Positions 1 through 47,596 of a DNA stretch of 47,596 nucleotides are shown in pieces; positions within the stretch are counted from its first letter, which is position 1, and each line of letters starts with the position of its first letter. The DNA comes from Candidatus Omnitrophota bacterium. Lineage in GTDB: Bacteria; Omnitrophota; Omnitrophia; Omnitrophales; Aquincolibacteriaceae. Where the stretch lies: the NCBI GenBank assembly GCA_043803685.1, contig JAZDJU010000032.1:1-47596 (forward strand). Reading direction: 5' to 3'. Below the pieces are notes generated by a model, which was not told where the DNA came from, made no database searches, and saw only the letters and a list, made by a program, of their open reading frames with translations. The position numbers and the translations under genes are program-made.

Positions 1-1
1 G

Positions 2-598
2 AGCGCCGACGCATCGGGAGATCGCTCTCTGGTACGCCAACAGAGCGCAACGATGGAAAGTCTTAAGGAAGAGATCCTCCGTCTTAATCAGGAATTGGAC
101 GGGACGCCCGGACTGCGTGAGGATCTGCAAACAGCATTGCCAAAGATCGAGAAGGTATTTGCTTCGCAGATCGAGCGTGGAGATGTTGGGGTTATTCTGG
201 ATAGACGTGGACTTGTTTTGACCGTCCAGGACCATGCGTTGTTCGATACCGAAGGGGCCCAGTTCACCTCGGCGGGGGAAGAGGTTCTCGAGAAGGTCTC
301 TACCCTACTGGTTTCGGATCTCCCCAAGAATCGAGTGATCGTGGAGGGGCATACCGACGATCAACCGATCGAAAACGCGGATGAGGTTACTAATTGGGAG
401 TATTCGATCGGTCGTGCGACGGCGATCCTTCATTATTTAATCGATGTCAAAGAATTATCGCCCGGTAGGTTCGGGGTCGCCGGCTTCGCGGAATACAGGC
501 CGGTTACTTCTAATGACACTGAAGAGGGACGGGACCGGAATCGCCGCGTTGAGATCGTGATCTCGCCAGAGAGGAGTTTCGATGCGTCGAGCCGGTAG
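2..598 (+). CDS. OmpA/MotB-family peptidoglycan-binding protein, probably 5'-truncated by the window edge
   Basis: The frame is open from position 2 (first ATG at 53). MotB-like motifs: LFD, VEGHTDDQPI, NWEYSIGRA, AGFAEYRP, NRRVEI. Confidence 0.85.
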   Translation, partial: SADASGDRSLVRQQSATMESLKEEILRLNQELDGTPGLREDLQTALPKIEKVFASQIERGDVGVILDRRGLVLTVQDHALFDTEGAQFTSAGEEVLEKVSTLLVSDLPKNRVIVEGHTDDQPIENADEVTNWEYSIGRATAILHYLIDVKELSPGRFGVAGFAEYRPVTSNDTEEGRDRNRRVEIVISPERSFDASSR

Positions 599-1088
599 CG
601 CGGGATCTTTCAGGAAAGTCCTCAAGAGCCTGGCTTTTGTGGTAGCTGTTTTTTTTGTGTTAAGCGCCCTGTCGCTTGGTTTGAATTTTTGGGTCTATCA
701 CGAGCTTCAGTCGCGGCTGAAGATCCGGATGAGCGGGTCCTATGTTCCGGCCATTTTTATCCCGTCGTTTGAGGTCAGGAACGGAACTTTTATTTGGGAA
801 GATCGGGTCCGATTGGTGAATGGGAATTTCAGCGTGACGTTTGATCCGTTGACCTTGGTGTCCCAACAAGGCATTCGGATCATTTTGACGAGCAAGGCGA
901 GCCAGATCCAGTTGCTTGGCAGTTGGGCTCTTCAAGAGGGGATCGAGAACGCAACTATCGATTCCATGACGGCCGATATTCTTCTGGGGCGCCGGGGGTT
1001 GGCCGGCATCAATGAGGTGGAAGTGAAATCTCAAAGTTTTCAATTTTCTCTCAAAAACGCCGATAAAAGAATGTCCCAGAAAACCTGA
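582..1088 (+). CDS. Hypothetical membrane-anchored protein (one N-terminal TM helix, beta-rich remainder)
   Basis: 168-aa ORF overlapping the upstream stop, with GGAG before the ATG and a hydrophobic stretch LAFVVAVFFVLSALSLGL. No family recognised. Confidence 0.7.
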   Translation: MRRAGSAGSFRKVLKSLAFVVAVFFVLSALSLGLNFWVYHELQSRLKIRMSGSYVPAIFIPSFEVRNGTFIWEDRVRLVNGNFSVTFDPLTLVSQQGIRIILTSKASQIQLLGSWALQEGIENATIDSMTADILLGRRGLAGINEVEVKSQSFQFSLKNADKRMSQKT

Positions 1089-1103
1089 GGTCTTCCGGAA
1101 TTT

Positions 1104-2594
1104 ATGCGAAAACGTCTTGATGATCTGTTCAAAGGACTTCCGATCGACGAGAAGTATCATTGGGACTCCAAACGAATCTTTAATAAGATCACCTCCGATT
1201 CCCGTGCGGTTGAATCCGGCGATATTTTTGTGGCGTGCCCCGGTACCCGGATGGATGGGCATGATTTTTTAGGGCAGGCCATTTATGCCAAGGCTTCGGT
1301 GGTGGTGTTTGAGAAAGAACCGGAGATCACGATCCCGCCGCACGTGACCGGCATTCGTGTTCGCGACGCCAAGGCCACTCTTGCGGTGATCCTGAACAGG
1401 TTCTATGACTGCCCCGATCAAAAGGTCAAACTGGTCGGCATTACAGGGACGAACGGAAAGACCACCACGACTTATCTTTTACACCGGCTTCTCCGGGAGA
1501 AATTTCCGACGGCTTCACTCGGCACGCTTTGGTATGAGCTTCCGTCCGGAAGGGCGGCTTCGCTCAATACGACCCCCGGCTCCGAGGTTCTGGTACCGAT
1601 GCTCGATCAGATGCAGCAGGAGGGGGTCCAGTATTGCGTGATGGAAGTTTCTTCACATGCGATCAGCCAGAAACGGATCCATGGCCTTGAGTTCGAACTC
1701 GGGGTTTTTACCCAGTTGACTCAGGATCATTTGGATTTTCACCACAGTATGGAAGAATATTTCCAGACCAAGCGGAGCTTTTTTGCCGGTTTTTCCGCGC
1801 CGCGAAAAATGCTTTTCAATAAGGATTGTCCTTATGGCCGGCGGCTGATCGAGGAGTTTCCTCAGGCTAAGACTTTCAGCGTTCTGGGGAAAGCGGATTA
1901 TTGCGTCAAAGACCTTCAGATGAGTTTTCAGGGAAGCAGCTTTGTCATGTGTTATCGGGGCGAGGAGCTTCCGTTCCAGATCCGGTTGCCGATGCGTTAT
2001 AACATCTCGAACGCTTTGGCGGTTTTAAGCTCCATCGATCTTCTCGGGTTCGATCTCCGGGATTTCCGTGGCGCGCTGGAAGAGATCCCGGCAATTCCCG
2101 GTCGCATGGAACGGGTCGGGACGGGGATGGATTACACAGTGTTCGTGGATTATGCCCACACGCCGGATGCTTTTGAGCAAGTGCTTCATGATGCCAAACA
2201 GATGGATCCGAAACGGATCATTACGGTTTTTGGCTGCGGCGGCGACCGCGATCGTGGAAAACGTCCGCAGATGACCCGAGCGGCGTGCCGTTATTCGGAC
2301 GTGGTCATTATGACGTCGGATAATCCGCGTTCCGAAGATCCCGAGGATATTTTTCGTGACATGCGCACCGGACTTCCGGATCCTTTGCCTGCCCCCGGCA
2401 GCATTTTCGAGATCGAGGACCGGCAGGAAGCTATTGAAAAGGCGGTCTCGTTCGCCAAGACAGGCGACGTGGTCTTCGTGCTCGGCAAAGGGCATGAAGA
2501 TTATCAGATCCTCGGTGACGGAAAAATCCCCTTTAGCGACCGCGAGGTCGTTGAATCCGCATTAAAAAGAAAAAGCCGTGTTTTCCTATCTTGA
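1104..2594 (+). CDS. murE: UDP-MurNAc-tripeptide synthetase (meso-DAP type)
   Basis: GITGTNGKTT, MEVSSH, DHLDFH, VDYAHTPD, GCGGDRD, the DNPR meso-DAP specificity motif and GKGHE. Confidence 0.97.
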   Translation: MRKRLDDLFKGLPIDEKYHWDSKRIFNKITSDSRAVESGDIFVACPGTRMDGHDFLGQAIYAKASVVVFEKEPEITIPPHVTGIRVRDAKATLAVILNRFYDCPDQKVKLVGITGTNGKTTTTYLLHRLLREKFPTASLGTLWYELPSGRAASLNTTPGSEVLVPMLDQMQQEGVQYCVMEVSSHAISQKRIHGLEFELGVFTQLTQDHLDFHHSMEEYFQTKRSFFAGFSAPRKMLFNKDCPYGRRLIEEFPQAKTFSVLGKADYCVKDLQMSFQGSSFVMCYRGEELPFQIRLPMRYNISNALAVLSSIDLLGFDLRDFRGALEEIPAIPGRMERVGTGMDYTVFVDYAHTPDAFEQVLHDAKQMDPKRIITVFGCGGDRDRGKRPQMTRAACRYSDVVIMTSDNPRSEDPEDIFRDMRTGLPDPLPAPGSIFEIEDRQEAIEKAVSFAKTGDVVFVLGKGHEDYQILGDGKIPFSDREVVESALKRKSRVFLS

Positions 2595-3984
2595 AGCGAA
2601 CCGTCTGCTTCCCGTGGTCCTCGAATTACCCGATCTGTCCCTGAGGATCCGGCATCTCTCCATCGATACCCGTACGCTTGCTCCGGGTGATCTTTTTGTC
2701 GCGTTCCAAGGGGAGAATTGCGACGGGCACGATTTCCTCGCGGCCGCTTTTGAAAAAGGCGCGTCAGGTGCCTTGATCGATCTGAGACGGACGGAGTCCG
2801 TTCTCGCGGGGCTTCGCGCCGCCAAGGTTTCCATTCGCAATCTGATCCCTGTTCCCGATCCTCAGTCAGCGATGACGATACTGGCCGCGGAGTATCGAAA
2901 GACCCTTCCGGTCAAAGTGATCGGCGTGACAGGAAGTGTGGGGAAGACCACGACGAAAGAATTTTTGGCGTATCTCCTTCGCAAAAAATACTCGGTGCTG
3001 GCTACGGCAGGTAATTTGAATAATCATTTGGGGGTTCCCATCATGCTTTCCCGTTTGGAACCTTCGCACCAATATTGTGTGATGGAAATGGGGGCGAGTC
3101 ATCCCGGGGAGATCCGCGCACTCGCCGAGATCGCCGCGCCCGAGGGTGGGGTCCTGACACCCATGGGTCCGGCCCATCTGGAAGGCTTTGGTTCTCTTGA
3201 AAATATTTACAACACAAAGCTGGAACTGGCGGATTCTCTGAAAATGAACGATCCCCTTGTTGTTCTGGACAGTGATGCGCGGCTTCTCGAAAAGATCGCC
3301 GAACGGGGCCGCAAACCTATAACGGTTGGGTATTCTGAAAACGCGGACTACCGGATCACCGAGGTCCAGTCGGAGAACGGGGAGGTTTCGTTCTTGCTGA
3401 ACGGCGAGGGACCGTTCTCTTTTCCGGGACAGGCAGCCTTTCTGGCGTTGAATGCCGGGCTTGCGATCGCGATGGTGAGGAGCCTGGGTATGACGTGGGA
3501 AGAGATCCCGGAAAAGTGGGAGGATGTGGGCTTTGCATCAGGGAGATTTCGTGAGACAATGCTCGCTAGCGGTGTTCGCGTGATCGACGATAGTTACAAT
3601 GCCAACCCCGTTTCATTCGGGAACGCGCTCGACGCTTTTCGTTCACTCCCTTGCGGTGGAAAAAAGATCATCGTGTTCGCGGATATGTTGGAACTGGGCG
3701 CCGACGAAGAGCGTTTCCACGTGGCGCTCGGAGAGAAGATCGCGGCCTCTCATGTAGACTTTGCGCTCGCATACGGAAAAAGAACCCGGGCAAGTATTGA
3801 GGCCCTGGAGTGCTCCAAATCCCGTTGCGTGGCCAGGCATTTCGAAGACAGTTCCGGGGCGCTCGCGGCGCTTAAAGAAATATTGCGGTCCGGCGATGTA
3901 GTCCTTTTTAAAGGCTCTCGCAGCATGCATGTGGAAAAGGTCCTGGAGGGTATCCGGGATTTTTCTTTTTCAACTCAACCTTAA
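2578..3984 (+). CDS. murF: UDP-MurNAc-pentapeptide synthetase
   Basis: GVTGSVGKTTTKE, GNLNNHLG, EMGAS, IDDSYNANP, DMLELG, KGSR; GTG start overlaps murE. Confidence 0.96.
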   Translation: MFSYLEANRLLPVVLELPDLSLRIRHLSIDTRTLAPGDLFVAFQGENCDGHDFLAAAFEKGASGALIDLRRTESVLAGLRAAKVSIRNLIPVPDPQSAMTILAAEYRKTLPVKVIGVTGSVGKTTTKEFLAYLLRKKYSVLATAGNLNNHLGVPIMLSRLEPSHQYCVMEMGASHPGEIRALAEIAAPEGGVLTPMGPAHLEGFGSLENIYNTKLELADSLKMNDPLVVLDSDARLLEKIAERGRKPITVGYSENADYRITEVQSENGEVSFLLNGEGPFSFPGQAAFLALNAGLAIAMVRSLGMTWEEIPEKWEDVGFASGRFRETMLASGVRVIDDSYNANPVSFGNALDAFRSLPCGGKKIIVFADMLELGADEERFHVALGEKIAASHVDFALAYGKRTRASIEALECSKSRCVARHFEDSSGALAALKEILRSGDVVLFKGSRSMHVEKVLEGIRDFSFSTQP

Positions 3985-4005
3985 TTTCGAGTCGCACAGC
4001 AAATC

Positions 4006-5091
4006 ATGTTTTATTTTTTTCATTATCTTTCAGACTATTCGATCGTCTTCAATCTTTTCCGCTACATCACGTTCCGTTCCGCCGGCGCCAGTATTACGGC
4101 GTTTTTTTTGTCTTTGTGGCTGGGACCGCGGTGCATCGCGTGGCTCAAGCAGCTGCGCGCGGTGACAGATCAAGAGCGGGCCCACGCCGAGACCATCCAT
4201 GAACACTTCAAACACAAGAAGGATGTGCCCATGATGGGCGGCATCCTGATCGTGGCAAGTGTGGTCGTTGCGACGCTTCTCTGGGGCAATCTCACGAACC
4301 GTTTTGTCTGGATGATGGTCGGGGTCATGCTGTGGTTCGGATTTGTGGGGTTCCTGGATGATTGGCTCAAGTTGCGTTCCAAAAGCTCAGACGGTCTGAG
4401 CTCGCTCACCAAGCTACTCGGACAAGTCGTGATGGGTCTTGCGATCGGCATCTATCTTTACTGTGACCCGACCTTTGACAAGTGGCTTTACCTGCCGCTT
4501 TTGAAAAAGGGCGTTTTTTATATGGGATGGCTTTTCATTCCATTCGTGGTCCTGGTCCTGACGGGGACTTCGAATGCTCTGAACCTGACCGATGGTCTCG
4601 ATGGACTTGCCATCGGATGCACTCTTTTCACCACGACCGCCTTCGCCTTGATCATCTATGTGACGGGGCACTATGATTTCGCGAGGTATCTCGCGATCCC
4701 TCATATTCCGGAAGCCGGTGAAGTTACCATTTTTTGCGCGGCGCTAGCCGGCGCGAGCGCAGGATTCCTTTGGTTCAATTCCTACCCGGCTGAGGTTTTT
4801 ATGGGCGATACGGGGTCTCTTTCGTTGGGCGGCGCGCTGGGGGCGATCGCGGTGCTCACCAAGAAGGAATTTGTGTTGATGATTGTCGGCGGGATCTTTG
4901 TATGGGAGGCGCTTTCCGTGATCCTGCAGGTCGCGAGTTTTAAGCTCCGGAAAAAGAGGATCTTTCTGATGTCGCCGTTTCATCATCACTTGCAGCGCAA
5001 AGGCTGGCCGGAATCCAAGATTACCATCCGGCTTTGGATCATCGCGTTCATCCTTGCCATCGTCGGTCTCAGCACGCTGAAGGTTCGTTGA
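4006..5091 (+). CDS. mraY: Phospho-N-acetylmuramoyl-pentapeptide transferase
   Basis: Multi-TM; PMMGG, GFLDD, NALNLTDGLDGLA, FMGDTGSL, PFHHH. Confidence 0.97.
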   Translation: MFYFFHYLSDYSIVFNLFRYITFRSAGASITAFFLSLWLGPRCIAWLKQLRAVTDQERAHAETIHEHFKHKKDVPMMGGILIVASVVVATLLWGNLTNRFVWMMVGVMLWFGFVGFLDDWLKLRSKSSDGLSSLTKLLGQVVMGLAIGIYLYCDPTFDKWLYLPLLKKGVFYMGWLFIPFVVLVLTGTSNALNLTDGLDGLAIGCTLFTTTAFALIIYVTGHYDFARYLAIPHIPEAGEVTIFCAALAGASAGFLWFNSYPAEVFMGDTGSLSLGGALGAIAVLTKKEFVLMIVGGIFVWEALSVILQVASFKLRKKRIFLMSPFHHHLQRKGWPESKITIRLWIIAFILAIVGLSTLKVR

Positions 5092-5092
5092 T

Positions 5093-6373
5093 ATGAAAAT
5101 GCCGCTAGGAGCAAAGGTAACGGTGTTGGGCCTCAAGGACACGGGATTTCTGAGCGCTCTCTTTCTTCATGAAAGGGGTTACCACGTTTTTGCTTCCGAT
5201 CTTGCGGACACGGAGGACGTTCGGGAGAATGTTTCAAAACTTCGGGAGCGCGGGATCCGCGCGGAATGCGGGAAACACACGTTGGACGAGGTGCTCGCGG
5301 CCGATGGGTTCTTGATCTCTCCGGGGATACCCCCGGGCTCCGCGATCTACCGGTCTATCCTTGCCTCGAAAAAACCGATCCTAAGTGAGATCGAGGTGGC
5401 AAGCTGGTTCTCGACGGCTGAGATCGTGGTAGCCGTGACGGGTTCTTGTGGCAAGACCACGACCGCGACCCTGATCGCTCAGATTATCGAGGCAAGCGGA
5501 CGTAAGGCCGTGCTTTGTGGCAATATCGGGAATCCATGGATCGGGGAACTGTCCAAGATCACACCGGATACGATCGTGGTGCTCGAACTGAGCTCCTTTC
5601 AGTTGATGCATTGCGAGACCTTTGCTCCTCAGGTGGGATTGCTGCTCAATATTTTTCCGAATCACATGGACTGGCATGCCGACATGAAGGAGTACGCCGA
5701 GGCCAAGCTGAATCTTTTTCGGGCGATGAAGAAGACGGACATCATGATCTGTCAGAAAAAGGATGAGATCGAGATCTTTCCGGACTTTCGGACCCAAGCC
5801 CGGCGCGTTTATTCCGATGAACGGGTAGCGTCCAATCCGAATGAAGCGGCCTTGCTTTGCGTCGCGGAGATCTTAAAGTGCCCGGCCGAACTTGTGGAAA
5901 GAACGATCCGGGATTTTCGAGGGATCGAACACCGGCTCGAGAAATTCGCCGAGCAGGACGGCATCACGTTCGTCAACGATTCCAAAGCCACTACGACCGC
6001 ATCCCTCGCGTGGGCTCTCGAGAAATTCGCTGATGGTGCCGTGGTCCTTGTTTGTGGCGGAAAATACAAGACGGGCGTTGAGGACTTCAGGACTTTAAGG
6101 GACGTGCTAGCCCGGAAAGTCCGACGCGCCCTGTTGATCGGTACCGCGCGGCCGATCATGAGAGAGGCCTGGCAAGGGGCCGTTGAAATGACCGAAGCCG
6201 AGAGCTTTGAGGAGGCGTGCCGTTTGAGCGTTGAAACGGCGCGAAAAGGGGATACCGTATTGCTGTCGCCGGCCTGCGCGAGTTTTGATATGTTTAAAAA
6301 TTACCAGGAACGGGGAAGACTGTTCAAGGAAATCATCCAAAAAAGACTTCACTCCACGGTTTTGGGGAAATAG
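5093..6373 (+). CDS. murD: UDP-MurNAc-L-Ala:D-Glu ligase
   Basis: AVTGSCGKTTT, GNIG, ELSSFQL, HRLE, NDSKAT, LLSPACASFDMF. Confidence 0.96.
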   Translation: MKMPLGAKVTVLGLKDTGFLSALFLHERGYHVFASDLADTEDVRENVSKLRERGIRAECGKHTLDEVLAADGFLISPGIPPGSAIYRSILASKKPILSEIEVASWFSTAEIVVAVTGSCGKTTTATLIAQIIEASGRKAVLCGNIGNPWIGELSKITPDTIVVLELSSFQLMHCETFAPQVGLLLNIFPNHMDWHADMKEYAEAKLNLFRAMKKTDIMICQKKDEIEIFPDFRTQARRVYSDERVASNPNEAALLCVAEILKCPAELVERTIRDFRGIEHRLEKFAEQDGITFVNDSKATTTASLAWALEKFADGAVVLVCGGKYKTGVEDFRTLRDVLARKVRRALLIGTARPIMREAWQGAVEMTEAESFEEACRLSVETARKGDTVLLSPACASFDMFKNYQERGRLFKEIIQKRLHSTVLGK

Positions 6374-6375
6374 CC

Positions 6376-7473
6376 ATGTCCAAAGAAGCGCGTTTGTTGT
6401 TCATCGTCACTTATCTTCTGGTCGGGATCGGGATCGTTATGATCTACAGCGCCAGCGGGGTGATGGCGGCTGACCGGCACGGCAGTGAGCTCTTTTTCCT
6501 GATCCGCCAGGGGGTCTATGTGCTGCTGGGCACGATTGGATTTTTTATTGCCGCTGCGCTTCCAGTCGATTTTTTCAAGAAGAATGCCCGCGCGTTCATG
6601 CTGCTCGCGATCATGCTTTTAATGACGGTCTATCTTCCCGTGGTCGGACATTCGGCGGGCGGCGCGCGCCGTTGGATCCATCTTGGAGCGTTTCAGTTTC
6701 AGCCCGTGGAGTTCGCGAAGCTGGCCTGTTGTATCTATCTCGCGGATTACATCGCGCGGAAGATTGCCTGGGTCCAGAAGGGTGATGTCCGGGTATTCGT
6801 TCCACCGCTTATTTTGATCGGGATCGTGTGTGTCTTGACGCTTCTGGAACCGGACCTTGGTTCCGTGGCGTTCATCGTCATGATGACTTCCGTCATTTTG
6901 TTCGTCTCGGGGCTTCAGCTCCGTTATGTTTTTGGAGCTTTGGCGGTCTTGTTGCCGGCCCTTTATTTTTTGATCATTCGCGTGCCGTATCGTTTGAGCC
7001 GTCTTGAGGCCTATCTAAACCCTTGGGAAGATCCGCAAGGGTCGGGTTTTCAGATCATCCAATCGTTTCTCGCGTTCGCTTCCGGGGGTATTCACGGGGT
7101 CGGGCTTGGGCAGAGCACCCAGAAGCTTTTCTATCTTCCTTCGAGCCACAACGATTTCATCCTTGCTGTGATCGGGGAAGAGATGGGGCTTATCGGTGTT
7201 ATGGCCGTGGTCGTGCTTTACCTTCTGTTTTTTGTTTGCTGTATCCGGATGGCGCGCCGCACGGACCAGCCCTTCGAAAAGCTACTGATCACATCGATCA
7301 CGCTGCTGATCGTTTTGCAGACCGTGATCCATATGATGGTCGCGACGGGCCTTGTGCCGACCAAAGGATTGCCGCTGCCTTTTATCAGCTATGGTGGAAG
7401 TTCGATCGTTGCGAATTTGATCGCGGTCGGGATCCTGGTGGCGATCGACCGGCGCAAGCGTCATAAAGTTTGA
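6376..7473 (+). CDS. ftsW: SEDS peptidoglycan glycosyltransferase FtsW
   Basis: GARRW, QPVEFAK, EPDLG, HNDFI, LPFISYGGSS; located between murD and murG. Confidence 0.95.
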   Translation: MSKEARLLFIVTYLLVGIGIVMIYSASGVMAADRHGSELFFLIRQGVYVLLGTIGFFIAAALPVDFFKKNARAFMLLAIMLLMTVYLPVVGHSAGGARRWIHLGAFQFQPVEFAKLACCIYLADYIARKIAWVQKGDVRVFVPPLILIGIVCVLTLLEPDLGSVAFIVMMTSVILFVSGLQLRYVFGALAVLLPALYFLIIRVPYRLSRLEAYLNPWEDPQGSGFQIIQSFLAFASGGIHGVGLGQSTQKLFYLPSSHNDFILAVIGEEMGLIGVMAVVVLYLLFFVCCIRMARRTDQPFEKLLITSITLLIVLQTVIHMMVATGLVPTKGLPLPFISYGGSSIVANLIAVGILVAIDRRKRHKV

Positions 7474-7474
7474 T

Positions 7475-8626
7475 ATGCCGTCTTCCCAGGACCCTGCCAA
7501 AGTCTCTTGCGATCCCATGCGATTGGTGGTTTACGCCGGGCCTACCGGCGGGCATGTTTTTCCCGCGCAGTCATTTAGTGAAGGATTTCGCAAGCGCTTT
7601 CCGGATTGTCGGATCGAGTTCGTCACATGCTCCCGCGCGAGGCCGCTGGTTGAAAAGATGTCTCAAGGAACTTTCGACGGGGTCACTTATCTTCCTGAAT
7701 TTGGTCTTCCCAGTGGCTTTTCATGGAAAACCCTGAAGCCCTTTTTCCTTTTCCCGTATCTTTTTCTTCAGGCTTTTCTTTTTTTGAGGCGAAAAAAACA
7801 GGATCTTTGTGTCGGGTTCGGAAGTTTTGTGTCCTATCCCGGGATGATGATGGCGCACGCGCTTGGGATTCCGACGCTCATTCACGAGCAGAACAAAGTT
7901 CCCGGGAAAGCCACGCATTGGCTCGTCCCCCACATGGATATTGTGGCCGAGAGTTTTGAGGGAACGCGATTTTCCAGAAAACCCAAGGTGCTACACACCC
8001 TGGGACTGCCTTTGCGTTCGGTGATTGTCAGGGCGGCGGCAAACGCGCAGGGGGATCCGGTTCCGCGTCCGTTCACTTTGCTTGTGGTCGGCGGTTCTCA
8101 GGGAGCCCAAGGATTGAATGCGATCGTGACAGACGCGATCGCGGCGTTATCGGATGAAGAAAGGTCCAAAATAGCCGTTATTCATATCACAGGAAAGAGA
8201 GATCGATCCTGGGTCGCGGAACGTTACGAGCAGTTGGCTCTTACGAACGAAGTCCATGCGTTCTCTGGTGTCATGGATGAACTTTTCTGGAGATCGGATC
8301 TGGCCATTACCCGGGCTGGAGCCAATACCCTTTTTGAATTGGCGGCATTCGGACTGCCGGCGTTCGTGATACCTTATCCACACGCGGGCGGTCATCAGAA
8401 ATATAACGCAGAGAGCTTCGCGGAACGGGGAGGGTTGATCTTTCACGAGGAAGATCCCGCGGCAAAGGATTGGCTCGTCGAACATCTGCGACGCGCGATC
8501 GAGGATCCCCGGTCTTTGAAAGGGATGGCCCTGGCCGTGAAGCAGCTTGCAAGACCCAACGCCACAGACGCACTTATTGAAATAGCCAGGACATTGATCA
8601 AAAACCATGAAGATCGTACACGATAA
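7475..8626 (+). CDS. murG: Lipid II GlcNAc transferase MurG
   Basis: GPTGGHVFP, HEQN, GGSQGA, RAGA, HQKYNA. Alternative start at 7517. Confidence 0.96.
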   Translation: MPSSQDPAKVSCDPMRLVVYAGPTGGHVFPAQSFSEGFRKRFPDCRIEFVTCSRARPLVEKMSQGTFDGVTYLPEFGLPSGFSWKTLKPFFLFPYLFLQAFLFLRRKKQDLCVGFGSFVSYPGMMMAHALGIPTLIHEQNKVPGKATHWLVPHMDIVAESFEGTRFSRKPKVLHTLGLPLRSVIVRAAANAQGDPVPRPFTLLVVGGSQGAQGLNAIVTDAIAALSDEERSKIAVIHITGKRDRSWVAERYEQLALTNEVHAFSGVMDELFWRSDLAITRAGANTLFELAAFGLPAFVIPYPHAGGHQKYNAESFAERGGLIFHEEDPAAKDWLVEHLRRAIEDPRSLKGMALAVKQLARPNATDALIEIARTLIKNHEDRTR

Positions 8627-10007
8627 TCTCATTCGCGACAGCCGGGCGGTTTATCTGATCGGGATCGGCGGTTCCGGGATGAGCGGACTTGCGCGTATTT
8701 TAAAACACCTCGGTCTTTCGGTTTCCGGTTCGGATTACAAGGAAACCTCCGTAACCCAAAGTCTTCGCCAGTCGGGTATTCCCGTCCATATCGGTCAGAA
8801 AACCGTGGGATTGGGCGATGCGGATCTTGTTATCTATTCCACCGCGATCAGTGGGGATCATCTGGAGCTCAAAGAAGCGCGTAGGCTTGGCCTCAAGGTC
8901 CATCATCGCGCTGAGGTACTGGCTTCGCTCTTGAACCATGCTGAAACGTCGATCGGGGTTCTGGGGACGCACGGCAAGACCACGACGTCCGCCATGGTTT
9001 CGCATGTCTTATCCCAGGTCGGCGCAAACCCCACCTGTTTCGTTGGAAGCGATATGCTGAATTATGGTACGAACATTGTGGCCGGAGGTCGTGATTACTG
9101 GGTGAGTGAGGTCGATGAGAGCGATAGTTCCCATGAGTTCTACGCGCCGCATTATTCGATCATCACGAACCTGGAACCGGAACATTTGGATCACTATGGC
9201 ACGTGGGAAAATCTGGCGGATTCCTTCCGTCGTTTCCTGGGGCAGGTGCAGGACCCCGGGCTTGTCGCTTATTTTGGAGATGACCCGACGCTTCACATGC
9301 TGGTGCGCGAGAGCGGCAGGCCTTGCGTCAATTTTGGTTTCTCCGAGGAATGTGCTTACTCGGCCCAAAATATCCGCCTTCATGCTTTTGGATCGGAATT
9401 CGATCTCTTTGAATCGGGTCTCTTCAGTACGTCGATGAAGCTTTCCGTGCCGGGCCGCCACAATATCGCGAATGCTCTAGCGACCTTATCCGTCTTGCTG
9501 AATCTGGGTTTCGACCTTGAGCAGGTTTGCGAGGCGATCAGCACGTTCAAGGGAACACGGCGCCGCATGGAGCTCAAAAAACAAACATCCCAGTTCCTGG
9601 TGCTTGATGATTACGCTCACCATCCGACTGAGGTCAAGGCGGTCTTGCGTGCCCTTCACGAGGCTGGAAAATACGTGCGCGTTATTTTTCAGCCGCACCG
9701 TTACAGCCGGACCAAGAATCTTTACCGAGATTTCGCGCACGCGTTCGATGATGCTGAGGAAGTTATTCTGACGGATATCTACAGCGCGGGAGAAGCGAAT
9801 CCTGATGGCGTGGATGTTGGGTGGGTCTATCAGGAAATTTTGAAGACGGGCCACAAGCATGTTTCAGTTGTTCACAAAGACCAGATCCTTTCCTACCTTG
9901 CGGAGCATCCGCTCAAAGACGGTGTGATGATCTTTATGGGGGCGGGGGATATTGGAGATGTTGCCAGCGAATTTGTGAGTCAGCTTGACGCCTGCGCTGC
10001 GACGTAG
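8607..10007 (+). CDS. murC: UDP-MurNAc:L-Ala ligase
   Basis: IGIGGSGMSGLA, GTHGKTTT, DESD, DDYAHHPTE, FQPHRYSR, GAGDI. Confidence 0.97.
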   Translation: MKIVHDNLIRDSRAVYLIGIGGSGMSGLARILKHLGLSVSGSDYKETSVTQSLRQSGIPVHIGQKTVGLGDADLVIYSTAISGDHLELKEARRLGLKVHHRAEVLASLLNHAETSIGVLGTHGKTTTSAMVSHVLSQVGANPTCFVGSDMLNYGTNIVAGGRDYWVSEVDESDSSHEFYAPHYSIITNLEPEHLDHYGTWENLADSFRRFLGQVQDPGLVAYFGDDPTLHMLVRESGRPCVNFGFSEECAYSAQNIRLHAFGSEFDLFESGLFSTSMKLSVPGRHNIANALATLSVLLNLGFDLEQVCEAISTFKGTRRRMELKKQTSQFLVLDDYAHHPTEVKAVLRALHEAGKYVRVIFQPHRYSRTKNLYRDFAHAFDDAEEVILTDIYSAGEANPDGVDVGWVYQEILKTGHKHVSVVHKDQILSYLAEHPLKDGVMIFMGAGDIGDVASEFVSQLDACAAT

Positions 10008-10059
10008 GATACCGTTCGATTTTCATTCACTTTTACTGAAATCTTAAAGGTCGTTTTTT

Positions 10060-11016
10060 ATGCCGGCGGAATTAATCGCGGATCCAAGATTCGTATCGCT
10101 TAAAAAAATAAAAGTCGGTGTCGTGCGCGGCGGTCTTTCGGCTGAACGGCGCATCTCTCTTCGTTCCGGCCGCGCGGTGCTTCGCGCCCTTAAACGCGTG
10201 GGGATCACTGCGTTCGCGATCGATCCTGCCGATCTCAAGACTTTTCCCCATAAGATCCGTGAAGCCGATGTTCTTTTCATTGCGCTCCATGGCAATGGCG
10301 GGGAGGACGGCCGGATTCAAAAAATGCTGGAACGGAAGCGCATCCTTTTCACAGGCTCATCTTCCGCGGCGTGCATGAAAAGCTTCGATAAAGAGATCAG
10401 TAAAAGTCACTTTCGAAGGTTAAGTATCCCCACGCCGGAGTACGCGATCCTTGATAAAAAGAATTGGCGCAAGGTGGCCGCGACATTTCCGGCGCCCTAT
10501 TTTGTTAAGCCGCTCGACGGGGGATCGAGCCAAGGTGTATTCCTCGTTGAAGATTTTCAGAGATCGGCCGAAAAAGTAAGGCGTTCCGTGTTGCGCTTCG
10601 GGAAGCTTATGATCGAGAAGAAGATCTTTGGCCGGGAATTAACGGCCGGACTTCTCGGGGATCTGAAGCTTCCCGTGGTGGAGGTGAAGCCGTCCCGTCC
10701 CTTCTACGATTTTAAGGCGAAGTACACAAAAGGGATGACGGCCTATGAAGTCCCGGCCAGGATCCCGGCCAAGGTAGCGCGGAAGATCCAGGCCTTCGCT
10801 TATCGGGTTTACAAGGGGCTAGGGCTCAAGGGCTTTTCCAGGGTCGACGTGATGCTGGATCGTCAGAACCGGCCGTACGTGCTGGAGGTGAATAGTATTC
10901 CGGGGCTAACGGAGTTTAGTCTTCTCCCTAAGGCCGCGCGGGCGGTCGGGATCAGCTTTGACGAGCTATGTTTGCGGGTCCTTATGGCCGCGTTTCGACA
11001 AAAACGAAAGAAATAA
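10060..11016 (+). CDS. ddl: D-alanine--D-alanine ligase
   Basis: GGLSAER, LHGNGGEDG, KPxxGGSS, YDFKAKY, LEVNSIPG. Confidence 0.96.
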   Translation: MPAELIADPRFVSLKKIKVGVVRGGLSAERRISLRSGRAVLRALKRVGITAFAIDPADLKTFPHKIREADVLFIALHGNGGEDGRIQKMLERKRILFTGSSSAACMKSFDKEISKSHFRRLSIPTPEYAILDKKNWRKVAATFPAPYFVKPLDGGSSQGVFLVEDFQRSAEKVRRSVLRFGKLMIEKKIFGRELTAGLLGDLKLPVVEVKPSRPFYDFKAKYTKGMTAYEVPARIPAKVARKIQAFAYRVYKGLGLKGFSRVDVMLDRQNRPYVLEVNSIPGLTEFSLLPKAARAVGISFDELCLRVLMAAFRQKRKK

Positions 11017-11022
11017 TTCTCC

Positions 11023-11838
11023 ATGGGTAAGAAAAAGTTCAAAAAAGGCAAGAAGGGCGGGCTCTTTTCCCTGATAGGCACATTTTTTCGCGGCGCTCTC
11101 TGGCTCTTCTGGAAGTTGCTCCCAGTCGCTTTGATCGCCGGCGTGCTAGTCTATGCCGGATTTGTCGTGAAAAAGAATCTGTGCGAGGACCGCTGGCTCA
11201 GGGTGCAATCCGTTCAGATCATTCCTTCCGACGCTCTTTCGCCTCAAAGTATCCGGATGCTCGAGGATAAGATCCTCGGTAAGAATATTCTGCTTCTCGA
11301 TCTAAAAAAGATCGCGCGGACGATCGAGCTGGGACCTGGCGCACAAGGCGTGCGTGTGGTCCGTGATATGCCGACCACGATCCGGGTCGAGATCCAGAAG
11401 CGCCAGCCGATCGCGAACGTCCAGCTGAAAACCGGGGGATCGTACGCTGTCGTGGCCGATGATGGTTTTATTATTCAGCTCCGTCCCGTTCTTGATCCTG
11501 CCCTGATCTATATGGAAGATTTTAATGAGCCGTTCAAGGAGCCGAGGGTGGGCGAACGACTTCAGAATAAGGGCTTTTTGGAGGCCCTCCGATTCATGAG
11601 ACTCTATCGTAAGCATGATCTTGCTCGCCGTGAAACTGTGACGCGGATCAGTCTAGACCCCAACGGATATGTGACGGTTCGTCTCGGGGAAGGGCCGGAT
11701 TTTAAGCTCGGGCGAAAACCTTCTGAAGCGATCAACGCTCTCACCAATGCCGTCTATCTTTTAAAGACTGAGCCGCGCGAGAATGTGGAATATATGGATC
11801 TTCAATACGGCCGCGTGGCGGTCAAAAGGAAGTCATGA
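11023..11838 (+). CDS. ftsQ: Cell division protein FtsQ/DivIB
   Basis: Basic N-terminus, single TM, POTRA-like segment (NILLLDL...VVRDMPTTIRVEIQKRQP) and C-terminal YMDLQY; located between ddl and ftsA. Confidence 0.8.
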   Translation: MGKKKFKKGKKGGLFSLIGTFFRGALWLFWKLLPVALIAGVLVYAGFVVKKNLCEDRWLRVQSVQIIPSDALSPQSIRMLEDKILGKNILLLDLKKIARTIELGPGAQGVRVVRDMPTTIRVEIQKRQPIANVQLKTGGSYAVVADDGFIIQLRPVLDPALIYMEDFNEPFKEPRVGERLQNKGFLEALRFMRLYRKHDLARRETVTRISLDPNGYVTVRLGEGPDFKLGRKPSEAINALTNAVYLLKTEPRENVEYMDLQYGRVAVKRKS

Positions 11839-13085
11839 ACGTTTCGGTCAATATGAAGAGCAAGTGTGTGGTCGTTTACGTCGGGACCCGGAAGCTGATG
11901 GTGATGCTGGGCGATCTTGGAAGTGCTAACCCGCAGGTGTTGCGCCACGAAGAAGTCCTGTTCCCGGAAGGTTTTGAGAAAGGGTTGGTTTCGAACCTCC
12001 AGAACGCCAGTGCGTCGCTTGAGAAACTGATGAAAGCACTTTTGCCGCCTGAGGCTTGGGCTCAAGTCCCGGTCTACGTGGTGCTCGGGAACAGCCGTTT
12101 CAAGATGTACCGGTTCTCAAGCTGTGAATATTATTCATCTGAGCGGCGCACCATCAGTTCGAATGAGGTCCAGTCGGTGGTTCAGCAAACGCGGAACGTC
12201 GCGACGCTTCCGCTGAATGAGTCGATCCTTCAGGCAATCCCGGAGTCTTTCCTTGTCAATGACATGCCGGCGGTGCGGAACCCTGTGGGGCTTGAAGCCG
12301 AGCGCTTGGGAGTGACGCTCCAGATCTACACGATGGAATTTCAGGCTTTCCGGAATATCGCGAAGATCTTTGAGACGTTGGATCTCGATGTGGAAGGTTA
12401 TTTCCCGAAGATCCTGCCGCTTTCAGAGGCCGTGCTAGGGGATGCCGAGAAACAGGAGGGAGGCATGATCCTGGACATTGCGGACGACGCGACGCAGCTC
12501 ATTCTCTGGAAGAACGGTCTTCTTGCTGGGATACGGACGCTTCCGACGGGCGGGCATTTTCTTACGGACTGTTTGGCCAAGGACTGGAATATCGAGGAGC
12601 GGGACGCTGAGAAGGTGAAGGAAAAATTCGCGACGCTCGATATTCGTGAGCAGGAAAGCGAAGAGCTCGTGCCGCTTGTGACCCGTAATGAGAAAGTCCA
12701 GCAATCCATTTCCCGCAAGGAATTCCTGCAGAAGTTCTTCAAACACGCCCACGGTTGGATGACCACGATCCTGGAGGCTTCGGACAACTTTATGCAGGAT
12801 GAGAAGGTTCGTTATCCTCACATCCTGTTCACCGGTGGGGCGGTGATGACGGATGGTTTTCTGGAGTGGGTCCAGAAGGAGTTTTCACGGGACGGGAAGC
12901 TCGGGATCTCACGCCACGTCGAGGCCCCGCAGGAGCTTGTCCGCGATCCGTCCAAGGCCTCCGCGCTCGGGATGTTCAGGTGGATCATGACCTACAAGCG
13001 CGCCCAGGAAGCGCTTTTCACGCCGCGGAGTTTTGTCGCCAAGACCTTCGCCGCCGCCCGCACCTGGATCACAAACTATTTTTAA
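11835..13085 (+). CDS. ftsA: Cell division protein FtsA, divergent
   Basis: GFEKGLVSNL, NPVGLEAERL, GGHFLT, AEKVKEK, FTGG and a C-terminal amphipathic helix (TWITNYF); ATGA overlap with ftsQ. The phosphate loops are degenerate. Confidence 0.85.
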   Translation: MNVSVNMKSKCVVVYVGTRKLMVMLGDLGSANPQVLRHEEVLFPEGFEKGLVSNLQNASASLEKLMKALLPPEAWAQVPVYVVLGNSRFKMYRFSSCEYYSSERRTISSNEVQSVVQQTRNVATLPLNESILQAIPESFLVNDMPAVRNPVGLEAERLGVTLQIYTMEFQAFRNIAKIFETLDLDVEGYFPKILPLSEAVLGDAEKQEGGMILDIADDATQLILWKNGLLAGIRTLPTGGHFLTDCLAKDWNIEERDAEKVKEKFATLDIREQESEELVPLVTRNEKVQQSISRKEFLQKFFKHAHGWMTTILEASDNFMQDEKVRYPHILFTGGAVMTDGFLEWVQKEFSRDGKLGISRHVEAPQELVRDPSKASALGMFRWIMTYKRAQEALFTPRSFVAKTFAAARTWITNYF

Positions 13086-13132
13086 AATACCCGAAGCAAA
13101 AAAAAGTAAGTTTGTGGTCTAAGGAAGCGTGT

Positions 13133-14263
13133 ATGACTCTTTTGAATCCTAAGAATAAATCTTCAAGACAAAATCTAATTCTTTTGGCCGTTTCTTTCGC
13201 CTTGGGCCTTGGCTCTTCAGAGTATATTGTCCGGCGGTTTGAGCTCGCACCGGAGGTTCTTCGTCAATCGGGCGCTCTTCACTTCGTTGATAATCCTAAA
13301 ATGGTATACGAGTATTTTCCGAATTCCAAGGTCAGCAATATTAAAGTCAATAATCAGGGGTTTAATGACTCAGATTTTGTGTTAGAGAAACCACAAGGTT
13401 TAATTAGGATCGCAATGTTGGGAGATTCAATAACCAAAGGTGAGGGCGTTCCAAAAAAAAAGACCTTTTCTGATAAGTTGGAAGACATATTAAATAGACG
13501 AGAGCGGGATCGGGGGTCTCCTCAAAGGTATGAGGTGATGAACTTCGGGGTGGGAGGATATAATTTAGAAGCAGAGGTTGAGGTTTTAAAAGAAAAAGTG
13601 CTCCCCTATCATCCAGATATCGTCATATTGAACATGTACTGGAATGACAATGAAATCATACCCGGGATATACCAACTTTTCGTATCAAATCGTTATAAAC
13701 TTACTGAGAAGCAGCAAATTTCTCTTGCCAGAGAGTACGTGTCCCGCCGAAATTCTTTTACCCGTTGGCTTGAAAGAAATGTTCTCTACAGGTCAAAACT
13801 GTATCTTTTCATAGTAACCCGGCTTGCTTCTTTTCAAACGACAGTCAATCTGTTGAAGGGGGGTAACATTCCCAATCAGTTTTCAGATCATACGAATATG
13901 GAAAATATCTATCGAGGATTCCGTAAGATCAGTCAACTGAAGGATCAATACGGTTTTGGGTTTTTGATTTGCATCCATCCCGACTTGCTTTATATCGAAT
14001 CTCAAAATAATTATATATTTGCTGATATCGCGCAATCGTTCAATTTCGATTGTTTCCATATGTTTTCCCACTACAAAGGAAAAGGCATCTCTCCGGAAGC
14101 CTTGCAGCGTGCGGATGATCCTGAAGACAAGTGTCATCCTAATGAATTTGGACATGATTTAATAGCCGAAGCGATGCTTCTGGAAATCGAAAAACATGGT
14201 CTTATCGCACGAGCCCGTGAACAGGCCGTTGGCCAGGGGGCGACGCTTAAACTGATGCGCTAG
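13133..14263 (+). CDS. SGNH/GDSL hydrolase-family protein with N-terminal TM anchor
   Basis: Blocks LGDSIT, NFGVGGYN, NMYWND and DKCHPN. Likely start ATG 13133 after AAGGAAG. Visibly AT-rich. Confidence 0.85.
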   Translation: MTLLNPKNKSSRQNLILLAVSFALGLGSSEYIVRRFELAPEVLRQSGALHFVDNPKMVYEYFPNSKVSNIKVNNQGFNDSDFVLEKPQGLIRIAMLGDSITKGEGVPKKKTFSDKLEDILNRRERDRGSPQRYEVMNFGVGGYNLEAEVEVLKEKVLPYHPDIVILNMYWNDNEIIPGIYQLFVSNRYKLTEKQQISLAREYVSRRNSFTRWLERNVLYRSKLYLFIVTRLASFQTTVNLLKGGNIPNQFSDHTNMENIYRGFRKISQLKDQYGFGFLICIHPDLLYIESQNNYIFADIAQSFNFDCFHMFSHYKGKGISPEALQRADDPEDKCHPNEFGHDLIAEAMLLEIEKHGLIARAREQAVGQGATLKLMR

Positions 14264-14432
14264 TAGGAGCCGCTCTGTGTTTGGTGTAAAGATGCTGTTC
14301 CGTAAATAAAAGGGAAATGAAGCTCTTACTGCCGGGGTTTCGTCATTTTCAGCTTTCTTTTTCGTCGATAAACTTCTATAATTCGCCACGGTATTTTCTT
14401 CTTCTCTCTTTAATTCAATCCTTATTTTTTAT

Positions 14433-15530
14433 ATGACCATGGCGTTAGAAACAGAACCCACAAAGCTTCCGCTACACGAAGAGCATCTCCAAAAAGGCGC
14501 CCGGATGGGTGATTTCGGGGGATGGCTTGTCCCTCTTTTCTATACCAGCATCATGGAAGAACACACCGCCGTCCGCACCAAGGCGGGCGTCTTTGATATC
14601 TCCCACATGGGAGAATTTTTAGTCGAGGGTCCCGGGGCGCTGGCCTATCTTGAAAAGAATCTGCCGCGGCGCGTGACTCCTCTCAAATTCAGCCAGGCGA
14701 GCTACATGCCGCTTGTGAATGACCAGGGCGGCATGGTCGACGACATCATCGTTTACCGCATGGCAGAGCAAAAATTCCTTATCATCGTGAATGCCGGCAA
14801 TATCGAAAAAGATTTCAAATGGTTCAATGCCCGCGTGACGCAAGGAGTGACTCTGACGGACCTGAGCCAGGAGATGGGGCTTTTGGCGCTCCAGGGCCCT
14901 CTGAGTCAAACGATTCTTCTCGAATGCTTTGGGGCTTTTTACAAAGATCTCCGCCGGTTCCATTACAAGGATTTCGAAGGAGGTGTTATCGCCAGAACGG
15001 GGTATACGGGCGAGGACGGCTACGAAATCATGGTCCCCAAGCACAAGCTGAAGCAAGTCTGGGACGTTCTTTTTCGCGTTGGAGCTAGACACGGGATTTT
15101 GCCGATCGGCTTTGGAGCGCGGGACACTCTGCGTCTGGAAGCCGCAATGCCTCTTTATGGACATGAGCTGACGGATGATCTTACGCCGCTTGAGGCGGAT
15201 CTGGGGTGGGCGATCGATCTCACTAAAGATGCGTTCCCGGGAAGTGCGGTCCTCAAAAAACAACAAGAGACGGGAATCTCGAAGAAAAGGGTTGGCTTTG
15301 AAATGACCGGACGGGGCATTCCGCGTCAGGGTTTTGAGATCCAAAAGGACGGCACAACGATCGGGACGGTCACGAGCGGCAGTTTTATCCCGACGACGGG
15401 CAAGAATATCGGTATGGCCTACGTGACTGCGTCCGAAGCGAAGACGGGGAATACGATCGATGTGATGATCCGTGGAAATCCCGTGAAAGCCGTTCTGGTT
15501 TCGCTACCTTTTTATAAGAGAAAAGGGTAG
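14433..15530 (+). CDS. gcvT: Glycine cleavage T protein (aminomethyltransferase)
   Basis: FGGW, GVFDISHMGE, RTGYTGEDGYEI, GARDTLRLEA, PFY. Confidence 0.97.
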   Translation: MTMALETEPTKLPLHEEHLQKGARMGDFGGWLVPLFYTSIMEEHTAVRTKAGVFDISHMGEFLVEGPGALAYLEKNLPRRVTPLKFSQASYMPLVNDQGGMVDDIIVYRMAEQKFLIIVNAGNIEKDFKWFNARVTQGVTLTDLSQEMGLLALQGPLSQTILLECFGAFYKDLRRFHYKDFEGGVIARTGYTGEDGYEIMVPKHKLKQVWDVLFRVGARHGILPIGFGARDTLRLEAAMPLYGHELTDDLTPLEADLGWAIDLTKDAFPGSAVLKKQQETGISKKRVGFEMTGRGIPRQGFEIQKDGTTIGTVTSGSFIPTTGKNIGMAYVTASEAKTGNTIDVMIRGNPVKAVLVSLPFYKRKG

Positions 15531-15584
15531 AATGCCCGCCATTCACTGCTGAAATTTTTCTGACATTCTCAATCGGAGGTAACT

Positions 15585-15977
15585 ATGGATTTTCCTGAAA
15601 AATTACGCTATACCAAAACCCACGAATGGATCGCCGTCGAGGGTTCGAAGGGCAAGGTTGGCGTGACCCAATACGCGCAAGGGGAGATCTCGGATGTCGT
15701 ATTCGTGGACCTGCCGAAGCAAGGTCAAGCGGTTCAGCAGGCCAAGGCTGCGGCGGTCGTGGAATCCGTGAAGGCGGCTTTTGATATCTATGCGCCGGTC
15801 TCCGGCAAGATCACGGACGCGAATAAAGGGCTTGAATCAAATCCGGGTCTTATCAATCAAAGTCCTTACGCGGACGGTTGGATCTTTGAGATCGAGCTCT
15901 CCAATTCCGCGGAGCTGAACACCCTTATGACGGCCGCGCAGTACCAGGAAGTCGTCCGCCAGACCCCCAAACACTAA
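15585..15977 (+). CDS. gcvH: Glycine cleavage H protein
   Basis: YTKTHEW, lipoyl-Lys motif VESVKA, NQSPYADGW; GGAGG RBS. Confidence 0.97.
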   Translation: MDFPEKLRYTKTHEWIAVEGSKGKVGVTQYAQGEISDVVFVDLPKQGQAVQQAKAAAVVESVKAAFDIYAPVSGKITDANKGLESNPGLINQSPYADGWIFEIELSNSAELNTLMTAAQYQEVVRQTPKH

Positions 15978-15991
15978 GTCGGAAAGTTCTT

Positions 15992-17329
15992 ATGCCTTAT
16001 CTTTCAATGACGGAAGAAGAAAAAAGGTCCATGCTTGGCCGGATCGGCGTCCGTTCATTTGACGAGCTCATCAAGGACATCCCGGTCGCGCTGCGTGATC
16101 CCAAGATCGCTCTTCCTGCCTCTTTGACCGAGCTCGAGATCCAGGATCTGATCTCGAAACTCGGTCGCAAGAACACCACGACTCGGGACGCGCTTTCATT
16201 TCTTGGCGCGGGAAGTTATGAACACTTTATTCCCGCGGCCGCGCTTGAGATTGTCGGGCGGCAGGAATTTCTCACGGCCTACACGCCTTACCAACCCGAG
16301 GCCTCTCAGGGGACTTTGCAGGCTATTTATGAATACCAAAGTCTGATGACCGAGCTGACAGGGCTCGATGTCTCCAATGCGTCCCATTATGACGGAGCCA
16401 CGAGTCTCGCGGAAGCCGCACTGGTCGCGTTCAAGCAGACGGATCGTCCGAAGCTCCTTGTTGCGCGTTCCGTGCATCCCCATTACCGGGAAGCTCTGCG
16501 CACTTATCTTGCAGGAACGCCTTACACGATCGAAGAACTCGGGTTTGATAAAAGAGGGAATTTTGACCGTGAAGAATTTGCCACAAAGCTTGATCCGAGT
16601 GTTGCTGGGGTGATCTTTCAGACGCCGAACTTTTTTGGAAACGTGGAGGATCTCGAAGGCATTGCGGAGAAGATCCACGCGAATGATTCGCTGATGATCC
16701 TTACCTCCAATCCATTGTCGCTCGGGCTTTTCAAGTCGCCGGGGGAATGGGGCGCGGACATTGCGGCAGGAGAGGGACAACCGTTAGGCCTTTCCATGGA
16801 GTTTGGCGGCCCTTATCTGGGTTATTTCGTGACCTCCCAGGCGCTCATGCGTCGCATTCCGGGAAGACTTGCGGGCCTGACCCAGGACGCTGACGGGAAG
16901 CGGGCGTTCTGCCTTACGCTCCAGGCGCGCGAACAGCATATTCGCCGCGAGCGCGCGGGTTCCAACATCTGCAGCAACCAGGCGCTGTGTGCTTTGGCTG
17001 CTTGTGCGTATATGACTTTGCTTGGGAAAAAAGGTATCCGGGAGGTCGCCGAGATCAATTGGGACCGGGCGAATTATCTGCGCCAGAAGATCGCGAAGCT
17101 CAAGAATTTCTCAGTGGACCTCACTCAGCCTATCTTTAACGAATTCAGAGTTAAGTCCTCAAAGCCGTTGTCGAAGGTCGAAGAGAAAATGAAAGACCAG
17201 AGTATTTTCCCGGGAGTGATGCTGGAATCCTTCTACCCTGAACTGGAAGATGAATTCCTCGTTTGCGCGACTGAGACGAAATCCAAAGAGGATCTAGATC
17301 GTTTTGTGGAGGCGTTAGCCCGATGCTGA
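15992..17329 (+). CDS. gcvPA: Glycine dehydrogenase subunit 1
   Basis: FLGAGSY, TAYTPYQPEASQGTLQ, REQHIRRERAGSNICSNQ. Confidence 0.97.
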   Translation: MPYLSMTEEEKRSMLGRIGVRSFDELIKDIPVALRDPKIALPASLTELEIQDLISKLGRKNTTTRDALSFLGAGSYEHFIPAAALEIVGRQEFLTAYTPYQPEASQGTLQAIYEYQSLMTELTGLDVSNASHYDGATSLAEAALVAFKQTDRPKLLVARSVHPHYREALRTYLAGTPYTIEELGFDKRGNFDREEFATKLDPSVAGVIFQTPNFFGNVEDLEGIAEKIHANDSLMILTSNPLSLGLFKSPGEWGADIAAGEGQPLGLSMEFGGPYLGYFVTSQALMRRIPGRLAGLTQDADGKRAFCLTLQAREQHIRRERAGSNICSNQALCALAACAYMTLLGKKGIREVAEINWDRANYLRQKIAKLKNFSVDLTQPIFNEFRVKSSKPLSKVEEKMKDQSIFPGVMLESFYPELEDEFLVCATETKSKEDLDRFVEALARC

Positions 17330-18822
17330 TCTCCCAGGACGATCGCCTCAGTTTTGAGAAGAGCAAGCCGGGCCGCAGGGCGGTCAGGTTTTCCGGGGAG
17401 CGTTTCTCGGAAGAGAAACCTCTGAAGGACCTTCCGAAAGGGCTTTTGCGCCAGACCTCCATCGGATTTCCTGAGATGAGCGAGCTCGATATTGTCCGGC
17501 ATTTTATCAATCTTTCGCGCAAGAATTTCTCGGTCGACACGCATTTCTATCCTCTGGGAAGCTGCACGATGAAATACAACCCCAAGGTGAATGAATGGGC
17601 AGCCCGGCAGGAGAAATTTACAGCCTTGCATCCGCTTCAGGCTGATGAGACCGCGCAGGGAATGTTGCAGGTCCTTTGGGAACTCGAGGAAGGTCTTAAG
17701 GAAATTTCGGGGATGGATCGGTTCACCCTGCAGCCTGCCGCTGGCGCTCATGGGGAATTGACGGGCATGATGCTCGTTCGGGCTTATCATGCGTTTCGGG
17801 GTGGGGCGGCACGCACCAAGGTGCTTGTGCCGGACTCAAGTCATGGCACTAATCCCGCGAGCGCAGCACTTTTCGGCTACCACGTGGTGGAGATCAAATC
17901 CGATAGCCACGGATGCGTAGACATGGAAGATCTGAAGCAGCACCTGGACGAACATGTGGCATGTCTCATGCTCACCAACCCCAACACTCTCGGCCTTTTC
18001 GAAAAAAATATCCTTGAGATCACAAAGCTTGTGCATCAGCACGGCGGGCTTCTCTATTACGACGGAGCCAACTTGAATCCGCTCCTCGGGATCGCACGGC
18101 CGGGCGACATGGGGTTTGACATCATCCACATCAATTTGCACAAGACTTTTTCCACGCCGCACGGTGGCGGGGGTCCCGGGGCCGGTCCTGTGGGCGTGAA
18201 AAAACATTTGATCCCGTTCCTGCCGGGTCCTCTGGTAGAACGCACGAAAAAGGGGTATGAGTGGGTTCCCCAGGGCGTTCAGTCGATCGGCCGCGTGAAG
18301 CTTTTTCACGGGAATGTCGGGGTCATGATACGCGCTTATGTTTATCTGAAGATCCTTGGTGGGGAAGGTCTCCGGAAAGTAAGTGAGGCCGCGATCCTCA
18401 ACGCTAACTACATGAAAGAAATGCTCAAGGACACTTTCAAGGTCGCGACCGAAGGGCCTTGCATGCACGAGTTCGTTCTCTCGCTTAAGGCGTTTGCCGC
18501 CCAAGGCGTTCACGCGGGGGATGTGGGAAAACGTCTTCTCGATTTTGGTTTTCACGCGCCGACGGTCCATTTTCCGTTGGTCGTGCCCGAGGCTCTCATG
18601 ATCGAACCCACGGAGACGGAGGCTCGCGAGACGCTAGACCTCTTTATTGATGCGATGAAAGAGATCGCCCTTGAGATCGCGACCGATCCGGAAAAGGTGA
18701 AAACCGCGCCCCACACGCTTCCGGTGCGCCGTCCCAATGACGTCCTTGCCGCACGCAAGCCGATTCTTTCTTACCGCGATCAAGTCCGGGAAAAAGTGCT
18801 GTTGGCTGAAGCTGTGGCATGA
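17323..18822 (+). CDS. gcvPB: Glycine dehydrogenase subunit 2
   Basis: YPLGSCTMKYNP, HGTNPAS, PLP-Lys motif NLHKTFSTPHGGGGPG, MIEPTETE. Confidence 0.97.
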   Translation: MLISQDDRLSFEKSKPGRRAVRFSGERFSEEKPLKDLPKGLLRQTSIGFPEMSELDIVRHFINLSRKNFSVDTHFYPLGSCTMKYNPKVNEWAARQEKFTALHPLQADETAQGMLQVLWELEEGLKEISGMDRFTLQPAAGAHGELTGMMLVRAYHAFRGGAARTKVLVPDSSHGTNPASAALFGYHVVEIKSDSHGCVDMEDLKQHLDEHVACLMLTNPNTLGLFEKNILEITKLVHQHGGLLYYDGANLNPLLGIARPGDMGFDIIHINLHKTFSTPHGGGGPGAGPVGVKKHLIPFLPGPLVERTKKGYEWVPQGVQSIGRVKLFHGNVGVMIRAYVYLKILGGEGLRKVSEAAILNANYMKEMLKDTFKVATEGPCMHEFVLSLKAFAAQGVHAGDVGKRLLDFGFHAPTVHFPLVVPEALMIEPTETEARETLDLFIDAMKEIALEIATDPEKVKTAPHTLPVRRPNDVLAARKPILSYRDQVREKVLLAEAVA

Positions 18823-19523
18823 ACTGGAGTTTGCTTCCCACGATCAGCGCGCCGATGCCGCTTCAAATGGCGCTTGATGAACTTCTCCTTGAATCTCAGA
18901 AAATCGAACAGCAGAACTCTGTCCTGCGCTTTTATTTTTCTTCCGCACCTTGGATCAGTGTCGGATGCTCCTTCCGGGACTCTGCGGCCCTTGCGAAATC
19001 CGAGCTCATCCTTCAGAACCCGCAAGTTCCGGTTTGCAAACGGATCACAGGCGGGGGTTGCGTTCTTCATGGCGAAGACCTCATTTTTTCCCTGATCACG
19101 AGGTATGAACGGGGCCAGGCCGGTGCTTCGAAGGGAAATGCCTACGCCTCCCTGGCTTCCGCGGCAGCAAGCTATGGAAAGATCCATGAGGGTGTTAAAA
19201 TGGGGCTCGAACTTTGCGGTCTTGATCCGAAATTCTACGGCGCAGGCGATATCACGTCCCAGGGAAGTGACTGTTTCTCTTATCCCGTGGAAAGCGATCT
19301 TTCATGGAAAGGGAAAAAGATCGCAGGCGGTGCGCAAAAACGTTCCGAAGGCGTGCTTTTGCATCATGAATCGATCCGGGTTCCGCCGGGTGTCGCGCGC
19401 GGGGATCTGATCCGGGAGTTACGGAAAGGTCTCGCGCAGGTGTTTGGTGTGACGATTGAAAATGCGGACCTGGACTCCAGTCTTTTTTTTAATGCGATGA
19501 ACAAAAAAGACCCTAGCCTATAG
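18819..19523 (+). CDS. Lipoate-protein ligase / octanoyltransferase (LplA/LipM-like)
   Basis: MALDELL, RITGGGCVLH, KKIAGGAQKR; ATGA overlap with gcvPB. Confidence 0.85.
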   Translation: MNWSLLPTISAPMPLQMALDELLLESQKIEQQNSVLRFYFSSAPWISVGCSFRDSAALAKSELILQNPQVPVCKRITGGGCVLHGEDLIFSLITRYERGQAGASKGNAYASLASAAASYGKIHEGVKMGLELCGLDPKFYGAGDITSQGSDCFSYPVESDLSWKGKKIAGGAQKRSEGVLLHHESIRVPPGVARGDLIRELRKGLAQVFGVTIENADLDSSLFFNAMNKKDPSL

Positions 19524-19586
19524 CTGATAGCTCATAGCAAAAACGGGATGGAAAATCTTTTTTTAGCTACAGGCTATAAGCTATGG
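19511..19586. repeat. Inverted array of 7-nt units (NNNTAGC x4 / GCTANNN x3)
   Basis: CCCTAGC CTATAGC TGATAGC TCATAGC ... GCTACAG GCTATAA GCTATGG. Confidence 0.8.
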
Positions 19587-19606
19587 GCCGCAGTCGAGTG
19601 GAGCTT

Positions 19607-19981
19607 ATGGAAGAATCTGGAAATTTTCTTAAAAAGATCGAAGGCATTCTCGAGAAGGACCCGAGCTATAAGTTCGAGGCTTACACATTCGTCCTGGCCG
19701 CGCTTCATGATACCGTGAGCGGGCTGAAGAAATCGAGGCATATCACCGGGCAGGAACTCGCGCTGGGGATACGCAAGTACGCGCTCGATCAGTTTGGCCC
19801 CATGGTCAAGACCGTACTTCACCACTGGGGGATCCGCACGACACTTGATTTTGGAAAGATCGTTTATGCCTTGATCGATGTCCAGCTTCTCAGTAAGCAA
19901 CCCGAGGACAGGCTTGAGGATTTTGACAAAGTCTACGAGTTTGAGGAATCCTTCGGAAAATATAAGATCAGTGATGAATAA
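19607..19981 (+). CDS. Minf_1886-family (Planctomycetes/Verrucomicrobia-type) small protein
   Basis: DPSYKFEAYTFV, HITGQEL, FGPM, WGIRTTLDFGKIVYALI, DRLEDF. GGAG precedes ATG 19607 (the ORF track starts at 19583). Confidence 0.8.
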   Translation: MEESGNFLKKIEGILEKDPSYKFEAYTFVLAALHDTVSGLKKSRHITGQELALGIRKYALDQFGPMVKTVLHHWGIRTTLDFGKIVYALIDVQLLSKQPEDRLEDFDKVYEFEESFGKYKISDE

Positions 19982-19988
19982 CTTAAAA

Positions 19989-20067
19989 AGAATCAGAGAA
20001 TCAAAGAGGCAAAGAAACAGAGATTTTTCTCTGCTTCTTGCGTCTTTGTTTCTTGTCTTCTCGACTT
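19989..20067. repeat. Inverted array of 8-nt units (AGANNCAR x4, then a degenerate pyrimidine-rich complement)
   Basis: AGAATCAG AGAATCAA AGAGGCAA AGAAACAG, a short T loop, then CTCTGCTTCTTGCGTCTTTGTTTCTTGTCTTCTCGACTT. Confidence 0.7.
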
Positions 20068-20073
20068 TAAATA

Positions 20074-22197
20074 ATGACTAGAGACCTCTTAGCTAATCTC
20101 AATTCTTCACAAAAGGAAGCCGTTTCCTGGCCTCCCGTCCGCCCTCTGCTTATTCTGGCTGGTGCGGGCAGCGGAAAGACTCGTATCCTTACGCACCGGA
20201 TCGCGTATCTTGTCGAGCACGGGGTACCGGCCTTTAATATCCTGGGCGTTACGTTCACGAATAAGGCCGCGCAGGAAATGCGTAACCGTATTGAAAAGCT
20301 CGTCGCCCAACGCGTTTGGGTGAGCACGTTCCATTCCTCCTGTCTTCGTATCCTCCGCCAGGATGGGCCGGCCATGGAGTTGGATCGGAATTTCATCATC
20401 TATGACGAATACGACCAGCTTCAGGTGATCAAGGAGTGCCTCGCGGAACTCAAACTGAACGAGAAGGACGTGAATCCCAAGGCCGTGCGCGAAGAGATCC
20501 AGCGCTCGAAGGATTATCTCATTTTTCCCGGCCAGTACCTGGCGAAAGCGACGGATCTTTTTGAGGAGCGTGTGGGGAAGGTCTACCAGCTTTATGAAGT
20601 CCGGATGAAGCGGCTCAAGGCCTGCGATTTCGGGGACCTGATCCTGAAGACGGTAGTGCTTTTTGACAAGCATCCGGAGGTGCTCAAGACCTGGCAGGAC
20701 CGTTTCCATCATATCCTGATCGATGAGTACCAGGATACGAATCACGCGCAATACCGTTTTGTGAAGCTCCTGGCTTCCGCGCGGCGGCAGATCACGGTCG
20801 TGGGAGATCCAGACCAGTCCATTTATGCGTGGCGGGGAGCGGATATCAAGAACATCCTGAATTTTGAGGCGGATTATCCAGATTGCGGGATGATCCGAAT
20901 GGAGCAGAATTATCGTTCGACGCCCGTGATCCTCGAAGCGGCGAATCATCTGATCAAGAATAACCAGATGCGCAGGCCCAAGGCCCTCTGGACCGAACAG
21001 AAGGGTGGCGCGAAGATCGAACTCTATAACGCGGACGATGAGATCGCGGAAGCCGGGTATGTGGTCGGCAATGTCATGAAGTATAAGGCGCAGGGCCGCA
21101 GTTTCGCCGATCAGGTGATCTTTTATCGTGTGCACGCCCAGTCGCGTGTGATGGAAGAGGAATTGATGCGTGCGAATATTCCTTACAAGATCGTGGGTGG
21201 CACGCGGTTCTACGATCGCAAGGAGATCAAGGATGTCATCGCGTATCTCCGGATCGTCGCATATCCGAACGATGAAGTGAGTCTGAAACGTGTGATCAAT
21301 GTGCCTCCGCGGGGGATCGGAAAGAAGGCCTTGGAGACGTTAGAGGTCGAGGCTCAGGGGAAATCATGGGATGAGGTTTTGCTGGATCTCCCTAAGGTCC
21401 AGGGGCTAACGCCCAAAGTGCAAAAGTCTCTCGGTGCGTTCTATGCCTGGCTGACAAAGCTCCGGCAGAAGCAGCAGACGATGACCGTCCACGAGGTCCT
21501 GGAACGGATTTTGGAGGATACAGGCTATGTCGCGGCGCTTGAAGCGGAACGCACTCCCGAGGCGCAGGCTCGCCTTGAGAATATCGAGGAGTTTTTCAGC
21601 GTGATCGAGGATTTTATGGAACGGTTCTCAGATATTCAAAAAGGTGAGTTTTCTTCATCGCCCGTGCAGGCCCAGGATGGTGTTACCGAAGGCGAAGCGA
21701 AACAATCGGCTCTCGCGTCGTTCCTCGATTCGATCGAGCTTGTGACCGATCTCGATGCATGGGATCAGGGGACGAATGTCCTCACGCTCATGACGCTTCA
21801 TACAGCCAAGGGGCTGGAATTTCCGATCGTCCACATGGTGGGCCTCGAGGAGGGGATCTTCCCACACGTGAATTCCTTCGCAGGTCCGTCTGACGAGATC
21901 GAAGAAGAGCGGCGGCTTTGTTATGTCGGGATCACGCGCGCCCGGGAGAAACTGCATCTTTCCTACGCGACCGAGCGGCGAATGTACGGCGCGACGCATC
22001 ATAATCTGCCTTCCCGGTTCCTCAGCGAGATCCCCGCGAATCTCTGTGAAGCCCGGGGGATGCATTCCGGCGGAAGTTACCGGGATGAAGATGAAGACCA
22101 GGACGCCGCAGGTCATTCCATCCATGATACCGTGATTGAATTCGACGACGATTTTCCTTCCTCTTCCGGTCGCTCGGGCGGCCGCTATTCCCGCTAA
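20074..22197 (+). CDS. pcrA: ATP-dependent DNA helicase PcrA/UvrD
   Basis: AGAGSGKT, TFTNKAA, IDEYQDTN, VGDPDQSIY, QNYRS, TLHTAKGLEF, EERRLCYVGITRA. Confidence 0.95.
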   Translation: MTRDLLANLNSSQKEAVSWPPVRPLLILAGAGSGKTRILTHRIAYLVEHGVPAFNILGVTFTNKAAQEMRNRIEKLVAQRVWVSTFHSSCLRILRQDGPAMELDRNFIIYDEYDQLQVIKECLAELKLNEKDVNPKAVREEIQRSKDYLIFPGQYLAKATDLFEERVGKVYQLYEVRMKRLKACDFGDLILKTVVLFDKHPEVLKTWQDRFHHILIDEYQDTNHAQYRFVKLLASARRQITVVGDPDQSIYAWRGADIKNILNFEADYPDCGMIRMEQNYRSTPVILEAANHLIKNNQMRRPKALWTEQKGGAKIELYNADDEIAEAGYVVGNVMKYKAQGRSFADQVIFYRVHAQSRVMEEELMRANIPYKIVGGTRFYDRKEIKDVIAYLRIVAYPNDEVSLKRVINVPPRGIGKKALETLEVEAQGKSWDEVLLDLPKVQGLTPKVQKSLGAFYAWLTKLRQKQQTMTVHEVLERILEDTGYVAALEAERTPEAQARLENIEEFFSVIEDFMERFSDIQKGEFSSSPVQAQDGVTEGEAKQSALASFLDSIELVTDLDAWDQGTNVLTLMTLHTAKGLEFPIVHMVGLEEGIFPHVNSFAGPSDEIEEERRLCYVGITRAREKLHLSYATERRMYGATHHNLPSRFLSEIPANLCEARGMHSGGSYRDEDEDQDAAGHSIHDTVIEFDDDFPSSSGRSGGRYSR

Positions 22198-22229
22198 GCC
22201 TTCGGACTTTTTTTCGGGGGAAAAAGCTG

Positions 22230-22258
22230 TTTCCAATAGAGAGTTTGGTCGTTAAAAT
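22230..22258 (+). promoter_or_regulatory. Putative sigma70 promoter for plsC
   Basis: TTTCCA (22230-35), 17-bp spacer, TAAAAT (22253-58). Confidence 0.4.
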
Positions 22259-22270
22259 GCTCTCCATGAA

Positions 22271-22383
22271 CCCCGTTAGAGATGGGTTTGGCATTTCGAA
22301 AAATGAGAAAAAATTTCAGTAAATATTCCAGTTTTAAATAATCTGAAAGACCTGAAAAATGAGCCCGATGATCTCTAACGGGG
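22271..22383. mobile_element. 113-bp MITE-like element with 13-bp terminal inverted repeats and a TGAA target duplication
   Basis: CCCCGTTAGAGAT (22271-83) and ATCTCTAACGGGG (22371-83) are exact reverse complements. TGAA flanks both sides (22267-70, 22384-87). AT-rich interior. Confidence 0.8.
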
Positions 22384-23171
22384 TGAAGATCTCTAAAGAA
22401 CGCGCGTTTGGATTTGCAGAGAGCCTTTTTTACTCGCTCGCGCTTTGGACCGCGACGGCCTTCTTGACGCTTCTTGCCGCCTGTCTGGATCTCCTCATAG
22501 CTTATCCTTTGTCGCTTCTTTTTGATGGCCGTGGGACCCGGAAGCTTTTGCACGATATTTCAGCGGATTGGGGGCGGACCATCATCCGATGGAGTTCGAT
22601 CTGGGGTATCGTGGTGACGGGGCAGGAACATCTTCAGAAGGGAAAGCATTATATCGTTGTCGCGAATCATCAGAGCATGCTGGACATCCTTGCCGTTTGC
22701 GCCGCGCTGCCGATCAATTTCAAATTTCTCGCCAAACGCGAGCTTTTTCAGATCCCGTTCATGGGTTGGGCCATGGCTGCCGCGGGTTATATCCCCGTGG
22801 ATCGGGCAAGCCACAAGAGCGGACGGGAAGCCATGGCGAGGATCACCCGGGTTCTCGATAAGGGGGTGAGCGTGCTCCTTTTTCCCGAAGGGACACGTAG
22901 CCTGGATGGGAAAGTCCACGCGTTCAAGATGGGAGCTTTCAAGCTTGCGCGGGACAATAAAGTTGAGATCCTTCCTGTGGTGGTTGACGGGACCGGGCAG
23001 GCGCTTCCGAAGAAGTCGTGGTTGATCAAAAAGAAGAGTAACTTTATCGTTTCGATCGGCAAGCCAGTGTCCCTTGATGATTTCGCGGACAGCTCGATGG
23101 ACGAAGCCAAAGAGAAGATCCGGCATGAAATGATCGGAAGGCTGGAACATATCCGCCACAAAAATCAGTGA
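22383..23171 (+). CDS. plsC: 1-acyl-sn-glycerol-3-phosphate acyltransferase
   Basis: NHQSMLD (HxxxxD), FPEGTRS, FKMGAF. Likely start GTG 22383; in-frame ATGs at 22359 and 22368 lie inside the MITE. Confidence 0.9.
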   Translation: MKISKERAFGFAESLFYSLALWTATAFLTLLAACLDLLIAYPLSLLFDGRGTRKLLHDISADWGRTIIRWSSIWGIVVTGQEHLQKGKHYIVVANHQSMLDILAVCAALPINFKFLAKRELFQIPFMGWAMAAAGYIPVDRASHKSGREAMARITRVLDKGVSVLLFPEGTRSLDGKVHAFKMGAFKLARDNKVEILPVVVDGTGQALPKKSWLIKKKSNFIVSIGKPVSLDDFADSSMDEAKEKIRHEMIGRLEHIRHKNQ

Positions 23172-23197
23172 TAAGTGGTAAGTGATAAGAGGTAAGG
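23165..23197 (+). repeat. 7-nt periodic array, copy 1 of a 33-bp direct repeat flanking the EEP gene
   Basis: TCAGT GATAAGT GGTAAGT GATAAGA GGTAAGG; 28 of 33 positions match 23942-23974. Confidence 0.75.
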
Positions 23198-23205
23198 AGA
23201 GAAGT

Positions 23206-23958
23206 GTGAAGATCCTCACATTGAATACCTGGCAGGAACGCGGGCCGTGGCGCGACCGGTGGGAACTCATCCAAGGCGGTCTCAAGAGCTACGATGCCGA
23301 TGTCGTAGGTTTTCAGGAAGTCTTTAATATGGATTGGGCTCGTGAGCTTCATGGGCGGAGCGGCTATCCGTATCTGGCCGTGAGTGGCGAACACTCGGGG
23401 CTGATCTTCCTCTCGAAGTTCAAGTGTGTCGAGCAGGAATGTCTGGTGATGAAAACGAAGTCCCCGACCGAGGACTATCTTCGCTACGTTTTTTATGTTC
23501 AGGTCGATTCGGGCGAGGAAAAGATCGCTCTTTTTAATACGCACCTTTCGTGGAAGTCCAATGAGAATGAAGTTCGCTTGAAACAAACGCTGGAACTCGA
23601 AACGTTCGTGGGGAAGAAGGCCCCGGCAGGGATTCCTGTGGCGCTTATGGGAGATCTGAATGCGGGGCCAGAGACCCCTTCCGTTAGCTATCTCCGGGAG
23701 ACGCTGAAATGGTGTGATACTTTCGACATGAAGAATCCCCAGGACCCCGGGCTTACCTGGAATTACCAGAATCCTTATGCGGAAGCGGAGTGGGAAAAAA
23801 TGGCCGAGCGGCGCATTGATTATATTTTTGTCCGGGAACAAACAGGGCCTTTTAGAAAGATAAAGTCCTCCCGTGTGATCTTTAATGAACCCTCAGCGAA
23901 GGGGATCTATCCCTCGGACCATTTCGGTGTCATGACGGAATTCAGTGGTAAGCTGTAA
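23206..23958 (+). CDS. Endonuclease/exonuclease/phosphatase (EEP) family protein
   Basis: LTLNTW, FQEV, NTHL, GDLN, RIDYIF, PSDHFGV; AAGGAG RBS before GTG 23206. Confidence 0.9.
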   Translation: MKILTLNTWQERGPWRDRWELIQGGLKSYDADVVGFQEVFNMDWARELHGRSGYPYLAVSGEHSGLIFLSKFKCVEQECLVMKTKSPTEDYLRYVFYVQVDSGEEKIALFNTHLSWKSNENEVRLKQTLELETFVGKKAPAGIPVALMGDLNAGPETPSVSYLRETLKWCDTFDMKNPQDPGLTWNYQNPYAEAEWEKMAERRIDYIFVREQTGPFRKIKSSRVIFNEPSAKGIYPSDHFGVMTEFSGKL

Positions 23959-24038
23959 ACGATAAGAGGTAAGGTTTCATTTGCGGAGGCTTGAGTTTTT
24001 TTACATAACGCTTACGACTTACCACTTATTACTTCATT
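23942..24038. repeat. 7-nt periodic array, copy 2, followed by its inverted complement
   Basis: GGTAAGC TGTAAAC GATAAGA GGTAAGG ... CTTACGA CTTACCA CTTATTA CTTCATT (24011-38). Confidence 0.8.
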
Positions 24039-24047
24039 AAGGAATCT

Positions 24048-25157
24048 ATGGCTTCTCAAGAGAAGGCAAAAGAATATCAGGAAATTAAACGCAAGTTGTC
24101 TCTGTTTCAGCTTTTTCTGACACCGGCGCTCTTGGGGATCTTGATCGCGAGCGGGTGGACCTTGGGAATGCGGCAAAATGCTATCGCGCTGGCCGGGGTG
24201 AACGAGGCGGGCGTTGTGGCGGTTTATTTTCTTCTTTTTTCTCTGTTCTTTCTTATCTTTGATCTGCCGCTTGCGTTCTATTCAGGGTTTACGTTGGAAC
24301 ATCGATTCTGTCTTTCGAATCAGAATTTCGGTCAGTGGCTTCAGGACCTTGCGAAGAAAACCTTGTTGTCGTTTGGCTTGTCACTCGCGCTGCTGGAGTG
24401 TCTCTATTGGATCATTCGGCTAGATCCCCGGCATTGGTGGATCTGGGCGTGGGCGGCTTATGCCTTTGTAAGCTATATCCTTGGGAAAGTTTTTCCTGTT
24501 TTGATCGTACCACTTTTCTATAAGTATGGCAGACTTGAAGATAAGGAGTTGGAGGCCCGGGTCCTGAAGCTTGCCGCTCGTTTTGACATGCCGGTGGGGA
24601 ACGTTTATTCGCTCAATTTGAGCAAGACGACTAAAAAGGCGAATGCGGCGTTCATGGGGATCGGGAAGACGAAACGAGTGGTTCTCAGTGACACGCTGAT
24701 CCAAAATTTTACGCATGACGAGGTGGAAGTGGTCGTGGCGCATGAACTGGGCCACTACAAGCATCACGATGTTTGGCGGTTTTTGGCGTTTGGACTTGTG
24801 GCGTCGCTTCTGGCTTTTGCCGCAGGATCTTGGGGAATGAACGTGCTGGTGCCTGTGTTGTCTTTGGGTTCCACGGCGGATGTAGCCGGTCTTCCGCTCT
24901 TGTTCTTGATCTTTTATATAGTGAACTTGGTGTTGATGCCGGCGACGAACGGCTATTCCAGGCGGCAGGAACGGGCCGCGGACATTTTTGCCTTGGAAGC
25001 GTTAAAATCCAGAGAGGTCTTTATTTCTTGCATGAGTAAACTAGGCGAGCAGAATCTTGCGGACCCCGAGCCGCCGGTGTGGTATGAGTGGTTTTTTTAC
25101 GATCATCCTTCGATCGTAAAGCGCATCGAAATGGCGAAAAGATGGATCGCAGATTAA
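24048..25157 (+). CDS. M48-family (Ste24-like) membrane zinc metallopeptidase
   Basis: Multi-TM; ANAAFMG, HELGH, QERAAD, YDHPS. Confidence 0.92.
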   Translation: MASQEKAKEYQEIKRKLSLFQLFLTPALLGILIASGWTLGMRQNAIALAGVNEAGVVAVYFLLFSLFFLIFDLPLAFYSGFTLEHRFCLSNQNFGQWLQDLAKKTLLSFGLSLALLECLYWIIRLDPRHWWIWAWAAYAFVSYILGKVFPVLIVPLFYKYGRLEDKELEARVLKLAARFDMPVGNVYSLNLSKTTKKANAAFMGIGKTKRVVLSDTLIQNFTHDEVEVVVAHELGHYKHHDVWRFLAFGLVASLLAFAAGSWGMNVLVPVLSLGSTADVAGLPLLFLIFYIVNLVLMPATNGYSRRQERAADIFALEALKSREVFISCMSKLGEQNLADPEPPVWYEWFFYDHPSIVKRIEMAKRWIAD

Positions 25158-25178
25158 TGCGATAAGGGTGAGGATGTG

Positions 25179-26324
25179 ATGAACATAAATTTTAAAGGTT
25201 CGATGAAAAATGTTCGGGGTGGGGCATTCGGCGTCGCGTGTTTAGGGGCATGTTTTTTGGCTGTATTCCCTAGTCATGCCGCCGTGAACGATGACGATCG
25301 TAGCAGGGAATCCGTAGAGCGTCAGCAGAAGATCGCGATCGGGAAGTTCTACGCCTCGCAGAGCGGTAATGCGCCCATGACGCCCATGGCCATCGGACTC
25401 TATAACGACGCGGTTAAGTTCTTCGAAAAGAACGAGTACGAAATGGCCCGTGAGGCTCTCAAAGAATCGCTTTCGCTGGAGGCCCGGTGTGCTCCCGCCC
25501 TCGAGCTTTTGGGAGAGATCGAGAATTTACAGCAGAATTTTGAAAAAGCCGAGAACTACTACAAGCAGGCTTATCTCATAAGTCCCTCCACACGGCTGCG
25601 GCAGAAAATCGAAAAGATCCAAAAAGAGAATGAGGTCGAAAAAAATCTCGACACCGACGATGAAGAGCATTTTCTCATCAAGTACCGGAAGGGCGAGCAG
25701 GGCTATGAGGGCTATTGGTTGAAAGGTCTTTTACGGGACAGCTATCGTCAGATCTCGCAGGATTTCGGTATTTATTTCAATCACAAGATCACGGTTCTTT
25801 TTTATTCACAAAACGATTTTCACAGCGTGACCGGCCAATCCGCCTGGGTCAACGGACTTTACGATGGAAAGATACGCCTTCCGTCCTTTCGTCAGGGTTT
25901 TAAAGAATCGGATCTGCGAACGACGGTCACCCATGAAATGACGCATGCGTTCGTGGCGTTCTTGGGAGGGATGAATACGCCGATCTGGATCCATGAAGGG
26001 CTTGCGCAGTACGAACAGAATAAAATTGAGCCGGTGAACACGTCTGTTTTTAACGCGGCGATCCGTTCAAAGTCGCTCATGCCGCTCAGCAGGATCTTTT
26101 CCGAAAAATTACAGATGGAAAAAATGGATCCTATGGAAGTTGCGCTCTTTTACCAGGAGTCTTTCATGCTCGTCAAATTCATGGTCGATCGTTTTCAGAT
26201 GTATCGCATGAAGGAGATCCTCGCGAAGTTTAAAGAAGGGAAGCCCGCCGAACAGGCGATCGAAGAAGCTCTTGGAATTTCGATCCTTCAATTGGAAAAG
26301 GATTGGCTCGCCACCCTACAATGA
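25179..26324 (+). CDS. Exported TPR + MA-clan zinc metallopeptidase domain protein
   Basis: Signal-peptide-like N-terminus (..PSHA), TPR helices, GLYDGKIR, HEMTH...PIWIHEGLAQY. Start uncertain (25176, 25179 or 25203). Confidence 0.85.
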   Translation: MNINFKGSMKNVRGGAFGVACLGACFLAVFPSHAAVNDDDRSRESVERQQKIAIGKFYASQSGNAPMTPMAIGLYNDAVKFFEKNEYEMAREALKESLSLEARCAPALELLGEIENLQQNFEKAENYYKQAYLISPSTRLRQKIEKIQKENEVEKNLDTDDEEHFLIKYRKGEQGYEGYWLKGLLRDSYRQISQDFGIYFNHKITVLFYSQNDFHSVTGQSAWVNGLYDGKIRLPSFRQGFKESDLRTTVTHEMTHAFVAFLGGMNTPIWIHEGLAQYEQNKIEPVNTSVFNAAIRSKSLMPLSRIFSEKLQMEKMDPMEVALFYQESFMLVKFMVDRFQMYRMKEILAKFKEGKPAEQAIEEALGISILQLEKDWLATLQ

Positions 26325-27307
26325 CGATCTCACCCAAGGCGTTTCAGACCCTTCCTCAGGGCCGGGGCATGGGGCTTGTGAAGGAATTTGACAGGGAAAG
26401 CCCCTTCTGCTTTCGCTATTGCTTGGAAGACGAGAAGCTTCGGGCGTCGATCCGGAAATTCGGGATCCTCGTGCCGGTGGTCGTGGCCCGCGCCAAGCGT
26501 CCGGTGGTCGTCGCGGGGCACAGGCGACTTGCTGCCGCGCGCGCTTTAAAAATGAAAGAAGTCCCCGTGCGGATCCTGGAGAAAATTGAGCCCCGAGAGG
26601 CTTTTTTTCTGAACCTTGTCTCCAACTGGAATCAAGGGTTTTCAGAAATGGACCGGGTGCAGGCGCTCAGGATGGCCGCCAGGGGATTCCACTTCAATGA
26701 AAATGAGATCCTCTCGGTCGTGATGCCCTTGCTCGGTCTTCCGGAGGACAAAGCAGCTCTTGAGCTCTATCGACAGGCCGATTCATTGTCTCCGTTCTTC
26801 AAGGATTTCGTGGAGCAGCGAAGACTATCGCTCCGGGGTGTTCTGCCCTTCCTGAAATTCCCCAAAAGCGATCAGGATTATTTTGCCCGAGAGATCGTGA
26901 CAAAAGTAAAGCTAACGAGCTCCCAGTTGTCCCAGACAGGGGAATGGTTGCGGGATATCCTGAAGAGGACGGGGCAAGGTCTTTCGGAGATTTGCAAGGC
27001 CCAGGGGCTTCTTGCGAAAATGAATACCCGCGGGATGGATCCTCGGATGAAGGCGGACCTGTTCTTTGCCCGTGTGCGGAAACTGCGTTTTCCGGGGCAT
27101 TCTCTCTATCTGGAAACATTCGAAAAGCGGCGGGCGGATATCCTTCGCGATGCCAAGGAATTCCGTTTGGAGCCTGTCCAGGGGTTTGAGGAACCTGGGT
27201 TTGAGCTATGCGCGCGCGTCAGAAATCCGGCCGAATTGGAGCGCCTTTTTCAAAAGATTTCGCTGAAGCATTCCTTACTTAACTCGTTATTTGAAATTGC
27301 TTTGTGA
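26321..27307 (+). CDS. ParB/Srx N-terminal domain protein
   Basis: SIRKFGILVPVVV...VVAGHRRL (ParB box with GxRR); ATGA overlap with the upstream gene. Confidence 0.8.
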   Translation: MTISPKAFQTLPQGRGMGLVKEFDRESPFCFRYCLEDEKLRASIRKFGILVPVVVARAKRPVVVAGHRRLAAARALKMKEVPVRILEKIEPREAFFLNLVSNWNQGFSEMDRVQALRMAARGFHFNENEILSVVMPLLGLPEDKAALELYRQADSLSPFFKDFVEQRRLSLRGVLPFLKFPKSDQDYFAREIVTKVKLTSSQLSQTGEWLRDILKRTGQGLSEICKAQGLLAKMNTRGMDPRMKADLFFARVRKLRFPGHSLYLETFEKRRADILRDAKEFRLEPVQGFEEPGFELCARVRNPAELERLFQKISLKHSLLNSLFEIAL

Positions 27308-27319
27308 TTCCTATACAAT
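27291..27319 (+). promoter_or_regulatory. Putative sigma70 promoter for the batD operon
   Basis: TTGAAA (27291-96), 17-bp spacer, TACAAT (27314-19), ending 21 bp before the ATG. Confidence 0.6.
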
Positions 27320-27340
27320 ACCTCTTGAAGTAACCTTTTT

Positions 27341-29257
27341 ATGAAAAAAGTCCTTTTGATAGCATTCGTTATAGGGGGGTTCTTTGCCCCGTCCCTTCAG
27401 GCCGAGGAAGCCCGTGTGTCTGCCAGCGTGAATAGGAACTCCGTCCAAGTCGGAGAAGAGATCCGGCTCAGTATTCGCGTGACTGGATCGACTTCGAATC
27501 TCCAGGCCCCCAGACTTTCCCAGATCGATGGTTTCTCGACCTATTACACCGGTCGCGCTTCGCACATTTCCGTGATCAACGGCGTATCTTCTTCAAGTGT
27601 AGAGTTCAACTATACCCTTGTGCCTGGGAAAGCCGGGCGTTTCAAACTGAATTCTATTGAGATCCCGGCCGGGCAGAATATCCTCCGGACGGAGCCCCTC
27701 GAGATCGAAGTGACAGGCGGTGGACAGAGCCAGGTGCCGGTGCAGCAGACCCTGCCGCAACGGGCATCGCCTCAACCGGCCGGGCCTACTTCCGCGACAT
27801 CTTCATCCTCTCAAGAGGGCGCTTATACGGTATCGCCGGGTAACGATGATAATATTTTTGTCCAGGCGTGGGTCGATCGCAAAACGCTTTATCAAAATGA
27901 ACAGATGTTGCTGACCTATTCGCTTTTTACCCGGTACGATACTCGCTACGAAGGGTTCGATAAGGAACCGGAAACCAGCGGATTTTGGATCGAAGAGTTC
28001 CCGATGGGCCGTGATGTGCCGCGCGAGACCGTCCGTGAGAATGGTAAGCGGTACGTGAAAGCGGATGTGAAGAAATTGGCGCTTTTTCCGACCGCTCCCG
28101 GAAATTATACGATCCAACCTGGGACGCTTAAGGTCTCGATCCGCGAGGAGCAGCAGGGTTCGAACGCTTTCGATGAATTTTTTAGCGACAGCTTTTTTAC
28201 AGGAGGCTCTTTTTTTGCCAGAAGACAGAATCGTCTGCTTGCCCCTCCTCCGATCCAACTGGTCGTCAAACCCCTTCCGGATAACGGGAAGCCGGCAAGT
28301 TTTCAAGGAGCGGTAGGGACATTTCGCCTTGCGGCGACGATCGACAGGGACAAGGTGAAACAGAATGAGCCGGTGACGCTCAAAATGGTGATCGAGGGGG
28401 AAGGCAATATCGAGACCCTGACGCGTCCCAAGGTCCCGGCGCTTTCGGGTTTTAAAACTTATGACGCAGACACCAGTTCCAAACTTTTTCAAGCCGAGAA
28501 CGTGATCGGTGGCACCAAGAGTTTCGAGACCGTCTTTATTCCCAAAGAAGAGGGGAGTTCGTTTATTCCGCCGCTTGAGTTCAGCTTCTTTGACCCTCGG
28601 CAGGAGAAATATATCACGTTGAGGACCCCGAATTTTCCGATCCAGGTAGAGCATTCGGACCAGGATTTCAAAATGCCGCAGGCCCTCACAGGGAATGCCA
28701 TCTTTCAGAAGCAGATCAAGTCAGAAGGAAAAGACATCCGTTACATTGATGAAAAGCTCCCGCAAACGGTCGCGACGCGGGTTGTGGGAGGGATCTATTC
28801 GGTCCTTCTGTGGGGAGATCTTCTTCTGTTCGTGTTGCTCGTTGTGTTCTGGATGAAAGATCGCCAGGATCGGCTGTTTTCGAAGGATGAGGCGTTGCGC
28901 CGGAGGAAAACAGCCCGTGGGACTGCATCCGCGAACATGAACCGGCTCAAGAAACTCGCGAATTCTTCTAAGGACGAAGACGCCGCGGTCTTTTTTGTGG
29001 AGCTCGAAAAAGCCATGGTCCAGTACATTACGGACAAATGGAACCTTTCGACCCATGGAGTGACGAGGCAGGACCTTAAAGATACCCTGACGGCGCATTT
29101 TGGCGAAGAGGATCCGCATTTGAAGGATGTGTTCGAGCTTTATAATCTCTGCGATGAGTCCCGTTTTGGCAAAGGCTCGATCCCTCAGGCCTCCAAAAAG
29201 ATCGGGCTCAAGATATTTCAGGACACCGTGAACCGGATCGAAAGGATGCGTAAATGA
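27341..29257 (+). CDS. batD: BatD-family exported protein
   Basis: Signal peptide, repeated Ig-like units (VSASVNRNSV, VQAWVDRK, GAVGTF), EGEGNI, FSFFDP and a TM helix near the C-terminus. Confidence 0.85.
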   Translation: MKKVLLIAFVIGGFFAPSLQAEEARVSASVNRNSVQVGEEIRLSIRVTGSTSNLQAPRLSQIDGFSTYYTGRASHISVINGVSSSSVEFNYTLVPGKAGRFKLNSIEIPAGQNILRTEPLEIEVTGGGQSQVPVQQTLPQRASPQPAGPTSATSSSSQEGAYTVSPGNDDNIFVQAWVDRKTLYQNEQMLLTYSLFTRYDTRYEGFDKEPETSGFWIEEFPMGRDVPRETVRENGKRYVKADVKKLALFPTAPGNYTIQPGTLKVSIREEQQGSNAFDEFFSDSFFTGGSFFARRQNRLLAPPPIQLVVKPLPDNGKPASFQGAVGTFRLAATIDRDKVKQNEPVTLKMVIEGEGNIETLTRPKVPALSGFKTYDADTSSKLFQAENVIGGTKSFETVFIPKEEGSSFIPPLEFSFFDPRQEKYITLRTPNFPIQVEHSDQDFKMPQALTGNAIFQKQIKSEGKDIRYIDEKLPQTVATRVVGGIYSVLLWGDLLLFVLLVVFWMKDRQDRLFSKDEALRRRKTARGTASANMNRLKKLANSSKDEDAAVFFVELEKAMVQYITDKWNLSTHGVTRQDLKDTLTAHFGEEDPHLKDVFELYNLCDESRFGKGSIPQASKKIGLKIFQDTVNRIERMRK

Positions 29258-30009
29258 GACGGTGGACATGGTTTTTACTGATCGCGTTAGGGCTTGCGCC
29301 CGCTCTCTGCGTGGGGGCTGATACGGCCAAGGTTTTTCAGGAGGCCAACACAAGTTACCGGACCGGGGATTTCAAGAAGGCAGCGGAGCTTTACGGGGCG
29401 TTGGTCGAGCAGGCACCTCGAGCGGCGGTGTTTTATTTCGACCTTGCGAACACGCATGTGCGGCTTGGGAACCTGAGCCGTGCTATTCTCAACTACGAAA
29501 AAGCGTTGAGTCTCGATCCGAGGAACGCGGATGTCCGGGAGAATTTGCGTTATACTCGCGGACTTCTGGAGTACCGTGTGGAGGATACGCGGAATTGGTA
29601 TCTGAAGGCCACCGAAGTTGTGTTGAAATATGCGACGGAGCGGGAAATCTATGTGGTGGTTCTTGCGGTATTATTTGTTTTTCTGGCGGGGGGGATCCTT
29701 TATTTTGTGCGCGGCCGTGGGGTGTTCTGGAATCCTTGGCAGAAATTCGTTTTTATCATCCTTTTGCTGGCAGTGCTTGTAGCCGTTGGCAAACAGGTTC
29801 AGAGCAACGTGATCCGTGACGCGATCGTGATGCAAAAAGAGTGTGAAGCCCGCTACGGGCCTTCGGAGCATGATCAAGTTGCGTTCAAAATGGGCGAAGG
29901 GATCAAGGTGTTTGTGATGGATCGGCGCGAAGACTGGCGTCGTGTGCTGCTGACGAACGGGGAGAGCGGTTGGGTGAGGGATTCAGATATCGCTGAGGTG
30001 AAAATATGA
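29254..30009 (+). CDS. batE: BatE-like TPR + SH3 membrane protein
   Basis: [23 protein letters not shown], two TMs, C-terminal SH3-like GESGWV; coupled to batD. Confidence 0.8.
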
Positions 30010-31187
30010 AAAAACTACCAGACTCCAAAGGACATTTTGGTCCCTACGGCGGACGTTATGTTCCCGAGACGCTTGTGAAGGCCTGTGAGGAATTGACCGT
30101 GGCCTACCGGAAGCTCAGGAGCGATAAACGTTTCCGGGAGGAACTGCGGCACTATCTCCAGACCTATGCCGGGCGTCCGACCCCGCTTTACGAGGCCAAG
30201 AATCTTTCTGCTCATTTCGGCAAGGGGCGGATCTTTCTCAAACGTGAAGACCTCCTTCATACCGGCGCGCATAAGATCAATAACACCCTGGCTCAAGGGC
30301 TTTTGGCCAAGAAACTCGGTAAGACGCGTGTTGTAGCCGAGACTGGCGCGGGGCAGCATGGCGTTGCGTCCGCGACGGCGGCCTGTGTTTTTGGACTGAA
30401 ATGCGTGGTTTACATGGGTGCTGTGGACATGGAACGCCAGGCGCTGAACGTTTACAAGATGAAGTTGCTTGGCGCGGAGGTGCGGTCGGTCCATTCGGGG
30501 TCGAAGACCTTGAAGGACGCGACGAACGAGGCGATCCGGGATTGGGTCACGAACGTTGAGGACACGCATTATCTTCTGGGTTCGGTCGTTGGACCGCATC
30601 CTTATCCGTCAATGGTCCGGGATTTCCAGACAGTGATCGGGAAAGAAACGCGCGCTCAAATTCTCCGGGCGTCCGGAAAATTGCCCGCTTATCTTCTGGC
30701 CTGCGTCGGCGGTGGTAGCAATTCCATGGGCTTTTTTCATCCGTTCCTCAAGGACCGGAATGTCCGCATCGTCGGGATCGAAGCGGCTGGCGAGGGCGTT
30801 TCCACGCATCATCACGCGGCGTCGATCACGAAGGGAAGGCCCGGTATCCTTCACGGAATGAAAAGTTATTTGCTTCAGGACAAGAACGGTCAGGTGCTCT
30901 TGGCTCATTCGATCTCCGCGGGACTCGATTATCCTTCGGTGGGGCCGGAACACTCGTATCTGAAAGATTCGGGGCGTGTCACCTACAAGGCTGTGACGGA
31001 TACCGATGCTCTTAAAGGTTTTGATCTTTTGACCAAGCTTGAAGGCATTATGCCTGCTTTGGAACCTTCTCATGCGCTAGGCTATTTGCCCAAGCTGATG
31101 CCCAAGACAAGGCGTTCGGATGTTGTCATCGTTTGCCTTTCCGGCCGCGGCGACAAAGACATTCATACGGTGCAGCAGTATCTTTGA
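30006..31187 (+). CDS. trpB: Tryptophan synthase beta chain
   Basis: [40 protein letters not shown]. Confidence 0.98.
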
Positions 31188-31207
31188 GAAACAAAAAAGA
31201 AAGGGCC

Positions 31208-31277
31208 AAGTGTCATAGTGTCAATGTGTCAAAGTGTCAGAATCTTGACACTCTGATACCCTGATACGTTGATACCC
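31208..31277. repeat. Inverted array of 8-nt units (NNGTGTCA x4 / TGAYACNN x4)
   Basis: AAGTGTCA TAGTGTCA ATGTGTCA AAGTGTCA, loop GAATCT, then TGACACTC TGATACCC TGATACGT TGATACCC. Confidence 0.9.
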
Positions 31278-31288
31278 AAAAAGAATTT

Positions 31289-32080
31289 ATGTTGCCAAAT
31301 CGATTAGATCAAAAAATCAGGGAAGCGCGAAGGAAAAAAGGAAAGCTTTTCTGCGTTTTCTTAACACTAGGATATCCAAGCATTGCCGCGACCGAGCGCC
31401 TGATCCTGTCTTCGGCTGCAGCCGGGGTGGATATCATCGAGTTGGGTTTTCCTTTTTCAGACCCTCTCGCAGACGGGCCGACGATCCAGTTCTCCTCGGA
31501 CAAAGCCATTCAAAAAGGCGTGACGCTCAAAGATGCGTTCGCTCTTGTGCGTCGTATCCGTCAAAAGGGTTGCCGGGTCCCGATCGTTTTCTTTGGTTAT
31601 TTCAATCCTGTGTTCTCCTATGGCGCGAATGATTTCGCTAGGGATGCAAGGGGTGCGGGAATGGACGGGCTGATCATTCCGGATCTGCCGTCTGAGGAAG
31701 AACCAGAGTTTCAAAAAGCGTGCCGGGTGCAAAAGCTGTGCCGGGTGCAACTCGTCGCCCCAACCACCGAAAATAAAAGGGCAAAGATGCTTGTAGGGAA
31801 GTCCGAAGGATTCGTCTATTATGTGTCGCTTCGGGGCGTCACCGGTGCACGGAAAGCCGTGGCGTCGGATCTCAAGGGACATCTTCAAAAGTTAAAGCGT
31901 ATGACCACGAAGCCGGTTCTTGCCGGATTTGGCATCTCAACACCGGAACAGGCAAGAGATATCTCCCGCATGGCGGATGGTGTGATCGTTGGGAGCGCGG
32001 TGATCGAGCATTTGAAGCGCGGCGTGCCCGCGGCGGAGCACTATATCGAAAAAATGTCACGCGCGGTACACGGGGCATGA
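31289..32080 (+). CDS. trpA: Tryptophan synthase alpha chain
   Basis: ELGFPFSDPLADGPTIQ, IPDLP, LVAPTT, GVTG, GFGI, VGSA. Confidence 0.97.
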   Translation: MLPNRLDQKIREARRKKGKLFCVFLTLGYPSIAATERLILSSAAAGVDIIELGFPFSDPLADGPTIQFSSDKAIQKGVTLKDAFALVRRIRQKGCRVPIVFFGYFNPVFSYGANDFARDARGAGMDGLIIPDLPSEEEPEFQKACRVQKLCRVQLVAPTTENKRAKMLVGKSEGFVYYVSLRGVTGARKAVASDLKGHLQKLKRMTTKPVLAGFGISTPEQARDISRMADGVIVGSAVIEHLKRGVPAAEHYIEKMSRAVHGA

Positions 32081-32502
32081 ACGGCGCGCTGTTGGGTTTG
32101 GATATTGGTGAGAAAAGAATTGGGGTCGCGTTCGTGCCGGCCGGGACCACGATCGCGTTTCCGGTCAAAACAATCGAGGCCAAAGGCCGGGAACAGGTTC
32201 TGGCTCAGATCCAGAAATTGATCCTGGAGCATAAAGCGGTGAAGGTCGTGGTTGGTCTTCCCATAACGCTCAAGGGGGAAATGGGGATCGCGGCGCAGAA
32301 AAGGGTTCAGGAAGTCGAGTGGTATCAGGCGCGGCTTGCGGTGCCTGTGGTAATGTGGGACGAGAGGCTTTCATCGAAGGAAGTCGAACGAATGCTGATC
32401 TCGGCCGATGTGAGCCGTGAAAGGCGCAAGGAAGTGATCGACCAGTTGGCCGCCCAGAGAATTTTACAGACCTATTTAGACAGCACGCTCGCGAACTCAT
32501 AA
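32077..32502 (+). CDS. yqgF: YqgF/RuvX pre-16S rRNA nuclease
   Basis: LGLDIGEKRIGVA, VVGLP, DERLSS, IDQLAAQRIL. Confidence 0.93.
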   Translation: MNGALLGLDIGEKRIGVAFVPAGTTIAFPVKTIEAKGREQVLAQIQKLILEHKAVKVVVGLPITLKGEMGIAAQKRVQEVEWYQARLAVPVVMWDERLSSKEVERMLISADVSRERRKEVIDQLAAQRILQTYLDSTLANS

Positions 32503-32511
32503 AGGAAAATT

Positions 32512-33792
32512 ATGGTCTATCAACTGACAACTTTGGATAATGGTTTGAAAGTTTTGACCGTTCCGATGGCGAACCGGGAATCGGCCGCGGTGGCTATCTG
32601 GGTCAAGGTCGGCGGTCGCTATGAGCCCAAGAAGATCTCGGGGATCTCGCATTTTCTGGAACATATGATGTTCAAGGGGACGTCATCGAGGAACACGCGC
32701 GAGATCAAGGAATCGATCGAAGGCGTGGGCGGGGTCCTGAACGCGTTCACCGGTGAGGAGATGACCTGTTATTTCGCGAAGCTCCTGAAGCAATACTATC
32801 CCCGGGCGCTCGATGTTCTTTCCGATATGGTGCTTCATTCGACTTTACCGGCGGAGGAGCTCACTAAAGAGCGCACGGTGATCCTTGAAGAGATCAAAAT
32901 GTACCGGGATGTGCCGTCGCACCACGTGCACGATCTGATGGGGGAGCTTTTGTGGTCGGACCAGCCGCTCGGCCGTTCACTGGCCGGAACTCCGGAAACA
33001 GTTTCACGGATGACGCGCGCCGAGATCCTGAAATATATGAAGGGCCACTACCATAATGGCAACATCCTCGTTTCGGTTTCGGGGGACGTGGACCACGAGG
33101 ATGTTCTGGAACGTGTGACGGATATCTACAAAACGAATAAACCGGCCAAGCCTTCTGAGTTCCCCCCAGCGGAAAGTAAACAGACGAAGCCAAAGACTCA
33201 TTATTATGAAAAGGCGACCGAGCAAACGCATCTGGTGATCGGGCTTCATGCTCTTCCCCGTATGCACCCCGATCGTTACAAGCTGGGGCTTCTGCATGTG
33301 ATGCTAGGAGCGAACATGTCGAGCCGTCTTTTCGAAGAAGTGCGTGAGAAACGCGGTCTGGCGTACGAGATCAAGTCCAGCATTTCCGGCTATCAGGATG
33401 CCGGTTCTTTTTCGGTGTCGGCGGGTGTCGAAACGAAAAAGACCGTGCGGGCCGTGGCTGTGATCATGAAAGAACTCGCGAAGGTTCGGAAAACCCTCGT
33501 GAAGCCGGGCGAACTTCGTCGCGCGAAGGATTATTTCATGAGCCAGGTTTCACTGGGCGTGGAGGACACGCTGGATCACATGCTGTGGGCGGGTGAAAAG
33601 GCACTTTGTTCCGGGGAATTGCCCGACCGAGCCGAGATCCGCCGGGAGATCGAGATGACGACCGTGGAGGACATTCAGCGGGTCGCGCAGGGGATCTTTC
33701 GGACCGGGAATTTGAACCTTTCGCTGATCGGGCCGGTGCCAGAAAAGATGCAGCGCGAGATCACGAAAAATCTTGTTATCGAAGGAAATTAA
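32512..33792 (+). CDS. M16-family zinc peptidase
   Basis: Inverted zinc motif HFLEHMMFKGT, NAFT, SSRLFEEVREKRGLAY. Confidence 0.95.
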   Translation: MVYQLTTLDNGLKVLTVPMANRESAAVAIWVKVGGRYEPKKISGISHFLEHMMFKGTSSRNTREIKESIEGVGGVLNAFTGEEMTCYFAKLLKQYYPRALDVLSDMVLHSTLPAEELTKERTVILEEIKMYRDVPSHHVHDLMGELLWSDQPLGRSLAGTPETVSRMTRAEILKYMKGHYHNGNILVSVSGDVDHEDVLERVTDIYKTNKPAKPSEFPPAESKQTKPKTHYYEKATEQTHLVIGLHALPRMHPDRYKLGLLHVMLGANMSSRLFEEVREKRGLAYEIKSSISGYQDAGSFSVSAGVETKKTVRAVAVIMKELAKVRKTLVKPGELRRAKDYFMSQVSLGVEDTLDHMLWAGEKALCSGELPDRAEIRREIEMTTVEDIQRVAQGIFRTGNLNLSLIGPVPEKMQREITKNLVIEGN

Positions 33793-33798
33793 TAAAAA

Positions 33799-33894
33799 GT
33801 CATCGCGAGGCCGCCGAGGGCGAGCCGTGGCGATCTGGTTTTCGTTTCAATGCTAAAAGATTGCCACGCCCTAAAAAACGGGGCTCGTAATGAC
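33799..33894. repeat. REP/RPE-like palindromic element (GTCAT...ATGAC type)
   Basis: Outer arms GTCATCGCGAG / CTCGTAATGAC and inner arms CGTGGCGATCT (33826-36) / AGATTGCCACG (33858-68). Confidence 0.85.
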
Positions 33895-33907
33895 AGTGGA
33901 GGATAAG

Positions 33908-34558
33908 TTGAGGAAAATAATGCTAGCGCCGAGTTTGCTTTCCGCGGATTTTGGCCGGTTGGCTGAAGAAGTCCGGGAAGTCGAAAATGCCGGTTGTGAT
34001 GTTCTCCATATCGACGTCATGGATGGGCACTTTGTTCCCAATCTTACGATCGGGCCGCTGGTGGTGAGCGCGGTGCGCAAGGTCACAAAAATGCCGCTCG
34101 ACGTCCATCTGATGATCGACACGCCGTCCCGTTATATCGCCGAATTCCGGAAGGCCGGCGCGGACTGGATCACGGTCCATGTTGAGGCGGAAAAAGACGT
34201 CCGGGGCGTGCTTCAGACGATCCGGGCCTCGGGCGCGAAGGCGGGAATATCTCTCAAGCCCAAGACCGCGATCGAAGCGATCCTTCCTTATCTTCAAGAC
34301 CTGAACCTGATCCTTGTGATGTCGGTCGAGCCCGGATTCGGCGGACAGTCGTTCATGCCGGACATGATGGCGAAAGTCAAAGCCCTGCGTTCGAAGTTCC
34401 GCGGGCTTATTTCCGTGGATGGCGGTATCGGCGCTGGGAATGCTTCCCAGGCGATCGAGGCCGGTGCGGACGTGCTGGTCGCGGGGAGCGCTGTTTTCGG
34501 GAAGGCCGACCGTGCCAAAGCTGTTCAGGAATTCCAGGAGATCTTCAAGAAATTCTAA
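33908..34558 (+). CDS. rpe: Ribulose-phosphate 3-epimerase
   Basis: [39 protein letters not shown] start after GGAGG; the ATG at 33890 belongs to the palindrome. Confidence 0.96.
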
Positions 34559-36339
34559 TGATCCCCTCCAAGATCCGTAATTTCTCCATTATCGCGCATA
34601 TTGACCACGGGAAGTCTACGCTTGCCGACAGGCTCCTTCTGCATACGGGGGCAATCACCAAACGCGAGTTTCGCGATCAGATCCTGGACGACATGGAGCT
34701 CGAGCGCGAGCGTGGTATCACGATCAAGGCGCGCGCGGTGCGAATTCATTACAAAGGTTATTGGCTCAACCTGATTGACACTCCTGGGCATATCGATTTT
34801 ACTTACGAAGTTTCCAAGAGCCTCGCGGCCTGCGAAGGCGTGCTGCTTCTGGTAGATGCCGGGCAGGGGATCCAGGCGCAGACTGTCACGAACCTCTATC
34901 TGGCCATGGAGCGCAATCTCAAGATCATCCCGATCGTGACGAAGATCGATCTTCCGACCGCGGAACCGGAACGGGTTAAAAAAGAGATTGTCGATTTTCT
35001 GGGCGTGGATGAAAAAGAGATCATTCTTTCCAGCGCGAAGTCCGGAGAAGGCACGGAGGAGATCCTTTCCGCCATCATTGACAAGATCCCGCCGCCGCAG
35101 GGAGATCCTGAGAAACCTTTGCGGGCGCTCATCTTTGATTCCAAGTTCGACAGTTATCAGGGGGTGGTGGCTTATTTCCGTATTTTTGACGGGAAGCTCC
35201 GGACACACGACCAGGTTCTGATGATGCAGACCCATAACCAGCACGAGGTCGATCAGATCGGTATCTTTAATCCGAATCCGGAGGCCGTCGAAGAACTCGG
35301 GCCCGGCGCGGTCGGTTATGTGAACGCGAATATCAAGGACATCGCGGATGTGAAGATCGGCGATACGATGACGCTGGCCCACAACCCCGCCACGGAGGCC
35401 TTGCCGGGTTATCAGGATGTGAAGCCCATGGTTTTTTGCGGGCTCTATCCGATCCAGGCCAATGATTTTGCCCTGCTCAGGGACGCGCTCGCGAAGCTCA
35501 GGCTCAATGATTCCTCTTTTGTTTATGAGCCGGAATCCTCGGCATCGCTCGGGCACGGGTATCGTTGCGGATTCCTCGGACTACTCCACATGGATATCAT
35601 TAAGGAGCGCCTTGAACGCGAATTTAATCTCCAACTCATTATCACCGCGCCGAACGTCCGGTATAAAGTGCTAACGACCCGGGGGGATATTCTCGAGATC
35701 GAGAATCCCACGGATCTGCCGCCTGTGCAAAATATAGAGATCCTCGAAGAACCTTACATCCTGGCCCATGTGATGGTCCCTTCCACGGCGCTCGGAGTGA
35801 TCATGCAGCTTTGCCAGGACCGCCGCGGAACCTATAAGAGTACGGAATATCTCGACGCGACGCGCGTGGTGTTGACCTATGAGATCCCGTTCTCGGAAGT
35901 GGTCATGGATTTTTATGATAAGATCAAGTCGCTCACCGCGGGTTACGGATCCCTCAACTATGAATTCATTGGTCATAAGCCCTCGGACTTGGTGAAGATG
36001 GACATCCTGATCAACGGGGAACCGGTCGACGCGCTTGCGATCATTACCTGGAAGGAAAAGGCTTATCCTCGCGGCAAGGCGCTCGTGGAAAAACTCAAGG
36101 AAGTGATCCCCAAGCAGATGTTTGAAGTGGTCATTCAGGCGGCGATCGGGGCGAAGATCATCGCCCGCGATTCTATCGCGGCGATCAAAAAGAACGTGAC
36201 GGCCAAGTGCTACGGCGGCGATATTACCCGTAAGCGCAAGCTCTGGGAAAAGCAGAAGGAAGGGAAGAAGCGCATGAAAAAGATCGGAAGGGTCGATCTT
36301 CCTCAAGAAGCATTCATCAGCATTCTAAAGGTGGAATAA
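34558..36339 (+). CDS. lepA: Elongation factor 4
   Basis: [44 protein letters not shown]. Confidence 0.98.
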
Positions 36340-36340
36340 C

Positions 36341-37006
36341 ATGGAATTTATTCTTATTCAAGTCATACGGAAATATCTCTGGCTTCTGCCGGTTGCGGCG
36401 GTGCTGGCTTATGTTTACAGGGCCAAGCTGGTCTCGGAGTGGCACTTTGCCCGCTCGGAACCCAAGCGGTGGCTTCTCGAGAAATGGAAGAACTGGGGCG
36501 AACCTCTTCTCATTGCGGCTGTTCTGGCGATCCTGATCCGCACGTTCCTTTTTGGGCCCTACAAGATCCCGACCGGTTCCATGAAGCCGACGTTTATGGA
36601 AGAGGACAAGATCTTCGTGGATAAGTTGAGTTATCGGTTTCATGCGCCGGAACGCGGGGATATTATTGTGTTCAAGTATCCGATGGATCGCAAAAAAGAT
36701 TTCGTCAAACGACTCGCGGGACTTCCGGGGGATGAGTTGGAGATCCGTAAAGGGGTGCTCTTCGTCAATGGGAAACCGATGACCGATCCGCCGTTTTCCG
36801 GAAACACCTATTACAATGTTGAAGACTGGAAATTCGGGAAATCCGGCCAGATCATCCAGGTGCCGGACGGGCAATATTTCGCGTTGGGGGACAACTCGGC
36901 GCATTCGGCGGATAGTCGTCAGTGGGGATTTGTTCCCAGGAAAGATCTGGTCGGTAAAGCTTTTATGATCTGGTGGCCGCCGAACCGCATTAAACTCGCA
37001 AAGTAG
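36341..37006 (+). CDS. lepB: Signal peptidase I
   Basis: IPTGSMKPT (Ser), FVKR (Lys), GDNSAHSADSR; follows lepA. Confidence 0.96.
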   Translation: MEFILIQVIRKYLWLLPVAAVLAYVYRAKLVSEWHFARSEPKRWLLEKWKNWGEPLLIAAVLAILIRTFLFGPYKIPTGSMKPTFMEEDKIFVDKLSYRFHAPERGDIIVFKYPMDRKKDFVKRLAGLPGDELEIRKGVLFVNGKPMTDPPFSGNTYYNVEDWKFGKSGQIIQVPDGQYFALGDNSAHSADSRQWGFVPRKDLVGKAFMIWWPPNRIKLAK

Positions 37007-37141
37007 GTAGGCGAGCTCACAAGGAATCTTCGTCTTTTCACCTCACGGTGCACCTCCATCGCTTTCTGATGCCATTTCCATCCGATTTTAATTAAATCTT
37101 CCGTGCAAGCGGTCGTAAATATACCCACGGAGGATTCACCC

Positions 37142-37750
37142 ATGCAGACGGAATTGTTTGATTTGCCAACACCACGGACTCTTACCGAGGATTCAACGGC
37201 CTCGAAGATCTCTTGTCTTGAAAGGAATTTTATCACGCTGCGTCTGGATCAGACGATCGGATTAGCGCTTGTTCTTCTCGTTATCTACGTTTTGACTTTC
37301 TCTTGGGGTGTCGAAAAAGGGAAGAAGTCCTCACGCGAAAGCCAGGGAGTGCGCCAAGTTTCGGAAGCGGTACTTCCTTCCGTGGTGGCTCCGGTGGCTG
37401 TCGCGAAGGTTTCGCGGAGCCTTTCCATGGAATCCGTTGATGGTTCGGTGCCCATGGAAGTTGCGATTCCTGTGGCTGAGTTGCCGAAGCCGGTGGCCAA
37501 GGTGGCACCGAGACCTGACGGAAAATTCACGATCCAGCATGTGACCTACATGACCCAGTCTGCCGCAGAACGTGAGATCCAAAAGCTTGCCCAGAGAGGG
37601 TACAGTTCCTTTGTGATCCCAAGCGGCAAACACCTGCAGGTCTGTATTGCGGCGTTCCAGTCACGTCAGGACGCATCGAAGATCCTCAAGCAACTGCGGA
37701 CACAGGGGCTTGTTTCCGGCGATGCCTATGTGCGTCCGATGGTGCGTTGA
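37142..37750 (+). CDS. SPOR-domain membrane protein
   Basis: TM ending FSWGVEKG, Pro/Val-rich linker, C-terminal FTIQHVTY...DAYVR; GGAGG before ATG 37142. Confidence 0.8.
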   Translation: MQTELFDLPTPRTLTEDSTASKISCLERNFITLRLDQTIGLALVLLVIYVLTFSWGVEKGKKSSRESQGVRQVSEAVLPSVVAPVAVAKVSRSLSMESVDGSVPMEVAIPVAELPKPVAKVAPRPDGKFTIQHVTYMTQSAAEREIQKLAQRGYSSFVIPSGKHLQVCIAAFQSRQDASKILKQLRTQGLVSGDAYVRPMVR

Positions 37751-37875
37751 TCGATCTCGCACTGCTCCTCTTTTTTTGCGAACTTTCGAACTATCCTTGT
37801 CTTGCATTCTTTTCATGAATGGCTGGCAAGGATTGCCCCAATTTCAGATATGCTGAAATTGATAAGAATTGGGAC

Positions 37876-37904
37876 TAGCCATTTTATGCGTGCATCGGTA
37901 TAAT
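37876..37904 (+). promoter_or_regulatory. Putative sigma70 promoter for the small basic protein gene
   Basis: TAGCCA (37876-81), 17-bp spacer, TATAAT (37899-904). Confidence 0.5.
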
Positions 37905-37969
37905 ACGCACCTCCAACAGAACAACTGTTCGGAAAGATCCAATTCACAAACAAAGGAGTTCAGTGTCTT

Positions 37970-38263
37970 ATGTCTCAACATCCCAGTCTTCGTTCTGATA
38001 GCGTCGGGGCCAAACACCGGAACGTTTTTAAGCGTCTTGAGCGCGTCAAGAAGCTCCAGGAAATGGGCAAGTGGAGTGATCGTGTGACGGCTTACAATCT
38101 TCCCAAAGTGAAGTCTCTTAAGATCAAGATGAAGAAGGTTAAGGAAGCCAAAGCCGGGGCTGCCGCCGAAGGCGCTGCGACTCCAGGAGCTGCCGCACCC
38201 GCAGGAAAACCTGCTGCAGGAAAAACTGCCGCAAAACCGGGCGCTGATGCCAAGAAAGCCTAA
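37970..38263 (+). CDS. PVC-superphylum signature small basic protein with Ala/Lys/Pro tail
   Basis: MSQHPSL...RNVFKRLERVKKL...GKW...YNLPKVK matches the family pattern; AAGGAG RBS. Confidence 0.85.
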   Translation: MSQHPSLRSDSVGAKHRNVFKRLERVKKLQEMGKWSDRVTAYNLPKVKSLKIKMKKVKEAKAGAAAEGAATPGAAAPAGKPAAGKTAAKPGADAKKA

Positions 38264-38284
38264 CGGAGAAAGTCCCATTTCTTT

Positions 38285-38782
38285 ATGATCACGATCCGGA
38301 GATCTGTGAAAGAAGATGATGCTGCGGTTGTGGACCTCATCAGCGGCATCATGGACCAAGAGTTTCATGACGCTAAGCATGCTTATCCCATCGAGGACGT
38401 CGAGTGCATCGAGAAAGCCTATGGCGGGATTGGTGAGGCGTTTTTCGTAGCCGTGGATGAAAAAACACACAAAGTGGTCGGGACCGTGGCGGTCAAGAAA
38501 GAGGACGGCCGTATTGCCTTGCTGCGTCGTCTCTTTGTTGCGCCGACGCATCGTAAATTAAAGATCGGTAAACGTCTGATCGATCGCGCGTTGGATTTTT
38601 GTCGCGAGGTGGGCTACGAAGAAATGGTTTTTAAAACCACTTCCAAGATGGCGGGAGCGATCGATCTTTGCCTGAAGAACGGTTTCATTCAGCGCGCTCA
38701 TATTGTTCTGGGGCCCATTGAGCTTGTGAAGTTGTCACTGTGTCTCCGGGGGGATGTTCACGCTGCAAAAGGGAGAACCTAG
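38285..38782 (+). CDS. GNAT-family N-acetyltransferase
   Basis: VVGTVAV, LRRLFVAPTHRKLKIGKRL, KNGF. Confidence 0.88.
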   Translation: MITIRRSVKEDDAAVVDLISGIMDQEFHDAKHAYPIEDVECIEKAYGGIGEAFFVAVDEKTHKVVGTVAVKKEDGRIALLRRLFVAPTHRKLKIGKRLIDRALDFCREVGYEEMVFKTTSKMAGAIDLCLKNGFIQRAHIVLGPIELVKLSLCLRGDVHAAKGRT

Positions 38783-38783
38783 C

Positions 38784-39776
38784 GTGGGATTTCTGGGAAG
38801 AAAAAAAAACGCGGATGGCTCTTCGTCAACGCTTTCGGAAACCGAGATCCGGAAAAAGCTTTACGGGGAATTTTTAGAAAGATCCTCGAATGTCGTGGCG
38901 GGGGATCGGGACCCGTTCAGGATCCCCGTTCCTTCTTCCAAAGAGGTTCCTTCGGAAAAGGAAGCCGCTTTGGACCTTTTTGCCGCGCAGAATGATGTTT
39001 TGTCCGGAGTGAGCGCTGCCCCTCGAAGGCTTCCGGTGACGAAGTCGACCGACTCTTCGTTCCGTCCGATCTCGTTTCAAAATCCCGAAAAAAAAGAAAA
39101 CGCATCTGTTCCCGCATTGCCCGCTTTGGAATCCAGCGCCCGTTTTCGCGCGGATCATTCCCATGAAAACAGGGGGGCATCGTTTCTGGAGCTTGCCAAG
39201 GGCATTCTTGAAAGGGTGGGAGAGTTATTGGGTTCTTTCATGGCTCCAGAACAAGTGGTGCTCCGTCGTTTTTTTTATTGGGGCGCTGCGCTCCTCGTTG
39301 TTTTTTTTCTGTTTTGGGGTGTGAACGCTCTGAATTCTCAGCGCGAAGATGCGATGCGCGTTCGGTACAAGATCCCCGGTGGAACAGCTTCCGAGAAGAC
39401 TCCGGTGGCAGTTGCCTCCGTGAAGCCTCCCGTGGCACAATCTGCCGCTGTGGCGCCAGTTTCGACACAAACATCGACGTCGCGCGCGACGTCAGGGCGC
39501 ATCGTAAGTGCGACTCCCGCGAATTCCACTTACGTGGTTCAGGTGGTGACCTATGCGGCTAAGCAGGATGCCGAGCAGGTGTTGAAGACTTTCAGACGGG
39601 CCGGACTTCGTGCTTTTGTGAAGGAAGATACTAGGCCGAGCGGAAGGCTTTTCTACCAGGTGCTTCTTGGAGGATTCAAGACCGAAGCCGAGGCCAAGGC
39701 GTATCTTGTGAAATTCCAGAGCAAAGATGCGTCGCGTCCGTTTCAAAACGCCTATGTGAGATTGAGCCGGTCATGA
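38784..39776 (+). CDS. SPOR-domain membrane protein (cytoplasmic N-region, TM, linker, SPOR)
   Basis: TM YWGAALLVVFFLFW; C-terminal YVVQVVTY...YQVLLGGF...FQNAYVR. GTG after GGGAG (alternative ATG 38754). Confidence 0.8.
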   Translation: MGFLGRKKNADGSSSTLSETEIRKKLYGEFLERSSNVVAGDRDPFRIPVPSSKEVPSEKEAALDLFAAQNDVLSGVSAAPRRLPVTKSTDSSFRPISFQNPEKKENASVPALPALESSARFRADHSHENRGASFLELAKGILERVGELLGSFMAPEQVVLRRFFYWGAALLVVFFLFWGVNALNSQREDAMRVRYKIPGGTASEKTPVAVASVKPPVAQSAAVAPVSTQTSTSRATSGRIVSATPANSTYVVQVVTYAAKQDAEQVLKTFRRAGLRAFVKEDTRPSGRLFYQVLLGGFKTEAEAKAYLVKFQSKDASRPFQNAYVRLSRS

Positions 39777-40141
39777 ATTCTCTTTGGGACGGTTTTAACA
39801 AAAGAAAATTTCCGAGACTTCATCTGACCTGCGAGGTGGCGATCCAGCCGACGGGGAATCAAAAGTCCCTTACCGTGACGACGGAAGATGTCGGGATGGG
39901 CGGGGTCTCGGTCATGCTCCCAGAGCCGCTGCAACGTTTTGACCGTTGTAAGATCAGCCTTGAGCTCAAGGACGGTGAGCCGCCTATCCAGTGCACGGGC
40001 CGCAGTGTCTGGGTGATCCCGAGCCAGGATCGAAAATCTTCCAAAAAGAATTTTGATACAGGGTTTGAATTCCTCGATCTCGACGAATCCTCCCGCAAGC
40101 GTTTAAGAGCTTTTATCACTCCTCCCACCCAAAAATCCTGA
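39773..40141 (+). CDS. Stand-alone PilZ-domain protein
   Basis: RKFPR (RxxxR), DVGMGG, GRSVW, TGFEF. Confidence 0.85.
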   Translation: MNSLWDGFNKRKFPRLHLTCEVAIQPTGNQKSLTVTTEDVGMGGVSVMLPEPLQRFDRCKISLELKDGEPPIQCTGRSVWVIPSQDRKSSKKNFDTGFEFLDLDESSRKRLRAFITPPTQKS

Positions 40142-40154
40142 CGGGGTTTTAGCC

Positions 40155-40658
40155 ATGGCCCAGTTACCCTCATTTGATATCGTCTCTCAGATCGATCTTC
40201 AAGAGATCGATAATGCCGTGAATCAGGCGAAAAAGGAGCTCCTCACCCGTTTTGATTTCAAGGGGAGTCAGAGTTCTCTGGAATTCCGCAAAGATGAGAA
40301 AGAAAAAACGATCCGTCTTATTGCGGATGATGATATGAAATTGCGGAACCTTCAGGATATTCTCAAAATGAGAATTTCCAGCCGGAAGATCTCTCAGAAA
40401 GCCCTTGATTTTAAAACGCCGGAGAAGGCCTTTGATGGTTGCCTCCGTCAGGAAGTGACCCTGATGCAGGGGATCCCTCAGGAGAAGGCCAAGGAGCTCG
40501 TGAAGATCATTAAAGACCTTCCAGTCAAGGTTCAGGCCGCTATTCAGGGAGACGAGATCCGGGTCTCCTCAAAGAATAAAGATGATCTTCAGGCCGTGAT
40601 CCAGCATCTTCGCTCGGCCCCTTTGACCCTGCCTATCCAATTCGTGAATTTTCGATAA
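40155..40658 (+). CDS. yajQ: YajQ-family nucleotide/c-di-GMP-binding protein
   Basis: PSFDIVS, RFDFKG, VQAAIQGDEIRVS, DDLQAVI, QFVNFR. Confidence 0.95.
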   Translation: MAQLPSFDIVSQIDLQEIDNAVNQAKKELLTRFDFKGSQSSLEFRKDEKEKTIRLIADDDMKLRNLQDILKMRISSRKISQKALDFKTPEKAFDGCLRQEVTLMQGIPQEKAKELVKIIKDLPVKVQAAIQGDEIRVSSKNKDDLQAVIQHLRSAPLTLPIQFVNFR

Positions 40659-40913
40659 CTTCTTTAGTTTCAGCGAGTTATCTCTCTCTCATGGGACTCT
40701 GTTGAGACTCAGATCGCCGAGATCACCAGGTTGATAATTTCCCTCGAAAATGTTGTTCCGTGCCCTTGCTTAATCCAAACTCATGTGTTAAGTTTTTGGC
40801 CAGGTGGTTGTGTTTTTAATTCAATTAAACTCATGAAGAAGTCGATACTTAATTGACGGAAAATCAGGCTTTTTCCGGTAATTTCGATAGTGAGCTAAGT
40901 AAAGGAGGAAGCG

Positions 40914-41303
40914 ATGGATAAAGACAAGCGTAAGTTCAAGCGCTTTGATGCATACATGAGCGTGAAGTTTACCGGGACGGAGGCGACGAGCATCAAGGGC
41001 GTCGGCCTTAGCCGGGACCTTTGCCGCGAGGGGTTAAAGATCAATTCCGATAAGTCGCTTCAGGAAGGGATCTCGTTAGATCTGGAGATTGCGATCCCGG
41101 ATGATCCCAAACCGATTTTTAGCTCGGGTCTCGTTATGTGGTCGAGGCCTTCCGAGGGCACGGACCAGGGGTTTGACCAAGGGGTTCGGTTGATGAATAT
41201 GGACCCGGTTGATAAATTTCGCGTGTTGGATTATGCCTATAACCATTGGCTTGAGACCAAGGTTAGCGACTATGCCGATCCGGAAGGTGTTCAGGAGTGG
41301 TAG
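40914..41303 (+). CDS. Stand-alone PilZ-domain protein
   Basis: RKFKR, DLCREG, GLVMW, QGVRL; AAGGAGG RBS. Confidence 0.85.
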   Translation: MDKDKRKFKRFDAYMSVKFTGTEATSIKGVGLSRDLCREGLKINSDKSLQEGISLDLEIAIPDDPKPIFSSGLVMWSRPSEGTDQGFDQGVRLMNMDPVDKFRVLDYAYNHWLETKVSDYADPEGVQEW

Positions 41304-41518
41304 TGCTGGATTAATAGGCTGTTTTGTTTTTTTGTTGCGCGTTGGTGTCATTTCTAGATGTTTCTTCAGTACCCATATTTCTCTCTTCAGTCTTTTTCCG
41401 TCCTAAGGAGTTTTTGGTGGTTCTTTCTCCTGTTTTCAAAGCGAAAGGGTCGGGTCGTGTCCGGAACGATACGCGCGAGGCTTGTAATGGGAACGGTATC
41501 TTCTGCCGATAACCTCAC

Positions 41519-43546
41519 ATGGTGAATTTATTCTCCTTTTGGAAAAAGAACAAGCCTGAGGTCAAAGAGGGGTATCTGACGGAACCCATCTCCCTTTTTT
41601 CATCGTTGGCTCCGGAAGAACAGGCCCTGATCGAACAGCATTCTCGTCTGGTCGGGTTTAAACGCGGAGATATTGTTTACGAAGAGGGCACAGTTCCGGA
41701 CGCCTTCTACATTATAATCTCCGGCCGGTTTCGTCTCTTTACGCGTCCCCGGGGCCCAGAAAAGGAGTCCACGCTTCTTTTCTTCTACCGCGGGGAACAT
41801 TTCGGTGAAACATCCCTTCTGACCGGCAATGTCCACAGCGCCTCCGTCGAGGCTAAAACCGACGCCGTAGCACTCAAGATCAGCGCCGAAAGTTTTCAGA
41901 AACTCCTCAAGGATATCCCGGCCCTGGCGCTTCATTTGAGTCGCTCACTCGGACGCCATCTGACCCGTGAAGACCTGGGGTACAGTCATCACCGGCGTGA
42001 GGTTCGGATCGCGGCTTTTTACTTTGCCGCTTCCACCGAAGGCATGGCGTGTTTCCTCTCGGATTTCATCAAGACATTGAAGAGTGAGACCCAGAGCAAG
42101 GTCTTGCTCTTGGATCTTTCGGGAAAATTGAAGAATCTCCTTCCCGCTGAATTTCGGCGGGGGGATACTTCAGGGTTCGATCTGAAGACGATGGACCCAT
42201 CCCAGGAGTCTTCGGTCCAGAAAGCTATTTTGAGCCATGAAACCAGTTTTGATTTTCTGCCGTTTGTGCCCAATGCGGCTTTGGACGAAGATGAGAAAAA
42301 ATTCACGGCGTTATTGACCTATTTGACCTATCGTTACGACTATCTCGTGATCTGTCTTCCGGACCGTAACACGCCCGTCGCTATTAAGGCGCTTAATTAT
42401 TCTGATCGCGTCTATCTTTGGGCCGAAAAAAGAACGGACGTTTTTACTTTTGCCTCCCAGAAAGTGGAGGAACTCTGCCAGGATTTCGGATTCAGCAAGA
42501 ACGAGATCAAGATCATCATGCCCTCTCAAGGGGGGAAGGCCTTTCAAGGGGAAGGGGCCGCTACCGAGATGCAGCTCTTTTCCATGCTTCCGTCCTTGCA
42601 GTACCATCGCTATCAGTATGAAAAGACGATCACTTTTATGGCCAAGGAGTGGTCCGAAAGGCTCGTGGGGCTGGTTTTGGGCAGTGGCGCCGCTTATGGT
42701 CTTTCCCACATCGGTGTGCTTCGGGTCCTGGAGGAGGAAAAGATCCCTGTGGATGTGATCGCGGGCTCCAGTATCGGCGCGTTGATCGGCACTCTTTGGG
42801 CCGCGGGGTACGACTCGCACGAGATCGAAAAGATCGTCAAGTCCGTCGACAAGAACAACATCTTCTTCAAACTCTTGGGCTTTCGGGATATCTCCGCGAT
42901 CCATCGTGGATTTTTTAAAGGAAATCAGATCTCGCAATTCCTGACCGCGTACCTCAAGGACATGACGTTCCTGGATCTCAAGGTTCCGGTGAAAATGGTG
43001 GCGACGGACCTTCTCACCTCCGAAGAAGTGGTGCTGGATTCCGGGAACGTTATCAACGCGATCCGGGCATCGATCTCGATCCCGGGTTTTCTGCGCCCTT
43101 ATCCTTATAAAGGGAGCTATCTGATCGATGGCGGGGTCGTGGATCCTCTTCCGGTGAAGATCCTTTCCAACATGGGCGTTCGCAAGATCATCGCGGTCAA
43201 TGTTCTTCCGGCCCCCAAGGACCTGATCGAGCGCAACGAGCTGCGGCGCAAGGCATTTCATCAAAAGTTTCAGAGCCGGGGTTATTGGCAGAGGATCGTC
43301 ATGAAGACCCTCGATCGCGTCCAGCGGCGCTACACGGCCAATATCTTTAACGTCATGATGAACTCTATCCAGTTCACCGAATTCGAGATCGCGCGCATGG
43401 CGGGGAGCGAAGCGGATGTTTTTATCCATGCTTGCGTCCCCGACGCGCACTGGATCGAGTTCTTTTCCGCTCAAAAGTTCATTGATGAAGGCGTGAAGAA
43501 GACCCGTGAACAACTGACGGAGATACGCCAACTTCTGCTAGAATAA
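41519..43546 (+). CDS. cNMP-binding + degenerate P-loop + patatin (NTE/RssA-like) phospholipase
   Basis: cNMP domain (YIIISG, GEHFGE) and intact patatin motifs GSGAAYG, GSSIG and DGG. Confidence 0.9.
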   Translation: MVNLFSFWKKNKPEVKEGYLTEPISLFSSLAPEEQALIEQHSRLVGFKRGDIVYEEGTVPDAFYIIISGRFRLFTRPRGPEKESTLLFFYRGEHFGETSLLTGNVHSASVEAKTDAVALKISAESFQKLLKDIPALALHLSRSLGRHLTREDLGYSHHRREVRIAAFYFAASTEGMACFLSDFIKTLKSETQSKVLLLDLSGKLKNLLPAEFRRGDTSGFDLKTMDPSQESSVQKAILSHETSFDFLPFVPNAALDEDEKKFTALLTYLTYRYDYLVICLPDRNTPVAIKALNYSDRVYLWAEKRTDVFTFASQKVEELCQDFGFSKNEIKIIMPSQGGKAFQGEGAATEMQLFSMLPSLQYHRYQYEKTITFMAKEWSERLVGLVLGSGAAYGLSHIGVLRVLEEEKIPVDVIAGSSIGALIGTLWAAGYDSHEIEKIVKSVDKNNIFFKLLGFRDISAIHRGFFKGNQISQFLTAYLKDMTFLDLKVPVKMVATDLLTSEEVVLDSGNVINAIRASISIPGFLRPYPYKGSYLIDGGVVDPLPVKILSNMGVRKIIAVNVLPAPKDLIERNELRRKAFHQKFQSRGYWQRIVMKTLDRVQRRYTANIFNVMMNSIQFTEFEIARMAGSEADVFIHACVPDAHWIEFFSAQKFIDEGVKKTREQLTEIRQLLLE

Positions 43547-43693
43547 CCTAGTCGAAGTAACCCGGCGATTGCGGGAATAGACCCAGAACAGTTCTCAAGA
43601 AAAAACAGATTCTCTCGATAATATGTTGAGCTATAATAGCGTGCCCAAAACGTAATGGACGGATACAGGGTTTTGCAACAATGAAAGGGCATT

Positions 43694-44362
43694 ATGCGTA
43701 AGTTGAGTTATGGTCTTGCCTTGCTGTGTTTACTTCATCTCGGGGCTTCCACTCCCCAGAATTCTGTAAAGGCCAAGCCTTTATCTACGGCTTCTAAAAG
43801 CACCAAGGCCCAGCAGTCGTTGTCTGCGGTGGCGACCCCGCAAGGTTTTGGGGATGGGATCGTTCAATTCCTTGGACGCAAGACCGGCAAGGAACTGATG
43901 GGAGAAAAAGCCGCAAAGGCGCCCCTCAAGGGCATTACCTCCCAAACATCCTCTGTCAAAAAGTCTCTGGAACGAACCGTGGCTTCAACGAACTTGAAAC
44001 CGGGCTATGTACCGCCTCCGCCTCGACCGCGGGCAACGGTCCCTCAGATCCGTCAAGAGATCCAGGATATATTAAATCTGAACAAAAAGATCAAGAGTTT
44101 GCAAAGTGGACGTTCCGCGCAGCTTCAGCGCATTCAGGAGCAGGCGCGTATTCATCAAAAGATCCTGAATGATCTGGAGGCTACTCAGAAGCAATCCGGT
44201 TCGGAAAAAGCTTTCTCGAAGAACGCCCTTTTAGCGCAGGAAAAACTTCGCATTATCCATGAAGAGACCCAGCGCAATACCCAGGCCATCAATAATTTGA
44301 AGGAAATGCCCGCCAAGACAGTCACGAAGAACGCTGAAAGCTTGAAGACCGTCGCTTCTTGA
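43694..44362 (+). CDS. Hypothetical exported protein (signal peptide, low-complexity linker, coiled coil)
   Basis: MRKLSYGLALLCLLHLGA, PPPPRPR, and a Q/K/I-rich heptad region. Confidence 0.7.
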   Translation: MRKLSYGLALLCLLHLGASTPQNSVKAKPLSTASKSTKAQQSLSAVATPQGFGDGIVQFLGRKTGKELMGEKAAKAPLKGITSQTSSVKKSLERTVASTNLKPGYVPPPPRPRATVPQIRQEIQDILNLNKKIKSLQSGRSAQLQRIQEQARIHQKILNDLEATQKQSGSEKAFSKNALLAQEKLRIIHEETQRNTQAINNLKEMPAKTVTKNAESLKTVAS

Positions 44363-44372
44363 GGGCAGGCCC

Positions 44373-46220
44373 ATGGCCCAGAAGCATTCCCGATTTCCCC
44401 CCGATAGCGTTGAAGAGAACGGCAATCTGATCCAGGTTTTTCAGAACCGCGCCAGTGTATTCAAATCCAAGAAAGCTCTTTTCTATAAGGTCCAAGGCGA
44501 TTTTACCGGAAGCTACAGCTGGCATCACTGGATGAAGATCGTCCGGGAGACAGCCATGGCGCTTCATCTGCTAGGCATCCGCAAGGGCGATCATGTGGGG
44601 ATCCTTTCGGAAAATCGCCCGGAGTGGACTTTTGCTGATCTCGCGATCCTGAGCCTTGGGGGAGTGACCGTACCGATCTATCCCACGGCGTCCCTGGAGG
44701 ATATCCGCTACATCATCGATCATGCCGATCTGAAGATGATCTTTGTTTCCACAGAGGAGCAATACCGCAAGATCGAAGGCTTCCGATCCAAGTTCATTCC
44801 CGCGGGGATCATTCTCTTCACTCCTGGAGAGTCCGGAGAACTCCAGGATCTGAAAACCTTCCGTGAAATGGGGCGCGATTATGCTTTGGAGCATCCCGAT
44901 CTCTATGACTGGTGCGTCAAGAATGTCGGGCCGGATGATCTTGCGACTATCATTTACACTTCAGGGACGACCGGCGCGCCCAAGGGCGTGATGTTGACGC
45001 ACCGGAACTTCATTGCCAATTATCAAGGAGCTTTTCAGCGCATCCAGATCGATGAGCGTGATTCGGTCTTGTCCTTTCTTCCTCTGAGCCACGTTTTCGA
45101 ACATCTGGCAGGCTATTATTATCAGGCCGCTTACGGGGTCTCGATCGCCTATGCCGAAAGCTTTGCGACCGTTGCGGAAGATATTAAAAAAGTAAAGCCG
45201 ACCCTTGTGGTGGCCGTGCCCCGGTTCTATGAAAAAACCTACGCGCGGATCCTGGAAGAAGTTCAGGCCGCGCCTTCCTGGAAACAGCGGCTCTTCCATT
45301 GGGCGGTCCGGATCGGGACGAGGGCCGCACAGCTCAGGATGCGCGGACAGTCTGTTCCCGTTCGTCTTGCTCTTTATAACTGGATAGCGCAACGATCTGT
45401 TTTTGACAAGCTTCGAAGGGCCATGGGCGGCAGGCTCCGGTTTTTCATCTCAGGCGGCGCGCCGCTTTCAAGAGAGCTGGCGCAGTTCTTTTATGCCGCA
45501 GGGATCATGATCCTTGAGGGGTACGGATTGACTGAGACAGCGCCCGTGATCGCCGTCAATGCCCTGGATGATTTCAAATTCGGGACCGTCGGAAAGCCGA
45601 TCCCCGGGATCCGTGTGAAGATCGCCGAAGACGGCGAGATCCTGACCCAGGGGCCCTGTTTGATGAAGGGCTACTACAATGACCCTCACGCGACCCATGA
45701 ATGCATCAAGGACGGCTGGCTTCACACGGGGGACATCGGACATTTCGATGATGAAGGTTTTCTTCATATCACGGACCGTAAGAAGGATATTATCGTTACC
45801 GCCGGGGGGAAGAATGTTTCGCCACAGAATATCGAGGGCCGCATTCTTGCGGATCCCTTTTTCCTTCAAGCTATTGTGTTGGGCGATAAACGGCCCTACC
45901 TCTGCGCGCTGCTTGTGCCGCATAAACAGGAAATGCTCCATTTTGCGGAACAGCGCCGCATCAGCGATCTTCCTTACGAAAAGCTTTTGGAGGATGCGGG
46001 TGTTCAGGCCTGGGTCGGAGAGAAGCTTCAGAAGTGTATGGGAGGTTTGGCGGGATATGAGACCGTACGGGCTTTTATCCTTCTGCCGCATGAGTTCACG
46101 CTTGTGGCTGGAGAGATGACGCCCACCTTGAAGATCAAACGCCGTGTGGTGATGAAGGAATACCAGAAGGCGATCGATGAGCTTTATCGGAACACCGATC
46201 ACGAGAGGGGAAAACGGTAA
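44373..46220 (+). CDS. fadD: Long-chain fatty acid--CoA ligase (AMP-binding)
   Basis: IIYTSGTTGAPKGV, LPLSHVFE, EGYGLTE, TGDIG, DRKKD, TPTLK. Confidence 0.92.
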   Translation: MAQKHSRFPPDSVEENGNLIQVFQNRASVFKSKKALFYKVQGDFTGSYSWHHWMKIVRETAMALHLLGIRKGDHVGILSENRPEWTFADLAILSLGGVTVPIYPTASLEDIRYIIDHADLKMIFVSTEEQYRKIEGFRSKFIPAGIILFTPGESGELQDLKTFREMGRDYALEHPDLYDWCVKNVGPDDLATIIYTSGTTGAPKGVMLTHRNFIANYQGAFQRIQIDERDSVLSFLPLSHVFEHLAGYYYQAAYGVSIAYAESFATVAEDIKKVKPTLVVAVPRFYEKTYARILEEVQAAPSWKQRLFHWAVRIGTRAAQLRMRGQSVPVRLALYNWIAQRSVFDKLRRAMGGRLRFFISGGAPLSRELAQFFYAAGIMILEGYGLTETAPVIAVNALDDFKFGTVGKPIPGIRVKIAEDGEILTQGPCLMKGYYNDPHATHECIKDGWLHTGDIGHFDDEGFLHITDRKKDIIVTAGGKNVSPQNIEGRILADPFFLQAIVLGDKRPYLCALLVPHKQEMLHFAEQRRISDLPYEKLLEDAGVQAWVGEKLQKCMGGLAGYETVRAFILLPHEFTLVAGEMTPTLKIKRRVVMKEYQKAIDELYRNTDHERGKR

Positions 46221-46317
46221 TCGATGGTCTCAGGTCTAGCCTGAGGGGGTGTTCTTTTTTCGTTTTATTCATGTTCCGTTAACATAGTACCAAGATCCAA
46301 AACGAGGAATAAGTTTC

Positions 46318-47202
46318 ATGCCGTATCCGAGTGCGAGCGCAGATCCCGGCCGCGAAGCGTTGAAGCCGCCGGTGGGGTGGATCCAGGAACATTTTAAAGG
46401 ACAGGATGGGAAAAATATCTTCTACCGTTTCTATCCCGTCTCCGGAGCGCGTCATACGGTCATCATGCTCCACGGCTACGGGGAGCACTCGGGCCGTTAC
46501 GAGAAGTTCCCGGCGAAAATGGGCCGTCTCTCAGCTCAGTTCGCCGTGATGGATTTCCGGGGGATGGGGCGGTCCGAAGGTCCCCGGGGAGACGTTGCTT
46601 CCTTTGAGGATTATTTAAACGATGTCACGGCTTTTATCGAACATCTCCGCCGGAAGCATTCGATCCCTTCGAAATTCATTCTGTTCGGTCACAGCCTTGG
46701 AGGGTTGGTGGCCGCGCACTGGTCGATGAAGCATCCGGCCCCGGTCAAGCTTTTGATCCTTTCCGCGCCTTTCATGGGGCTCCGGTTTTCATCGTTGATC
46801 GTTCCCTTAAACCGGTTGGTGCATTCCTTTTCGGCGGGTTTTGTTTACAAGAACCCGGTCCGGTCGCGTTCGCTGAGCCATGAGCCGCGCGAGATCGCCG
46901 TTTATCGGAAAGATTCGCTGATCCTTCGCCATATCTCCGCGCGGTTGGTCGATGAGATCGCGCGTCGCACAGAGATGCTACGGAAGCTCCCGATCCTGTC
47001 GGTGCCGTTCCCTGTGCATTTGCTTGTGGCGGGGGATGAGCGCATCGTCGATCCTGATCGAACGAGGAAATTCTTTGAACGGCTGGTAGCCCCACGCAAA
47101 GAGCGGACGGTCTTTGAAGGCTTTTTTCACGAGATATTCAATGAACAGGACCAGCAGCGAGCCTTCAATGTTTTGAAGACAATTATCGAAGATTGTGTAT
47201 AA
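46318..47202 (+). CDS. Alpha/beta hydrolase, lysophospholipase/monoacylglycerol lipase type
   Basis: HGYGEHSGRY, DFRGMGRS, GHSLGG, DERIV, HEIFNE. Confidence 0.9.
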   Translation: MPYPSASADPGREALKPPVGWIQEHFKGQDGKNIFYRFYPVSGARHTVIMLHGYGEHSGRYEKFPAKMGRLSAQFAVMDFRGMGRSEGPRGDVASFEDYLNDVTAFIEHLRRKHSIPSKFILFGHSLGGLVAAHWSMKHPAPVKLLILSAPFMGLRFSSLIVPLNRLVHSFSAGFVYKNPVRSRSLSHEPREIAVYRKDSLILRHISARLVDEIARRTEMLRKLPILSVPFPVHLLVAGDERIVDPDRTRKFFERLVAPRKERTVFEGFFHEIFNEQDQQRAFNVLKTIIEDCV

Positions 47203-47241
47203 TACCGCCCTGTTGTTCAGCATTTTTCTGCCCTTTAACAA

Positions 47242-47314
47242 GGGCCTGTAGCTCAGCTGGTAGAGCGCTGCATTCGCATTGCAGAGGCCAGGAGTTCGAC
47301 TCTCCTCAGGTCCA
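47242..47314 (+). tRNA. tRNA-Ala(CGC), CCA not encoded
   Basis: Acceptor GGGCCTG/CAGGTCC with G3:U70, D-stem GCTC/GAGC, anticodon arm CTGCA-TTCGCAT-TGCAG, T-arm AGGAG-TTCGACT-CTCCT, discriminator A. TATAAT upstream at 47198. Confidence 0.97.
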
Positions 47315-47394
47315 TTTCTCTTTCAAGAAATTTAAGGTTAAATGGGCCAGTCCTGCCGACCATTTAGAAATGAATGAAAGGCAAGGGCAGGTCC

Positions 47395-47433
47395 AAAATA
47401 TCCCGGTAGCTTTTGCTATCGGGATATTTTTTT
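47395..47433 (+). terminator. Intrinsic terminator (possibly bidirectional)
   Basis: AAAATATCCCGGTAGC-TTTT-GCTATCGGGATATTTT followed by more T. Confidence 0.85.
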
Positions 47434-47436
47434 ATT

Positions 47437-47596
47437 GGGGGAGAGGCTCCGCCGGAGGACGGATCCGTCCACGATGTTTGGCGGAGAAGGGAGCGCTGCG
47501 TTGAAACATGACAAGAAGTCATGTTTCAAGTGCGGGTGGCCTACCGGAGTCCGCTTATTTTGCGGACAAGGAGCCGACTCTCCTCAGGTCCATTTC
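47437..47596 (+). repeat. tRNA-Ala-derived multi-hairpin element ending in a 22-bp copy of the tRNA 3' end
   Basis: CGACTCTCCTCAGGTCCATTTC occurs at both 47297-47318 and 47575-47596; GAGCGCTGC occurs at both 47263 and 47491; nested palindromes lie between. Confidence 0.75.

What the first reader, a model, noticed from the sequence alone, without database searches (positions are those of the whole stretch)
47437..47596. Expanded pseudo-tRNA: tRNA-Ala scaffold with loops replaced by long hairpins
Seen, in tRNA order: GCTC (47446), then an insert containing CTCCGCC/GGCGGAG and the perfect palindrome GGACGGATCCGTCC, then GAGCGCTGC (exact tRNA D-stem/anticodon-stem sequence). A perfect 12-bp hairpin TTGAAACATGAC-AAGAA-GTCATGTTTCAA replaces the anticodon loop. 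TGCGGGTGGCC follows (tRNA: TGCAGAGGCC), then a GTCCGC/GCGGAC hairpin in the variable region, then AGGAG-CCGACT-CTCCT-CAGGTCCATTTC. The 5' acceptor strand is missing; instead GGGGAGA-GGCTCC can pair with GGAGCC...TCTCCTC and close the whole unit. Inference: a tRNA-derived structured element, either a SINE/MITE-like repeat that targets tRNA 3' ends or a tRNA-mimic ncRNA. I recognise no named family.
Basis: partly seen in the sequence, partly recalled or inferred. Interest (0 to 1): 0.75.

Follow-up and report, generated by a model that had tools for sequence, protein, structure and literature searches.

The report
tRNA-linked repeat with mirrored arms
The stretch is not an expanded tRNA but one copy of a gene-less, folded repeat that follows many different tRNA genes across Omnitrophota bacteria and carries both a direct and a mirror copy of its neighbour tRNA's tail; it is built like the long-unexplained "tRNA-linked repeats" of E. 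coli and likely spreads as folded single-stranded DNA.

Summary
The motifs are real and fold well (z −5.2), but this is not a tRNA-Ala scaffold. It is a composite. The main unit has a mirror copy of the tRNA T-arm, a conserved two-hairpin core, and a direct copy of the tRNA from C56 to base 73. A separate 38-bp dispersed hairpin is lodged in the mirror arm. The core occurs 9 times in this genome, always behind a tRNA end, and in 51 of 121 phylum genomes. In 118 units behind 33 tRNA types only the arms follow the neighbouring tRNA; the 'D-stem/anticodon' motifs do not. E. coli tRNA-linked repeats (TLRs, function unknown) show the same layout when checked here, but no sequence homology and a different junction. 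DNA-type GNA triloops (58/124 against 9 shuffled), few G-T pairs, empty versus filled sites and exact tandem copies suggest a small element moving as folded ssDNA. No mover was found, and there is no sign of recent hopping between tRNA types. The scan noted this family (e1-991483) and this layout in other lineages before. Verdict: new variant of a known kind.

The parts
47242..47314 (+). Intact tRNA-Ala(CGC) gene, the host site; ends at discriminator A73, no encoded CCA
   Evidence: ARAGORN and Rfam RF00005 68.7 bits
47315..47395 (+). Separate dispersed module between tRNA and unit; ends in an 8-nt copy of the tRNA's last bases (47388-47395)
   Evidence: related copies at several contigs of G000 and in relatives
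47395..47433 (+). Terminator-like hairpin plus T run; 5' spacer of the repeat unit at this tRNA
   Evidence: the same hairpin heads the unit in G004, G010, G011, G012
47438..47447 (+). Left (mirror) arm, outer part: reverse complement of the tRNA T-loop/T-stem 3' strand; 11 of 13 bases match when read together with 47486-47488
   Evidence: sequence; family-wide tracking 5.9/7 against 4.0 null
47448..47485 (+). Nested 38-bp dispersed hairpin (holds the 14-bp palindrome), inserted into the left arm without target duplication; not part of the unit
   Evidence: 9 strict copies in G000 in unrelated contexts; absent from the G012 copy of the unit
47486..47574 (+). Conserved core: purine linker, hairpin P2 (47493-47533, with the 12-bp hairpin 47501-47529), linker, hairpin P3 (47539-47574, with bulged C and A and the distal hairpin 47549-47567)
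   Evidence: covariation; model R1 57 bits, E 3.4e-11
47575..47592 (+). Right arm: exact copy of tRNA positions C56-A73 (18 nt)
47593..47596 (+). Start of the next module; the contig ends here and probably continues in the reverse complement of C59
   Evidence: 23-nt shared stretch; gene order in G007

Best explanation
This is one copy of an Omnitrophota-wide family of gene-less tRNA-linked repeats (mirror T-arm, conserved two-hairpin core, direct copy of the tRNA from C56 to base 73) that likely moves as a folded single-stranded DNA circle. Shown: the layout, the pairing of mirror arm with tail copy (about 8-10 bp) into a three-way junction, arms matched to whichever tRNA lies upstream, filled and empty alleles, exact tandem copies, and a second small hairpin nested in this copy. 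Inferred: the repeat unit (tail + spacer + mirror arm + core) would excise from the sense strand and fold. A trans-acting single-strand recombinase (a RAYT/Y1 HUH enzyme is the best candidate on hand; a tyrosine recombinase is possible) would recognise the invariant junction. The mirror arm would swap from the unit's own tail to the identical tail of the tRNA gene, gaining two more pairs with T54-T55. Joining anywhere within positions 56-73 would leave the tRNA intact and push the old 3' end downstream. Retargeting to a new tRNA type appears rare; most copies seem inherited or exchanged at the same tRNA.
For: Arms track the host: right arm 16.9/18 against 10.6 null, 86 of 118 perfect; left arm 5.9/7 against 4.0; 33 tRNA types. 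Fixed junction at C56. Structure 93.8% paired, 24 of 32 pairs with double changes, 0/500 shuffles; slid controls 37-41%. K:M pair G-C 92, T-A 30, other 2. DNA signature on the sense strand: GNA triloops 58 of 124 against 9.2 shuffled (max 17), bottom strand 2; GNRA 8 against 5.6; UNCG 0. GNA mini-hairpins are described as exceptionally stable in DNA, and a related RNA version as much less so (PMC13037366, passages). G-T in P2 34 of 1728 against 25 of 528 in tRNA stems. Unit present at tRNA-Ala(CGC) in 5 of 14 genomes; filled alleles keep the old terminator behind the distal tail. Exact tandem copies of the whole unit. Same layout in E. coli TLRs. Y1 genes in 16 of 20 genus genomes.
Against: No mover is linked to any unit. 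Integron integrase 0 of 20 over cut-off. G031, G015 and G006 have units but no Y1 hit. Cores at different tRNAs of one genome are no closer (0.711) than between genomes (0.720), and the nearest foreign core shares the tRNA type in 15 of 41 (2.7 expected), so there is no sign of recent hopping between tRNAs. An 18-bp duplication is unlike IS200/IS605 insertion (recalled). Tandem copies and losses can also arise by slippage between 18-nt repeats. No circle was seen; the X3 junction fits a tandem array equally well. One E. coli TLR, RrB, is a transcribed, processed RNA. The units are related, so the counts overstate independence.
Confidence: 0.55

Rival explanations
1. It is a functional RNA: the pre-tRNA trailer is cut out as a small RNA. 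The tail copy is a processing signal and the mirror arm keeps the spare tail from mis-pairing with the tRNA's 5' half.
For: The folded strand is the transcribed one. E. coli RrA/B/F TLRs are transcribed, processed and bind Hfq and CsrA, and the authors propose the repeat is an RNase E signal (PMC8144298). Strong covariation.
Against: Loops are DNA-type GNA triloops, not GNRA or UNCG. G-U pairs are rarer than in tRNA stems. Presence is patchy: 5 of 14 genomes at this tRNA, 51 of 121 genomes. This copy lies behind a terminator-like site and its left arm is broken by an insert. No Rfam match.
Confidence: 0.2
2. Only the two-hairpin core is (or was) mobile. It lands at T55|C56 of a tRNA gene; the mirror arm is a fold-back or template-switch scar of that event, and the gene is rescued by duplicating its 3' end. 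Afterwards the unit is passive, gained in tandem or lost by slippage.
For: The core is joined to the sense strand at C56 and to the antisense sequence just after position 54. In some Thr and Pro units the mirror reaches base 73. An identical core sits on two different spacers in L234. Cores cluster by tRNA locus.
Against: Mirror pairing stays near-perfect at 56-62 (115-124 of 124; partly set by my filter) and falls to 50 of 124 or fewer from 66, which looks like selection on a short duplex rather than even decay. The outer mirror signal is not significant overall (19 against 10.8, null max 22). No free core without arms was found in G000.
Confidence: 0.17
3. It is the leftover att site of a conventional tRNA-targeting genomic island or prophage (tyrosine integrase).
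For: A duplicated tRNA 3' end is the classic sign of such integration (established knowledge). G000 has several island-type integrases beside tRNA ends.
Against: One core serves 33 tRNA types. Most spacers are under 100 nt with no genes (median 68). Real island fragments in these genomes start near the anticodon and carry the unit as a passenger. The only 2 hits in viral contigs are chance matches inside ORFs.
Confidence: 0.06
4. It is an expanded pseudo-tRNA-Ala or tRNA mimic whose loops were replaced by hairpins.
For: The short matches to tRNA-Ala exist in this copy. Real expanded duplicates exist in relatives.
Against: The matches do not persist in other Ala units and occur behind other tRNAs. 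The pairing register is not a cloverleaf. GCTC is made by the nested insert. No tRNA hit by Rfam or ARAGORN at the unit.
Confidence: 0.02

Closest known systems
E. coli tRNA-linked repeats (TLRs): tyrT/tyrV repeats and RtT (Rfam RF00391), lys and arg units, rrA/B/F
   Same: Gene-less unit directly behind a tRNA, ending in an 18-19 bp copy of that gene's 3' end, one to several in tandem (PMC8144298). In K-12 the tyrT/V and argV units also have a mirror T-arm (positions 59/61-66/68); the lys units have an imperfect one, seen by eye. All have a hairpin core with GNA-type loops.
   Different: No sequence homology: RF00391 0 of 20 genus genomes (E. coli control rings), none in 16 unit loci, and my profiles miss the E. 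coli units. The tail starts at C56 and mostly ends at 73, against 58/59-76. The mirror covers T54-T55, which the tail copy lacks. It is used at 33 or more tRNA types.
IS200/IS605 elements (IS608) and their gene-less derivatives; REP/REPIN with RAYT
   Same: Hairpin-folded single strand with target choice by base pairing (PMC5934647 abstract). Y1 genes are present in most genus genomes.
   Different: An 18-bp direct repeat and an 8-10-bp mirror arm instead of a 4-base guide. Strict tRNA targeting. No transposase is linked to any unit.
Integron attC cassettes
   Same: Imperfect hairpin whose outer stem is completed by the sequence that follows the join; bulged bases; head-to-tail arrays.
   Different: No IntI (0 of 20). 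The join is after TT, not G|TT. The conserved part is the inner junction. Units carry no cargo of their own.
att sites of tRNA-targeting islands and prophages
   Same: 3' tRNA duplication that restores the gene; a terminator-like hairpin in some spacers (15 of 118).
   Different: No integrase, one core for many tRNAs, and a mirror arm.

Membership tests
E. coli TLR kind | Lies directly behind a tRNA or rRNA gene | tested here: met
   118 of 153 pattern candidates within 400 nt of a tRNA; of the other 35, by eye 17 chance, 11 behind displaced tRNA ends, 4 at contig edges or gaps, 3 with no tRNA end within 300 nt; 9 of 9 in G000
E. coli TLR kind | Last 18-19 bp identical to the upstream gene's 3' end | tested here: met
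   18 nt C56-A73 here; 86 of 118 perfect 18/18
E. coli TLR kind | Mirror T-arm plus hairpin core (seen here in K-12, not stated in the paper read) | tested here: met
RtT / RF00391 sequence family | Match to the Rfam model or sequence homology | tested here: not met
E. coli TLR kind | Transcribed and processed to a small RNA (shown for RrA/B/F) | not testable with these tools
   no RNA run holds the locus; RNA run X14 covered only the tRNA and up to 47346
IS200/IS605-derived or REP-type element | Folds as single-stranded DNA on one strand | tested here: inconclusive
   GNA triloop excess and low G-T on the sense strand; indirect
IS200/IS605-derived or REP-type element | No target duplication | tested here: not met
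   18-bp direct repeat; the rule itself is recalled
IS200/IS605-derived or REP-type element | Cognate Y1 transposase | tested here: inconclusive
   Y1 in 16 of 20 genomes; none of the 3 in G000 is on a unit-bearing contig; three genomes with units lack a hit
Integron cassette (attC) | Integron integrase in the genome | tested here: not met
   TIGR02249 over cut-off in 0 of 20
Integron cassette (attC) | RYYYAAC / G|TTRRRY core at the join | tested here: not met
   the join is core|CRA and the left arm ends in GAA; the attC motif is recalled
Pseudo-tRNA / tRNA mimic | D and anticodon stems of the parent tRNA kept in register | tested here: not met

The most novel reading that the evidence does not exclude
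TLR-type repeats are an unrecognised class of self-programmed, protein-less mobile DNAs. Each unit carries its own DNA guide (the mirror arm) and repair template (the tail copy), so that one trans-acting single-strand recombinase can place the same core behind any tRNA gene without breaking it. The Omnitrophota family, with one core at 33 or more tRNA types, is the clearest case, and E. coli TLRs are its lab-accessible counterpart.
Probability: 0.3. Interest if true: 0.8.

Novelty: new variant of a known kind. Interest (0 to 1): 0.5.

Why it matters
TLRs have been known in E. coli since 1978 and were described in 2021 as having no known function (PMC8144298). A second, unrelated sequence family with the same layout, sampled across a phylum and 33 tRNA types, separates what is fixed (junction, C56 join, short mirror duplex, DNA-type loops) from what follows the host tRNA. 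That turns an old puzzle into a testable claim: TLRs are single-stranded DNA mobile units with a built-in guide. If true, they would be a natural, programmable way to integrate safely at tRNA genes. In practice it also explains short 'att-like' tRNA duplications that would otherwise be mis-called as island scars or pseudo-tRNAs.

Tried and rejected
Rfam at gathering level and at E up to 10: only the tRNA; no RtT in 16 unit loci. Expanded tRNA-Ala: rejected. Viral carriage: 2 pattern hits in IMG/VR, both chance. Integron integrase: none. Cargo cassettes: genes between paired units (Fic, GT87, methyltransferase; one further ORF in L222, not scanned) belong to other elements, because the second unit follows either a long displaced tRNA fragment or a foreign att-like sequence; so the unit is not shown to capture genes. 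CCA asymmetry between gene and distal copy: none (7 against 5). A second, outer mirror box up to base 73: not significant. Sequencing runs: none holds the locus (best share 0.14); four runs laid gave only relatives, so nothing on expression. Williams 2002 and 2003 on tRNA/tmRNA integration sites were not held and are not used as evidence. A mobilome preprint saw raised coverage at tyrT/rttR but ascribed RNA-gene signals to RNA/DNA hybrids, and its library would not see ssDNA (10.1101/2024.07.17.603846, passages): uninformative here.

Full report
Observation. The window is the whole contig G000:C32. tRNA-Ala(CGC) lies at 47242-47314. The 160 nt fold at −77.1 kcal/mol as RNA (z −5.20) and −38.1 as DNA (z −4.52), 0 of 200 shuffles as good. 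Rfam finds only the tRNA. The unit is real although it touches the contig end: G004 and G012 carry it at the same tRNA, and one contig of run X3 reads core, tail and spacer. No run holds this exact locus. The reverse complement of C59 probably continues it: it shares 23 nt after 65 unrelated nt, and in G007 the genes upstream match C32 and those downstream match C59.

Anatomy. The stretch is composite. (a) 47448-47485 is a 38-bp hairpin with 9 strict copies in G000, in unrelated contexts and without target duplication. It splits the left arm and creates the 'GCTC'; the G012 copy lacks both. (b) Without it, 47438-47447 plus 47486-47488 is the reverse complement of the tRNA from T54 into the T-stem and acceptor (11 of 13). 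(c) 47486-47574 is a conserved core of two hairpins. (d) 47575-47592 copies the tRNA from C56 to A73. Upstream lie a terminator-like hairpin that heads the same unit in four relatives, and a different dispersed module (47315-47395).

The family. A profile and a covariance model each find exactly 9 copies in G000, all behind a tRNA or a displaced tRNA 3' fragment: Ala, Val, Phe twice, Leu, Arg, Ser, Pro twice. The core is in 19 of 20 genus genomes by DNA search. Model R1 finds it in 51 of 121 phylum genomes and 36 of 91 genera. Of 157 candidates, 153 had a P2 hairpin and 118 lay within 400 nt of a same-strand tRNA of 33 types, median gap 68 nt. Of the other 35, by eye 17 are chance, 11 follow displaced tRNA ends, 4 lie at contig edges or gaps, and 3 have no tRNA end within 300 nt. 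In 29 further model hits, 24 had the tail copy upstream; 3 of the 5 misses were at contig edges. The right arm matches the neighbouring tRNA at 16.9 of 18 (86 of 118 perfect) against 10.6 for other tRNAs. The left arm matches 5.9 of 7 against 4.0 (300 shuffles, maxima 11.1 and 4.3). The identity starts at C56 and most often ends at base 73 (16 of 52).

Structure. On 52 short-form units (52 of 56 selected from 124) a three-way junction is 93.8% paired; 24 of 32 pairs change on both sides; 0 of 500 shuffles reach this; slid controls give 37-41% (I derived the structure from these sequences, and they are related). Mirror arm and tail pair at 115-124 of 124 for positions 56-62, 101 at 63, 72-76 at 64-65 and 50 or fewer from 66 (the filter asked for 6 of 8 pairs at 56-63). 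In P3 one pair between a bulged C and a bulged A is G-C in 92, T-A in 30, other in 2. P3 carries a GNA triloop closed by two pairs in 58 of 124 units (shuffled 9.2, max 17; antisense strand 2); GNRA 8 against 5.6; UNCG 0. The window's own P3 has a 7-nt loop instead. GCGNAGC mini-hairpins are described as exceptionally stable in DNA, and the RNA form of GCGAAAGC as much less so (PMC13037366, passages). G-T pairs make up 34 of 1728 cells in P2 (distal pairs were chosen to maximise Watson-Crick pairing) against 25 of 528 in tRNA stems. This points, indirectly, to a sense-strand DNA fold.

Dynamics. At tRNA-Ala(CGC) the unit is present in 5 of 14 genomes. In G014 the tRNA runs straight into a terminator, and filled alleles keep such a terminator behind the distal tail. 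Whole units (tail + spacer + arm + core) occur as exact or near-exact tandem copies. Against frequent retargeting: core identity is 0.711 between tRNA types within a genome, 0.720 between genomes and types, and 0.749 for the same type between genomes; the nearest foreign core shares the tail type in 15 of 41 (2.7 expected; 52 units, crude tail clustering). Genes between paired units come from other elements.

Mover. None identified. Integron integrase 0 of 20 over cut-off. G000 has XerC/D-like and island-type tyrosine recombinases (my reading; one of 671 aa stands beside a Pro unit as part of an island end) and 3 Y1 genes, none on a unit-bearing contig. Y1 is found in 16 of 20 genus genomes. 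G013 (97% complete) lacks both Y1 and units, but G031, G015 and G006 have units without a Y1 hit. Viral contigs hold no true copy of the exact pattern.

Mechanism. Shown: layout, arm tracking, fixed join, covarying fold, filled and empty sites, tandem copies, nested insert. Inferred (0.55): the unit leaves as a sense-strand circle, folds, and is joined within 56-73 of a tRNA gene by a trans-acting single-strand recombinase. The mirror arm acts as guide, since it pairs two bases further with the gene (T54-T55) than with its own tail, and the tail copy restores the gene. Rivals: functional trailer RNA (0.2), core-only insertion with a fold-back scar (0.17), island remnant (0.06), pseudo-tRNA (0.02).

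Comparison. An earlier scan note pointed to E. coli TLRs. PMC8144298 (abstract, introduction, keyword passages and first part of the discussion read; supplements not seen) describes 22 TLRs at ten loci, with 18-19 bp identical to the upstream gene's 3' end and no known function; the rRNA-operon ones are processed RNAs that bind Hfq and CsrA. The words 'inverted' and 'mobile' do not occur in its main text. In K-12 the tyrT/V and argV units have a mirror of positions 59/61-66/68; lys units have an imperfect one, seen by eye. All have hairpins with GNA-type loops and a tail from 58/59. So the layout is the same, but there is no homology and the register differs. IS608 chooses targets by base pairing and can be reprogrammed (PMC5934647, abstract only): it is the model for how this may work, not its family. 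Searches found no paper on this family or on mirror arms in TLRs; Rudd 1999, Egan and Landy 1978 and Williams 2002/2003 were not seen and may say more.

Verdict. New variant of a known kind. The scan noted this family once before in another genome, and the same layout in archaea, Clostridia, spirochaetes and candidate phyla (unchecked notes). Interest 0.5.

Noticed in passing
L003 about 1700-1980; also behind tRNA-Ala(CGC) in L005, L008, L010, L012, L013, L015: True expanded pseudo-tRNA-Ala: a near-full duplicate of the gene with hairpins inserted in the D, anticodon, variable and T loops.
   Followed up: partly
window 47490 and 47535: Like-with-like purine covariation on both sides of P2: G·G in 113, A·A in 8, A·G in 1 of 122 units. 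It could be a non-canonical pair, a 3-nt direct repeat around P2, or a mini-triplex; unexplained.
   Followed up: partly
window 47448-47485: 38-bp hairpin family with 9 strict copies in G000, several lodged inside other repeats; related copies sit in the T-loop of tRNA duplicates in relatives.
   Followed up: partly
window 47315-47395: Second module type that ends in the tRNA's last 8 nt and has a rough mirror of them at 47343; related modules are dispersed in G000 and stacked behind this tRNA in varying order in relatives.
   Followed up: partly
L194:3161-3888 (G000:C59, probable continuation of the window): HEPN-type (NTase_sub_bind) plus nucleotidyltransferase gene pair, a likely toxin-antitoxin module, inserted behind the array; absent at this site in G007.
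   Followed up: partly
G000:C100:20307-20424 and L145: Chimeric units: the mirror arm matches the upstream tRNA but the right arm is a different tRNA-like tail ending in CCA; possible traces of exchange between tRNA types.
   Followed up: no
L027, L031, L042, L047, L051: tRNA-Lys(TTT) subfamily is shifted by one base: the mirror reaches G53 and the tail starts at T55.
   Followed up: no
spacers of Leu, Lys, Ser, Gly units, e.g. L034, L052, L055, L057: About 80-nt spacers share a further bulged hairpin module across tRNA types.
   Followed up: no
L234: Three identical 90-bp cores: two in an exact 170-bp tandem behind tRNA-His, one 2.9 kb away on a different spacer behind a displaced fragment.
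   Followed up: no
G000:C45:5132-7147 (L195): Unusually long (671 aa) tyrosine recombinase next to a displaced tRNA-Pro fragment and a unit.
   Followed up: no
G000:C109 and C1: Two similar XerD-like genes; may reflect the bin's 6.6% contamination.
   Followed up: no
window 44373-47202: The genes before the tRNA are an AMP-binding enzyme and an alpha/beta hydrolase; no link to the repeat.
   Followed up: yes
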